In this document: one piece after another, positions 1 to 64,000 of the stretch
Numbering within the stretch: the stretch's first letter is position 1
Layout: every line of letters begins with the position of its first letter
Assembly (NCBI GenBank): GCA_951406725.2
Contig: OX597815.1
Span: 20,584,001-20,648,000, forward strand
Direction of reading: 5' to 3'
Length of the DNA stretch: 64,000 nt
From: Octopus vulgaris
Taxonomy: Eukaryota
The notes under the pieces: model-generated
Database searches by the model: none
What the model was told of the DNA's origin: nothing
The model's input: only the letters and a program-made list of their open reading frames with translations
Translations under genes and position numbers: made by a program

Positions 1-35
<35 letters not shown>

Positions 36-459
36 TGTTCAGTCGCCTGTATGTGTGTTTGAATGTTTTTAGACATATATTATACGCACACATATTATAC
101 CAAATATTGACTGTCTACTCTGAGTTTCACCCTGGTCTGGACTTGTAACGTGAGAGACACAGCTGGGACGGAACCCAGAGTAGTGCGTCGACTTTTGAAA
201 CAATAATCTTATCTCTCCACTCTAGATAATGTAGTGAGTTCCGTAGCAGATATTGTTAAAGTGCACTTTAATATACTTTACAACACTTTATGATATTTCT
301 ACTTTATGATAGTTCTACATGTGGTTTGTGCTTGTCTTGCGTGCGTGGGCAACCGTGCACGTGAATATCACTGTATGCTTGTGTGTCTGTAACCGTGTAT
401 GTGCGCAAGCGCGAATGTATGCGCGCACGTGTACTCTATTCCTTTTCAGTAGAGATAGA

Positions 460-503
<44 letters not shown>

Positions 504-1317
504 GCCCGCACACATGCGCGCGTACACACACATACTTACATATATGTATGTATACACACACACGTACACAAACACCCATGCACACACACACACAGACACA
601 CAGACACACACACACACTTGTGTGTATTGATATGCTGCTTTATATATATATTTTTTGCTGCATGTGTGCGTATGTTTGTAAATGTGTGAGCGTATGTGTT
701 TGTGTATGTTGTGTGAGTTCGTATCATACATAAAATTTGTAGCTCAGATACTCACACAACGCATATGTATGTAATTATAAGCACTCGAATAGAGATATTG
801 AACGGATTGTGATAGAGAGGAAAGAATATAGAAACAGAAGGATTCATCCTTTTGCCTATTGCAAATATTCACTATCGACAAATGATATCAAAGTATAAAC
901 ACGACTCTCGAGATTAATATTACTTAACACTTAAAAAAATACCTCTCGTTTACGTTGTCCTTGCATTTCTACTTGTTTTTAGCCTCGGAGTCTCTGGCAG
1001 ACTCCCTTAGGGCAACACCAATCTAGATATTGACCATTATTATTTAGAAATGAAAGGTAAACTCCACGGCTAGAATCGTCAAAGTGTTGCTGAACTATAT
1101 ATTCAGTGAGTGCAGAAATCAATACATATTTATGTTGATATGCTCATATCAAGTGATGGGAAATTCTTCGTTGTTGCTCAACCAGTTAGGCATAGTAGCC
1201 TCGGAGTCGCTTTAAAACTTGCACTCGTTTGTTTGTTTTCACTTTTTTAATGTATGAAAAGGAAGGAAATAATAATATATCTCGTTATTTTTTCGAGATA
1301 TACACTATGCCTGTAAA

Positions 1318-2030
1318 TACGAGGAGGTGTGTTTCCATTGCATATATTGTCTCTTTGTCTCAGACTCAAAGAGATGAACCCAACTCTCATACTGGGTTAG
1401 GAAACGTTCGAGGAAATCAGTCAGACATCCTCAAACGATGTTAGGTTTTCCTGTGCTGTGATCATCAAACTGGTGCGCTTTTGATCAGGTTTCAGAAGAC
1501 ATAGCACCCACCGAATAGAAACCTTCGTATTGCTTAATTCATTGTGCAGAGTATTCTCAACACTCTCACAGGACATGCTAATAGCATTGGCTATTTGATT
1601 TATAGTCAATCGCCTGACATCCATCAGCATGTGGTGCGCACGCTCAATGTTTTCCTCAGTGGTAGCAGTTACAGGACATCCAGAGCTTGGGCCATGTTCA
1701 AGATTCTCCCTTCCCCTTCAAAAATTCAGCTGTCCACTTTCACACTGTTCATAAAGCTGGTGTGTCATCCCCTAATGTAGCACGGATGCCATTGGAGGCT
1801 AAATCATTTTTCTGCAGGTACGTGATTACACCACGATGCCAAATTGTGTCCATTTTCAAGAGAAGTCGGTACTGGTTACTTCTGAAGTCTTCTTTGATCA
1901 GTAGCATGTCAGTTTACCTGTAAGGAAACAATGCAATTATTAATAAGTAGAGTTGAAATTAATGCATGCATGCAAAATTTAGTATCACTCCTTCATAGCC
2001 ACCCTATGAACTTTTCAGCCCATCCTCGTA
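1318..2030 (-). mobile_element. Mariner transposon remnant, internally deleted
   Basis: Minus strand reads MDTIWHRGVITYLQK...RRLTINQIANAIS...KVSIRWVLCLLKPDQK (WVPHEL-like)...FLTQYESWVHLFESETKRQYMQWKH, with frameshifts. Both ends are TACGAGG/CCTCGTA. Confidence 0.9.
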
Positions 2031-2380
2031 AGATGATCATAACTGGAACATATTTTATCAGAGCCGATCTGAAGGACAAACAATGAAAGCATGGTGTTTC
2101 TTAACGCTCTAACACTGAAATAGATTTAAATATTTCTTTATTGCGCAAGACAGGAAGTAAGTTTTACTAGTTCTTACGGATTTTTATCAAAGTTGGTCAC
2201 CCCAGATGAAGTTCAATGTCGCTACTCGAGCAGAAGTGACAAAATGGCTCCAGCTTCAATTGTTTTCAGATTTGAAACTTCTGGAGAGAACTTGTTAATT
2301 GGAGACTTTTGCCAGGGAAATTTTGGGAGAGTAATTTTCATTTCACTTGGAAATGTTCCACTGCAACAACAATATCAAAT

Positions 2381-2571
2381 ACGCACAGGTGTGGCTGTGT
2401 CGTAAGAAGTTTGCATCCCAACCACAAGGTTCCGGGTTCAGACCCACTGTGTGGCACCTTTCGTAAGTATCGTTTGCTACAGTCACAGGCCGACCAAAGC
2501 CTTGTGAGTGGATTTGGTAAATGGAAACTAAAAGAAGCCTTCGTACACACACATATCGATACACATACACA
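2381..2571 (+). mobile_element. SINE family A, 5' half (older copy)
   Basis: A-box-like GTGGCTGTGTCGTAAG and B box GGTTCAGACCC. Homologous to full copies at 29346 and 35729. Confidence 0.85.
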
Positions 2572-3123
2572 CATTTTAAATTATTCGGTCAAATGTCAAA
2601 TTTCAGCATCGAGAAAAAACAAAAGGGACTGGAAACAACTAAAAGAATGTCTATGAGAATATTTGAAATGTCTAATACTTAGAATCTTACATAAGCCTGT
2701 GATATATAGTCCCAAGCTACCTAAAATCGAGCAGACCTATCTTCTATCAAAGGCGTTCCAGCCGTGGCTATGTCAGCTTCTTGTATGTCTAGAAACAAAT
2801 TGTACAATAATTTATTTCATTTTAAAGATACTTAGGATGATATTTAAAGGGATATTTGGATGCTATTTTCTGTCGGTCGAACGACTGCCGATAGATCCCG
2901 TAGGTTATTCGAGAGAGCTCGTCATTAATAACATGTAAATTAACGAAAGACATAGAAATGGTGATATACTAAAGTATCACGTGATTGTCTTGTTACCACA
3001 CTGTTCTAGCCCTGGCGATGTCATTACAATAGGGTCAGTGTTAGGAAACGATTTGTATAGTTCCTCCTAAAATAAAGTTTTGATTTTCAAATGTGATTGT
3101 ATTAATTTTAAAACACGCGCGCA

Positions 3124-3350
3124 CACATACATACATACATACATACATACATACATACATACATACATACATACATACATACATACATACATACATACAT
3201 ACATACATACATACATACATACATACATACATACATACATACATACATACATACATACATACATACATACATACATACATACATACATACGTACATACAT
3301 ACATACATACATACATACATACATACATACATACATACATACATACGTAC
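3124..3350. repeat. (CATA)n microsatellite
   Basis: Direct tandem tetranucleotide array; source of the MYVC/IHTY ORFs. Confidence 0.99.
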
Positions 3351-3352
3351 GT

Positions 3353-3475
3353 ACTGGAGAGTATATCATCCGAAAAGTTATGTTAACAACAAACAAGATG
3401 AGGACAAATATCCGTCAAATGTAAATAATGTAAATAATGTACATAATTCCCCATCTCTTAAATATAGAACTGTAC
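3353..3475 (+). mobile_element. Probable Penelope-like terminal fragment with the 3' half of a hammerhead
   Basis: Abuts a microsatellite. CTGGAGAGTATATCATCC-GAAA-AG-TT resembles stem II-GAAA-NN-UH of Penelope minimal HHRs; the CUGANGA half is absent. Confidence 0.4.
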
Positions 3476-3479
3476 CCTC

Positions 3480-3567
3480 CTAGGAGTTTTGAAAAGCGTA
3501 TGACAAAACAGCAAAATATATTGCAAAGAGGGTGGGTGCATCAAGGTCTCCTTGCTTTATTCCATTT
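3480..3567 (-). mobile_element. RTE-clade LINE reverse transcriptase fragment
   Basis: NGIKQGDLDAPTLFAIYFAVLSYAFQ matches the RT motif GVKQGCVLAPTLF. Confidence 0.75.
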
Positions 3568-4050
3568 TCCATACTTTTCCTTCTCCCTTTAGTCCATTGT
3601 CGCAAATGTTCTGCACTTTGTTTGCAGACACTATGCGGTGCCCAATATTTATCTTGCTCCCCCAGCTTGATTCCAAAATATGCCATATACGCTCTTTCAA
3701 CAAAATCAGTATGCTTTCTCGATTTTCAGGCAATGTGTATTCTCCACAAACATAACAAAACTCATTTGGAGAATTAACGCAACACGTCCTTGAAGAGGAC
3801 ATCTTGCTCATTTTCTGTTGCTTAGTTCACCGCAACGTATGGAAAAAGAAAAAAAAAACTTAGAATTAGAATAAGGTAACGAACACTGCGTAGTGGACGT
3901 ACACACATACATAGTGACTATAGGGATGCTTAATAACTTAAAAACTAGATCTGATAGGTCAAGAAAGAAAGTTGCATTTGGATCCAGGAGACCGATTTTG
4001 TATAGGAATGATGTCTATTTCCTAAACACCAAAAATCTTGTAGACCAGTG
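3568..4050 (-). mobile_element. DNA transposon 5' end and transposase N-terminus (CxNSPxxFCYxCGE type, probably TcMar-related)
   Basis: CCVNSPNEFCYVCGEYTL, then after a frameshift AYFGIKLGEQDKYWAPHSVCKQSAEHLRQWTKG. The terminus CACTGGTCTACAAG is next to TAA. Confidence 0.75.
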
Positions 4051-5799
4051 TTAGCTGGTAATTATTTGCCCTATAAAATACTTTTATAATTTTATCTAAA
4101 TTTTTTTAAAAAGTATATATTTTGAAAAAGTGAATGAAGATGTGACGAATTAATTACTTAATCAATGGATTGTTTATTGTTTGAAATAAACATAAAATAT
4201 ATCTATCACTCAGTTGGTTAATCAGACAAAGATTTCTTGCGGAGAGAGTGTGAGAAAGGTGGAGAAGGAGAGAAAGAAGAGGAAGAGAGTGTGAGATAAT
4301 GAGATAGAGAGAGAGATAGATGAATAGATAGATAGATAGAGAGAGAGGAGAGAGAGAGTGTGTGTGTGTGAGAGAGGGAGAGTGGGGAGAGAGAGAGAGG
4401 GGGAGAGAGTGAGTGAGAGAAAGAAAGAGAGTGAGGGAAGAGAGTGAGTGTGTGTGAGAGAGGGTAGTTTTGGATTGTTTCAAATAAGTGAAAGTCAAAT
4501 TTATAAATTCTTTCGAAGAAAAGTAAAGAAGCCATATATTGGCTGGATTACCAGTTATCGTAGAGCCACCATATTTTGATCGGTGGAAAAAAAAAACAAA
4601 AAAAACAATGGATGTCGATGATGATGGATGAAGCAGTGATGCTGCTGACTGTGATCTTGATGACGATGGGATGATGACAACAACAATGATGATAACGATA
4701 ACAATGATGATCTGACAATAACGATGATGATGATGAGTAGTAGTAACATATACTCGGTTGTAGAAAAGAAGCGGCATGTATTTCTCACAGTGTTAACTCC
4801 GGCAATCAAAATCCGTCTCATCAAAATGTCATGTGTCCTACCATTGTAACCGTTCCTATCTTTTCAGAAAAGCCTAACCACTTTACCCTTTTTTTTGTTT
4901 GTTCATGTTCTGTCATGATATATGCTTTATATCATGATAGAAAACCACTGAGCTTAACTCATACTGATCTGTTCTCTGCTACTATCTGATTATGTATTTA
5001 ACTTCTCATTTGTCCACATGTAGGAACATTTAAGAGGATTGATGCGTCACCAGGGTAACGTCGACGAAGAGGATAATCTCTATTCAAACGTTGCCTGATA
5101 GGATTGAAAATAGCTTTTTAAAAATCTGTGTCACTTAAGCCATTAAACTCATTAAGAACCACATTCCCAAAATTTAATATTATTAAAAGGTATTTTTTTT
5201 ATTTAGTGAATCATCATCAACAGAGATTTTCACGAAATCGTCGAGCATAAAATATAGAACATCCTTTGGTGTTCTTAATTTTAGGAAATTATTTCTCCTT
5301 TATGAAGAAATTGTATATCCCATTAATTATATCTTGTATCTGTGCCATTAATGAAAGAAATATTTCTGAAAAAGCTACAGAATATATTTTAACAAGATTG
5401 AATATTATTTCGAATTTTTCTTCTAAATTTCTAATTGCACAAATAAATTGACCATCCTCTATTTGTTTTCTTGCGTTCTGACAGCTAATAGCTGTAATCA
5501 GACGCTTGAAGTTGTACATTTGAATGACGTTCTCATTTTATCGGAAATAATTGTCCGACGCTACGCTACCGGTTCAAAAGCTTGCTATTAAATTGTATTT
5601 AAGAGGTCGTGGTGTTTTGTATTAAAGGTTACAATATCATCGCTTTACTTGATTAAATTCTGTGAGTAGATCTCAAATTATCTACCCCGATAAATAGCTA
5701 CAAATGTTACGTCATTAAAATATGTTAAACAATTATGAAGGCGCATGCAGGATTATTTAGAAGTAATCAAGTGAGTCAATAAGGGGCTTTCTACGTGAA

Positions 5800-5960
5800 T
5801 ATACGACCCACTAGAAATAACAGCCAAATTTTTCTCCACACACAATTTATGGTATCAAAACGAAATTACCCATTGAATATTCTATGATTGAAAATCAAAA
5901 GACGAGTGTATCGCGACAAGAATGTCCTTGATCATAGATCTGCTTGGGGATAAACAAGAA
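5800..5960 (+). repeat. Old dispersed repeat (family D)
   Basis: Motif GACC(C/T)RCTAGAAATAACAGCCAAAT recurs degenerately near 8910, 11757, 16260 and 16563, and inverted near 2850 and 30410. Confidence 0.55.
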
Positions 5961-5977
5961 CAAGAACAAAAGCAACG

Positions 5978-6042
<65 letters not shown>

Positions 6043-6639
6043 CATTTTTTCATATTGATCAATTTTTTGTTGCTTCTTTTTAAAATTTTCACTATTCTAA
6101 AAGCAGTATGTAAATTTCGGAAAGAATTCACGTGGGATCAGCCATTTCAAATAAATAAATAAATAAAATAAATTTAAAAAAAAATTCTTAACATAGAAAA
6201 TCAAATGCGATCACTTTTACAGAATTCTCAATGGCATATTGAGATATTAAAGACTATTTAAAATCGCAAAGGCACAAAGCAAGTTTAGTTGCTAGTTCGT
6301 CACGATTTAAAAACCGAATTGGAGTTTCATGTTTTCCGCTGAAGAAAGCACTTTTGCTTCGCATTCGGGTTTCCATGACTTGTGATTCAAGAATTGTTGC
6401 TCATCATCAACGTTGATTTCCAAAGTTTAGAGCCAAAGATTTCGTCTTACGCAAATTGGGAAACCGTAATTTTTAATGTAATTGCACCAGAATATAGGTC
6501 TAAGTTGGCTAAATACTAAAAAAACGAGAAAAACTTATGATAATTTCTATAGACGTTTCAAACCGAAAAATATGTTAAAGCGATAGCTTACATTATCCAC
6601 TACTATATTCTGGTTAGGGAGTTTATGCCAGTGGGTTAT

Positions 6640-6970
6640 GGTCATACTGGGGCACAACCAGTTTAGTTGATCATATCGACTCCATTTCTTAGTTTTTTAA
6701 AGTCTAGTGCTTATTTTGTCGATGTTTTCGAACCGTGAATTATGGGATATAAGCTCAAGAAAAGGCACAGACATACACATCATTCATGCATCATACACAC
6801 ATATACAATTTCCGTCGGACGACGGGGCTTGCACGCTTTGCGAGCTCCATGACCATTTCTCTCTTCCTTCCTGCCTCGCCGAAATTTCGCTCATAAGTTA
6901 CAAGTTATTGACCAATCCAAGACTATAACAGTAGATATTTACCATTGGTGTCACGCAGTGGGACTGAACC
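6640..6970 (-). mobile_element. Degenerate SINE A with an unrelated insert
   Basis: Diverged matches to SINE A tail (GGTCATACTGGGGCAC) and head (GTCACGCAGTGGGACTGAACC). Confidence 0.6.
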
Positions 6971-7177
6971 TAGGTGAGGCGGCTAGCATTTTAACCGATG
7001 CATTAATCTCAGTTATTGACAAGCGTGCTGATAGAAAAACAAAAACTTGTTGGATTTTGTGAAGACAACTCTGATCAAAATATTGTGGAGATAAAATGAA
7101 AGGGCAAGAACAGCATCATTACCCGATCAAAAATCAAACCTCGAAGGTACTTTATTGGCATTAGCTGTATTGCGCAC

Positions 7178-7410
7178 AAGGCGGCGAGCTGACAGAAACG
7201 TTAGCACGCCGGGCGAAATGCGTAGCCGTATTTCGTCTGCCGCTACGTCCTGAGTTCAAATTCCGCCGAGGTCGACTTTGCCTTTTATCCTTTCGGGGTC
7301 GATAAATTAAGTACCAGTTACGCACTGGGGTCGATGTAATCGACTTAATCCGTTTGTCTGTCCTTGTTTGTCCCCTCTATGTTTAGCCCCTTGTGGGTTG
7401 TAAAGAAAAT
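7178..7410 (+). mobile_element. SINE family B, full length
   Basis: tRNA-like head with B box GAGTTCAAATTCC and central GCCTTTYATCCTTTCGGGGTCGATAAA domain. 17-bp TSD ATTAGCTGTATTGYGCA at 7160 and 7411. Confidence 0.93.
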
Positions 7411-7843
7411 ATTAGCTGTATTGTGCATATTATGTACTCATATTTACACGGTGTGTAACTGTGTGTCCAAATAAACTGTTGATATATTACCAGTTCATAC
7501 AGAAGTACGCTTCATGAAAACTTTCAAATTTTTCACATAAAGGAAGTTTGTGACTATAAAAATCTATTACGACATGACAATACCAAACTTTTGTTAATGT
7601 TACCAGCAGTTAAAAAAGTTATTTACATTTTCACTTTTATTTTCAAAAACACCGTCTAGGATTGGTGAGGCAGTTGCTTTTAACAATTATTTTCGTAAAA
7701 TGCATTTATAGTTTGTACAAGGGTAGCTTAGCGTTGTCTTTTCAATAAAGCGTTTCTGTCCATAGAGAAATCAATGCCGACACTGTTGGATATCAGCCTT
7801 ATGCAAAACCTGATTACAAATAGAGAAGAATGATAAACCTGTT

Positions 7844-8028
7844 AATTTGTACTTCAATATGCAAAGTCCTTGCTGAAGGAATTTACGAAAAATGAGAACG
7901 TTTGTCTAAATTTTGTACTTCAATATGCAAAGTCCTTGCTGAAGGAATTTACAAAAAATGAGAACGTTTTTCTAAATTTTGTACTTCAATATGCATAGTC
8001 CTTACTGAAGTTATTTACAGAAAATGAT
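7844..8028. repeat. 66-bp minisatellite, about 2.8 copies
   Basis: GTACTTCAATATGCA recurs at 7849, 7915 and 7981. Confidence 0.92.
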
Positions 8029-8468
8029 GAAAATATTCAAAAAGTGAGAACGTTTTTAAAAAATTTTATGAAAAATCTTTATAATTGATCCCGGTTTCAA
8101 CTATGAAAATTATGATAATCTTTCATATAACAAATGAGAGAAAGCCCGTTAATACATACAAACACGAGGAAAATACTGAACACGAATACTATAATGGAAT
8201 GAAATTTAATGGAAGCTGAAACTTCAGATAATATGCGCATGCGTGCGTAACTATATCACTAACTTCTTGCTAGAAATTCACATAGGTGCCCATGTGGTTA
8301 GTAGTATCGGTAGAATAGTGTATAGGCAGCTGTTTACGTGTTATATCCACATGATGTGGTAGTCTAGCTGTGTAATTCAACCGGATCAACATGACCCATG
8401 TCGACAGACTGATATGAAGTCCTCTTTCTGTTGTGTGAGCGAAAAATAGTATAATACATAGAATAAAG

Positions 8469-8856
8469 GGCAGCGAGCTGGCAGAAACTTTAGCACGCTG
8501 GGTGAAATGCGTGGCCGTATTTCGTCTGCCGTTACGTTCTGAGTTCAAATTCCGCCGAGGTCGACTTTGTCTTTCATCCTTTCGGGGTCAATAAATTAAG
8601 TACCAGTTACGCACTGAGGTCGATACAATCGACTTAATCCGTTTGTCTGTCCTTGTTTGTCCCCTCTGTGTTTGGCCCCTTGTGGGTAGTAAAGAAATAG
8701 GTATTTCGTCTGCCGTTTCGTTGTGAGTTAAAATTCCGCCGAAGTCGATAAATTAAGTACCAGTTACGCACTGGGGTCGATGTAATCGACTCGATCCCTT
8801 TGTCTGTCCTTGTTTGTCCACTTTATGTTTAGCGCCTTGTGGGTAGTAAAGAAATA
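8469..8856 (+). mobile_element. SINE B with partial tandem duplication
   Basis: Full unit followed by a second unit starting at GGTATTTCGTCTG. 19-bp TSD TATAATACATAGAATAAAG at 8450 and 8857. Confidence 0.92.
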
Positions 8857-9100
8857 TATAATACATAGAATAAAGAATGAGCCAACACAGGAATCTCCAT
8901 AGGTTAACTTGACCTGCGAAAAACAGCAGTCAAATCTCAAAGAGAAGGGAAATTGTAGATATTATAGAGTTAGACATGGAATCTTGGCCATTGTTTGAAT
9001 GCTTTGAATCACAGGTCTGATGAACTATAATTGATCTGGAGCTAAATGACAGCTTTTATGCAGACATTGCACGTCCCTGGTCTGTGTATGTAGAGTGTTG

Positions 9101-9150
<50 letters not shown>

Positions 9151-10178
9151 AGTTAGGGGTTGTGGATCCAACCCACTAAGGGATAATACTTATCCAATAT
9201 ACTGTTGGTATAATACCCAAATTATTAATACACAAGTGTTTTTAATTGCAATGCAATAAATTTACTTATTGTATTAAATGGGTGAAGGTAAAGCAATATT
9301 TTATCATTAATTTATATGTGTGTGTGTGTGTGTGTGTGCGTGTGTGTGTATGTGTGCGTGTCTCTCTCTCTATATATATATATATACACACACATACATA
9401 CATATACATACGTGTATATGTATGTATCTGAAGGCGCTCCGATGTTTAACATACTTATAAAAATATTAGGAAGTAAATAAGTATAGCAATGTAGAATTGA
9501 TGGTATACTGCGTAAAAATATATTTCTTGGTCAACACTATATCCTCATACGATTAAATAACAATCAAACAAAATATGTATTCACATCGAAACGGAAGTGA
9601 CATTATTTTACACAATCTTCTGCTTTTTTATTTCTTTATTTAGTTTATCAATTTTCGGATGGACAGACGGCCATATGTTATCAGCGTCACTCGTAAATAA
9701 AAACCACTTCTATTTTACGCTGCCCAAGAAAGTTTTGAATATTTTATTCACATTCTTTGCAGTATAAATTTTCTTCGGAGTATTCTTCAAATATTAAACG
9801 ATGTGTAGTATTGCCACAAGTCATACAGTTTTCACTGGCAGAGAATATATATGAGAGAAATTTCGTAGTGCGAAGCAAGATATAATGATATTAATATAGA
9901 AGCAGCACAGATTGTCTTTCTTTGTCTCCCATTTTGCTGACCTCTATTGTTAACCCTTTACGACTAGAATATTTACCATATGCTGCTTCTTATTTACCTT
10001 TCTCCTTCTTGCATTTCTCTTATTTAGTTTCGACAATAAATCCGTTTATTCCTTTATCATTTTTTTTTTCCTTTACTGGTAGATCATAGAGATTAGCTTG
10101 GTGTGAAGTAAAGCGTGTAAAAGTGCTGGCGGCAAACCTAACTGCATAAATATTGTACATTATACAACCTGGTTTCCC

Positions 10179-10179
<1 letters not shown>

Positions 10180-10215
<36 letters not shown>

Positions 10216-10337
10216 TCACTCTCTCTCTCTCACTCACTCTCTCTCACTCACTCCGTCTTTCTCTCTTTCACTCTTATTCCATTCAATTGCTAATCTCCCT
10301 CTCTCTCTGCATATACTTACATACATACATACAAACA

Positions 10338-10430
<93 letters not shown>

Positions 10431-10459
10431 TATATATATATATGTATATATACATACAA

Positions 10460-10521
<62 letters not shown>

Positions 10522-10522
10522 A
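10180..10522. repeat. Compound (CT)n/(CATA)n/(TA)n microsatellite
   Basis: Direct tandem arrays. Confidence 0.97.
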
Positions 10523-11844
10523 TGTTACATTTTTCTTTCTTTACTCTCTCACTTTTTATCACACGCATTACTTCGTCTTTACTATTATTTTTATTTTGTT
10601 TGTGCATTAAATTGACCCTCACTTCTCTTCCATTTATCACCTTTCCAAACACACTACTGCGCCAGTAAGACTTCATCACATTATTATCGAACGTAGCAAG
10701 ATTTCAAGAGTGACTTTCCTTTCTTTACTTCTCCTCCCACTGTTTCTCTCACCAACTCCTCCACCCACGATATCACTCCTCTATTTAATCAGTAAAACTG
10801 CCGTTATCTTCCTTTTCTACTTTCTCTTTTTTTTTCTCACTTTCACACCAGAACAACTTGGACGTTCTTTCCTCTGCTGTTCTGCAATGCTGCCACTTCT
10901 AACGAACTCTTCATATGCCTTTAGCCGTTTTCACTGTTATCTATGCAAGTTTCATCCCTTTTATCTCAACTTTTCTTAGATGAAGTCTAAAGTCATCTTT
11001 AGTGCTAAATCTAGACATAACGAATCTATATATGCTTCTGTATTTTACTGCTATCCATTGCCTTGTGCGCATGTCAACCGCCATCTGTCGTCTATCAATC
11101 TGTTTACTCGTCACTGCCAAAGTTAGAAAGTGACAGGAACAAGTTACCACTGGCAGCGCACATTAATATTGCAAGTGGTAGTCTATCTACATCACAATTC
11201 TTTTCCTCTTTTTCTGGAATTCTAGGGAAAAAATTATAAGAAAGCTCCTTTCACAATAATAGAAGATAAGAAATTGATTTAAAAAAAACTAAATGAAAAC
11301 AAAAATAAATCGATAAGAGATGTTGAAAATTGATTAACTAAGATAAAAAGCCACAAAATAATTAAACGGTTATCTTAAACGATAAAAATATTTTCTTCAC
11401 TTTAAAGTATCAGTATTGGTGAGCTGGTTTTTCTTCGTCTTTTAACAGTATCTTCAAATTTTTTCCTTCTTGCTCCATAAATATTTCCTTCTGTATAAGA
11501 TTATCATAATTTATTTTCCCATATCTGTTTTCTGCAAACTATTATAATATATTTAACAATATTATAGTATTACTTTTATTGGTAGACTAGTAGTATCATA
11601 GCATTAACCAGCCCCATACCGGGTGGGGTGGAGATTGAGATTAATCCTTTGTTGCAGGTAATTTGATATTTTGAACGAAATGTGCAGCAGATATTACATT
11701 GTTGTGTTGTGGATTCTACATAATGGAGCCAACGAATGATTTCCTCAATGGTCGCACGATCTACTAAAAAGAGCATCCAAATCTCCTACAAACCATACTA
11801 CGTTTTTTTTTCTCTCTCTCTCTCTCCCTCTCTCTCATTCTCTA

Positions 11845-11875
<31 letters not shown>

Positions 11876-11974
11876 TAATGTGAGCGTTATTATGTTATAG
11901 TTATATGAATATATGCAATGAGCACACACGTACGCATGTGTGTATATATCTCATATATATATATATATATACAT

Positions 11975-12024
<50 letters not shown>

Positions 12025-12040
12025 GTATGTATATTATGTA

Positions 12041-13185
12041 TATGTAGATCTTTCAAATTGCTTATGTCAGTAGAAGAATTCTTTCTCTATAATAACTCTT
12101 CGACAAGTTTTTCTTCATGCAGACAAGTAATGGATTACAAGCAGAAACAATATGCTATCATTGAGTTCTCGACAAAGAGAGAGTGTAGGCTGTCTGACAT
12201 AAACGGGCGACTACAATTTATTTAGGAAGATGACACCATTGACAAAGAAAATGTGTACAGATCGATGAAGAAGTTCAAAGAACGGGAAATCAGTATTGAA
12301 GACAAAGCATACATTAAGATATCATCAATTTTGACTATTGACACGAATTTCTATCGATTAGTGAGTAGATTCTTCCAGACAAACGAGTTACAAACCACGA
12401 GCTTGTTGCATAACGGGGCTGTGGTCAAAAGGCATTACAGAAGATGTTGGAAGGCATTGAGTGTCGGAAAGTACCTGCAAAGTGGGTACCTTGGCAGATG
12501 GCACCTGATTTAAAGGAGAGAAGGGTGGACGTTTGCTCTTATGTTCTGAAAGAATCTGAAGTCAACGATGAAGACACATTTTCTTCTGGTCTGGGGACAA
12601 AGTATGAAACGAGAACATATTTATGGTTCGAAAACGAAGGCTCAGTTCACGGAACGACATCACACTTCTTCGATTGTCACAGAGTCATGGAGACTGGGCA
12701 TCATTTCTTTGATTTTCTGTGACGTGGCTGTACCATGAACAGTAAGAACTTGAGACATTAAAAAAGTTTAAGGAAGTGAGGAGAAAGAAACCAAACAAGA
12801 ATTTGAAAATAATTTATATTCAACATAACAATACATGATTATATACATCTTAAGCAACAAATTAGGCAATCGGGAAAATGGGTTGGTCATCTGTAGTCTA
12901 TACCCCGTTCAACACCAATCTGACGCTCAGTGACTTCACCTATTCGGTCCACAAAGGGACAGTTTTCGGGAATAGCGATTTAATGACACGGACAAGGTGA
13001 AAGCGGTTGTCAAGAAGTGACTACAACAATTCACACCTGAATTTTTTAAAGGTGAACCTAGAGTTGGGTTCAGTGAGGGCACAAATGCATATTTTGTTAC
13101 TATGAGGAAGACTAGAGAGGAAGATTACACTACTAACATGTGCAAGTTAAGCCCACTTTTGTATTACTTTCGGTAATACCTAGTA
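12041..13185 (+). mobile_element. Decayed near-full-length mariner transposon
   Basis: MDYKQKQYAIIEF...YRSMKKFKEREISIEDK...RKVPAKWVPWQM (WVPHEL), and a PFNTNLTLSDF (YSPDLAPSDF) remnant near 12905. Many stops and frameshifts. Confidence 0.85.
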
Positions 13186-13364
13186 TGCCAGTAAGTGTGT
13201 GTGCATATGTATGTGTATGTATATATATATATGTACATACATATATTAATATTAGTTTGTTTTTGTTTTATGTCACATTATATATAAAATCAATTTAACA
13301 TTATTAGGTTATTCAATACAATTTTATTACAGCACAAATTTATTAATATGCATATCGTTAGCTA

Positions 13365-13530
13365 CTACACACATTTTTTCCTCTCCTTGTTTTTTCTGTG
13401 TCCCTTTCTGTAGAAGAGCGTAGGCTCGAAACGTAAAATACTTTTTCTATTCCTGAGCGTTATACTAATACATCTGTTTGTTTTGTACACCACCTGTCTT
13501 CGTCTTTTGTTTGTTTCGTAACCTCTCCTA
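13365..13530 (+). mobile_element. Penelope-like terminus with variant minimal hammerhead
   Basis: CTGTAGA-A-GAGC-GTAG-GCTC-GAAA-CG-TA at 13408-13435; ends in (TA)n. Inverted copy at 14278-14425. Confidence 0.65.
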
Positions 13531-13670
13531 TATATATACATAGATACATACATAGATACATACATACATATATACATATATACATACATACATATATATA
13601 TATATATATGTATGTAAGAATGTATGTATGTATGTATGTATGTATGTATGTATGTATGTATGTATGTATG

Positions 13671-13770
13671 ATCCGCGCTACGTACGTTTCATAGCGAGCG
13701 GAACCTCACCTCCGAAGTGGTAAATATCTAAGCGAGATGTATACCGCGGACTACTCTTCAGGTCAAGGAT
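13671..13770 (-). ncRNA. Candidate type I hammerhead ribozyme
   Basis: ATCCTTGAC-CTGAAGA-GTAGTCCGCGG...CCGCTCGCTAT-GAAA-CGTACG-TA-GCGCGGAT. Confidence 0.5.
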
Positions 13771-14008
13771 ATCTTGATGAGATGAAACTTTACATTGTCG
13801 CAAGGAGGTACATGTTAATGCATGGAAGATTCTGTCAGAATCTTCCATGTGTTAACATGTACCTCCTTGCGATACCTCCTTAGTGACAATGTAACCTTTC
13901 ATTTCATCGAGATATGCTTGGCTTGGAGAGTAACCTGCGGTATACACCACACTTGGATATTTACCACATCCGAGGTTCCGATCGCAATGAAACCTATATA
14001 GCCCAGAT
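13671..14008. repeat. Long imperfect inverted repeat (fold-back hairpin)
   Basis: Arms 13671-13834 and 13836-14008 centred on GATTCTG-T-CAGAATC. Near-perfect proximally, with mismatches distally. Confidence 0.95.
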
Positions 14009-14239
14009 TTTATCTATTCCATTCCGTAACTCTTGTGTTCTTATTCGCACACCCGGCAACCTTGGTCACCTACCGTGAATTATAAAAATAACTTTTTTTA
14101 GTTTATCGTACTTCGATACGAAAAAATTCCCAACCTTTCGTCTCAATAAACCAATATTGTCCCTGAAAGTTGTTTTTTATATTTAAAACTGATTGTTTGA
14201 AGCTAACTTTCTTCTTACATCTCGATCCCTGGATCTTAC

Positions 14240-14277
<38 letters not shown>

Positions 14278-14281
<4 letters not shown>

Positions 14282-14425
14282 AGAATTTACGAAAAAAGAC
14301 AAAAGACGAAGACAGGTGGTGTACAAAACAAGCAGATGTATTAGTATAACGCTCAGGAATAGAAAAAGTCTTACGTTTCGAGCCTACGCTCTTCTACAGA
14401 AAGGGACACAGAAAAAAACAAGTAG
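14278..14425 (-). mobile_element. Penelope-like terminus with variant minimal hammerhead (second copy)
   Basis: Reverse complement of 13385-13530; HHR-like motif at 14372-14399. Confidence 0.65.
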
Positions 14426-14431
14426 AGAAAC

Positions 14432-14483
<52 letters not shown>

Positions 14484-14657
14484 TATACAATTTTTTGTAG
14501 AGATTGTTAACTTTAACAATGCTCAGAAACAGGCTAGAATTAAAGTGCTCTAATTGAGCTACGAGTAAGTTCCAATTTATGATTTCAATGGAGGCAATAC
14601 CAGCGGAACGTGTTAATTAATAATAATAATAATAATAGTGATAATAATAATAGTAAT

Positions 14658-14714
<57 letters not shown>

Positions 14715-15007
14715 AATAATATGTGTGTGTGTGTGTGTGTGTGTTACTCTTGTGGTGACATGTTCATAGAAATATTGTCAGGCTACATAGAATACAGAAC
14801 TGCCAAAGAAAGGAGAATGTGTTTGTACATTTCATCCATGACTGTGAGTACGAAAAAGCATATTTTGTCGGACTCGGGTTTCTTTGTATGTACGAGTGTA
14901 TATATACATAAATTTATTATTTTACTGTCAACATCTTTCTGTTTACTGGAAAGATAAAGATGTATGTGTACACATCTCATTTATGCTGAAACAATGTAAA
15001 TGTAAGC

Positions 15008-15348
<341 letters not shown>

Positions 15349-15811
15349 AAATACCAGCGTTTCTCCCGTTCCCTTACACATAAACTGTGCCTTTCCGCCA
15401 TCTTTCTTTTCTCTCACTTCCCACTCCCGCTTGCTACATACGCCACACTGTTTCTGTCTGTTTCTATGTGTGTGTATGCATGTATGTATATATATATATA
15501 TAGATATATATATATATATATATATATATACTTACTCTTTGATTGTCTATTCTATGCATTCAAACATATTTGCGACTCACTTCAGTCCAACGCTTTAACT
15601 TAATATACAAATATACCGACACAACGTCATGCTGTTTTACAATTTCTGTTGGATTGCCTGAAGTAATCTTTATTTAGATGTTCAACTGATTCAATTTTCG
15701 TCTGGGATTAACATTTTATAAATATGACGAAGTGCTATGGCGATTGGAGCAACTATGTTTCATATCACTTTCTTTTTGTTATGTGACATGATTTTTGTAT
15801 TACATCTGGTA

Positions 15812-16223
15812 TACTCTTTACTCTTTTACTCTTTTACTTGCTTCAGTCATTTGACTGCGGCCATGCTGGAGCACCGCCTTTAGTCGAGCACATCGACCCC
15901 AGGACTTATTCTTTTGTAAGCCCAGTACTTATTCTATCGGTCTCTTTTGCCGAACCGCTAAGTAACGGGGATATAAGCACACCAGCATCGGTTGTCAAGC
16001 AATGCTAGGGGGACAAACACACACACGCACATATAAATATATATATATATACATATATACGACGGGCTTCTTTCAGTTTCCGTCTACCAAATCCACTCAC
16101 AAGGTTTTGGTCGGCCCGAGGCTATAGTAGAAGACACTTGCCCAAGGTGCCACGCTGTAGGACTGAACACGGAACCATTTGTTTGGTAAACAAGCTACTT
16201 ACCACACAGCCACTCCTGCGCCT
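15812..16223 (-). mobile_element. SINE A, full length
   Basis: tRNA head, CORE-like ACCTTGGGCAAGT, central TA/CA microsatellite and (GTAAAAGA)n tail. Confidence 0.95.
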
Positions 16224-17349
16224 ATATTATTACTACTTCTTTTTTATTTAGTGACCGATCGACCTGCAGGAAATAGTGACCAAATGTTCATCAGATCACA
16301 TCCTTAGCCTGAGATAAAAGGTAAGAATGCAATGCATACATAGATCCAATGCCTAAAGTATAGATGGCATGGTTACGTCAAGAATGCTTACGACAATGGA
16401 AATATTTAGTTTCACAGATTAACTGATGCTTTGGGGATTACACAACAATCATTGAGATATTAAAAGTTAACAACCGTCCTGACAAGTTGGTTTTCACAAA
16501 AAGAAGTTAATCTCTGCATTAGTAAGTCATACGATCCAATGCTGGAACATTTTGCTAGTCGCATGATCTACTAGAAATAACAAATCGCATTCCACTCCCT
16601 TAACAAAAAGCACATTGGAAACACTAAACCTAAACCTGATGGTGTTGGTCATGGAAATCAAGCTACTCGATCACAGCTTATATGGAACGAATAATAATTA
16701 CAATATATTTAAAGATAATATATATGAAGATAACAACTACAATATATATGAACTACAAATACAATAACAACTACAATATATATGAAGATAATCAGTCCTT
16801 CTTTCATTTTTAACGTATGCAGAATCAGTCCAATGCCAAAATTTTAACCTGATAAACTTTACATACATTTCAACATAGCTCGGCGCTCCCCAGATTGTCC
16901 GTTCTTATTTGTTCCAAAAGCCTACCACAAGATAAGTGGAATAATGTTAAGTTTTGGCTAAAAGCTACTTCCGTTTTAGTAGTGGAGTCGAAATTTACGA
17001 TATTTAAGTTAAAGAGACATCATTTTATCCATTCGGATACTGGTGCTCCGTTATAAGAAAATGAATTCTTCGGATTACTAGGACGATGATAAGGAAGATA
17101 AGTTGGTGATCAGGCAAAAATAAAAGAGACTAAATATCCTACGATATTTAAATACACCTCTTTTTCGTTCTAAGATTAAATTCTACCACTGTTCACTTTT
17201 TGTGTGTTCCATATTGATTAAACAAATACTAATTATGTCCTATGATCTAATGAATCGACTATACCCCTAGTATATGGACTCGTCAAATATCAGAAATCAA
17301 CACTTCAATTTCTCATTATTCTCTCAAATTTTAGTAAAGACCAGCGGAT

Positions 17350-17512
17350 TTGAAAGGATTCCAGCACTTGACTGGTACCTATTTTATTGACCACGAAAGA
17401 GTGAAAGACAAAATCGATCTCGACTGAATTTAAACTCAGAACGTAGAGAGCCGAAAGGAATTCTGTGGAGCATTTTGCCCTGCGAAGTCACAAGTCAACC
17501 AGTTGACCGCCT
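17350..17512 (-). mobile_element. Degenerate SINE B
   Basis: ACTGGTACCTATTTTATTGACCACGAAAGAGTGAAAG...AACTCAGAACGTA matches the SINE B reverse complement. Confidence 0.65.
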
Positions 17513-18719
17513 ATAATTTTTAATAATATTGTTTGATACAATGAGAAAGTGGTATTGTTGAAACAACTTCAAAACCGAGTTTGGCTCACGTGACACTATC
17601 TAACAATAGTCTAATATCAAATTTTTCTGGGCTAACTTTAAAAATCATGACTTCACCTTCAACTTCTCAGGAGATCAGTAGGAAAATATCAGTTATATAA
17701 TGGGGTTCATTTACTAAAATCTACACCAGACTTTCGTTCTAAAAACTAGCATTGTGGCTAAGAATCACTATATCATATACAACAGGAAAGTGCACTGGTG
17801 AACATTTTAGAGCATTGTGATATTGTTATGAATTTCTACGTTCTGGTTTCGAATCCCGCTTAGACGACTCCGTTTTTTTAAAATTTTTACTTTAGGATAC
17901 AATAAAAGAAATATCAGCCGGTTAAATAAACGATACCCTCTCACTAAATTTGAGACCTGGAAATCAATATATTATGCATGTAATTTGTGTCAATGAACAC
18001 TAAAAATTTAAATATTTCACAGTTATTACTGAAAAGAGGGAATACTTAAATATTGATGTTTAAATTATATTCTTTTTATTGAGCAACGATTAATAAATAT
18101 GAAATAAGGACATGTAAAATAATATAAAGATGATTACACGTGTAATCTTCTATAATTTCATTTTTATTTTGTTCTTTTAGGTTTTTAAATTATTTCATCG
18201 CCCTCATAATTGAACTCCAACGATGCTGAGGTATTGCCTTCAGGGATTTAATCTATCATTATTTTCCTGCAATTTATATTATCCATCTCGGAAAATGAGA
18301 AAAGGTACAGTGAACCGGACCTAAAAAGCGACAACCGATACAGATGAAAATAGTACAGAATATTTTTATTTGACGCACCTATTTGTTTTTGCCGTCCAGT
18401 GCCAAAACACGTACACATGCAATAGAGGGAGATGAAGAGGGAGAGGTAGAGAGAGAAATGATTTGGAAGTTGGCATTCCCAAAAAGTAACAGATGTTAGA
18501 TATTTCTGTAAGCTTGCAAACGCACACATATAAAACAGACATGCATATCTACATAAATACATACATATATACAATATGAACACACATGTAGACATGCATA
18601 CAAACATAAATAAACATATACGTAGATAGATATATATCCACATACATATGTTCACTTCAAGATACATATATACACCATAACGTATAAACGCATACAAATA
18701 TATTGAAAACTGTCGAAGA

Positions 18720-20251
18720 AATTGTACAATTAATTAATATAATATAATTATGTGTAATATAAATATATAAATATAAAAAAAAATTTGAAATTTAAAATTT
18801 AAATATGAAAATGAGTAAAAAATGAGTAAAAATTTAAGCTCGGCAAAATTAAAATTAAAATTTGCAAAGCAGTCGAAAGCTTTCTTAAAAGACAATGGTA
18901 AAATATGAAGGCGAAATATGTACCTGCATTGTAATACTAAAAGACGTGTATATTTTAGGTGTTCAGGCCAAATTCAAATGCAAAAGTAAAAAAATTACCC
19001 ATACAATATTTTTTCAGTTGACATTTTAAACCTCGTAGCGTGCCTGCAGGAATTTAAAAGCTCTCGTCTTTGGTTCAATGCATGTTTATCCTGAAACAGG
19101 ATGAAGAGTTTTTCAGAGAGACAGAGCTTGCATCTCCTTGGTCCTCTATATGCTCCATGTTCATATGGTGCTGTTTTCTCCAAAATTGTCCAACTGATAT
19201 TGAAAGGACGAGTATCATTTACCTTCAATTGCCAGACATGTTTTGCCCGATTTATTGCTGTCATATTTCGGGGTATCAAAATGAATTTCGGTGGGAATAA
19301 AATCCAGTCTTGAATTTTCCGAAGCTCCTGTGTATATTTTATATATAGAAAAAAAATTGACAAGTCAGTCAGTCGCCCGCTGACACTCGTTAACGCTACA
19401 TCAAAGAGGCCAGGGAAAAGAAGAAAGAAGACATGCACCCAACACCAGAGCTGAAGACACCTCCGAAAGGGGGGGGGGGATGCCACGTCAAAACGGTAGA
19501 GGAATAGCGGCCGAAACCGGATGTGGTTCCTCCTGATGATGTCTTGAGCTAACTGGATCCTATAAAGGAGCTGTTGTGGTAGCAGACCATGAAACACAGT
19601 TGAAATTCCTCCTGAGTCATCTATTTGTACTTTAGCTCTATAAACTATTCCTTTCTCTAGATATTTTTCTTCTAACGGACAGCAACTCTGATCTTTGAAA
19701 TTGCGAGTCTTCTGGTTAAATTCAGGACCGAGGGGTTGCTTCTAATGATTTTCGTGCTGTGCTGATTAATTAAAGAGGCGAAGTTTTGCAACATGAATAG
19801 CAAACCTTCAGCGTTCTCCTATTAAAAATTCCATAGAACTCAGAGCTAGTTTGAAAATGTTTAGAAACTAGTTTTAATAATTCTCTACCTATATCTGTTT
19901 TTACAGCAATGTTAAATGCCGGATTAAACCACAAATCTTTCCTAGTTCTAGTTCTACGTGTTCTATTATTGCTAGTAGTAGTTTGACTATACTGGATCTT
20001 CTCCGAGAATCCACTGTTCCTTAATACTTTATTATAATACGGTGCAGCATTTTGAAACGCTGGGTGATATGGATGATATGCACCTTCCTACATTACTAAT
20101 TAGATCCTTCGGAATTACGGGAGGATGATTTGACTATTTGTTAATATAAAATATCGTTTCATTGGGCTTACGGTAGGGCTTAAATTTATCTAATTACAAA
20201 TCTAAGTTAGTATCTAAATATCTTCATCATTAAGGTTACTATCGTTATTCG
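18720..20251 (-). mobile_element. Penelope-like retroelement remnant (RT thumb plus GIY-YIG endonuclease)
   Basis: KPYRKPNETIFYINK*SNHPPV...APYYNKVLRNSGF; WFNPAF...; CPLEEKYLEKGIVYRAKV; YTGASE/FKTGFYSHRNSF; KHVWQLK...WTIL...CKLCLSEKLFI...LNQRRELLNSCRH. Confidence 0.9.
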
Positions 20252-20270
20252 TATATATATATATATATAT

Positions 20271-20491
20271 AAAATAGAAAAGAGTGAAAAAACTACAGAA
20301 GGCTTGTTTTATATGGTTAAAGAATATATTTAAGTCGTTATGTTAGAAGAATGTTATAAAATTTTTTCATATAGTAACACTATGTTACTATATGAAAAAA
20401 TTTTATAACATTCTTCTAACATAACAACTTAGATATATTCTTTAACCATATAAAACAAGCCTTCTGTAGTTTTTTCATTCTTTTCTATTTT
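20271..20491. repeat. 109-bp-arm near-perfect hairpin
   Basis: Arms 20271-20379 and 20383-20491, 3-nt loop, three mismatches seen; embedded in (TA)n. Confidence 0.97.
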
Positions 20492-20676
20492 CTATATATC
20501 CAACCACGTGCTTTCACACTCCAACTTTCTCACCTATATATATATATATATATATACGAATATATATATATATGTGTGTGTGTATGAGTGTATTTATGTA
20601 TGTATGTGTGTGCGTGTGTGTATGTGTACGCGTGCATGCGCGCGTGCGCGTGTATAGACATCACCGTGTTAAATAT

Positions 20677-20902
20677 ATATTTCTTTACTACCCATAAGGG
20701 GCTAAACACAGAGGGGACAAACAAGTACAGACAAAGGGATTAATTCGAATACATCGATCCCTGTGCGTAACTGGTACTTAATTTATCGACCCCGAAAGGA
20801 TGAAAGGCAAAGTCGACCTCGGTGGAATTTGAATTCGGAACGCAACGACAGACGAAATACGGCTACGAATTTCGCCCGGCGTGCTAACGTTTCTACCAGC
20901 TC
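20677..20902 (-). mobile_element. SINE B
   Basis: Reverse complement of the family B sequence; TSD CGTGTTAAATATA on both sides. Confidence 0.92.
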
Positions 20903-21384
20903 GCGTGTTAAATATAGATGTATACACCTTTATTTTAGTCACCGCTGCTTAGCGTGCCCCTAATTAACGCACACATATACAAACATATATTACTGGTGTA
21001 CTAATAGTGCTTCATTTCATTGCCATAATGTACTTTAGAACATTGCTACGGATTCTTAACCAACACTCTGTTACGACGAATGTAAACCTTACGCCTATAC
21101 GCTCGTGGACACAATCCATTTGTGGTCAGGGGAAAAACAACAACTGTAAATGCTGCACGATTCAACACTGCTTGGAGTGTCGTGTACCTCCCTTAACTAT
21201 CCACGAACACTGACATAAGTAGCTAAAGTAAACTGACCAGACTGTTTTGCATTTTGAACATTAAATTACTGGTATTTTAACAGTGTTTCGTTTCGCCGCT
21301 ATGATGTACTGTAAAACGCATCAACATATTTTTAGCCAACACTGAATGTTACTTCGAATGTGAGCATTACGTATGTATGTAGAT

Positions 21385-21580
21385 CTCTTTTACTCTTTTA
21401 CTTGTTTCAGTCATTTGACTGCGGCCATACTGGAGCAAATCGACCCCAGGACTTATTCTTTGTTAGCCTAGTACTTAATCTATCGGTCTCTTTTGCCGAA
21501 CCGCTACGTTACGGGGACGTAAACACACCAGCATCGGTTGTCAAGCGATGTTGGGGCGACAAACACAGACACACACACAG

Positions 21581-21625
<45 letters not shown>

Positions 21626-21797
21626 CATATATACGAACGGCTTCTCTCAGTTTCCGTCTACAAAATCCACTCACAAGGCTTTGGTTGGCCCGTGGCTATA
21701 GTAGAAGACACTTGCCCAAGGTGCCACGCACTGGGACTGAACCCGGAACCATGTGGTTGGTAAGCAAGCTACTTACCACACAGCCACTCCTGCGCCT
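21385..21797 (-). mobile_element. SINE A, full length
   Basis: Homologous to 15812-16223. Confidence 0.95.
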
Positions 21798-22711
21798 ATT
21801 TATCATTACATTCATCATAACACGTAGTTTTGGCTAAAATATCTATAGGTATCTTCTAGAGTACATTACAACAATATATACCGATGGTACACCTTCATCA
21901 ATAAGGGCACAAAGTCTTCATATACGATACGCATTTATGCTTCAGAGGCCAAACAAAAATTCCACGAAGCCAGGTCAGCCGGCTTCTCCAATGGAGCCAT
22001 TGATTCTATGTACCTTACATGCTGCCGTTATTCACGTGCAATATTCAACCTCATTAGTCTTCTACAAACATGTATTACTTAAGTAATCGCATAGTCAAAT
22101 TCCCTGTCATCATCGATCAACGATAGATAAATATAAGTCAATGCAATAGCAGATTGAAAGTGTCGACACCTCTCATTTCGATATTCTATATTGATTTGAT
22201 GATAGGTTAAGACAGTTGATATTATATATCGGCCCGGGAGCAGGTCGAAACAGTTGACAGCTCTCACACTGGTATTATAGATATCCAATGTGGAGCATCA
22301 GGCAGTTGACATCTTTCACTTTGATATCATTAACATATATCCAACAGCGAGTTGAGTTAGTTGAGATCTCTCACATCCAATCTCTCTATTAACATTAATT
22401 CTCTTTATCAATACCAACACTTTAAATAAAATAAAAATAAACCTGTTATTACTTTACGTGGCTTAAATGAAATTAAAGGAAGATCTGAAAAGGTTTCATT
22501 GGCATTTTATTGTCAGGAACGACATGAACCCGATTTTTCAACGAAGCCATGAAAATAATAACAACGTTGATGATGATTCGACAACGATGATAAATATGAC
22601 GATGACGATGACGATGATGATGATGATGACGATGATGATAATTTCATTGCCAAAAGAGTACTGTAATTCCAAGGACAAAATTCAAAAACAGTGAAATTTA
22701 TATATCGGGTA

Positions 22712-23233
22712 CCGTAAATCCTCGAGTATAATCCGCACTCCCCCCCCCACAAATTTAAAGGTCAAAATCACTAGTGCGTACTATATACGAGGTTACAAAT
22801 GAAAATTATTTTCTAAGTAATGTCTGAGTTTCTATTTGTTGCCCAGCAATGTTTATTCAGACGCATTCTGTGATGTCGGGCGCGAAAATACCTTAAGCTA
22901 AGCCTGAAAGCAATGAAGTCATACAAGAATCATCCATAACTTGCAGTAAGCAACATTTATTAAACGTTATTACTGTTATTACTGTTATTTCTTTATTTTC
23001 TGCAAACAAAATGCACAAAAAAGCTACACGTTTGCATTATGTTATATATACAATAATAATAAAGGACGTTACCGTATACAATTTTACAAACCAAGGACGT
23101 TATATAGACCTCCTTGACTAAAGTTAGAGAAGGAGTGCGTATTATACACAAGGTTTAGGTTTTTCAGAGGTACAGCCCCTAAAAATCCCCTGCGTATTAT
23201 ACTCAAGGGCGGACTATACTCGAGGATGTACGG
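22712..23233. mobile_element. Non-autonomous Tc1/mariner-superfamily MITE (pogo/Tc2-like)
   Basis: TIR CCGTAAATCCTCGAGTATAATCCGC / GCGGACTATACTCGAGGATGTACGG with TA TSD and subterminal repeats. Confidence 0.92.
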
Positions 23234-24064
23234 TACACAAAGAAAATAACTAAAGTAAACTAATAAGCAAAAAGGGTTTGGGATGATAGTAAATGTAATA
23301 AATGATAATAATGACTAATAAATATTTGATGATAGATAATAGCTAATAAATATCAAATCAAAATAATTATCAATATTCATCTAGAACCAAATCGCATGTA
23401 TTAATAAATAAACACATTGTCTTTCTTAGTGCAAAATATCAGGAGTTATAAAAATACTTGGAAAAAGCTAGTTGTTATGTAACAGTAACAACGGCCAGAA
23501 GAAACGCAACAGGATGCAAGGAAAGACTAACAATGCAAAGTGGATCAGTGGCTACCAGTCCACAAGCCATCCACCACGCCATTGTTTATATCAGAGAAGC
23601 GGTTCGTTCTGTATAGAATTAAACTACGTTGTGGTCAACAATATGTCATTAATGAAGAAGCGGACTGTGAGAGAACAAAGGATGGACATTAAAGACAAAA
23701 GGGCTTATAGAAAGAAATCGGCCTGACCTGAAAGTTAGAGGGCACGGGAAACAAAATGAAGCAGACGAGGATAAGGGAAATGAAGAGATTATAAACCCGA
23801 TTAACGTAGATTATGTGGTGTGTTATGCAATGAGACATGTAGTTTACTTGGACGTGTTACGGTTTAAGGATGCCATATAATCCTATTAACTTGCGGTTTT
23901 TCCGTGCTTCTCCTACTTGCCAATCTGTCGCCTGGTTTCGTTTATGATGCATGCTGGGGGAGAGAGGAGCTGGGGAATGGAAGTCAGCGACCTTCAGCGA
24001 TATTTAAAGTCGAACAATTGACTTCCACTACGAGTGGTCCTAAGGCACTTTGCACTGACTTTCT

Positions 24065-24097
<33 letters not shown>

Positions 24098-24409
24098 TTC
24101 AGTAATAAATATTTTCATGACTTGAGGGTAAAAAAAATAAATTACTTACAAAAGACAATAAAAATATTTATCCTGAAAGCTTAGTTTTAAAAATAAAAGC
24201 AATTATACATTCAGTATGAAATGTGTGAAATATTTTCTGTATTATCACATACCCATATACGCAAACACTTATCATACACATGCACATGTGCACAAATACA
24301 TATCAATACACATATTCAAATGCACATAAGCATATAATTGTGAAATGTATGTAAATGTAGGTATTTATTAAAAAATATCAGATGTATATACTATACGTAT
24401 TTTCTTTTT

Positions 24410-24616
24410 TTCTTTACTTGTTTCAGTCATTTGACTGCGGCGATGCTGGAGCACCGCCTTCAGAAGAACAAATCGACGCCAGGACTTATTAATTGTAAGC
24501 CTAGTACTTATTTTATCATCTCTTTTGATGAACCGCTAGGTTACGGGACATAAACACACGAGCATCGGTTGTCAGGCGATGGTGGGGGAACAAGCACAGG
24601 CACACAAATACATACA

Positions 24617-24620
<4 letters not shown>
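24410..24620 (-). mobile_element. SINE A, 3' half
   Basis: TTACTTGTTTCAGTCATTTGACTGCGGC... ends at the central microsatellite. Confidence 0.9.
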
Positions 24621-24704
<84 letters not shown>

Positions 24705-24784
24705 GGAGTAAACATATAAATGTGAAAAAAGGTGGAAAAAAAGAGTACTCAAATACCAGGCGTAGAGTAAAATGCTTTATTTAA

Positions 24785-25353
24785 CCCCTTACCCAACAAT
24801 TATTTTGAAAATAAATGTATTTTTTCAGACATATTTTTTAATTGTTTTATTTTACTATGTTTTGAATGGTGATTTCGAGGTATATTTCAAACCTTATTTA
24901 TTATGAATTTTAATTCAATAATATTGATTTTAAATTACCGCTTTGGGCAGAAACGAGTTAACCCGTTTTTTTCATAAATCATATTACTTTTACAAAAAAT
25001 CATGTTATTTTATTTGGTTATCGACATGGTGGGGTTATAATATAAAGGTATAAAAAAACAACGTAAAAACAAAGTGAATACTTCTATTCATAAAATGTGC
25101 CTTCCAACCCTTCGACTGTTTCCAGGTGACTAAATCGTACTCGGTTTTCAATGCCTTACTCAAGCGAAAGGTGGCAGAAATCGTCACTGCCAGACGTATA
25201 AAGTGAGCGAATATACTCGTATATGTCAAAAAAGAGTTTATAATAGACAAAGGAACTCGTTTGCTGTCGATTTTGGCGAGTTAACTCGCCAGAGATAGAA
25301 AAAAAAAACGATTTCGGTCAAAACGCATATATTCGTTTCTGCCGGGTAAGGGG
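24785..25353. mobile_element. piggyBac-like non-autonomous element
   Basis: TTAA TSD at 24781 and 25354; TIR CCCCTTACCC / GGGTAAGGGG. Confidence 0.88.
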
Positions 25354-25356
25354 TTA

Positions 25357-25443
25357 AAAGCAGCAGAAATTTAACTAAACTGTCCGACGAACGGGAACGT
25401 GAAACTTCGAGTAATAGGTTTTGTTGAATTTCTGCTGCTTTTA
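25357..25443 (+). ncRNA. Type I hammerhead fold with CCGACGA core
   Basis: CTGT-CCGACGA-ACG(GGAA)CGT-GAA-ACT(TCG)AGT-A-ATAG inside an inverted repeat of about 30 bp. Confidence 0.65.
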
Positions 25444-25449
25444 AGTAAA

Positions 25450-25487
<38 letters not shown>

Positions 25488-25617
25488 TAGCGTACATTTA
25501 AAGACAAAAGAGGTGAGCCTTAACAGGTCGCCTTACATACGAGAAGGAACAGTCAAAAGGCCTAAACCACACTTAAGAGCAATTTCGAAGGGAATGAAAA
25601 ATATAAGCATTTACCTT

Positions 25618-25706
25618 GTTTTACAGCCGGACCTTAGGTTTCGAACTTTAATTAGTAAATGAAATAATTTTCAAGGCGAAGTTCTCATCAGCGGATACGC
25701 CAAAAC
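25618..25706 (-). ncRNA. Type I hammerhead ribozyme, canonical core
   Basis: CCG-CTGATGA-GAACTT...AAGTTC-GAA-ACC(TAA)GGT-C-CGG with distal GTTTT/AAAAC pairing. Confidence 0.8.
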
Positions 25707-25718
25707 ATTAACATATAA

Positions 25719-25912
25719 CAATTGCAGCGTGGAAGGTGTTTATAAGCCATTTAAGAAACACACAAAAACCGTTAGACTCACTTCAACATTAAACATTTTT
25801 TTAAAAACGGTTTTTGTGTGTTTCTTAAATGGCTTATAAACACCTTCCAATTGTTTTCGTTCCAGCACACGATCTCAGATCAGGTCACTTGCTATGCAAG
25901 TACATCTCCGTA
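25719..25912. mobile_element. Short fold-back insertion with a 12-bp TSD
   Basis: 43-bp perfect inverted arms 25731-25773 and 25806-25848; ATTAACATATAA at 25707 and 25913. Confidence 0.85.
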
Positions 25913-27529
25913 ATTAACATATAAATTAGAGACAAAATAACACATGCCTCATCCCTCATTTTGTCTCTTTTTCTTCCTTCTTTTTTTTCTCCTCTCCAGA
26001 CCTTGTCATTTGTCCACCTGTGTAACCAGTATCCCGGCTTAAGTTGCTTTCAGTGGTGCTCGCTGAAATACAAACGTTTGGGTGTAAAACAAAACGTGGA
26101 AAAGCACAGCAGCAGTCGCTCGAAGAATGGTGACGTAAAACTCCACGTAGCAATACACACATACACAGCTTTGATGAGATATTATTTTTCTCAACTGTGC
26201 TGAGTTTACTTATTTACTTTTTGCTTAATTATGATATGTGTGTGTGTGTGTGTATGCATGTATGTGTGTATGAGTATTTTTATGCATGTATTCACAAACA
26301 CATAAACATCTAAATAACGAGTACCAATTTTTATCTACTCATGATAGTTCTTAATGTAAAGTCGGTGCCGTCGGAATTGAACTCAGGAATCAAGTTTAGG
26401 ACGAAACCATTCTATGAGAGGCATTTAGTGCAGTGTTCTACCTCTCAATATTAATTAATTGAGAGCTGCTCTAAGTAGTATTAGGTTTCTCCTGGAAACG
26501 CGTAGTTTGAATAAAAATATAAAAAATGCCATCAATGAAATAGTAATCAGGCATTTTAAAAAACAATTTGCTGGTATTTTCTGAACATTCCTGAGCTACT
26601 TTGAAATTGTTTTTATTTATTACTCGTATTATATATTTATTTTTTGAAAACACACGAACAGAATAAAACAAAATGGCTGAGTTAGATCTTGTGAAAAGTA
26701 GACAGATGGGTAGTAAATGACAGCAGATTGGCAGAATTATATGGACAGAAAGATGTATGGAAAGTGGCTTCCAAATCGATAAAGCTTTTTACATCTTGGC
26801 TAATCTCTCACCTAAATTTGGCATAACGTCCAACAACAGTTGAAGAAATTGTGAAAAACTGCATCAGCTCAGCTAATCGAGTAGGAATTGAAAATGCATG
26901 ATGAGTGTTACTAATTAGTATAAAATAGAAGCAGCACCTTCAGTAAAACTAGAGCTCACAGCTCTGCAGCAAATACAGAGGTTTAAATTACTAAAATGGT
27001 GTTGAGAATATTTTACACACTATACATCAATTTAGATAGCTATAACACGTCATGAAATGTTCAAGCTATATTTCTTTCTCTTGTGAGTCAAGTGATCTAT
27101 TTGCTTGATCGTTACAGAGGAATTTTATAGTGATACAATTTTCTGCTGTGTCTTTTTCAAAGATAATGTTGTAATACCGATATATGTGGAAGGAAAAATT
27201 TCATGAGGAGGTCATTTACGTAAAGCTAATGTTAACTTAACTTTATGGAATACGTTTTTTTCTTCTTTAGACAACAATAAACCGCTTTGTCAGAACTACA
27301 CTAACATGACTTTACGATCACTTTATTGTACAATAGATAATTGTGCAGCAGATAGATTAGTGTATGATAAGGTGTGCTGTTTTATAAGGTACTCAACTAC
27401 CGAAATAATTGAGAACAGACACTAATATATTTATTTGAAATTATTATCGTTAAACTGAAGCCTTCATTAGTTCACAAACACGGCAACATATATCCATTAA
27501 CAACTCTAAACTTAGATAGCAATTTGTAT

Positions 27530-27606
<77 letters not shown>

Positions 27607-28207
27607 CATGTGTGTCTGTGTGCGTGCGTGTGTGTATGTGTGTGTGTGGCGTGCGCGTGTGTATCTGATGCACAGGAAAATAGCTGAATTTTTGTTAATA
27701 TAAGATGATTACTTCGTAACAGAGCACAACGACTCAACAGATAGTCGGGGCAATGAATTTATATTTACTTGAATGAAAATGAGAAAGAATCTTAAATATA
27801 CACCACAAAGGAATTAGGGAATATTTATCACTATCTGAATTTTCAGGAACGATTCACTATGTCAGCCACTGTTGAACTAAAGACTGTCACTCTTTTAGCC
27901 ATTCCCTATATAACAGTTGTTGACATGACGCGCAGTTGATATATCAGCTAACGAGTAATGGACCAATGGGTCGAAGAAATCACTTTTATACTAAAGTAAA
28001 CAATAATAATCGTCTTGGAAACGAAATGAAATTTGACTTAAGAGTATTGTGCTGATGAATATAAGGTGGGACAATATATATATATATATATATATAAATT
28101 AGAGAAAATGTCGTTATTAAATTAGAAATATATATATATATATATATGCACATTACTTAATCATTGTTGTATGTTTTATTGAATTAATAAAAGGTGTTTT
28201 TTTTAAA

Positions 28208-28261
<54 letters not shown>

Positions 28262-28335
28262 TATATTTTGTGAAATTTGATTTAGTATTTCTAAATTGAA
28301 TTTTTCCCTGTAAGTTTGGAATAATATTCTCTCAT

Positions 28336-28351
28336 ATCATCATCATCATCA

Positions 28352-28430
<79 letters not shown>

Positions 28431-28459
28431 CATCATCATTATTATTATTCTTATTCTTA

Positions 28460-28533
<74 letters not shown>
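28336..28533. repeat. (ATC)n/(ATT)n microsatellite
   Basis: Trinucleotide array. Confidence 0.98.
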
Positions 28534-28535
<2 letters not shown>

Positions 28536-28813
28536 ATGTCCTTTTGGGTGCCAGATCAGCTTTAACTAAGCAAAACTCTGATCGAAAGATTTCCAGTTAT
28601 GACGGACTACTTTGTCCCTTTGTTCTAGTAGGTCAAGCAAATCAAGTTGAACGGTCACGAAGAGATCTTCTTTTAGATGTATCAAGGCTATCACGCAATA
28701 CACTGCAAGAAGTTCTATGTGCACCACAGATGTTTAAACATAATTAAGGCTACTTAAACATTTCGGAAAATATAAAAGTACAACAAAAAATATGCTATTC
28801 ATAATTTTGTTAC

Positions 28814-29243
28814 ACAGGTGTGGGTGTGTGAAAAGTTGCTTGCTTTCCAACCACATGGTTCCAGGTTCAGTCCCACTACGCGGCACCTTGGCCAAGTGCC
28901 TTCTACTATAGCCTCGGGCCGACCAAAGCCTTGTGAGTGGATTTAGTAGACGGAAACTGAAAAGGAGCCCGTTGTATACACACACACGCGCGCGCACGCA
29001 CACGCACACACACACACACACATGTATGTATCTTTGTGTCTCTGTTTGTCCCCCCCATCACCGCTAAGTGTGTTTACGTTCCTGTAACTTTGCAGTTTGG
29101 CAAAAGAGACCGATAGAATAAGTACAAAGTTTAAAAAAGTTCTGGGGTCGATTTGTTCGACTAAAACCCTTCAAGATGGTGCTCCAGCATGGCCGCAGTC
29201 AAATGACTGTGACAAGTAAGAGGATAAAAGAATAAAAGAATAA
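28814..29243 (+). mobile_element. SINE A (older subfamily)
   Basis: Full head-to-tail match with more substitutions. Confidence 0.9.
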
Positions 29244-29345
29244 ATATGATTAGTAAAAACAAAGTGTACAAATAAGTTTTCTATATATTTTCTAAATTTG
29301 TTACTTTGAAACAGTTTTTAAAAAAAAAATCCCATGTAGGGGAAT

Positions 29346-29503
29346 AGGCGGAGGAGTGGCTGTGTGGTAAGTAGCTTGCTTACTAACCACGGGTTCAGGC
29401 CCACTGCGTGGCACCTTGGGCAAATGTCTTCTACTATAGCCTCGGGCCGACCAAAGCCTAGTTAGTGGATTTGGTAGACGGAAACTGAAAGAAGCCGATC
29501 GTA

Positions 29504-29576
<73 letters not shown>

Positions 29577-29802
29577 ATGTGTGTGTATGTATATGTTTGT
29601 GTGTCTGTGTTTGTGCCCACAACATCGCTTGACAGCCGATGCTGGTGTGTTTACATCCCCGTAACTAAGCGGTTCGGCAAAAGAGACCGATAGAATAAGT
29701 ACTAGGCTTACAAAGAATAAGTCCTGGGGTCGATTTCCTCGACTGAAGGTGGTGCTCCAGCATAGCCACAGTCAAATGACTGAAACAAGTAAAAGAGTAA
29801 AA
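29346..29802 (+). mobile_element. SINE A, full length
   Basis: AGGCGGAGGAGTGGCTGTGTGGTAAG...GAAACAAGTAAAAGAG. Confidence 0.95.
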
Positions 29803-30027
29803 TAATGTGAAGAGCGCCTGCATCTATATTTCATCGGCAATTCATGAAGCAGTGAAAACGACGGAGAACCATTGCTCTTGGCATTTGTAGCAGGTAAAGA
29901 ATAACAACTAAAAGAATGGTTAATTTTACTTAGATTCCTATAGGAATATAAATAGTCAACTTTCATTTAGGAGACCTGTGATCAAAGGCTTAAAAATGCG
30001 TCTTTCCCATATTTTATTCAAACATTA

Positions 30028-30352
30028 TCGATTCCCAGACCGGGCGTTGTGAGTATTTATTGAGCGAAAACACCTAAGGCTCCACGAGGCTCCGGCAGGA
30101 GATGGTGGTGATCCCTGCTGTACTCTTTCACCACAACTTTCTCTCACTCTTACTTCCTGTTTCTGTTGTACCTGTATTTCAAAGGGCCGGCCTTGTCACT
30201 CTCTGTGTCACGCTGAATATCCCCGAGAACTACGTTAAGGGTACACGTGTCTGTGGAGTGCTCAGCCACTTACACGTTAATTTCACGAGCAGGCTGTTCC
30301 GTTGATCGGATCAACCGGAACCCTCGTCGTCGGAACCGACGGAGTGCTTCCA
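30028..30352 (+). mobile_element. SINE family C, 5'-truncated
   Basis: TCGATTCCCAGACCGGGCGTTGTG...; homologous to 53806 and 59479-59982. Confidence 0.85.
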
Positions 30353-30691
30353 GACTTATCTCATCGTATAGTATTAACCAATGTGTCCTTCAATTTTTTG
30401 ACGGTAAGATGTGATTTGAAGTACGCTGACTTACTATTTCTGTAAGTCGAACAAATGTATTGAGGTTATTTCGTTAGTTACTGCTTTTTATGTAATTCCT
30501 CTTGTTGAGAAAAACTATAATCAAAGGCATTGCAACAGCGATCATCCTTTTATCTCCAGCATAGTGTACCTGGGAATACATTATACAAAGTATCTTTCCT
30601 ATTTATGTCGGCGGAATGTGGTTTTGCTTGAATTTTGGTTGATATTTCTAATAGAGCGAGCGACCGAGCGACCACAGAGTGAGTTAGTGAG

Positions 30692-30768
<77 letters not shown>

Positions 30769-31665
30769 GAAAGAGAAAAAAAGAGAGTAAAAGTCTCTTG
30801 TTGGTTGAAAATAGTCAGTGATACTGAAGAAAAAGAGGATCTTTATAACGTGAAAACCAGTTGATACAGGGAGAAAAATGTGCAAAAACCTATTGAATTT
30901 CTTTTTGCTTATCCTTAGTGTTTTATATAAACTTACGTATTTTAGTTCGTAGTTATATATCTGATCATAGACAAATTTAAAAAACCTCATCGGGTTTCAC
31001 TGTTTTCTTTTATGAACGTGTTTTTCTGCTCATTTTCACGTAGCTTTTGTTGTTGCTTAAACTGCTGTCTTAATAGAGTTTCTGTCTTTATCCCAACCAA
31101 GCATATTATTTCCCTTGCTATCTTTCACTTTTGTATTTTTATTTATTTATTTTGAAAGGCTTCTTTGGGTGAATATAAACGTTTAACATCATTTGTGTTG
31201 CTGAATCTCTAAAATGAATCCCTGAATTTTCTAGATATTTGCTTTATCTAAATGTTCGCTTTTATTGGCTTCCCAATGATTTCTATGCTATATCTTATTG
31301 TTCCTAAACGCATTATTTGCTTTATTTCTTTTTATCTTTCATTTATTATCATATATATATTTATTGTTTACTTATGGTTATGCTGTGCTGTCCGTTTCCA
31401 TTACACAAATTGACCCATTGGCTTTCCCTGAGGCTTTCAATGATTTTTGCTTCTCCTTGTCATGGTTAAAGATCTTATGTCCACTCCCATTGTAACTAGT
31501 TCTTATGGGGTATTGCTTTTGCAATGGTTGAAGCAGTTCTATCAGTATCTTTGACTATTGCAGTTTATAATCTTCAGATACACAGTCTCAAATATTTCCG
31601 TTCAATTTAATATTTGATTCGATGCGTAAGTTTATTGAAAAATTATATCGTTAATATTTTAGAAG

Positions 31666-31666
<1 letters not shown>

Positions 31667-31760
<94 letters not shown>

Positions 31761-31787
31761 TTATTTATTTATCCATCCATCTATCTG

Positions 31788-31873
<86 letters not shown>

Positions 31874-31888
31874 CATCTATCTGTCTAC

Positions 31889-31958
<70 letters not shown>

Positions 31959-32031
31959 GTCTGTTTGTCTGTCTGCCTATCTGTCTGTCTGTCTGTATAT
32001 GTGTGCCCGCGCGTGTATGTGTATGTGTGTG

Positions 32032-32071
<40 letters not shown>

Positions 32072-32085
32072 TGTGTGTGTGTGTG
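31667..32085. repeat. (CTAT)n/(CTGT)n/(GT)n compound microsatellite
   Basis: Tandem arrays. Confidence 0.98.
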
Positions 32086-32523
32086 TTCTGTTCTGTTTTT
32101 CATTATTTATATTCTTCTGAGGAAGGAGCCGGTGTCTAATAGATACAAAGTCTCATCGTTGTAATGTAGATAATGAAAGCGACATTACATTTTAAACCCG
32201 AGAAAAATATTGCATATCTTTACTGTTCCACTTACATATTGTTTGTGTTATGTGCAAGTCGGTTGATTTTTTTTCCTGAAAATCTAAACTCATACAGGCT
32301 ATCAATTAGGCATTTACTCTCAAAACCAGGTACACCACATATTACTGGTATAAATGTAAATTTGTATGCATATATGCATGCATATATTCATGTATGTATA
32401 TATGAATATATGTGTGTATAAGACGGCATCAAAGATCAAAGCCACCAGTTAGTGTTTTACGGCCCAGACAGAATATATTCATAAATTCTTCAGTCACTTC
32501 TCTCGATGCTTCTCACCATTCTG

Positions 32524-32674
<151 letters not shown>

Positions 32675-32689
32675 GCTTGCTTGTCGATT

Positions 32690-32720
<31 letters not shown>

Positions 32721-33759
32721 CTTGTGCGTGTGCAACTTACGTTCGGTTCTTTCATCAGTGATGGATGTCTTCTTATTCCTTACTGTAAGAAAGAATTCTA
32801 TTGGACACTTGCTCAGTGACGAAGACAGAAAGCTTTGATCAAAGCAAAAGCAGAGTGATAAACTAGAAGAGGGAGACTAATTAAACATGGGACACACAAA
32901 TGACATGCCAGCATGTCAAGTCGAAGACAAGGGAAAATGTATGATGCTGCAGGAAAGAAAGAAGGAAGTGGTTTTAAGCAATTTATCATAGGAAATGTCA
33001 ACAGCACGGGAAACCAACATTTACAAAAGTGACGTTGAGTGATTGACGAATGGAAAGGAAATAAACGTTCTACTGATACGTGAAACAAACTCTGTTGATT
33101 TTTACTGATATTATGACAACTGAAGCTTGACTGAAAAGATAACGCTCAGAATATTTCAATAATTCGAGGTTAAATATCTGAAAATAATAATCGAGGTTAA
33201 ATATCAGAAAATAATGATACAAGATTTTTATTATTATTTTCTGAACATCTCATATGAAATATATGTAATGATGTTTCTAATAATGTCAGCAATTTTGGAC
33301 TGAGCTGAATAACGGATAAACCAGTATCATTTATATATAATATATATTGTTTCAAAGAATTAATAAGTATCTTGAACCAAGATTACTATAATTATGATAT
33401 ACTATTCCAGACATCCTTTGCACAAAATGTTGAGTAAGTTTTGTGTGAATGAATATCAAATATTCACTATTCTATATCTATATCCAGATGAAGGAACGTA
33501 CTTATAAATGCTTAAAAGATGTAATGTAATCTTGTACAAGACTTATAATAATTGTTTTATCACTGACATCTTTACATAAATTATTTGTTTTATTGTTTCT
33601 ATAAATGCTAATGATTTTTAATAGAATGTATGTGAAAGAATGATATTGCTGTAACCTAAATATTATGAAAGTTTGCATTGAGCGTAGTGGTTCATGAGAT
33701 CGGAGCATGTCTGGATTTTCAAGGCGATTAGATTGGAAATACTACACTCCTTCCAAACT

Positions 33760-33932
33760 GGGCGCCAATCCTTCGCTGAGTTAATGTTCAGATACAACAG
33801 GTACCCATTTTCGGTTCGAGTAAATGGAACGACGTGAGTTTAATGTCGTGTTCAAAGACAAAACGCGCCACCCGATTCGAGAATCGAACCCACAACGTAA
33901 GGATCGTGAGCCCGACACCTTAACCACTAAAC
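33760..33932 (-). mobile_element. Older tRNA-derived SINE
   Basis: Minus strand GGTTTAGTGGTTAAGGTG (A box) and GGTTCGATTCT (B box), followed by a body ending AAAATGGGTACC. Confidence 0.7.
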
Positions 33933-34481
33933 CTTCAATACTTAATAAAAACCGTTATTTTCTATATCATATCATAATGAAATTACGTGGAGTTATTTGC
34001 CCTACCTTTATACGTTTTCTAACCATTTCTATAATAATTCAATATTTGGTATATACAGACATTTACTAACGCGCCACCCGGTTCGAGAATTGAACCCACG
34101 ACTTAAGGATCGTGAGCCCGACACCTTAACGACCGAACCTTCAATACTTATGAAAAACCGTTATTTTCTATATCATATCATAATGAAATTACGTGGAGTT
34201 ATTTACCCTACTTTTATACGTTTTCTAACCATTTCTATAATAATTTAGTATTTGGTATATACAGACATTCACTAACGCGCCACCCGGTTCGAGAATCGAA
34301 CCCACAACGTAAGGATCATGAGCCCGACACCTTAACCACTACACCTTCAATACTTATGAAAAACCGTTATTTTCTATATCATATCATAATGAAATTACGT
34401 GGAGCTATTTTTACTCTACCTCTATACGTTTTCTAACCATTTCTATAATGAATTAGTATTTGGTATATACAGACATTTACT
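33862..34481. repeat. 206-bp tandem triplication containing a SINE tRNA head
   Basis: AACGCGCCACCC at 33862, 34068 and 34274. Confidence 0.95.
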
Positions 34482-35148
34482 GGATCTGTTTGAATATTAA
34501 ATATTATTTTACATACGGATATTTTTTTCTTCTTCTCTAAATCAGCAACTGATGTATAGATTCTATAAGATTACAAAGAAATGTGTGAAATTCTCGGTAA
34601 GAATAGATGGAGATCACTACCGATATATATCAGCGAGGCATTTCATCGAAAGTGCAATACAGGAATGGAAAATTTAAGTCTGGCAAACTGCCTCGAAAAT
34701 TAATCCGATAGTTGATGAGGAAGTCAGTATCGATTGTGACCTATTGAAAGCTTTAATTAAATCTCTCTTGCAAAACAATGTCGAGAAATTTCCATCGCAT
34801 GAAGTCCATTAGATAGATAAAATTTCTAGTCGAGTTGTTGGAAAGACACAAATACAAATACAATAACTTGAGGTTGGATCTTAAGTCGTTTTGTTGTTGT
34901 TGTTGTTGTTGTTGTTTTATCTCGGTATAACTTAGGTAATTGTATTGTGTGATCATATACTTACTCTTTCTCTGATTCATATGCTAAGATAATATGCACA
35001 CACGCATACATACATATGTACGCGTATAAATATAGGTTACATACACGAAACCTATATATGTATGTGTGTATGTGTGTTTGTGCGTGGATGTATGTATAAT
35101 ATATGTACACATACACACACACTCACATATATGCACACAAAAATGCAC

Positions 35149-35214
<66 letters not shown>

Positions 35215-35265
35215 TGATGATGATAATGATAATAATAATATATACATAAATACATAGATACATAG

Positions 35266-35336
<71 letters not shown>

Positions 35337-35728
35337 ATTCGGGGGCCAACCCGAAATGTTCAACGGGTAAACAAATTCAACATATCCTATCATATTTTCT
35401 AAATCATCCACATAAATAAAATAAAACTGTAAAAACTGAACTAGATTAATGAAGAAATTACATTAAAATGTTGGAAGTTTGATTTGGAAGTTTATTCATT
35501 GGATTGAATATTCTTTATGCGAAACCTTTTTATTAAAAAAAATTATAAATTAATGTCTTTTGTAAAACCATTACTTTCAATGAATTGAGAACATATTTTG
35601 TTAGACAAATAAAAGTAATTTATGAAATGGTTAGTTGCTCATTTATACTTCACTGAATTTTTAGAAAACAGTAAATAATCCCATGTTTTGATTATAGTTT
35701 CGTTTTCCATTAATAAGTTTTACTTAAC

Positions 35729-36122
35729 AGCGCAGGAGTGGCTGTGTGGTAAGTAGCTTGCTAACCAACCACATGGTTCCGGGTTCAGTCCCACTGCGTG
35801 GCATCTTGGGCAAGTGTCTTCTGCTATAGCCCCGGGCCGACCAATGCCTTGTGAGTGGATTTGGTAGACGGAAACTGAAAGAAGCCTGTCGTATATATGT
35901 ATATATATATGTGTGTGTGTTTATGTGTCTGTGTTTGTCCCCCTAGCATTGCTTGACAACCGATGCTGGTGTGTTTACGTCCCCGTCACTTAGCGGTTCG
36001 GCAAAAAAGACCGATAAAATAAGTACTGGGCTTACAAAGAATAAGTCCCGGGGTCGATTTGCTCGACTAAAGGCGGTGCTCCAGCATGGCCGCAGTCAAA
36101 TGACTGAAACAAGTAAAAGAGT
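35729..36122 (+). mobile_element. SINE A, young subfamily
   Basis: Diagnostic variants GCATCTTGGG, CTGCTATAGCCCCGGG and CAATGCC, shared with 41558 and 45586. Confidence 0.95.
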
Positions 36123-38024
36123 TCAACTACTTATTTGCTTTAACATTACTGTAGTTTGACTGCGGTGGTGGCGATTAGGGCTGCACTTCAGTTAATTTGA
36201 AATCAAACGTGTCTGTCAGGATTCACAATGATTCATATTCGCGTTATATTTCTTCTAAGGAGAACTTTTAACTGTTGGTTTGTCCTATTACAGCGAAGGG
36301 ATTTTACATGCATTACACATCGTCCATTATTTAAAGAAAGTGACTGTAATGTGTAAAAAACCACCAGAAGCATAACATCAAAATGGCTTTCTGATTATAA
36401 GAAGAAATATAAAGAACTTAGAGTATTCATGTATAGATCACCTCTTCATACACTTTGAAAGTTTGAAGTAATTATAAAGAAACTTTGTCTACATTCTATT
36501 TTATTATTTAATACTGCAATAAAGAGTCTTTGAAGATATAGCTTTGTTTGGAGGTCGTTATAATTAATCTTTCAAAACAGCCCTTCATTATTAGTTTTCA
36601 GTCAGTTTCGATCGCTATATTGAAAACGGTTCCAGTTTTTCTGATACAACTCATTTCTTGATCCTTCTAATTAATTAATTATTTAATCAATGCATTGTTT
36701 CTAATGCTCAAAGGGACCAGCTGCATGATTTTGCATTATATGACATATTTTTCTGTTTTGTTTTACTAACGTCCTTTCATTTTTATAAGTATCTGCAGAG
36801 AAACTATTGGTTGTGGTGTGTAGTATTAACATATTAATTTGATTGTTATCAAATGCAAACACTTATTAATATTGAATGGTTTAGACGAATTCTGAGTTTA
36901 TTAGTCTTTTATATTTTAGAAGTGGTCGGCGGTTAGAGTGTTTCTTCACAAATAAAGGCATTGTAGTTTTCACAGATGAAAAGAATTCTGTCAGTGAATG
37001 AATACAGAGACAAAGACGGCAAAAGCAAAGATATATCCCTCCAGTAGCGGTAGATGAGTACTTAGCAGTTTATCTTCTCTATTGCGACATCGAAATCCTG
37101 GCTGATGTTTTACAGTAACCTAAACCTCGGCACGTGTCAGTTGTGCAAAGTTCTTGTAAAGCTATAGTTTTTGATTAGGTCATGTTCGTATCTTTTATAA
37201 ATCCTAAAAACTGTTCGTGGTGCACGCATCCAGCAGATACTCTCCCAAATATCACTTTTCCAATTCTATTGCTCTGAGTCAATTTCCATTTATTTTACAG
37301 TCCTCTCCCATTTCATTTTGTTCTTGGCATGCATATGATAAAGTGAGAGGGGGCGGGGGGCACCGTGTGTGTGTGTGTGTATGCGTGTGTCTTGCATATG
37401 CGTGTGTCTGTGTTTTCATTCATTCTATTTACCTTAGTTCTTTTGGCAATTCCTCTCCTCACTCTTTTCACATCACTTTCCACTCCTCGTTGTTTGCATT
37501 TTCTCACCCTCTTAGAGATTTCTGTCTTATTTGCTCCTCTGTCTCTTTTGATAGACATCTTCGGGGTTCTCCTTATCAAATACAGTTTTCTCTGTCTCTG
37601 TCTGTCTGTCTCTCCCTCCCCCTCTCTCACTCACTTTCTCTCTGTCTCTGTCTCTGTCTCTCTCTGGTCACTGGCCAGTGCAGATGGTTGATTCGTCAGT
37701 TCGCAAATAGACTTAAACTGTTCCTTTCGCTAGTTTGCTCAGTTAACTGTTGTCAATATTATTTTTTTAGAATGATATCCTTTGGCAGTTTAATCGGAAT
37801 GTTTTCTACTTTCTACTTAACGTAATCTTATTATTCCTCACTTTTATTTTCCTGCTAAAATTGATCTGAAAAATTTCTCAGATATCCATCTAATAATTTT
37901 ATTTTCTTCAGAATATCTCTTTCTATATTATAAGTGAATGTGTCCTCTCTCGTTTTTGTTAACATATTCTCTCTGAAGTTGCTATTTTATTCCTATGACT
38001 CTCTCTCTCTCTCTTAGCACACAC

Positions 38025-38079
<55 letters not shown>

Positions 38080-38082
38080 TTA

Positions 38083-38175
<93 letters not shown>

Positions 38176-39079
38176 TTGTAATGTATATGCATATATCATT
38201 CTTTCCTTCCCCTTTAATGATATTTAATGATTTCGTAATTAATTGTAAATGATTATAATCAAAAGTTGAAATGATTACAATGTGTAATTAATTTCCAGAT
38301 CCATAATTTCATTCTAGGGAACGCTATAGTTGAGTAATTTCAAATAAAATCCCCTGCAAGTCATCAAAGGATATTCATTACTCTATAAACCTTTCTCTCT
38401 ATTATCGTTGACAATTTGGACTCCGATATTATAAACAAGGATCACAGCAGAAAGCGGGTTTGTTTGAATTTAGCATATAGCTAATCATTATCAAATAAAT
38501 ACTTTTTTTTTCGTATTTTTACTTTGATACATCATACTAGGTTATTCTCCTGTTTGTACACGTATGTGTTATTATACAACATAAGAGTTTATATATCAGG
38601 GAAACCAGATAAAATATAATTCCCAATCAAGTAAGATAGCCATTGCTCCTATTTTCTAGAGTGACAGAGAAAAATGAAATAACTAGTTACTATCATAAAC
38701 GTATACCTCAGAATAAACAAGAAAGAAAGGGTGATATCCGTAATTTTCACAACATGACTCATTTTATAATAATTAAACTGTTTTACGAATAATGAAGATA
38801 GTTCTAAAGAAACATTTCTGCCCTTCAATATTTTCAAGTTAATCAATATCTTTCATTCATGCTGCCTTCTTTCTTTGAAGTATATTGTGAAACTGAAAGA
38901 CAAATATTGCTCTCTACTATGTTTTCTTTTCTCAATGGAAAAATATATTCTGTATAAAGTCAGACTGAATATCTTGACCAAGCACATTGTTACATATTTT
39001 TTCCATTTGGTATAAACACCCAAACTTTTAATACTTTTACAACTGTCACATTTATGTATAATTCTATTCGCAAATCATC

Positions 39080-39500
39080 GTGCTTGGGGAGTTAGACTAC
39101 CTCTTAAAAGAACGTGTTTTGGTCCGTTGGGATTGAAATGTTAATGTTTTTGGCATTGTTAGCTTTAGTGATTTTCCCAAACAGTTTGCACTTGTTTTTA
39201 TTGTTTGCACCAACTGATACGACTCAGAGTATAATAGCTTTGTCATTTTATATCGCTGTTTCAGCTGGTTAGAGCTATACTAGAATTAGTGACAATTTGG
39301 CAGCGTTAATAGTTTCTATTGTACAAATCTCCCAACCATGTCGTCTCGGTTGATGTCTTCTGATTAAGTTCAACTGGACATACAGACAATATGGCCTATT
39401 CTTTCTAAACACACTACGTAAAGAGCGCTTTCTGTTTCCTTTTGTGATATGACTTACACAGTTTATATGCAGCAATCTTATGTTGGATTTTGGTCTTGTA
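39080..39500 (-). mobile_element. Possible highly decayed LINE AP-endonuclease fragment
   Basis: IRLLHINCVS and HVLLRG..NSP resemble APE motifs; frameshifted. Confidence 0.25.
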
Positions 39501-40124
39501 CTAGCTCTAGCATCTGCTGCCAGTAAGAAGGTCTTCTATATTTTCCATTTCCATTTTGTTGTTTCTTTTTTACTTGATCTATCTGGAAATCTTCAATTCT
39601 GGGATTTAAAATAAACTTTTTAAATAAGGAAAAGTTACTTCGTAATTTATACCGAATTATTTTTGTATAATTGAAGTGCAGCCTTCTTTTTCGGACAAAG
39701 CACTTCAGTTACTCTGTACTCACAGTAAACGTATTTTATTTCTGTTTTTTTTTTTTTAATTAACATGTCTAGACTTATGAAATTACTTTTCCTTTTATAG
39801 TTTCTTTTTTACTTGGTTAACTTTCCAGACAAATATTTTCAACGTGAATCTTATTAAAATTATAGGTAGTGTACTAGCACCCTTTTTATTTATTAGGTAT
39901 ACTCTTTTACTCTTTTACTTGTTTCAGTCATTTGACTGTAGCCATGCTGGAGCACCGCCTTTAGTCGAGCACATCGACCCCCAAGACTTATACTTTGTAA
40001 GCCCAGTACTTGTTCTATCGGTCTCTTTTGCCGAACCGCTAAGTAACGGGGACGTAAACACACCACCATCGGTTGTCAAGCGATGTTGGGGGACAAACAC
40101 AAACACATAAACTCATACACATAC

Positions 40125-40332
40125 ATGTGACCTCGTGTGTACCGTTGGCGATTTTTTTCCCTCTGTCTTCCCTTCTCTGGATCTTTCCTTCTCCTATGTT
40201 TCCGACGAAGAGCTCCGCTCGAAACGTTACACCCTCCTTCTTTCCTTCTTTCCTGAGCATCCAATAATACTATATTTGTTCCACGTCCTCGCGTTATTGT
40301 GTTTTTTTGCGCTTTCTTGTTTGGATTAACTT

Positions 40333-40337
<5 letters not shown>
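40125..40337 (+). mobile_element. Penelope-like terminus with minimal hammerhead variant
   Basis: CCGACGA-A-GAGC(TCC)GCTC-GAAA-CG-TT at 40202-40228. Shares TTCCTGAGC and TAATAC with 13365-13530 and ends in (TA)n. Confidence 0.65.
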
Positions 40338-40371
<34 letters not shown>

Positions 40372-40374
<3 letters not shown>

Positions 40375-40860
40375 TAAACAGTAAAAATAATTACAGACAT
40401 GGACAAGAACATGAAACACCACAGAGACGACACAAGAACCACAGGACAGGACATTCGAAGCCCTCAGTCATCAGTCAAGAACCAGATCATCTTAGCAATT
40501 TCGGCTGATTAATCTTGAGATTGCTCCGATATGGGCAGCCCGCCAAGGGAAATCTAAGCCAAGCGCATTAGATCCCCTGGAAGAAAGCTTCGAATGTATA
40601 CAACACGAGGACGGAAAACGAACGAAGTACACGAACAAAAATACAGAATACGTGACACCAATAGGAATACAAAAACGTAAAAACAATAACGGTAAAAATA
40701 AAAAATAATAAATAAAAAATAAACAACAAAACAAAACCAGGACGTAGGACAAGGGTCTTTCGACAGGACGAGTTGAGTATGGGGCTGGCTTATGAAGTTG
40801 TGCCTAATGGCCGCAGGGAGACGAACAAATACGTGTTGCTTCGGCGACTGCTGGAACGAT
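40372..40860 (-). mobile_element. Probable second Penelope-like terminal fragment
   Basis: Abuts (TA)n on both sides; internal inverted repeat ACATTCGAAGC/GCTTCGAATGT; similar T-rich tail on the minus strand. Confidence 0.45.
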
Positions 40861-41557
40861 ATATATATATATATACATATATACGACGGACTTCTTTCAG
40901 TTTCCGTCTACCAAATCCACTCACAAGGCTTTGGTTGGCCCAAGGCTATAGTAGAAAACACTTTCCCAAGGTGCCACGCAGTGGGAATGAACCCGGAACC
41001 ATGTGGTTCGTAAGCAAGCTACTTGCTACACAGCCATTCCTGCGCCTATATAAATATAGGTATATAAATTTCTGTCTAAGCATTTCGTTCAATTGAAAAA
41101 TACATTCACGCTTCAATTTCTTACAGTGTAATGAATTTACTCTATACTGTTATGTATATTCTATTAATCATACTTAGAACTGCGGGACATAAAAAATGTG
41201 TTAAATTCAGTTTCATTTGAACGACAAAATGAAAATACAGTCTATACGCCCGGTTCAATTACCAACGTATTATTGCAAAATATACTTTTAATCTTTTACT
41301 AACGTCAATCACAGAATTCTGGTCATATCATATGTGCTTTCAAGAATTTTTGTTGCTTGTATTGACTGCAGTACTTGAGGATTTACTTTACCAAATATAG
41401 AGAAACAGCGACGAAGAGACTCAGGCAAAATTTGAACTCACCATTTGATCTGACGCTCAACTGATCCTGCCATCTAACGCCCTAGGATCTCAAGCATTTT
41501 ATTAAATATTCGTATGAGCCATTAAGCTATAAGAATTATATTTCTTCCTTAATTAAT

Positions 41558-41720
41558 CTTTTACTCTTTTACTTGTTTCAGTCATTTGACTGCGGCCATG
41601 CTGGAGCACCGCCTTTAGTCGAGCACATCGACCCCGGGACTTATTCTTTGTAAGCCCAGTACTTACCAGCATCGGTTGTCAAGCAATGCTAGGGGTACAA
41701 ACACAGACACACAAACACAT

Positions 41721-41776
<56 letters not shown>

Positions 41777-41938
41777 GACAGGCTTCTTTCAGTTTCCGTC
41801 TACCAAATCCACTCACAAGGCATTGGTCGGCCCGGGGCTATAGCAGAAGACACTTGCCCAAGATGCCACGCAGTGGGACTGAACCCGGAACCATGTGGTT
41901 GGTTAGCAAGCTACTTACCACACAGCCACTCCTGCGCC
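41558..41938 (-). mobile_element. SINE A, young subfamily, internal deletion
   Basis: Lacks the segment between AGTACTT and ACCAGCATC. Confidence 0.93.
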
Positions 41939-42817
41939 TTGATCACAATAAACAAATTAGCCTGTTTGGCATCTCATTCCCTACTCTGACTACAAAACTC
42001 ATGTCTCAGCATCCAAGAGAGTGAAAGATAGAAAGTAGAAAATTTTGGATATTTAAGGTTCATTTGCAATGTAAAAATAATTGCAGAAAAGTTTGTAGAA
42101 GTTTGGATATTTAAAGATCACCTCCAATGTAAAAATAAAAAAAAGAGAGAAGGATTGGGTTTTCAGCCAATTTCCACCTGTAAATGTGCACTAGCGTAGT
42201 ACTAATGCAGCAGCTCTTTCATTCATTCTATCCAGCTGTCGTTTACCCGGTGCCCCGCTGAGTCAAGGGTGGGTGGTCTCCACAGGGTGTCAGTGTCTGT
42301 TCACGACTTCATAGGCACCGAAATCAGTTAGTAAAAGTGTAGCACACGTTACAGTACTTGCTTGCGAGTGACGGGTAAGCACACACACACACACACGCAC
42401 GCACAGACACACGCGCGCACATACACACGCGCGCACATACACACGCGCGCACATACACGCAAGCACACACGCACACACACATACACACATGCACATACAG
42501 ACGCGTGTGCACATACACAAACACACATACACACTCACCCACACACTCACTCAATCACTCACACACACACACAAACACACACACATACATGATATATATT
42601 ACCTGATATTCTTTATCGAACGATTAATACATTTCAATGAAGAACTCAGTACATTTAAAATGTGGGTTATATGTGAATGCTCGCAAGCACGTGTGTGGTT
42701 GTATGCCTCTATATATGTATATGTGCGTGTGTGTATGTGTGTATGCGTGTGTGCGTATGCATGTGTGTATGAGCGCGCCTTGTACATACTGTTTTTAAGC
42801 AATAGTGCAGACCAGTA

Positions 42818-42848
<31 letters not shown>

Positions 42849-42902
42849 TAATTAATAAGGGTTTGATTAACTGGTGCTATATATATATATAGTGATCACT
42901 CT

Positions 42903-42969
<67 letters not shown>

Positions 42970-42982
42970 GCATATGTATATA

Positions 42983-43058
<76 letters not shown>

Positions 43059-43489
43059 CAAGCAAACAGAGAGAGACAGAGAGAGAGAGAGAGAGAGCGG
43101 GAGAGAGATACACATGTATGCACATGAGTGTGTGTGTGTGTATTTTTCTGTGTATATGCATGTGCCTGTGTCGCGAAAGCACTACCAAAGTGCGACGAAT
43201 CGCTTTGGTACTTTATCGTAGTCGTTACTGTTAAGAATTAAACGAAAGCATTTTAATGTAGCAGACTCTTCAGTACTTGAATTAGTACTCTGATTATTAT
43301 TTACTCGCTCATTATGTATCTAATAATTTTTAGCTAAGTCTGTGTAAACCGTGGCACGCCCCTATGTGAGTGTGTGTGTGTGTGTATTTGTGCGTGTGTG
43401 TGTATTAATGCGTGTGCGTTTAACTATGTGAGCGCGCGCGTATTAGCGTATCTCTGTAAATTACAGGTTCGCTGAAACACACACAGATA

Positions 43490-43557
43490 CTCTCTCTTTT
43501 CTTCTCTTTCTAAATCTTTCTTACTCTCCTTCACTTTCTCTCTCTCTTTCTTTCTTA

Positions 43558-43590
<33 letters not shown>

Positions 43591-43914
43591 CTTCTTTCTT
43601 TCTCTCTCTCTCTCTTTCTTTCTTTCTCTCTCTCTCTCTCTCTTTCTCTCTCTCCTTCGCTTTCTCTCTCTCCTTCACTTTCTCTCTCTCTTTTTCTTTC
43701 TCTCTCCTTTACTTTCTCTCTCTCTCTTTCTTTCTCTCTCTCTCTTTCTTTCTTTCTCTCTTTCTCTTTCTCTCTCTCTCTTTCTTTCTCTCTCTCTCTT
43801 TCTTTCTCTCTCTCTCTTTCTTTCTCTCTCCTTCACTTTCTCTCTCTCTTTCTTTCTTTCTCTCTTTCTAAATCTTTCTCTCTCTCCTTCCCTTTCTCTC
43901 TCTCTCTCTTTCTT

Positions 43915-43947
<33 letters not shown>

Positions 43948-44137
43948 TTCTTTCTCTCTCTCTTTCTTTCTTTCTCTCTCTCTCTCTTTCTTTCTCTCTC
44001 CTTCACTTTCTCTCTCTCTTTCTTTCTTTCTCTCTCTCTCTTTCTTTCTTTCTCTCTCTTTCTTTCTTTCTCTCTCTCTCTTTCTTTCTCTCTCTCCTTC
44101 ACTTTCTTTCTCTCTCTCTCTCTCTTTCTCTCTCTCT
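43490..44137. repeat. Polypyrimidine (CT/CTTT) tract of about 650 bp
   Basis: Almost purely C/T on the plus strand, with higher-order CCTTCACTTT units. Confidence 0.98.
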
Positions 44138-44414
44138 CACACACAGACACAAACATGCATGATTCAGTGAACCTAATCATTTGACTAGGAAATCAACAGT
44201 TCAAAAGAAATCAGTTGTAAATACAGGATATAAAAACTTTATTCCGTTTTATACTTCGATGGAAATGGTTTCCAATCTGCATGTTGTAGGAAAAGGCGGA
44301 ATATATATATATCCACATATATATAAATACATATGCATACTTGCATATTTACACATGCGTGTGAGCGTGCGTTTGTATGTATATTTGTGTGTGCGCGTGC
44401 TTGCACATACACGC

Positions 44415-44447
<33 letters not shown>

Positions 44448-44602
44448 TACATCCTTAAAAATGTTTCAGCCAGAAGGGTGCGGCCATGCTGGGGCACCAC
44501 CGTTGAATGAGCTACACTAGCATGTGAAACCACCTCTGATACGTGGCACTCGATCAACAAGGGAGTTCGATATGCCGCTGCCCGCATCTGTGTTTCCTGC
44601 TG

Positions 44603-44663
<61 letters not shown>

Positions 44664-44695
44664 CGTGTGGGTGTGGGTGTGTGAGTATATATATA

Positions 44696-44737
<42 letters not shown>

Positions 44738-44747
44738 TATATATATA

Positions 44748-44786
<39 letters not shown>

Positions 44787-44787
44787 G

Positions 44788-44820
<33 letters not shown>

Positions 44821-45585
44821 ATATGCATGATATCATATATCTAAATCATTTTTTAGAATTTACGACTAAAAATATTTTGTCGTCCTCTTTACTGATATAA
44901 CAGAAACATTCTTACGTATCGTTACGATTGCTCCGTCTAGGACTTGCACTTTAAAACCAAGTCTTGTCGTATATATTTTTATCTACCTTCCTGAAATTTA
45001 TTTCCTTGTCACATATTACTTCAAACTAATTTTTTTATTTTTACTTTCACTTTTACTTTCACTTTTACTTCATTTCCCCCCTTTTTTTTACTCTCCCCTT
45101 TCCAGCTCTCCCATTTCTCTTACCACAAACTTCCTTCTTTCTTCAAAACACTCTCTATTGTCACCCACTTCCACGGCGTCCATCTGCCGTGTTTTTAAAA
45201 CGTCTAGCTTTCATGGGACGTGATAACAGATAAATCTGTTTACTCAATCCACCGTTTCTTTCCACGTCATGAATACTCACCGCAAATATCCTCCGCTGAC
45301 TGATGCCGCCTTTGGCACCCCTTACTCGCATTAAGTGAATTCATCACTTCCACTGCTGCCGCCACGATGCCTTTCTTAGCAGGATGTGGGCCATTAACAA
45401 ATAGAGAGCCCGTTGCTACTGTCCTAGCCTCAAATTGAAATGAAGCGTATTCAAAGCAATCAAGGCTACATATGTAATGTTAATGAATGACACAAGGAAA
45501 GATTTCAATTGCGCAGTAGTATGTGAATATTTTATTCACGTTTAAACCAAAAAGCAAAAGTAGAATGATGAAATGCTTCAATCAT

Positions 45586-45800
45586 TACTCTTACTCTTTT
45601 GCTCTTTTACTTGTTTCAGTCATTTGACTGCAGCCATGCTGGAGCACCGCCTTTAGTCGAGCAAATCGACCCCAGGACTTATTCTTTGTAAGCCCAGTAA
45701 CTTATTCTATCGGTCTCTTTTGCCGAACCGCTAAGTGACGGGGACGTAAACACTCCAGCATCGGTTGTCAAGCAATGATAGGGGGACAAACACAGACACA

Positions 45801-45892
<92 letters not shown>

Positions 45893-46052
45893 TACGACAG
45901 GCTTCTTTCAGTTTCCGTCTACCAAATCCACTCACAAGGCATTGGTCGGCCCGGGGCTATAGCAGAAGACACTTGCCCAAGATGCCACGCAGTGGGACTG
46001 AACCCGGAACCATGTGGTTGGTTAGCAAGCTACTTACCACACAGCCACTCCT
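45586..46052 (-). mobile_element. SINE A, young subfamily
   Basis: Full length, with the same diagnostic variants as 35729. Confidence 0.95.
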
Positions 46053-46245
46053 TATTAATTTTTGTAAATGCTATTCTACTCATTTCGAGCCACCTTTTTT
46101 TTCTTTTTATTATCAACTGACGAGTAAAATGTAGAAGTAGAAAATATTCTACAACTAATTTCTTTAACTGCTTATTTCTTTGTAAAATGTAGAGAGAACC
46201 ATTTTGACGATTAAATTTGCTTTCATGTATCATATTGATATCAAC

Positions 46246-46722
46246 CGATGTGTTGATACCAATATGTATTTTTTTACTACCCACAAGGGGCTAAACACAG
46301 AGAGGACAAACAAGGACAGACAAACGGATTAAGTCGATTACATCGACCCCAGTGTGTAACTGGTACTTAATTTATCGACCCCGAAAGGAGGTCGACTTTG
46401 CCTTTCATCCTTTCGGGGTCGATAAATTAAGGACCAGTTACGCACTGGGGTCGATGTAATTGACTTAATCCGTTAGTCTGTCCCTGTTTCCTCCCTCTAT
46501 GTTTAGCCCCGGTGGGCAATAAAGAAATATATAATAGAAGACACTTGGCCACTGGTACTTAATTTATCGACCCCGAAAGGAGGTCGACTTTGCCTTTCAT
46601 CCTTTCGGGGTCGATAAATTAAGTACCAGTTACGCACTGGGGTCGATGTCATCGACTTAATCCGTTTGTCTGTCCTTGTTTGTCCTCTCTGTGTTTAGCC
46701 CCTTGTGGGTAGTAAAGAAATA
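46246..46722. mobile_element. Rearranged SINE B fold-back composite
   Basis: Inverted SINE B 3' part, then two forward 3' parts, each preceded by the junction CCCCGAAAGGA|GGTCGAC. Direct repeat CATATTGATATCAAC at 46231 and 46723. Confidence 0.9.
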
Positions 46723-47929
46723 CATATTGATATCAACACATCAGTGATTTGGTGTTTTCAGCAGAAATAACGGACTAAAAATTAGGGATTGGCTACAACA
46801 TAAAGTTGATATGAATTTCAGTCCTTGCATCCCATGTTCAAATGTATATCATAGTTTGGTTTACTGAAGCTCCTCATCTCCATTCTCTCTCCCCTCCTTC
46901 TTTCTCTCCTTCACTCTTTCTCTCCCCTCTCTCACTTTCTCTCTCTCCCTCTCTTTTTCTCTTTTACCCTCTCTCTTTCTCTCTTTCCCCCTCTCTTTTC
47001 TTTCTCTCCAAGCCCAAAAATCTAATGAAATTATTGCTCCATAATCCATGCATGTAATAAATATAAGGTTTGTGGAGATTTTATTAGGTTATAAAGGGAA
47101 TCCGCATACTACAGTTAAAAATATGGATGGAAGAATTTGTAATTCTCTGCTTTAGTATCACTTCTTGATCTTTGATTTAAGATCAAAGTGTGGTATTTAG
47201 TTAAGTTACTTTTATGCTCAGCGCTGAAATCCAGCTGAACTAGCGTTGCCTTATCATCCCTCAGGGGGAGGTATACACTTGCTGAACACTAAGACAAATT
47301 TAATTGACTACAACCATCCTTTAAAGCAATGATTTTAACAAGAACATACGAAAAATACGTTATAATTTTGGTTTAAATTTCTCTATAATATATTCAGTAT
47401 TTGATCTTAATAACCATTTTAATGTATTTATCCAAAGAATATTTTCAAAGTACCAGGCTATAACATGCTGAAAATTTTAATTTTTAATTATGCTAAAAAC
47501 TAGAATCTCAGAGCAAGAATCAATATCTACCGCACTATATTTAACATACTTTTAACATGCTAGTTTTGGGGACAAAAACAGAAAATAATTTTGCAGCAAA
47601 TAATCCATTAGATTATGTTGTCAAATGTTTAATTTATGATGTTAATTAACTATGGTGTTAATTAATTTATAATGTTATCTAAGGCACATACTACGAATAT
47701 TGAAATTAAACAATAGTCATATTATAGGGCTGAACCACAGATCACTGGGCTATTAGTCTACATATGCGCATGCTCACAGAAGCAGCTCTGCCTATTTATC
47801 TCTGATTCTGTCTATTCGGCTATCTGTCTGTACGTATGACTCTTTCTCTCCCTCTTTCTCATGATAACCTATCCTAGCTTATGACCACATCGTTTAACTC
47901 ATTTTCACATTGACTGTTTATCTTCTGGG

Positions 47930-49330
47930 GAGATATACAATAATCAGTTCACCGGAGCGACCATAGGCACCAAGATGTGTATGAATTATCTCAGCTAGCT
48001 AGTTGGTGACAATTAGGTCCAATTTTTCGCCCAGTACTCTGGCCTCATCCCCGTGCTATACATTAGTTATATCCATGACATTATTGGTGTCTTCTCACTT
48101 AACAAGAGACTAACACACATCCTTCATCTTTTTTGTTAACACTTTCTACAGCGCACTAGAATCCATTTGCAGCACCTCGATTTCCTTCAAGAATTTCGGT
48201 GATATCTGTGATTAATCAACACTCCTACATATCCACATCATTATAAAAAAATCAACTGAGAAGGCGGCGAGCTGGCAGAAACGTTAGCCCGCCGGGCGAA
48301 ATGCTTAGCGGTATTTCGTCTGTCGTTACGTTCTGAGTTCAACTTTGCCTTTCATCCTTTCGAGGTCGATAAATTAAGTACCAGTTACGACTTAATCCGT
48401 TTGTCTGTCCTTGTTTGTCCCCTCTGTGTTTAGCCCCCTGTGGGTTGTAAAGAAATAGGTATTTCGTCTGTCGTTACGTTCTGAGTTCAAATTCCGCCGA
48501 GGTCGACTTTGCCTTTCATCCTTTCGGGGTCGTTAATTAAAGTACCTGTTTTGCACTGGAGTCGATATAATCGACTTGATCCCTTTGTCTGTCCTTGTTT
48601 GTCCCCTCTATGTTTAGCCCCTTGTGGGTAGTAAAGAAATATATATATATAAATCAACTGACTCTCAACTTCTTCCCAACACACTTGCATTATCCACGTT
48701 TCCCCAACGGCAAAAACTCTCACATCAATTGTTTTTCCAGTAGGAGCAACGTTTCGAGGATCAACGATATTCCCAGCCCGCCGTGGACGTTGCCCACCAC
48801 CAAGTCCAGACTTTTAAACTTGCCACCACTCTTCTTCCGTACACCCTGCCGCCCGACCACTGCTTCCTCCTTTCTCTTCTCCTTCACCTTTCACTATGAT
48901 ACACGACAATTTCATTACCCGATCACCCACAACTTCCATCTTCTGCTGTTCGACGCTGTCATTTCAACATCCCTTTTCATCAAGCGTATGGCGTAAAAAT
49001 ATAAAAAGGAACCGTCTGCTCAAAAGTTATTTCGTCTCTTGCCAAACCCAACTAGGAACCGCCACCTGCCAACTCACCCTATGCAATATCTGTTCCAATA
49101 TCTCCAACACTGCCACTGTGCATGACCCCGTGTTCAATGTTCAAGTTTTCGACCGTCGTTTGCACTTCTAACAATCTGCCGTGAAGCTTTATTTGAACTT
49201 CTCTATCCTTTAACTACCTATCCACTACCATTTTATAGCCAGATGGAGATACAAAAACTTGGAGAATAACGGTTCATGTTGCAAGTGAGGACTTCTACTC
49301 CCAGCAATATGATCTCTCATCTGCATTACC
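47930..49330 (+). mobile_element. Decayed Penelope-like retroelement (Neptune/Poseidon-like RT plus linker)
   Basis: GATIGTKMCMNY (GVAMGT motif), YIHDIIG (YxDD), FVNTFYS, ITHNFHLL and CQLTLCNIC zinc-finger remnant. Confidence 0.7.
48261..48650 (+). mobile_element. SINE B with partial tandem duplication, inserted in the Penelope remnant
   Basis: TSD AAATCAACTGA; same internal junction as the 8469 copy. Confidence 0.92.
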
Positions 49331-49608
49331 TCTAATTCCTTCATCCATAGCAAATCTTTTCTTTGTCGCGCATAAACGCTACGTACATTTCTTGCATATT
49401 TTTACTGTTCCGCTTACATAGCATATTTGCATTGTGCATGTCAACTGGTTGATTTCTTGTTCTACCTCCCCCTGTTTTTCCTGTAGTATATAAATGTATG
49501 TGTGGATATGTATGTATATACATATACATATAGACACACATATATGTATATGCATAATTCAATTATAAATCATGCAAAATTCTTATAGGTATAGTTAATA
49601 GACAAAAC

Positions 49609-50027
49609 AGATCTTTTCGGTTTGAACGGCAGTTTTTTCTAGCTGTGTTATATGAAATTGTCACCCATAATTATGACCCTAGTATCGATCTATTGCATTT
49701 CAATCTGTTTTAGGGTTAGGGTTAGAGTTAGGGGTGGGGGGAAGGGTATCTTTTTTTCTTCACAAATGTAAATAAACCCAATCTGTTTCTTAAACGAGGG
49801 GCATATTCATACGGCACAGAATGTTTTTTACCTCAATGTACGTCACTGATTGGTTGAAATTGCAGAAATTGAAGAAAAAAACAAATATCTTACAAACTAT
49901 AGAATTTTCTCAATAAAGCCAAGAGAAAAAGATGTTTTATAAACACATTCTACCAGTATACGAAGTTTAAAATTTTTTAGCTACCTAGAAATTATGTTAA
50001 AAACTGCCGTTCAAACCGAAAAGATCC
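49609..50027. mobile_element. MITE with 8-bp TSD (Merlin- or hAT-like)
   Basis: TIR RGATCTTTTCGGTTTGAACGGCAGTTTTT; TSD GACAAAAC at 49601 and 50028. Confidence 0.92.
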
Positions 50028-51342
50028 GACAAAACTAATAAAAATAATAATAATGTGTTTAATTACTTGTTTGATTAATGTAACGCTATCAATATACAAC
50101 GTCACAGTGACGGATCTAGTTTCCTTGTATAAGATATTCAGAGAGTCTAACATGTTACTGTAATCCCAAATCGTGGAAGAGCATAGCAACAACAAGAATA
50201 CAGAAGTCTTTCTGAAAGTATGAAGAATAAATTTGTGTATATAGCTTCAGTATTCACTGTAAGACTTAAGCTTTCAGCAGAGTTTGGCTCTCAGCATACG
50301 CTTAGACATGTGGATATGACGGATGTAAGGTTGCAATGTCAAGACTTTATAATCGCCAGCGACCGACACAATTTTAAGGCTTCTAAGGCATGAAATGTAA
50401 CACAAGAACGCATCAATTCCAGTGGCAGAAGGTCAAGAAGGAAAGTAAGTGTGATGTTTTGTAGACAATATTTCGAATTTTATTCACTGACTCAGTTCAG
50501 TTACTCTAATCTTGTATCAGTTGGCAAAGTGCCAATCAAATTCCCGCAGTTATATGGATCTTTCAGACAGCTAAAATAGGAGAGTAAAATGAATTTCAGT
50601 AAGAGCGCATAATGTGTTTACCCCCGACTGACAGCAGAATGTAGAATGTCCGGTGACTGGAATGGCATCGGCAACAAATATGCATATAACAAAAAAAAAA
50701 AAAAAAAATTAATGTTGAAAATTAATATAATAAATTTGGTTAACATTTGATCGTAACCTTAAAAGTGAAATGAATAAATAAATATAATGCATGATTATAA
50801 GGTTAAAATTACAGCTGTTATTCATATAAAATATTTCTAAACACGCAATTTATGAATAAAATATCAGATATACAGAGAATAAATAAAGAAAATAAAAGCA
50901 CACACACACACACAATCAAAACTAATATGGAGAGATATTTAACTGCATTCTTCATGCAGCACCTTCTAAAATATTTATATTATTAAAAAATAAAATGACG
51001 TATAAAAGAAGTAAAAAGTAAAGATAATAAAAAAAAAAATTTTGTACAAGGAGTTGAATTCTTAGTCGCAACTTAGAAGCTGAATAAGTTGCTGCTGCAA
51101 ATTACTCTCCCTACCCCCCTCTCTCTCTCACTCCTTCTTTCTCGCTTTCTTTCTTTGTGTGTGTGATAGTCATCTCTGTCTTGACTTACATAACTTAAGA
51201 AGGAAGACAGATACATCGGCAAATGTTATTGATATTCTATGGTAACTTTCTTTGATATATGTCGGAAGACAGTGTATTCGATTTTATCTATTTTACACCA
51301 GTATATTACTGGTATTTTTCTCCGAACGGGATAGAGATAAAG

Positions 51343-51930
<588 letters not shown>

Positions 51931-53622
51931 CATACACGTATTTATATATACGTATGGTATTTTATCCCTTATTTTGCACCTATGTGCATACTAGTCTGTG
52001 TGTATGTTGTATGTGTATGTATGTATATGTATGTGTATGTGTGCGCGCCTGCGTGTATGTGTTTGTGTGTAGAATCATGTAAGAATTTACCAGTCAGAAA
52101 AAAATACATTCGTATATTATCAAAGCATACAGTATTATAGAGCCATTTCAACCGATTTTACCTATCGGTTTTGCTCTGGGTTAGGGTTAGATAGCTGAAG
52201 GTTGAAGTAAAACCGTGCACTATTCTACTGTCTGTCATAGAAGAATGTGTGTGTGTGTGTGTGTGTGTGAGTGTGTGTGTGTGTGTTTGTGTGTGCCCAC
52301 ACGCATGTATGTGTATGTGGAAGGAAATATTGAATAATGTCCCTGGTGTAATATATCCCAAAATAAGATGAAATGGTTATAGCTAGAAGGCCTTTGATAA
52401 ATTCAATCAGGGTTGATATGTGAGCGAACGAACGTCACCAATACCACACTACTAGCACAACAACCACCACATGAAAACCATCATAGCAAAACGTTTGTAC
52501 TGATTGACTTATTTACAGAACGCAAGGAAACATTTGGCTATGTTGCTATTGGCTGCTTAGAAGCAGTAAACAAATTTGAATATATCAAGAGGAAAACACA
52601 AGAGTTTTAGAGCTTTCAGTGGTAGATTCAAAAAGAATTAGCATGAAATAATTAATTAGTTTTTCATCCTAGAAGCTATCGTCTACGATATGTAAGATCC
52701 TTTGACAGAGGAAAGAAATAACAACAGTCACTGCAATACGATTAGTGACGTTTTCTAAGACAGGAAACCACATATTTTGGGGCTGTGGAAAGTTTAATCA
52801 ATAATTAACATGGCTGCTGGAAAATACTCCAGAGGAGTATTCTTCTTGCAAAATATAACTATGCACGGTAGGTCTGACACAAGTAATATAGTGAACTGAA
52901 AAACTACGGTTGACGGTGATTTATAAAACAATTCATAAGCAAAAACTCCCTTTAAATGTGTTTAAAATATATAAATGAGGAGTAAGAGAAGTAATTTCAA
53001 TAAAATTAATCTACTATTTTACTAATTTACAATAAGAATACAAAATACAAAATGGCTGATCGTTAGTAAGGAGAGACACACAAATAAGAAAGAAGAAAGC
53101 AAAGGACCAATGATGAGGTCACAGAAGTGTGACGAAAGAATTCTGGTCGAAATAAGATTAAGATTAATGTGAAAAATAAATAAAGCTGAAGCAAATTAAC
53201 ACCAAATATATAGTGCGTGCGTTTTTATTGGCTAAACTGGCAACATGACCATTCCTAAATACAATTTTCTTTTCTAATAATCCTATTTCCTTGAAAAAAT
53301 TTCACCTAGGCGTTACCCATTATAATTCGTCTTGGCCTAACAGCCTTTAATATTTTGCCTTCGTTGATTGTTTACTCTGTCGTTGTTTGTTCGTCCAAAG
53401 CGTTAACTCTCCATGAATTTTATATTTTTAAAATTTCCAGATGCTGCTGTCTTATGAAGTTTTCCTCTATTGTCGTTAGAAGAACGAAATAGGAGTAATA
53501 AACAGTCCGACAACCGATGAAGTGTTATCTTCTTTTGGTATTTTGTACTGTACTTTCCTCTCATGTGTTTACATATTTTTCACTCGTTGGTGATGTCCTG
53601 TACACAATGTGTATTTTTTATG

Positions 53623-53665
<43 letters not shown>

Positions 53666-53805
53666 GATAAACATGTACGTGTACGACTCGCACTGCATGC
53701 TAGCTTACATATCACCATAAAAATAACGCGTGCCGTATTCGTGCAAATAAGCGAAAGATTCATGAAATGGTTCAATATATATATTTTTTATATTTTATAT
53801 AAATA

Positions 53806-54020
53806 GAGGCGCAATGGCCTAGTGGTTAGGGCAGCGGACTCGCGGTCGCAGGATCGCGGTTTCGATTCTCAGACCGGGCGTTGTGTGTGTTTATTGAGCG
53901 AAAACACCTAAAAAAAAGCTCTACGAGGCTCCGCAGGGGGTGGTGATCCCTGCTGTACTCTTTCACCACAATGGCGGTGCCCCAGCATGGCCACAGCTCA
54001 AGAGCTGAAACTGGAAAAAC
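53806..54020 (+). mobile_element. SINE C head joined to a SINE A-like tail
   Basis: A box TGGCCTAGTGG and B box GGTTTCGATTC, then GGCGGTGCCCCAGCATGGCCACAG. Confidence 0.85.
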
Positions 54021-54056
54021 AAAAACAAACAAAAACATATGTATATAATGTATTAT

Positions 54057-54097
<41 letters not shown>

Positions 54098-54151
54098 CGG
54101 CAATATAACACACACACATACACACACATACACATACACACACACAAACAT

Positions 54152-54207
<56 letters not shown>

Positions 54208-54575
54208 ATATATATAATGTATGTGTGTGTGCAAACAGAGAAAGAAAGAAATAGAGGGAAGGTGTAATAGTGTTGATTATGAATATTACTAATGTGACTG
54301 AGGGATAAATATTTTGGGGGAGTGTTTTGCACATTATATACAAACATGCTCGAGTCTCACATATGTAATATAGTGAGCTGAATATCTTCGATCAGCTGAA
54401 GTTATTCAAACCATAAATAGACAATATTACCCTCCCTATGAGCAAACTCTTATATATCAGTTTGAACGTGTCTAGAACATATTTGATTTGTAAAAGGGCC
54501 GTTTCCACTGCGGTTTGTGATTGAGGAAAATTTTCGCTTTATGCCAGAAGTGTTAAAACATCAACAGTCATTTTG

Positions 54576-54591
54576 TGGCGCCCTCTGGTGG
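54576..54591 (-). promoter_or_regulatory. CTCF-binding consensus site
   Basis: Minus strand CCACCAGAGGGCGCCA matches the CTCF core CCASYAGRKGGCRS, in non-repetitive sequence. Confidence 0.55.
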
Positions 54592-55615
54592 GACGGTGGT
54601 TGCATTTCAAGCTTGTTGCGTATGATCAGCACGGTGTACAGGAAGTGAGACAACCCTGAAACAATTCAAGGAGTCCTTTCATCCCTTTGATATGGTTCGA
54701 TAAATTAAAGTACCACTCAAGTGGCTTTGCTCAACTCCCACCAAAATGTATGTCTTTAATCCTAATGTTTGTCATCGACTGGTAGAATCTTTAAAGCATA
54801 AAGCATAAAGCAACAAGCCTTACCTGCGGTTCTTTACACTCCGAGTTCAAATACTGCTGATGTCGACTATGCATTTCATTGATAAAATACGGCACTAGTC
54901 AACGACGGGTGCCTTATTTTATCATCAACTATATTATCGTCTATACCCCTCGCACCAAACTTCTAGCCTTTCCCCTATCTGGAGGCTCCCCTGTATCAGT
55001 AGGACTTCATCGTATGTCTTCACATATCTTAAATACTTTGTAAACATTTTTCTTATCTTACTCCTTCCTCTCCGTTTCTGCCTTTCATCTTTTTATGTAA
55101 CTCTGCTATAGATTGTAAACTATCCTTCTTAATGTACCTTTCGCAGGATGCCCTTGTGGCAAATAAAAATCATCGTTATTATTGTTATTATCGGGGAGGC
55201 AGTAGTAGAAATTGTACTTGCTTCTTCTTCTTCGTCCCTTTCTTCTTCCTCTTATTCTTCTTATCCTCTCCTTGTTGTCGTCGTCGTCGTCAGCCTTCTC
55301 CTTCTCCTCCCCTCCTTCTCCTTCTACTTGTATTATGAATAAATCCTCTTTTACTGACAAAGAAAAATCTACAATAAAACAAACAAATATTCAAAAACAA
55401 AGAGAGATGCGGACAAAAAAAGAAAGAAACAATCAAAATGGAAAAGAAAACCCTGACAATGTCTGGGAGTGGCAAGAGGGGACGTTACAACAGCATTTAT
55501 CAAAAAGTGGATTACATGTTAGGTATTTATTACCAGATGGAAAAGACAGTAGTTGGGATAACAGATGCAAAGAACATGAATAGGGAACAATCACTGAATA
55601 AAGCAACGATAGTCC

Positions 55616-55676
<61 letters not shown>

Positions 55677-56266
55677 TGATGATAATGACTACAAAGACGA
55701 TGGTGATGGTGATGATGATTTCATTTGACATCAAGGAGACGGATGAGGAGGACAACCACAAATAACAACAACAACATCAGCAACAACAACAAATTGGAAG
55801 ATAAAACAAAGCCAGAGAAAAATAAGACAAAGCTTTAAAGCAGTTGATCAGCAAGGAGAGGCTAATGAGATTAACAAATGAGACGAAGTTACAAAAGAAA
55901 TCATGAACTTGAAAGATTTAAAAATAGCTAAAAACATCAGTCAAAAGGACTTTAGTAAACAGAGAGAAGGTAATGGCGAATGGAGAAAGAAGAACAAAAA
56001 CAAAAAGAAAAAGAAAGGAAAAAAACCCCACGCGGATGACATACAAGACCGCATTTAGAGAAAGGTCATCAACTATTAGGTCGATAAATCCCCTTCTTTC
56101 AATTGATGCCAGCCAGATCAGTGATTTTGGTCGAGGCCTCCATCAACCTCTGTCTGCAACGAACTTTGTTGTCTTCGTGAATTGCTGCTCGTAACACGGA
56201 AAGACAGCAGAAGAGACCCGTTACACCCCATCTGTGTGTTGCTTCGCATCATTATTGCTGCTACAT

Positions 56267-56773
56267 TTCTTCTTCTTCTTCTTCGTCTTCTTCTTCTTCT
56301 TCTTCTTCTTCTTCTTCTTCTTCTTCTTCTTCTTCGTCTTCTTCTTCTTCTTGTTCTTTTTCTTCTTCTTCTTCTTCTTCGTCTTCTTCTTCTTCTTCTT
56401 CTTCTTCTTCTTCTTCTTCTTCTTCTTCTTCTTCTTCTTCCCCCTCCTCTGCCTCCTGTTCTTCGTGCACTTCTTCTTCCCCTCCTCTTCCTCCTGTTCT
56501 TGTTCTTGCTCTTCTTCTCCTCCTGTTCTTGTTCTTTCTCTTCTTCTTGTTCTTTTTTCTTCTTCTTCTTCTTCTTCTCTTCCTCCTCTTCTTCCTGTTC
56601 TTGTTCTTGCTCTTCTTCTCTTCCTCCTCTTCTTCCTGTTCTTGTTCTTGCTCTTCTTCTTCTTCTTCTTCTTCTTCTTCTTCTTCTTCTTCTTCTTCTT
56701 CTTCTTCTTCTTCTTCTCCTCCTCCTCTTCATCCTGTTCTTGTTCTTGCTCTTCTTCTTTACATCCTCCTTCT

Positions 56774-56807
<34 letters not shown>

Positions 56808-56832
56808 CCACCACCATCATCGTCATCATCAT
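56267..56832. repeat. (CTT)n/(CAT)n triplet repeat complex
   Basis: Source of the poly-R/K/E/L/F ORFs. Confidence 0.99.
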
Positions 56833-57329
56833 CTCCTCTTCCTAGTGGCTGAAAAGAGATAAGTGGAATTCAGACACGATACTAGACACAAATGCCAAAT
56901 TTTTGCAAAAGTGTGGAGTCCGCTAAACGCAGCTAAGGCCCAGCTGATACTAAACCAATAAAAAAAAAAATGAATAAATAAATAAATAGATAATAAAAAA
57001 AAGCGGATTGCAGTCCGCCATAAGTAATTTTTATAAGACATGAAGAGATTTAAGTTGTATAGATCTTCAGTGTAAGTGGCATGGGTTCATTTAATTCAGA
57101 ACTGTAATATCAATGTTTTGCCACCACGTACAAGATACCTTTTCCTCCAATATTGCACCATTACTTCCAGATTTGTCTGAGTTTTATTTTTCAGGCTCAT
57201 ATGTTCGGTCTAAGGATTCTCTACAACCCATTCGTCAATGCTCTCACGCTTTCCGTATAATTTAGTACACCTGTACAAAGGCAACCTCCTTTCAGCACCC
57301 AGTTCAGATACCATCTCGAATATCTTCTA

Positions 57330-57903
57330 CCTTTTACCGGTTTCAGTTATTAGACTGCGACCATGCTGAATCGACCCCAGTACTTATCATTTTTTAAGTC
57401 TGGTACTTGTTCTATCGGTCTCTTTTGCCGAACTGCTAAGTTACGGGGATATGAACATAACAATACCGGTTGTCAGGCGGTGGTGTGAATAACCCCCATC
57501 CCCACATACACACACGACTACCTTCTTTCAATTTTCGTCTATCAAATCCACTCACAAGGTTTTGGTCAGCCTGAGGCTATAATAGAAGACACTTAAGGCG
57601 GCGAGCTGGCAGACACGTTAGCGCACCGGGCGAAATGCTTAGCGGTATTTCGTCTGTCGTTACGTTCTGAGTTCAAATTCCGCCGAGGTTGACTTTACCT
57701 TTCATCCTTTCGGGGTCGGTAAATAAAGTACCAGTTTCGCAATGGGGTCGATGTAATCGACTTAATCCGTTTGTCTGTCCTTGTTTTCCCCCTCTATGTT
57801 TAGCTCCTTGTGGGCAATAAAGAAACATATGATAGAAGACACTTGCCCAAGGTGCCACGCAATGGTACTAGACCCGGAACCATGTGGTTGGGAAGCAAGC
57901 TTC
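57330..57903 (-). mobile_element. Older SINE A interrupted by SINE B
   Basis: SINE A sequence resumes at 57832. Confidence 0.85.
57595..57831 (+). mobile_element. SINE B, full length
   Basis: 13-bp TSD ATAGAAGACACTT at 57582 and 57832. Confidence 0.93.
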
Positions 57904-58933
57904 TTTATTTCATTACATTTGCCATAAAGGCAGTACATAGAGCAAAGTAGCTTTGCGGGATGGACAAGGACATTAATGAAATGAATGATAATGAAAGAAA
58001 TATGATAAGGATGGGAGAAGACAAAAAGCGCCCGCCGACTTCTACTTCTCTAAAACATTGTTCTTTAAAACCAAACACAAAACGAGGTATTAAACCTCTT
58101 ACAACTTTTACAACTTTTCAATTTTTGAACTTAACAGTCCATTACAAACAACAACATAGTTCAATAATTACATATAATATATATAAAACAATATACAAAT
58201 CCCTCCTCCCAGACCTGGCTTACACTGCCCTAGGTCGGGACCCTCAAGGCGTATCTAAACATGTCCTTTGAGAAGGTGTTCATTACCCTGACCCTAGCGA
58301 CATCCGATATGATCTTCGTAGTCACCTGCGAAGGCCACTCCTCGTCCCCTGTCCAGGGCATGGGCTCCTCCCTCCGGGAAGCAACCTTCTTGCTACACAA
58401 CATTTGACTATTTGCATTTCGTCTTTAACGCAAAACGCGAAGTAGCAATTGCTTGCACGTGGTCTTATCTAGTTGTGCTACTGTTTTTAGTTGCAGAAGC
58501 TATGGTATTTCCATTTCTGTCGATGCTTTGGTTATTGCTGTTCGTATCGAAGCTGCTGCTGCTACTGCTGCTGCTACTGCTGCTACTACTGCTACTACTG
58601 CTGTTGCTACAACATAGTTTGATGTCTTTCTTATCTTAGTTGTTAGTTGCTATGACACCTCCATGTCACCCTTCATCTCTGTTTTGCTAACAGAATCTGT
58701 CATGTTGATATATTTATGTATTTATTTATTTATTGTCAGCGAAGGACGAACGAAGAAAGAAAAAAAAAAAAGAAAAGAAGAAAAGGGAAGAATCTTTTAA
58801 AGGTGAAAACTGAAGACTGTCCGTCTTTCCATACTTTGGCACCTCACCTTAAAAATTAAATACAAAACTTCAGCAGCTGTCGTTTGACGTCACAAAATAT
58901 TTGGTCTAAATTTTTCAGTGCTCAAAACACGAG

Positions 58934-58976
<43 letters not shown>

Positions 58977-59215
58977 GCTCACACTGTCTGTTTGTCTGTC
59001 TGTCTTTCTCTGTCACCTTCTCTTTCTCTCGCTGTTTCTTTTAAAAAGAGAATGAGTGAATCTCCTAACAAATTCACAATGAATAGTATAAAACAATACT
59101 AAAATATAATATCAATAATAATAATAATCTTCTTTTAACAAAGGCACTAGGCCAAAAGTTTTAGGTGACAGCAATAATGATTTCTATTTGACTGGTTCAT
59201 TATTTTATCTACTCC

Positions 59216-59405
59216 AAGGTGGCGAGCTGGCAGAATCGTTAGCACACCGGGCGAAATGCTTAGCGGTATTTCGTTTGCCGTTACGTTCTGAGTTCAAATT
59301 CCGCCGAGGTCGACTTTACCTTTCATCCCTTTCGGGGTCAATTAAATAAGTACCAGTTACGTGCTGGGGTCGATGTAATCGACTTAATCCGTTTGTCTGT
59401 CCTTG
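59216..59405 (+). mobile_element. SINE B, 3'-truncated
   Basis: GGTGGCGAGCTGGCAGAATCGTTAGC...GTCTGTCCTTG. Confidence 0.9.
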
Positions 59406-59478
59406 AGGATGATGATAAATTGATAACATCTGAAAAGATACGATTCCCATAATATATGGTACTTTTGTGATTGTTACT

Positions 59479-59982
59479 GTAACCCCCTTCGGTCATGAAT
59501 GACCATGGGATTGCACCTAGAAAGTTACCCTCAGAGGCACATGTCTGGGCAAGGTTGTTTATGGAAGACCAGCAGTCACCCATGCATACCAGGCTCCTCC
59601 CTCCACACCACCAGTGTTATCCAAGGGAAAGGAGGCCGATACAGCTTGGCACCAGTGACGTCACAGCTCATTTATCAACGTACAAGTGGCTGAGCACTCC
59701 ACAGACACATGTATCCTTAACATAGTTCTCGGGGAGATTCAGCGTGACACAGAGTGTGACAAGGCTGGCCCTTTGAAATACAGGTACAACAGAAATAGGA
59801 AGAAAGAGTGAGAGAAAGTTGTGGTGAAAGAGTACAGCAGGATTCACCCCCCTTTGTCGGAGCCTCGTGGAGCTTTAGGTGTTTTTTGCTCAATAAACAT
59901 TCACAATACCCGGTCTGGGGATCGAAACTGCGATCCTACGACCGCGAGTCCGCTGCCCAAACCACAGGGCCATTGCGCCTCC
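59479..59982 (-). mobile_element. SINE C, long form with an RTE-like tail
   Basis: tRNA head at 59915-59982; tail TGCAATCCCATGGTC...ATGACCGAAG is reminiscent of RTE/BovB 3' ends. Confidence 0.8.
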
Positions 59983-60135
59983 ACAGATATGGTACTAAGA
60001 GAAAGATAAAATGAAATACAGAGAACTATATAACTAAATCCCTAAAACTTAGACATATACAGCATGCAGAAAATAGAGCGTCTCGATATTGCATAATTAT
60101 CACATAATCTACTATTATTTTTCTCGATCCTAGAA

Positions 60136-60330
60136 AAGGCGGTGAGCTGGCAGAATTGTTGGCAGGCCGGATAAAATGCTCAGCTACATTTCTCCAGGTT
60201 TTACGTTCTGCGTTCATATGTCGCTGAGATCGACTTCGCCTTTCGAGATCGATAAAATAAGCACCAATCAAGCACTGGGGTCGATGTAATCGATTTAAAT
60301 CCTCTTCCGAAATCTCAAACTTTGTGCCTA
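60136..60330 (+). mobile_element. Degenerate SINE B relative
   Basis: AAGGCGGTGAGCTGGCAGAA...GCACTGGGGTCGATGTAATCGA. Confidence 0.75.
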
Positions 60331-63300
60331 CAATATCCAATTGTCACAACAAAAATGATTTTCATCATGAGCTAAGGCTGGACAAAAGCAACAACAACTA
60401 CAAATGTAAAAGGTTTGGCTATGAAATTAATATCCACCATTGTCAGGAATACGACACAAGTAAATCCAGATATCCAGCAGTGATGATAGTAAACAATCTC
60501 TCGATAATGTATTTCTGACAGGATGGAAATGTACTTCACACAAATTTGAAATACTATTACTAAATAAGATGTCGTGCACTCAACCTGCAATGTAGACATT
60601 GTAGCTATCTCAGCCAGTGAAAGGAGTCGCAAAAACAAAGATTTAAAGCTGGAATTTAGCTCTAGCTGTATTTCTATCTGAATAATCATGGTGATTCTAC
60701 ATCCACATAACTGTCTGTTTTTATCTCCCAAACACTCCATATCTGCTATCATGGCTGTTGTAACAGAGACAAATATAAGTAAGAAAAACATCTACTTCTA
60801 TTACAATATTGCCAATCTGTGAATCTCATAGACGCACGAACCCGTTTTTATGATCATTTTATATCATATTATCATTCACAGTAACATAATATCAGCTAAT
60901 TACATTCGTTTCGTGTTTTCTATTAGAACTTACATTGTTTATATTCCAGCCTTAAATAATGTTATATTTGGAAGTTTATGTAGCATAAAATACTTATCGA
61001 TCTTTATTTTTGTTTATTTTAACTTAAATATTAAAATGCATTTCTTGTATTTAAATACATTTCTTTCTAGAAGAAACTTACGTTGGGGACATAATAGATG
61101 CAAGCAGCTTCGTACAGTTGGAAAGTTTAAACGTTTTATTATGTGCTAAGTGCTAAATGACCCCGCCCACATGTCTTTCTTCAAAGTCACGTTTCTAACT
61201 GCTTTGACGTATATTGACAAGGTGATGGCTGAGTCTCTGAAAGCATTAAACTTTTATCGCTAGCATTCTGATGTTTCGTCCCCGTAACACTTAAAAGGAT
61301 GTCGTTTGCCCTTTCTACAATTCAATTTTGGCATATGCTTCCAAATTATCAATGCTTTTTATTCACAGGACTGTCAACGGCTGGTTTGACACACTTCCAC
61401 GTCGACTCTTTAATGTATTACTTTCCACCATCTATTTCTCACAATGCTTTCTGCATCTTTGCTGCACTTGGCCTCTGGCTACTTCGACAGAACTGGTCAT
61501 TCCCGCTCATTAGATATCACACTTCTAGATTATCTCAATTCTCATCTATTTTGTTCATAATGCGAGAAATTTAACCCCGTTTATATATTTGATTAAGCAC
61601 ATCAGTGCTTAATCAAATATGTATTTTGGAGTTAACTGCGGATGCTTGTAACGAAAATAAAGTAAGTTTAACAAATTATCAATTTATTTAAACAAAATAA
61701 AACAGAATTATAAAGAAATGAATTTCAAACTTTAAAATTTACACAGAACAATTGATTTTAGTTTAATGCTATTATTTAGAAGATAATGAAATATGAAATA
61801 TTTGAATTCAAGGAAAAATATTTTAAAATATCGTTTAATTGTAAAGTTCATTACTATGATGTTAAAATAACAGTAAATAATCATACTACTACTACTACTA
61901 TTACTACTAGTACTACATGTAGAGAACTTAAATAAATATTAATGTATGGAACGAAAAAGAAATACTGGTAACTGAAAGGTTGCTATTGTGGATCAGATAT
62001 AAGATTGATGAAATGAAAACTTTAAATAAACATTTCGTGTTTGTAAATGTTCTACTTAAGATTGATCTTGGCAAATACTAAAGCAATTAATAAACGATGT
62101 ACCATAGAACTATACGAGTGGAATTGCTTTTCTCTGTTTATTTTACTATTTATTTAAAAAAAAAGAAGAAATCAGAATATAAAAAATATGCAAATTATAT
62201 ATATATACATATATATATATATATGTGTGTGTGTGCGTGTGCGTGTGTGTGTGTGCGTGTGTGTGTGCTTACATATGAGTGTATCATTTATCTATCTGCC
62301 TGTCTGTTTGTCTTCTGTTCGTCTGTCTGTCTGCCAATGTAAATATATATGTGTGTGTGCATGTAGATGTATATGCATATGTGTGTGTGCATGATGCATG
62401 TGTATACCTGTGTGTATGTGTGTGTGTGTGTGTGTGTGTGAAGGATATAATGATTTCTTTTGACTAGACAGGAGGTTAGCTTTCTTGGAGAAAGGTTGTT
62501 GAGTGAACCGATTCCAGAACTTATTTTGTTGTTCTCAACGGAAACATAAAGTGCAAAGCCGTATTGGATAAAATCAATCTAAGAAAATATTTCCTAAAAA
62601 ATATACCTCGAATGAGAATTTGTCTAATGGCTAATATGTGAAATTGTGATAATATAAAACAGTACATGCATTACCAAGAGATACTATATATGTGTTTGTG
62701 CTTATATATATGTATATAAAGAGGCATGTATGTTTGCATCGTATATATGAGCATATTTATGCCTAGTAGTGCTATTTTCTGTGTGTTATATACAGTGCCA
62801 GTGCTTATGGTATTATTTGGCATTTGCTGTGTGGTTACTATCTATGTTTTCCTGATGTATTTTTCATCTTAAGTTTTCTATTTCTATTTCTGATATTTTT
62901 TGTTTTGAGAATATATCTCCGTATGTTAGCTAATTTATTAGGGTTCATTGCTGTATCCAAATCTCTACTTAGGTTATTTTTCTTACAGATTTTATATGCA
63001 AATGATGTTGTGTTTTCGTTCTATGGGTAGAACACTGCTGCAAAATAAGCGTGTACAATTGAAATACATTCCTCCTGTGTCCATATTTGATTTTTAAAAT
63101 TTTATTTGTGGGACATGAAGAATAACCCCTGGCCCTTTATTTTTATGGTCATCATTTTTGTAGGGTACCGGTCCGTCCATTTCTGGTGTTAAATGGTTTT
63201 GCACGTATAGTATTTCGTACTTTTTGTGTAACAAATATAAAGTACGTACTTCCCGTTTGTTATCATTGGATTAAATAATACAGGTATTATTTAATTCATT

Positions 63301-63492
63301 ATTTTTCCCTTTTTTTTGTGTATGGTGGCTGGGGACGGAGACGGTCTGATGTTGATTGGACCGTTATGTAACGAGCGTGTCTAGACGTGTTGTGCGAGTG
63401 ATGGAGATGATACATGGTTAAAATACATCATTTCATTTGGAATATAGAAATAAACTTAAATGAGTATTACTTGCTCAGATATAGTCCAACAC

Positions 63493-63552
<60 letters not shown>

Positions 63553-63605
63553 CATCATCATCATCATTATCATCATCATCATTATTATTATTATTATTAT
63601 TATTT

Positions 63606-64000
63606 TTTCTTCTTCTTTCAAATTTGCTTCCATTTCTTGCCGAGCGTCTTCCCGACTCCTAGGGCAAAGAAACTCATAGTATGCATTGGTAGGCCATTAA
63701 ACCAAACTTAATAGTTCGTTCATTTTTTAATTTTTTTTATTTTTTAAGGTTAAATTAAAATACATGGGCAGTAACAGCTCTCACAGCGACAATGCTCTTC
63801 TCAATACGTGTGATGTACCAGTTAAGACAATCTTTTGCACTTCTTGAAGGGATGGTAAGCCAGGGATCATTCTCATATAATTTTCGGATCCCTTCTTGAT
63901 CATTCCTAGTGCTCCTACGATCACTGGTATTGTAACCGCCTTGAGATGCCACATTTTCTCAATTTCAATGAGCAGGTCTTTATATTTTCTGAGCTTGTCA
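63606..64000 (-). mobile_element. R4/Dong-like non-LTR retrotransposon 3' end (restriction-like endonuclease)
   Basis: Minus frame DKLRKYKDLLIEIEKMWHLKAVTIPVIVGALGMIKKG...LQEVQKIVLTGTSHVLRRALSL* (stop at 63781-63783). The 3' UTR runs into an (AAT)n array. Confidence 0.88.

What the first reader, a model, noticed from the sequence alone, without database searches (positions are those of the whole stretch)
13671..13770. Complete hammerhead fold hidden in one arm of the fold-back, masked by its own antisense arm
The minus strand shows CUGAAGA (13761-13755) and stem II GUAGU-CC-GCGG / CCGC-UC-GCUAU extended by AUCUCGCUU/AGGUGAGGU. It continues with GAAA (13690-13687), a palindromic stem III ACGUACGU suited to dimer formation, a GUA cleavage triplet (cut 13679/13678) and an imperfect stem I AUCCUUGAC/GCGCGGAU. 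The mirror position in the other arm (plus strand, about 13915-14008) keeps a degenerate TTGGAGA...GAAA. Opposite-polarity ribozyme motifs facing each other in a rod recall viroid-like and retrozyme RNAs and could act as a conformational switch. Caveats: the stem II closing pair is G-U, stem I is weak, and the motif is antisense to the apparent LTR promoter.
Basis: inference. Interest (0 to 1): 0.75.

Follow-up and report, generated by a model that had tools for sequence, protein, structure and literature searches.

The report
Decayed Penelope retrotransposon hammerhead fold-back
The self-cutting RNA motif is really there, but it is the usual hammerhead in the end repeat of an old, high-copy Penelope-type jumping gene, present twice because two short copies sit head to head; this copy is damaged and predicted not to fold or cut, so it is likely genomic debris rather than a viroid-like switch.

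Summary
Every motif lies at the stated coordinates. The 338-bp fold-back is two head-to-head, 5'-truncated copies of the pseudo-LTR of a Hydra-clade Penelope-like element. [quoted passage not shown] The hammerhead was probably real in the source elements: family-majority letters fold unconstrained into a hammerhead dimer, and a sister family changes 0 of 32 core and core-adjacent positions against 50 of 265 flanking ones. The G-U 'closing pair' is a Hydra trait. This copy is a fossil: 88-89% identical to the majority, stem I broken, hammerhead fold 12 kcal/mol above the free fold alone and 67 above it in the rod. Either strand makes the antisense arm first, so a switch is unlikely. Inverted 5' copies carrying a hammerhead on both strands are already published for this clade. 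A useful by-product: 19 of 19 other fold-backs pair one short with one long arm, and centres cluster at one site. The scan reported the same kind of structure before on other DNA (e1-9501824, e1-8669363).

The parts
13671..13841 (-). Short (inverted) arm: 5'-truncated pseudo-LTR copy of the Hydra-type element, read outward from the centre; ends 29 nt short of the family's usual short end, in a (TACA)n/(TA)n tract
   Evidence: 88.1% identical to family majority over 177 columns
13755..13761 (-). Hammerhead core box CUGAAGA (C3-A9), intact
13691..13754 (-). Long stem II (59 nt in the family majority, 64 here through a 5-nt duplication)
13679..13690 (-). GAAA, palindromic helix III ACGUACGU (family majority ACAUAUGU), GUA; predicted cut 13679/13678
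13762..13775 (-). Stem I 5' strand; G>A at the second pair from the core breaks the family's 3-bp G-C helix
13671..13678 (-). Stem I 3' strand, with a C>G change; distal part lost
13829..13841 (.). Fold-back centre, mini-palindrome ATTCTGTCAGAAT; matches the family's 5'-end hotspot (inferred RNA 5' end)
13842..14245 (+). Long arm: pseudo-LTR copy running to the long end, just before where the ORF starts in full elements, then (TA)n
   Evidence: 89.3% to majority over 412 columns
13923..14000 (+). Second hammerhead copy, core broken (C3>U, A6>G, G16.2>A); homologous cut 14000/14001
14030..14038 (+). Family short-end site, 36-38 nt past the cut
13354..13530 (+). Outer left arm: separate, younger 180-nt repeat with a minimal hammerhead-like motif CTGTAGA...GAAACGTA (13408-13436); not part of the inner element
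14280..14430 (-). Outer right arm: second copy of that younger repeat, in opposite orientation

Best explanation
The motif is the type I hammerhead in the pseudo-LTR of an old Hydra-clade Penelope-like retrotransposon, present twice because two 5'-truncated copies are joined head to head; the source elements' ribozyme likely cut RNA as a dimer, whereas this copy is decayed and predicted to be inactive and masked. Shown: family membership, the link to the ORF, the two preferred 3' ends, the clustered 5' ends, the decay. Inferred: the element's nuclease nicked both strands of a (TA)n tract; reverse transcription started at two fixed internal RNA sites (36-38 nt past the hammerhead cut, and about 212 nt further on, just before the ORF); both cDNAs ran through the uncut hammerhead to the RNA 5' end (probably the pseudo-LTR's start site) and were joined through the small palindrome there. 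That gives one short and one long arm. After insertion both arms drifted without selection.
For: Family of >=1554 and >=2554 first-look candidates. The same repeat lies 3' of the nuclease ORF and 3'UTR in L070, L074, L081, L082, L091 and directly 5' of the ORF start in L029, L091, L105/L256. RWK (L105, L106, L107), DKT (L105, L114, L120), CxCX5C, CxxC-E-N-CxH; Pfam GIY-YIG E 0.003, below its cut-off. These are the Hydra features of PMC8557442 section 11. Majority letters: hammerhead -25.2 vs free -26.5 as a monomer; the hammerhead dimer equals the free cofold minimum, -62.2, against -53.0 for two monomers. Sister family (36 arms): 0 of 12 core and 0 of 32 core plus adjacent helix positions changed, vs 50 of 265 in flanks (Fisher p 0.002 for the 32, 0.087 for the 12 alone). 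N7 and the base before GAAA do change; one A-U>G-C swap in stem I; three stem II mismatches become pairs. One short plus one long arm in 19 of 19 other fold-backs found with the palindrome alone (hand count; p 4e-6). 5' ends: 17 of 36 within 15 columns. Arms of one insertion share more derived alleles than arms of different insertions (2.27 vs 0.71, p 9e-6, 22 pairs), and no column separates short from long arms, so fold-backs arose repeatedly. PMC11167929 (parts 1-2): a PLE protein nicks and extends both strands, starts at two internal RNA sites and uses mostly uncut RNA.
Against: No cleavage, transcript start or priming site was measured. No Rfam hammerhead match. Only two families were compared, and two changes in the distal stem II break the aligned pairs. 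The published 'tail' between two start sites is 30-40 nt; here it is 212 nt. Shared alleles between arms could also come from later gene conversion. Loci are the best BLAST matches (40 scored per search), so they lean to well-kept copies. No Hydra reference sequence was aligned and no tree was built. The plus-strand TATA-like word about 30 nt before the 5' hotspot is not canonical. Core conservation among copies is slightly above base-matched flanks (0.937 vs 0.911, p about 0.01), which pure neutrality does not predict.
Confidence: 0.85

Rival explanations
1. Same element and same fossil status, but the inversion formed by snap-back: one cDNA folded on the small palindrome at its 3' end and was copied back, and the nuclease then cut the hairpin at the short-end site.
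For: The centre is a mini-palindrome (ATTCTG-T-CAGAAT) with microhomology-type joins in many copies. The arms share alleles. PMC8557442 suggests the tail comes from nuclease resolution of the intermediate. The short end reads TGT/ATT, like the AT-rich cut preference in PMC11167929.
Against: The short end is also the 3' end of non-inverted, ORF-bearing copies (L091, L094, L097, L099, L100). Some pairs carry hundreds of unrelated or ORF-derived bases between the arms (L034, L108, L126, L130), which a simple snap-back does not give.
Confidence: 0.3
2. The fold-back is itself a non-autonomous unit (MITE-like or retrozyme-like) amplified from one master copy.
For: Many copies have the same outline, about 600 bp between (TA)n tracts.
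Against: Centres differ from copy to copy; no column separates short from long arms; arms within a copy are closer than arms between copies. Solo arms, tandem and ORF-bearing forms share the same ends. The short units fetched were not in multi-unit tandem arrays.
Confidence: 0.06
3. One reading: a viroid-like rod RNA with two opposite-polarity ribozymes that switches between a masked rod and an active hammerhead, kept for a function at this locus.
For: The layout resembles hammerhead viroid rods (recalled). The left core is intact. Its helix III carries a double change that keeps and strengthens the palindrome (-9.8 vs -7.0 kcal/mol), seen in 1 of 94 arms. A transcript started at the centre would be unmasked.
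Against: Rod -192.8 vs hammerhead-constrained -125.4 kcal/mol. On either strand the antisense arm is transcribed first. Even unmasked, the left arm prefers other folds by 12 kcal/mol (monomer) and 19 (dimer) and ranks about 29th of 33 core-intact arms. The right core has three lesions. 46 of 104 arms keep an intact core against 48 expected from independent decay. The double change is expected in about 0.2 of 94 arms by chance (estimate from column counts).
Confidence: 0.03
4. The hammerhead likeness is chance.
For: No Rfam hit; no covariation among copies.
Against: It sits where Hydra hammerheads sit, is the minimum-energy dimer fold of the majority letters, is conserved between families and is rare in resampled sequence.
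Confidence: 0.04

Closest known systems
Hydra-clade Penelope-like elements and their hammerheads (Craig et al. 2021, PMC8557442; passages, section 11, supplement part 2 of 59 read), especially Penelope-13_HM and Hydra-1_Obim
   Same: RWK, DKT, CxCX5C, CxxC/CxH, C-terminal GIY-YIG, (TA)n targets, hammerhead in the pseudo-LTR, often U before GAAA. Penelope-13_HM has an inverted 5'-truncated copy and is listed with its hammerhead on both strands, with a G-U at the base of stem II.
   Different: Stem II region of 59 nt, against about 10-25 nt in the listed Hydra motifs. Two 3' ends 212 nt apart rather than 30-40. The hammerhead sequence differs from Hydra-1_oBim's, so this is another family.
PLE hammerheads with palindromic helix III (Cervera and de la Pena 2014, PMC4209133; parts 1-2 of 4 read)
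   Same: Type I, short palindromic helix III predicted to work as a dimer; extra base after A9; the paper notes pairs of motifs 100-700 bp apart on opposite strands.
   Different: Their consensus keeps G10.1-C11.1 and a 7-8-bp helix II; here that position is G-U or G-G and helix II is much longer.
Poseidon element PAc studied in vitro (Frangieh et al. 2024, PMC11167929; parts 1-2 of 4 read)
   Same: Both strands nicked and extended, two internal start sites, uncut RNA as the main template; fits two fixed 3' ends and cDNAs that span the cut.
   Different: Other clade; its start sites lie inside the ORF and are 30-40 nt apart; its hammerhead overlaps the start codon.
Metazoan non-LTR retrozymes (PMC7229834 passages; bioRxiv 10.64898/2026.07.22.740005 part 1 of 5)
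   Same: Non-coding, type I hammerhead, Penelope-related.
   Different: Retrozymes are head-to-tail tandem units giving circles; this is a head-to-head pair with one motif per strand, so no transcript is flanked by two hammerheads.
Hammerhead viroids and satellite RNAs with plus and minus ribozymes (recalled, no call)
   Same: Rod in which a hammerhead pairs with the complement of the other polarity's hammerhead.
   Different: Chromosomal DNA repeat made by inverted insertion; no sign of a circular replicating RNA; one core is broken.

Membership tests
Hydra-clade PLE (source family) | Single ORF, RT then C-terminal GIY-YIG endonuclease, about 3 kb or less | tested here: met
   L091, L254, L255 read in three frames: N-terminus, DKT region, RT remnants, then nuclease within about 2.2-2.6 kb; all copies broken; Pfam GIY-YIG E 0.003, under cut-off
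Hydra-clade PLE (source family) | N-terminal RWK motif | tested here: met
   QMRWK in L105, L106, L107
Hydra-clade PLE (source family) | DKG changed to DKT | tested here: met
   ADKT in L105, L114, L120
Hydra-clade PLE (source family) | CxCX5C linker; CxxC and CxH around conserved E and N; no CCHH | tested here: met
   CSCRRPTSC, CDLCI.EV, LNER, CKH; absence of CCHH judged by eye only
Hydra-clade PLE (source family) | (TA)n insertion preference; tandem and inverted copies | tested here: met
Hydra-clade PLE (source family) | Groups with Hydra in an RT phylogeny | not tested
   No reference Hydra sequences were held
Type I hammerhead (family majority) | Core C3 U4 G5 A6 G8 A9, G12 A13 A14 A15.1, U16.1 H17 | tested here: met
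   All present, 87-100% per column; unchanged in the sister family
Type I hammerhead (family majority) | Three helices around an open core | tested here: met
   Monomer within 1.3 kcal/mol of the minimum; dimer is the minimum
Type I hammerhead (family majority) | G10.1-C11.1 closing pair | tested here: not met
   G-U in this family, G-G in the sister family; also variable in published Hydra motifs
Type I hammerhead (this copy, left arm) | Folds into the hammerhead | tested here: not met
   12 kcal/mol above the free fold alone, 19 as a dimer, 67 in the rod; prediction only
Type I hammerhead | Mg-dependent self-cleavage; loop I-loop II contacts | not testable with these tools
   Needs bench assay
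Rfam hammerhead models | Match to any of the 4227 Rfam families | tested here: not met
   No hammerhead family at E<=10
Non-LTR retrozyme | Two or more head-to-tail units, each with a hammerhead | tested here: not met
   Head-to-head pair; the window holds only these two segments
Viroid-like RNA | Circular RNA replicating with ribozymes in both polarities | not testable with these tools
   No raw RNA reads available; the right-arm core is broken

The most novel reading that the evidence does not exclude
These fold-backs are a genomic record of how Penelope-like elements make inverted insertions: one integration event primes reverse transcription at two fixed RNA sites 212 nt apart, both cDNAs run through an uncut, unusually long-stemmed dimer-type hammerhead to the transcript's 5' end and fuse there, while a minority of copies (L091, L257) start at the hammerhead cut and so record cleavage in vivo.
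Probability: 0.45. Interest if true: 0.5.

Novelty: new member of a known kind. Interest (0 to 1): 0.27.

Why it matters
As a locus it matters little: it is one of thousands of decayed copies of a known class, and opposite-strand hammerhead pairs from inverted Penelope-like copies are in print. The family-level pattern is more useful. How Penelope-like elements form inverted insertions, and what their hammerheads do, are described as open in PMC8557442 and PMC11167929. The short/long rule, the clustered centres and the two mapped 3' ends give exact sites to test in an in vitro priming assay, and the 59-nt stem II conserved between two families is a hammerhead form that Rfam misses.

Tried and rejected
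Rfam scans found no hammerhead, only microsatellite-driven miRNA hits and one weak stem-loop. Expression: no RNA holder listed. Laying contigs at 80% likeness showed many family members in two unlabelled runs and two guessed-RNA runs, but no piece spanning this locus and no start or end sites; this says nothing about this copy's expression. Covariation within the family: almost none, 0-5 double changes per pair; two stem IIb pairs were mis-specified and corrected. Idea that the hammerhead cut sets the 5' end of most copies: rejected as a rule. Of 30 loci fetched with the ORF start only L091/L104 begins at the cut. Exact-pattern searches gave 1 copy at the cut (L257, junction ambiguous over about 7 nt), 4 at the upstream hotspot and 0 at a control site, too few to weigh. 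Idea that G-U at the base of stem II is CpG decay: rejected, 98 of 104 arms have U and none C. Idea that the outer inverted arms belong to the element: rejected, they are a separate 95-97% family, and of 19 unique other palindrome loci only L027 had a relative nearby. ADAR-type fossil editing: no clear signal (A>G 9, T>C 3 of 53 changes on the plus strand). The first dimer calculation used an impossible constraint and was redone. 40 stretches downstream of diverged nuclease hits gave the sister family, but the descriptor scan found no convincing unrelated hammerhead. Literature: 'twin priming' + Penelope + inverted listed 2 unrelated papers and octopus + Penelope + hammerhead listed 4; I did not find the short/long rule in these searches, which do not cover subscription journals. 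Unread supplements of PMC8557442 (consensus sequences) may already hold this family.

Full report
Observation. The window is G000:C2:20584001-20648000 of a 2.8-Gb animal genome; earlier scan notes call it an octopus, which I did not test. Bases 13671-14008 form an inverted repeat with 74.5% matching arms that folds into a rod (z -18.6). A strict hammerhead descriptor hits once in the window against a mean of 0.013 in resampled windows. No Rfam hammerhead model matches.

What the repeat is. Searches of the genome gave 1554 first-look candidates for the palindrome and 2554 for the right arm plus its 3' extension; 40 were scored each time. Copies show a constant outline: (TA)n, short arm, variable centre, long arm with about 210 extra nt, (TA)n. 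Other copies lack the inversion and continue upstream into a shared 3'UTR and a nuclease ORF, or downstream into an ORF start. L091 runs repeat, ORF, repeat; L256 joins the repeat to an ORF with RWK and DKT. The ORF carries RWK, DKT, a CxCX5C linker, a C-terminal GIY-YIG (Pfam E 0.003, under cut-off) and CxxC/CxH around E and N. With (TA)n targeting, these are the features listed for the Hydra clade (PMC8557442 section 11). The arms are therefore pseudo-LTR copies. That paper describes inverted 5'-truncated copies as common in Penelope-like elements. Its File S2 lists Penelope-13_HM with the same hammerhead on both strands and many Hydra motifs with U before GAAA. PMC4209133 also notes motif pairs 100-700 bp apart on opposite strands.

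Is the hammerhead real? 222 profile hits reduced to 162 distinct segments, 104 spanning the motif. Majority letters give stem I (3 G-C pairs, internal loop, 8 more pairs), CUGAAGA, a 59-nt stem II region, GAAA, ACAUAUGU and A17. Unconstrained folding returns stems I and II of this topology (-26.5; full hammerhead -25.2). For two molecules the hammerhead dimer is the minimum-energy structure (-62.2 vs -53.0 for two monomers). Among copies the core is only slightly better kept than base-matched flanks (0.937 vs 0.911, p about 0.01), double changes are rare, and 46 of 104 cores are intact against 48 expected, as for copies decaying after insertion. A sister family, found downstream of nuclease hits of 43-55% protein identity and sampled as 36 arms, differs at 50 of 265 flanking columns but at 0 of 12 core and 0 of 32 core plus adjacent helix columns (p 0.087 and 0.002). 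It changes N7 and the base before GAAA, swaps A-U for G-C in stem I, turns three stem II mismatches into pairs and two pairs into wobbles; two distal stem II pairs do not hold as aligned. Selection thus kept the ribozyme in the active source lineages. Cleavage itself is untested.

This copy. The arms are 88.1% and 89.3% identical to the majority; the family median is 89.4%. The left arm keeps the core but has lost two of the three core-proximal stem I pairs and ends 29 nt early, which removes distal stem I. Its hammerhead fold is 12 kcal/mol above its free fold, 19 as a dimer and 67 in the rod. It ranks about 29th of 33 arms with intact core and closing pairs; 7 of those 33 are within 3 kcal/mol. 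The right arm has C3>U, A6>G and a helix III change. A transcript through the whole palindrome makes the antisense arm first on either strand, so the motif would be born masked (follows from the layout). One oddity: helix III here is ACGUACGU, a double change that keeps the palindrome, seen in 1 of 94 arms; column counts put the chance expectation near 0.2 such arms.

How the fold-back likely formed. 3' ends are bimodal: 36-38 nt past the cut, or about 212 nt further, just before the ORF. In the 19 distinct other loci found with the palindrome alone (7 duplicate loci and the window dropped), 13 pair the two exact ends, 3 pair the short end with a longer but cut arm and 3 pair the long end with a shorter arm; none is short/short or long/long (hand count; p 4e-6). 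Two long/long joins (L107, L129) appeared next to ORF starts in other searches. In loci from searches not centred on the palindrome, 17 of 36 5' ends fall within 15 columns at the site that forms the centre here (two repeats of a tandem triple dropped). Arms within an insertion share more derived alleles than arms of different insertions, and no column marks short against long arms (22 pairs), so each fold-back formed separately. PMC11167929 shows a PLE protein extending both nicked strands from two internal RNA sites on mostly uncut RNA, and PMC2377424 (passages) places Penelope's promoter inside the pseudo-LTR. I infer twin priming at the two ends with both cDNAs stopping at the RNA 5' end (about 55%), against snap-back with nuclease resolution (about 30%). 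The term twin priming is recalled from L1 work. Since the arms span the cut, their templates were uncut. Two copies begin at or near the cut (L091; L257), a weak hint of occasional cleavage.

Surroundings. The outer inverted arms (13354-13530, 14280-14430) are two copies of a younger 180-nt family with 1803 candidates and a minimal hammerhead-like motif; they are not a regular part of the inner element.

Comparison and verdict. It works like, and by motifs is a member of, the Hydra clade (no tree built). It is not a retrozyme by arrangement, and nothing points to a viroid-like RNA. Earlier scan notes on other DNA reached the same reading, including the short/long rule and the long stem; my reading was recorded before I saw them, and they are not independent proof. 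New member of a known kind; interest 0.27.

Noticed in passing
window 25691-25630, minus strand: A second, well-formed type I hammerhead candidate (CTGATGA ... GAAACCTAAGGTC, stem I CCG/CGG), about 150 nt before a (TA)n tract, next to a long inverted repeat at 25730-25890; likely another Penelope-type end.
   Followed up: no
window 19451-19600, plus strand: Cluster of hammerhead core words (CTGAAGA, CCGAAAG, GCCGAAACCGG, CTGATGA) in non-standard order; may be the rewired motif that other scan notes describe for Naiad ends.
   Followed up: no
window 13408-13436 (+) and 14399-14371 (-): Minimal hammerhead-like motif with U in place of A6 (CTGTAGA) in a young 180-nt repeat family with fixed 5' and (TA)n 3' ends; the U is shared by nearly all 20 fetched copies.
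   Followed up: partly
L002, about 1290-1350: A motif nearly matching the Hydra-1_oBim hammerhead row of PMC8557442 File S2 lies beside a copy of this family.
   Followed up: no
L091 2427-6420: A full-length-type copy that starts at the predicted hammerhead cut and ends at the short end; a different Hydra-like RT fragment lies on the opposite strand at 7414-7983.
   Followed up: partly
L029/L058 3'UTR (L058 about 2290-2580): The element's 3'UTR holds two or three imperfect repeats of about 85 nt upstream of the 5'-end hotspot; role unknown.
   Followed up: no
L088-L089 (G000:C2:193998590-194004676): Three near-identical 2.86-kb blocks that each include a nuclease-to-pseudo-LTR piece with another repeat inserted; probably a local tandem duplication.
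   Followed up: partly
L041, upstream of the long arm: The spacer between the arms is a short run of scrambled 15-25-nt pieces of the element's 5' end, suggesting repeated template jumps at the join.
   Followed up: no
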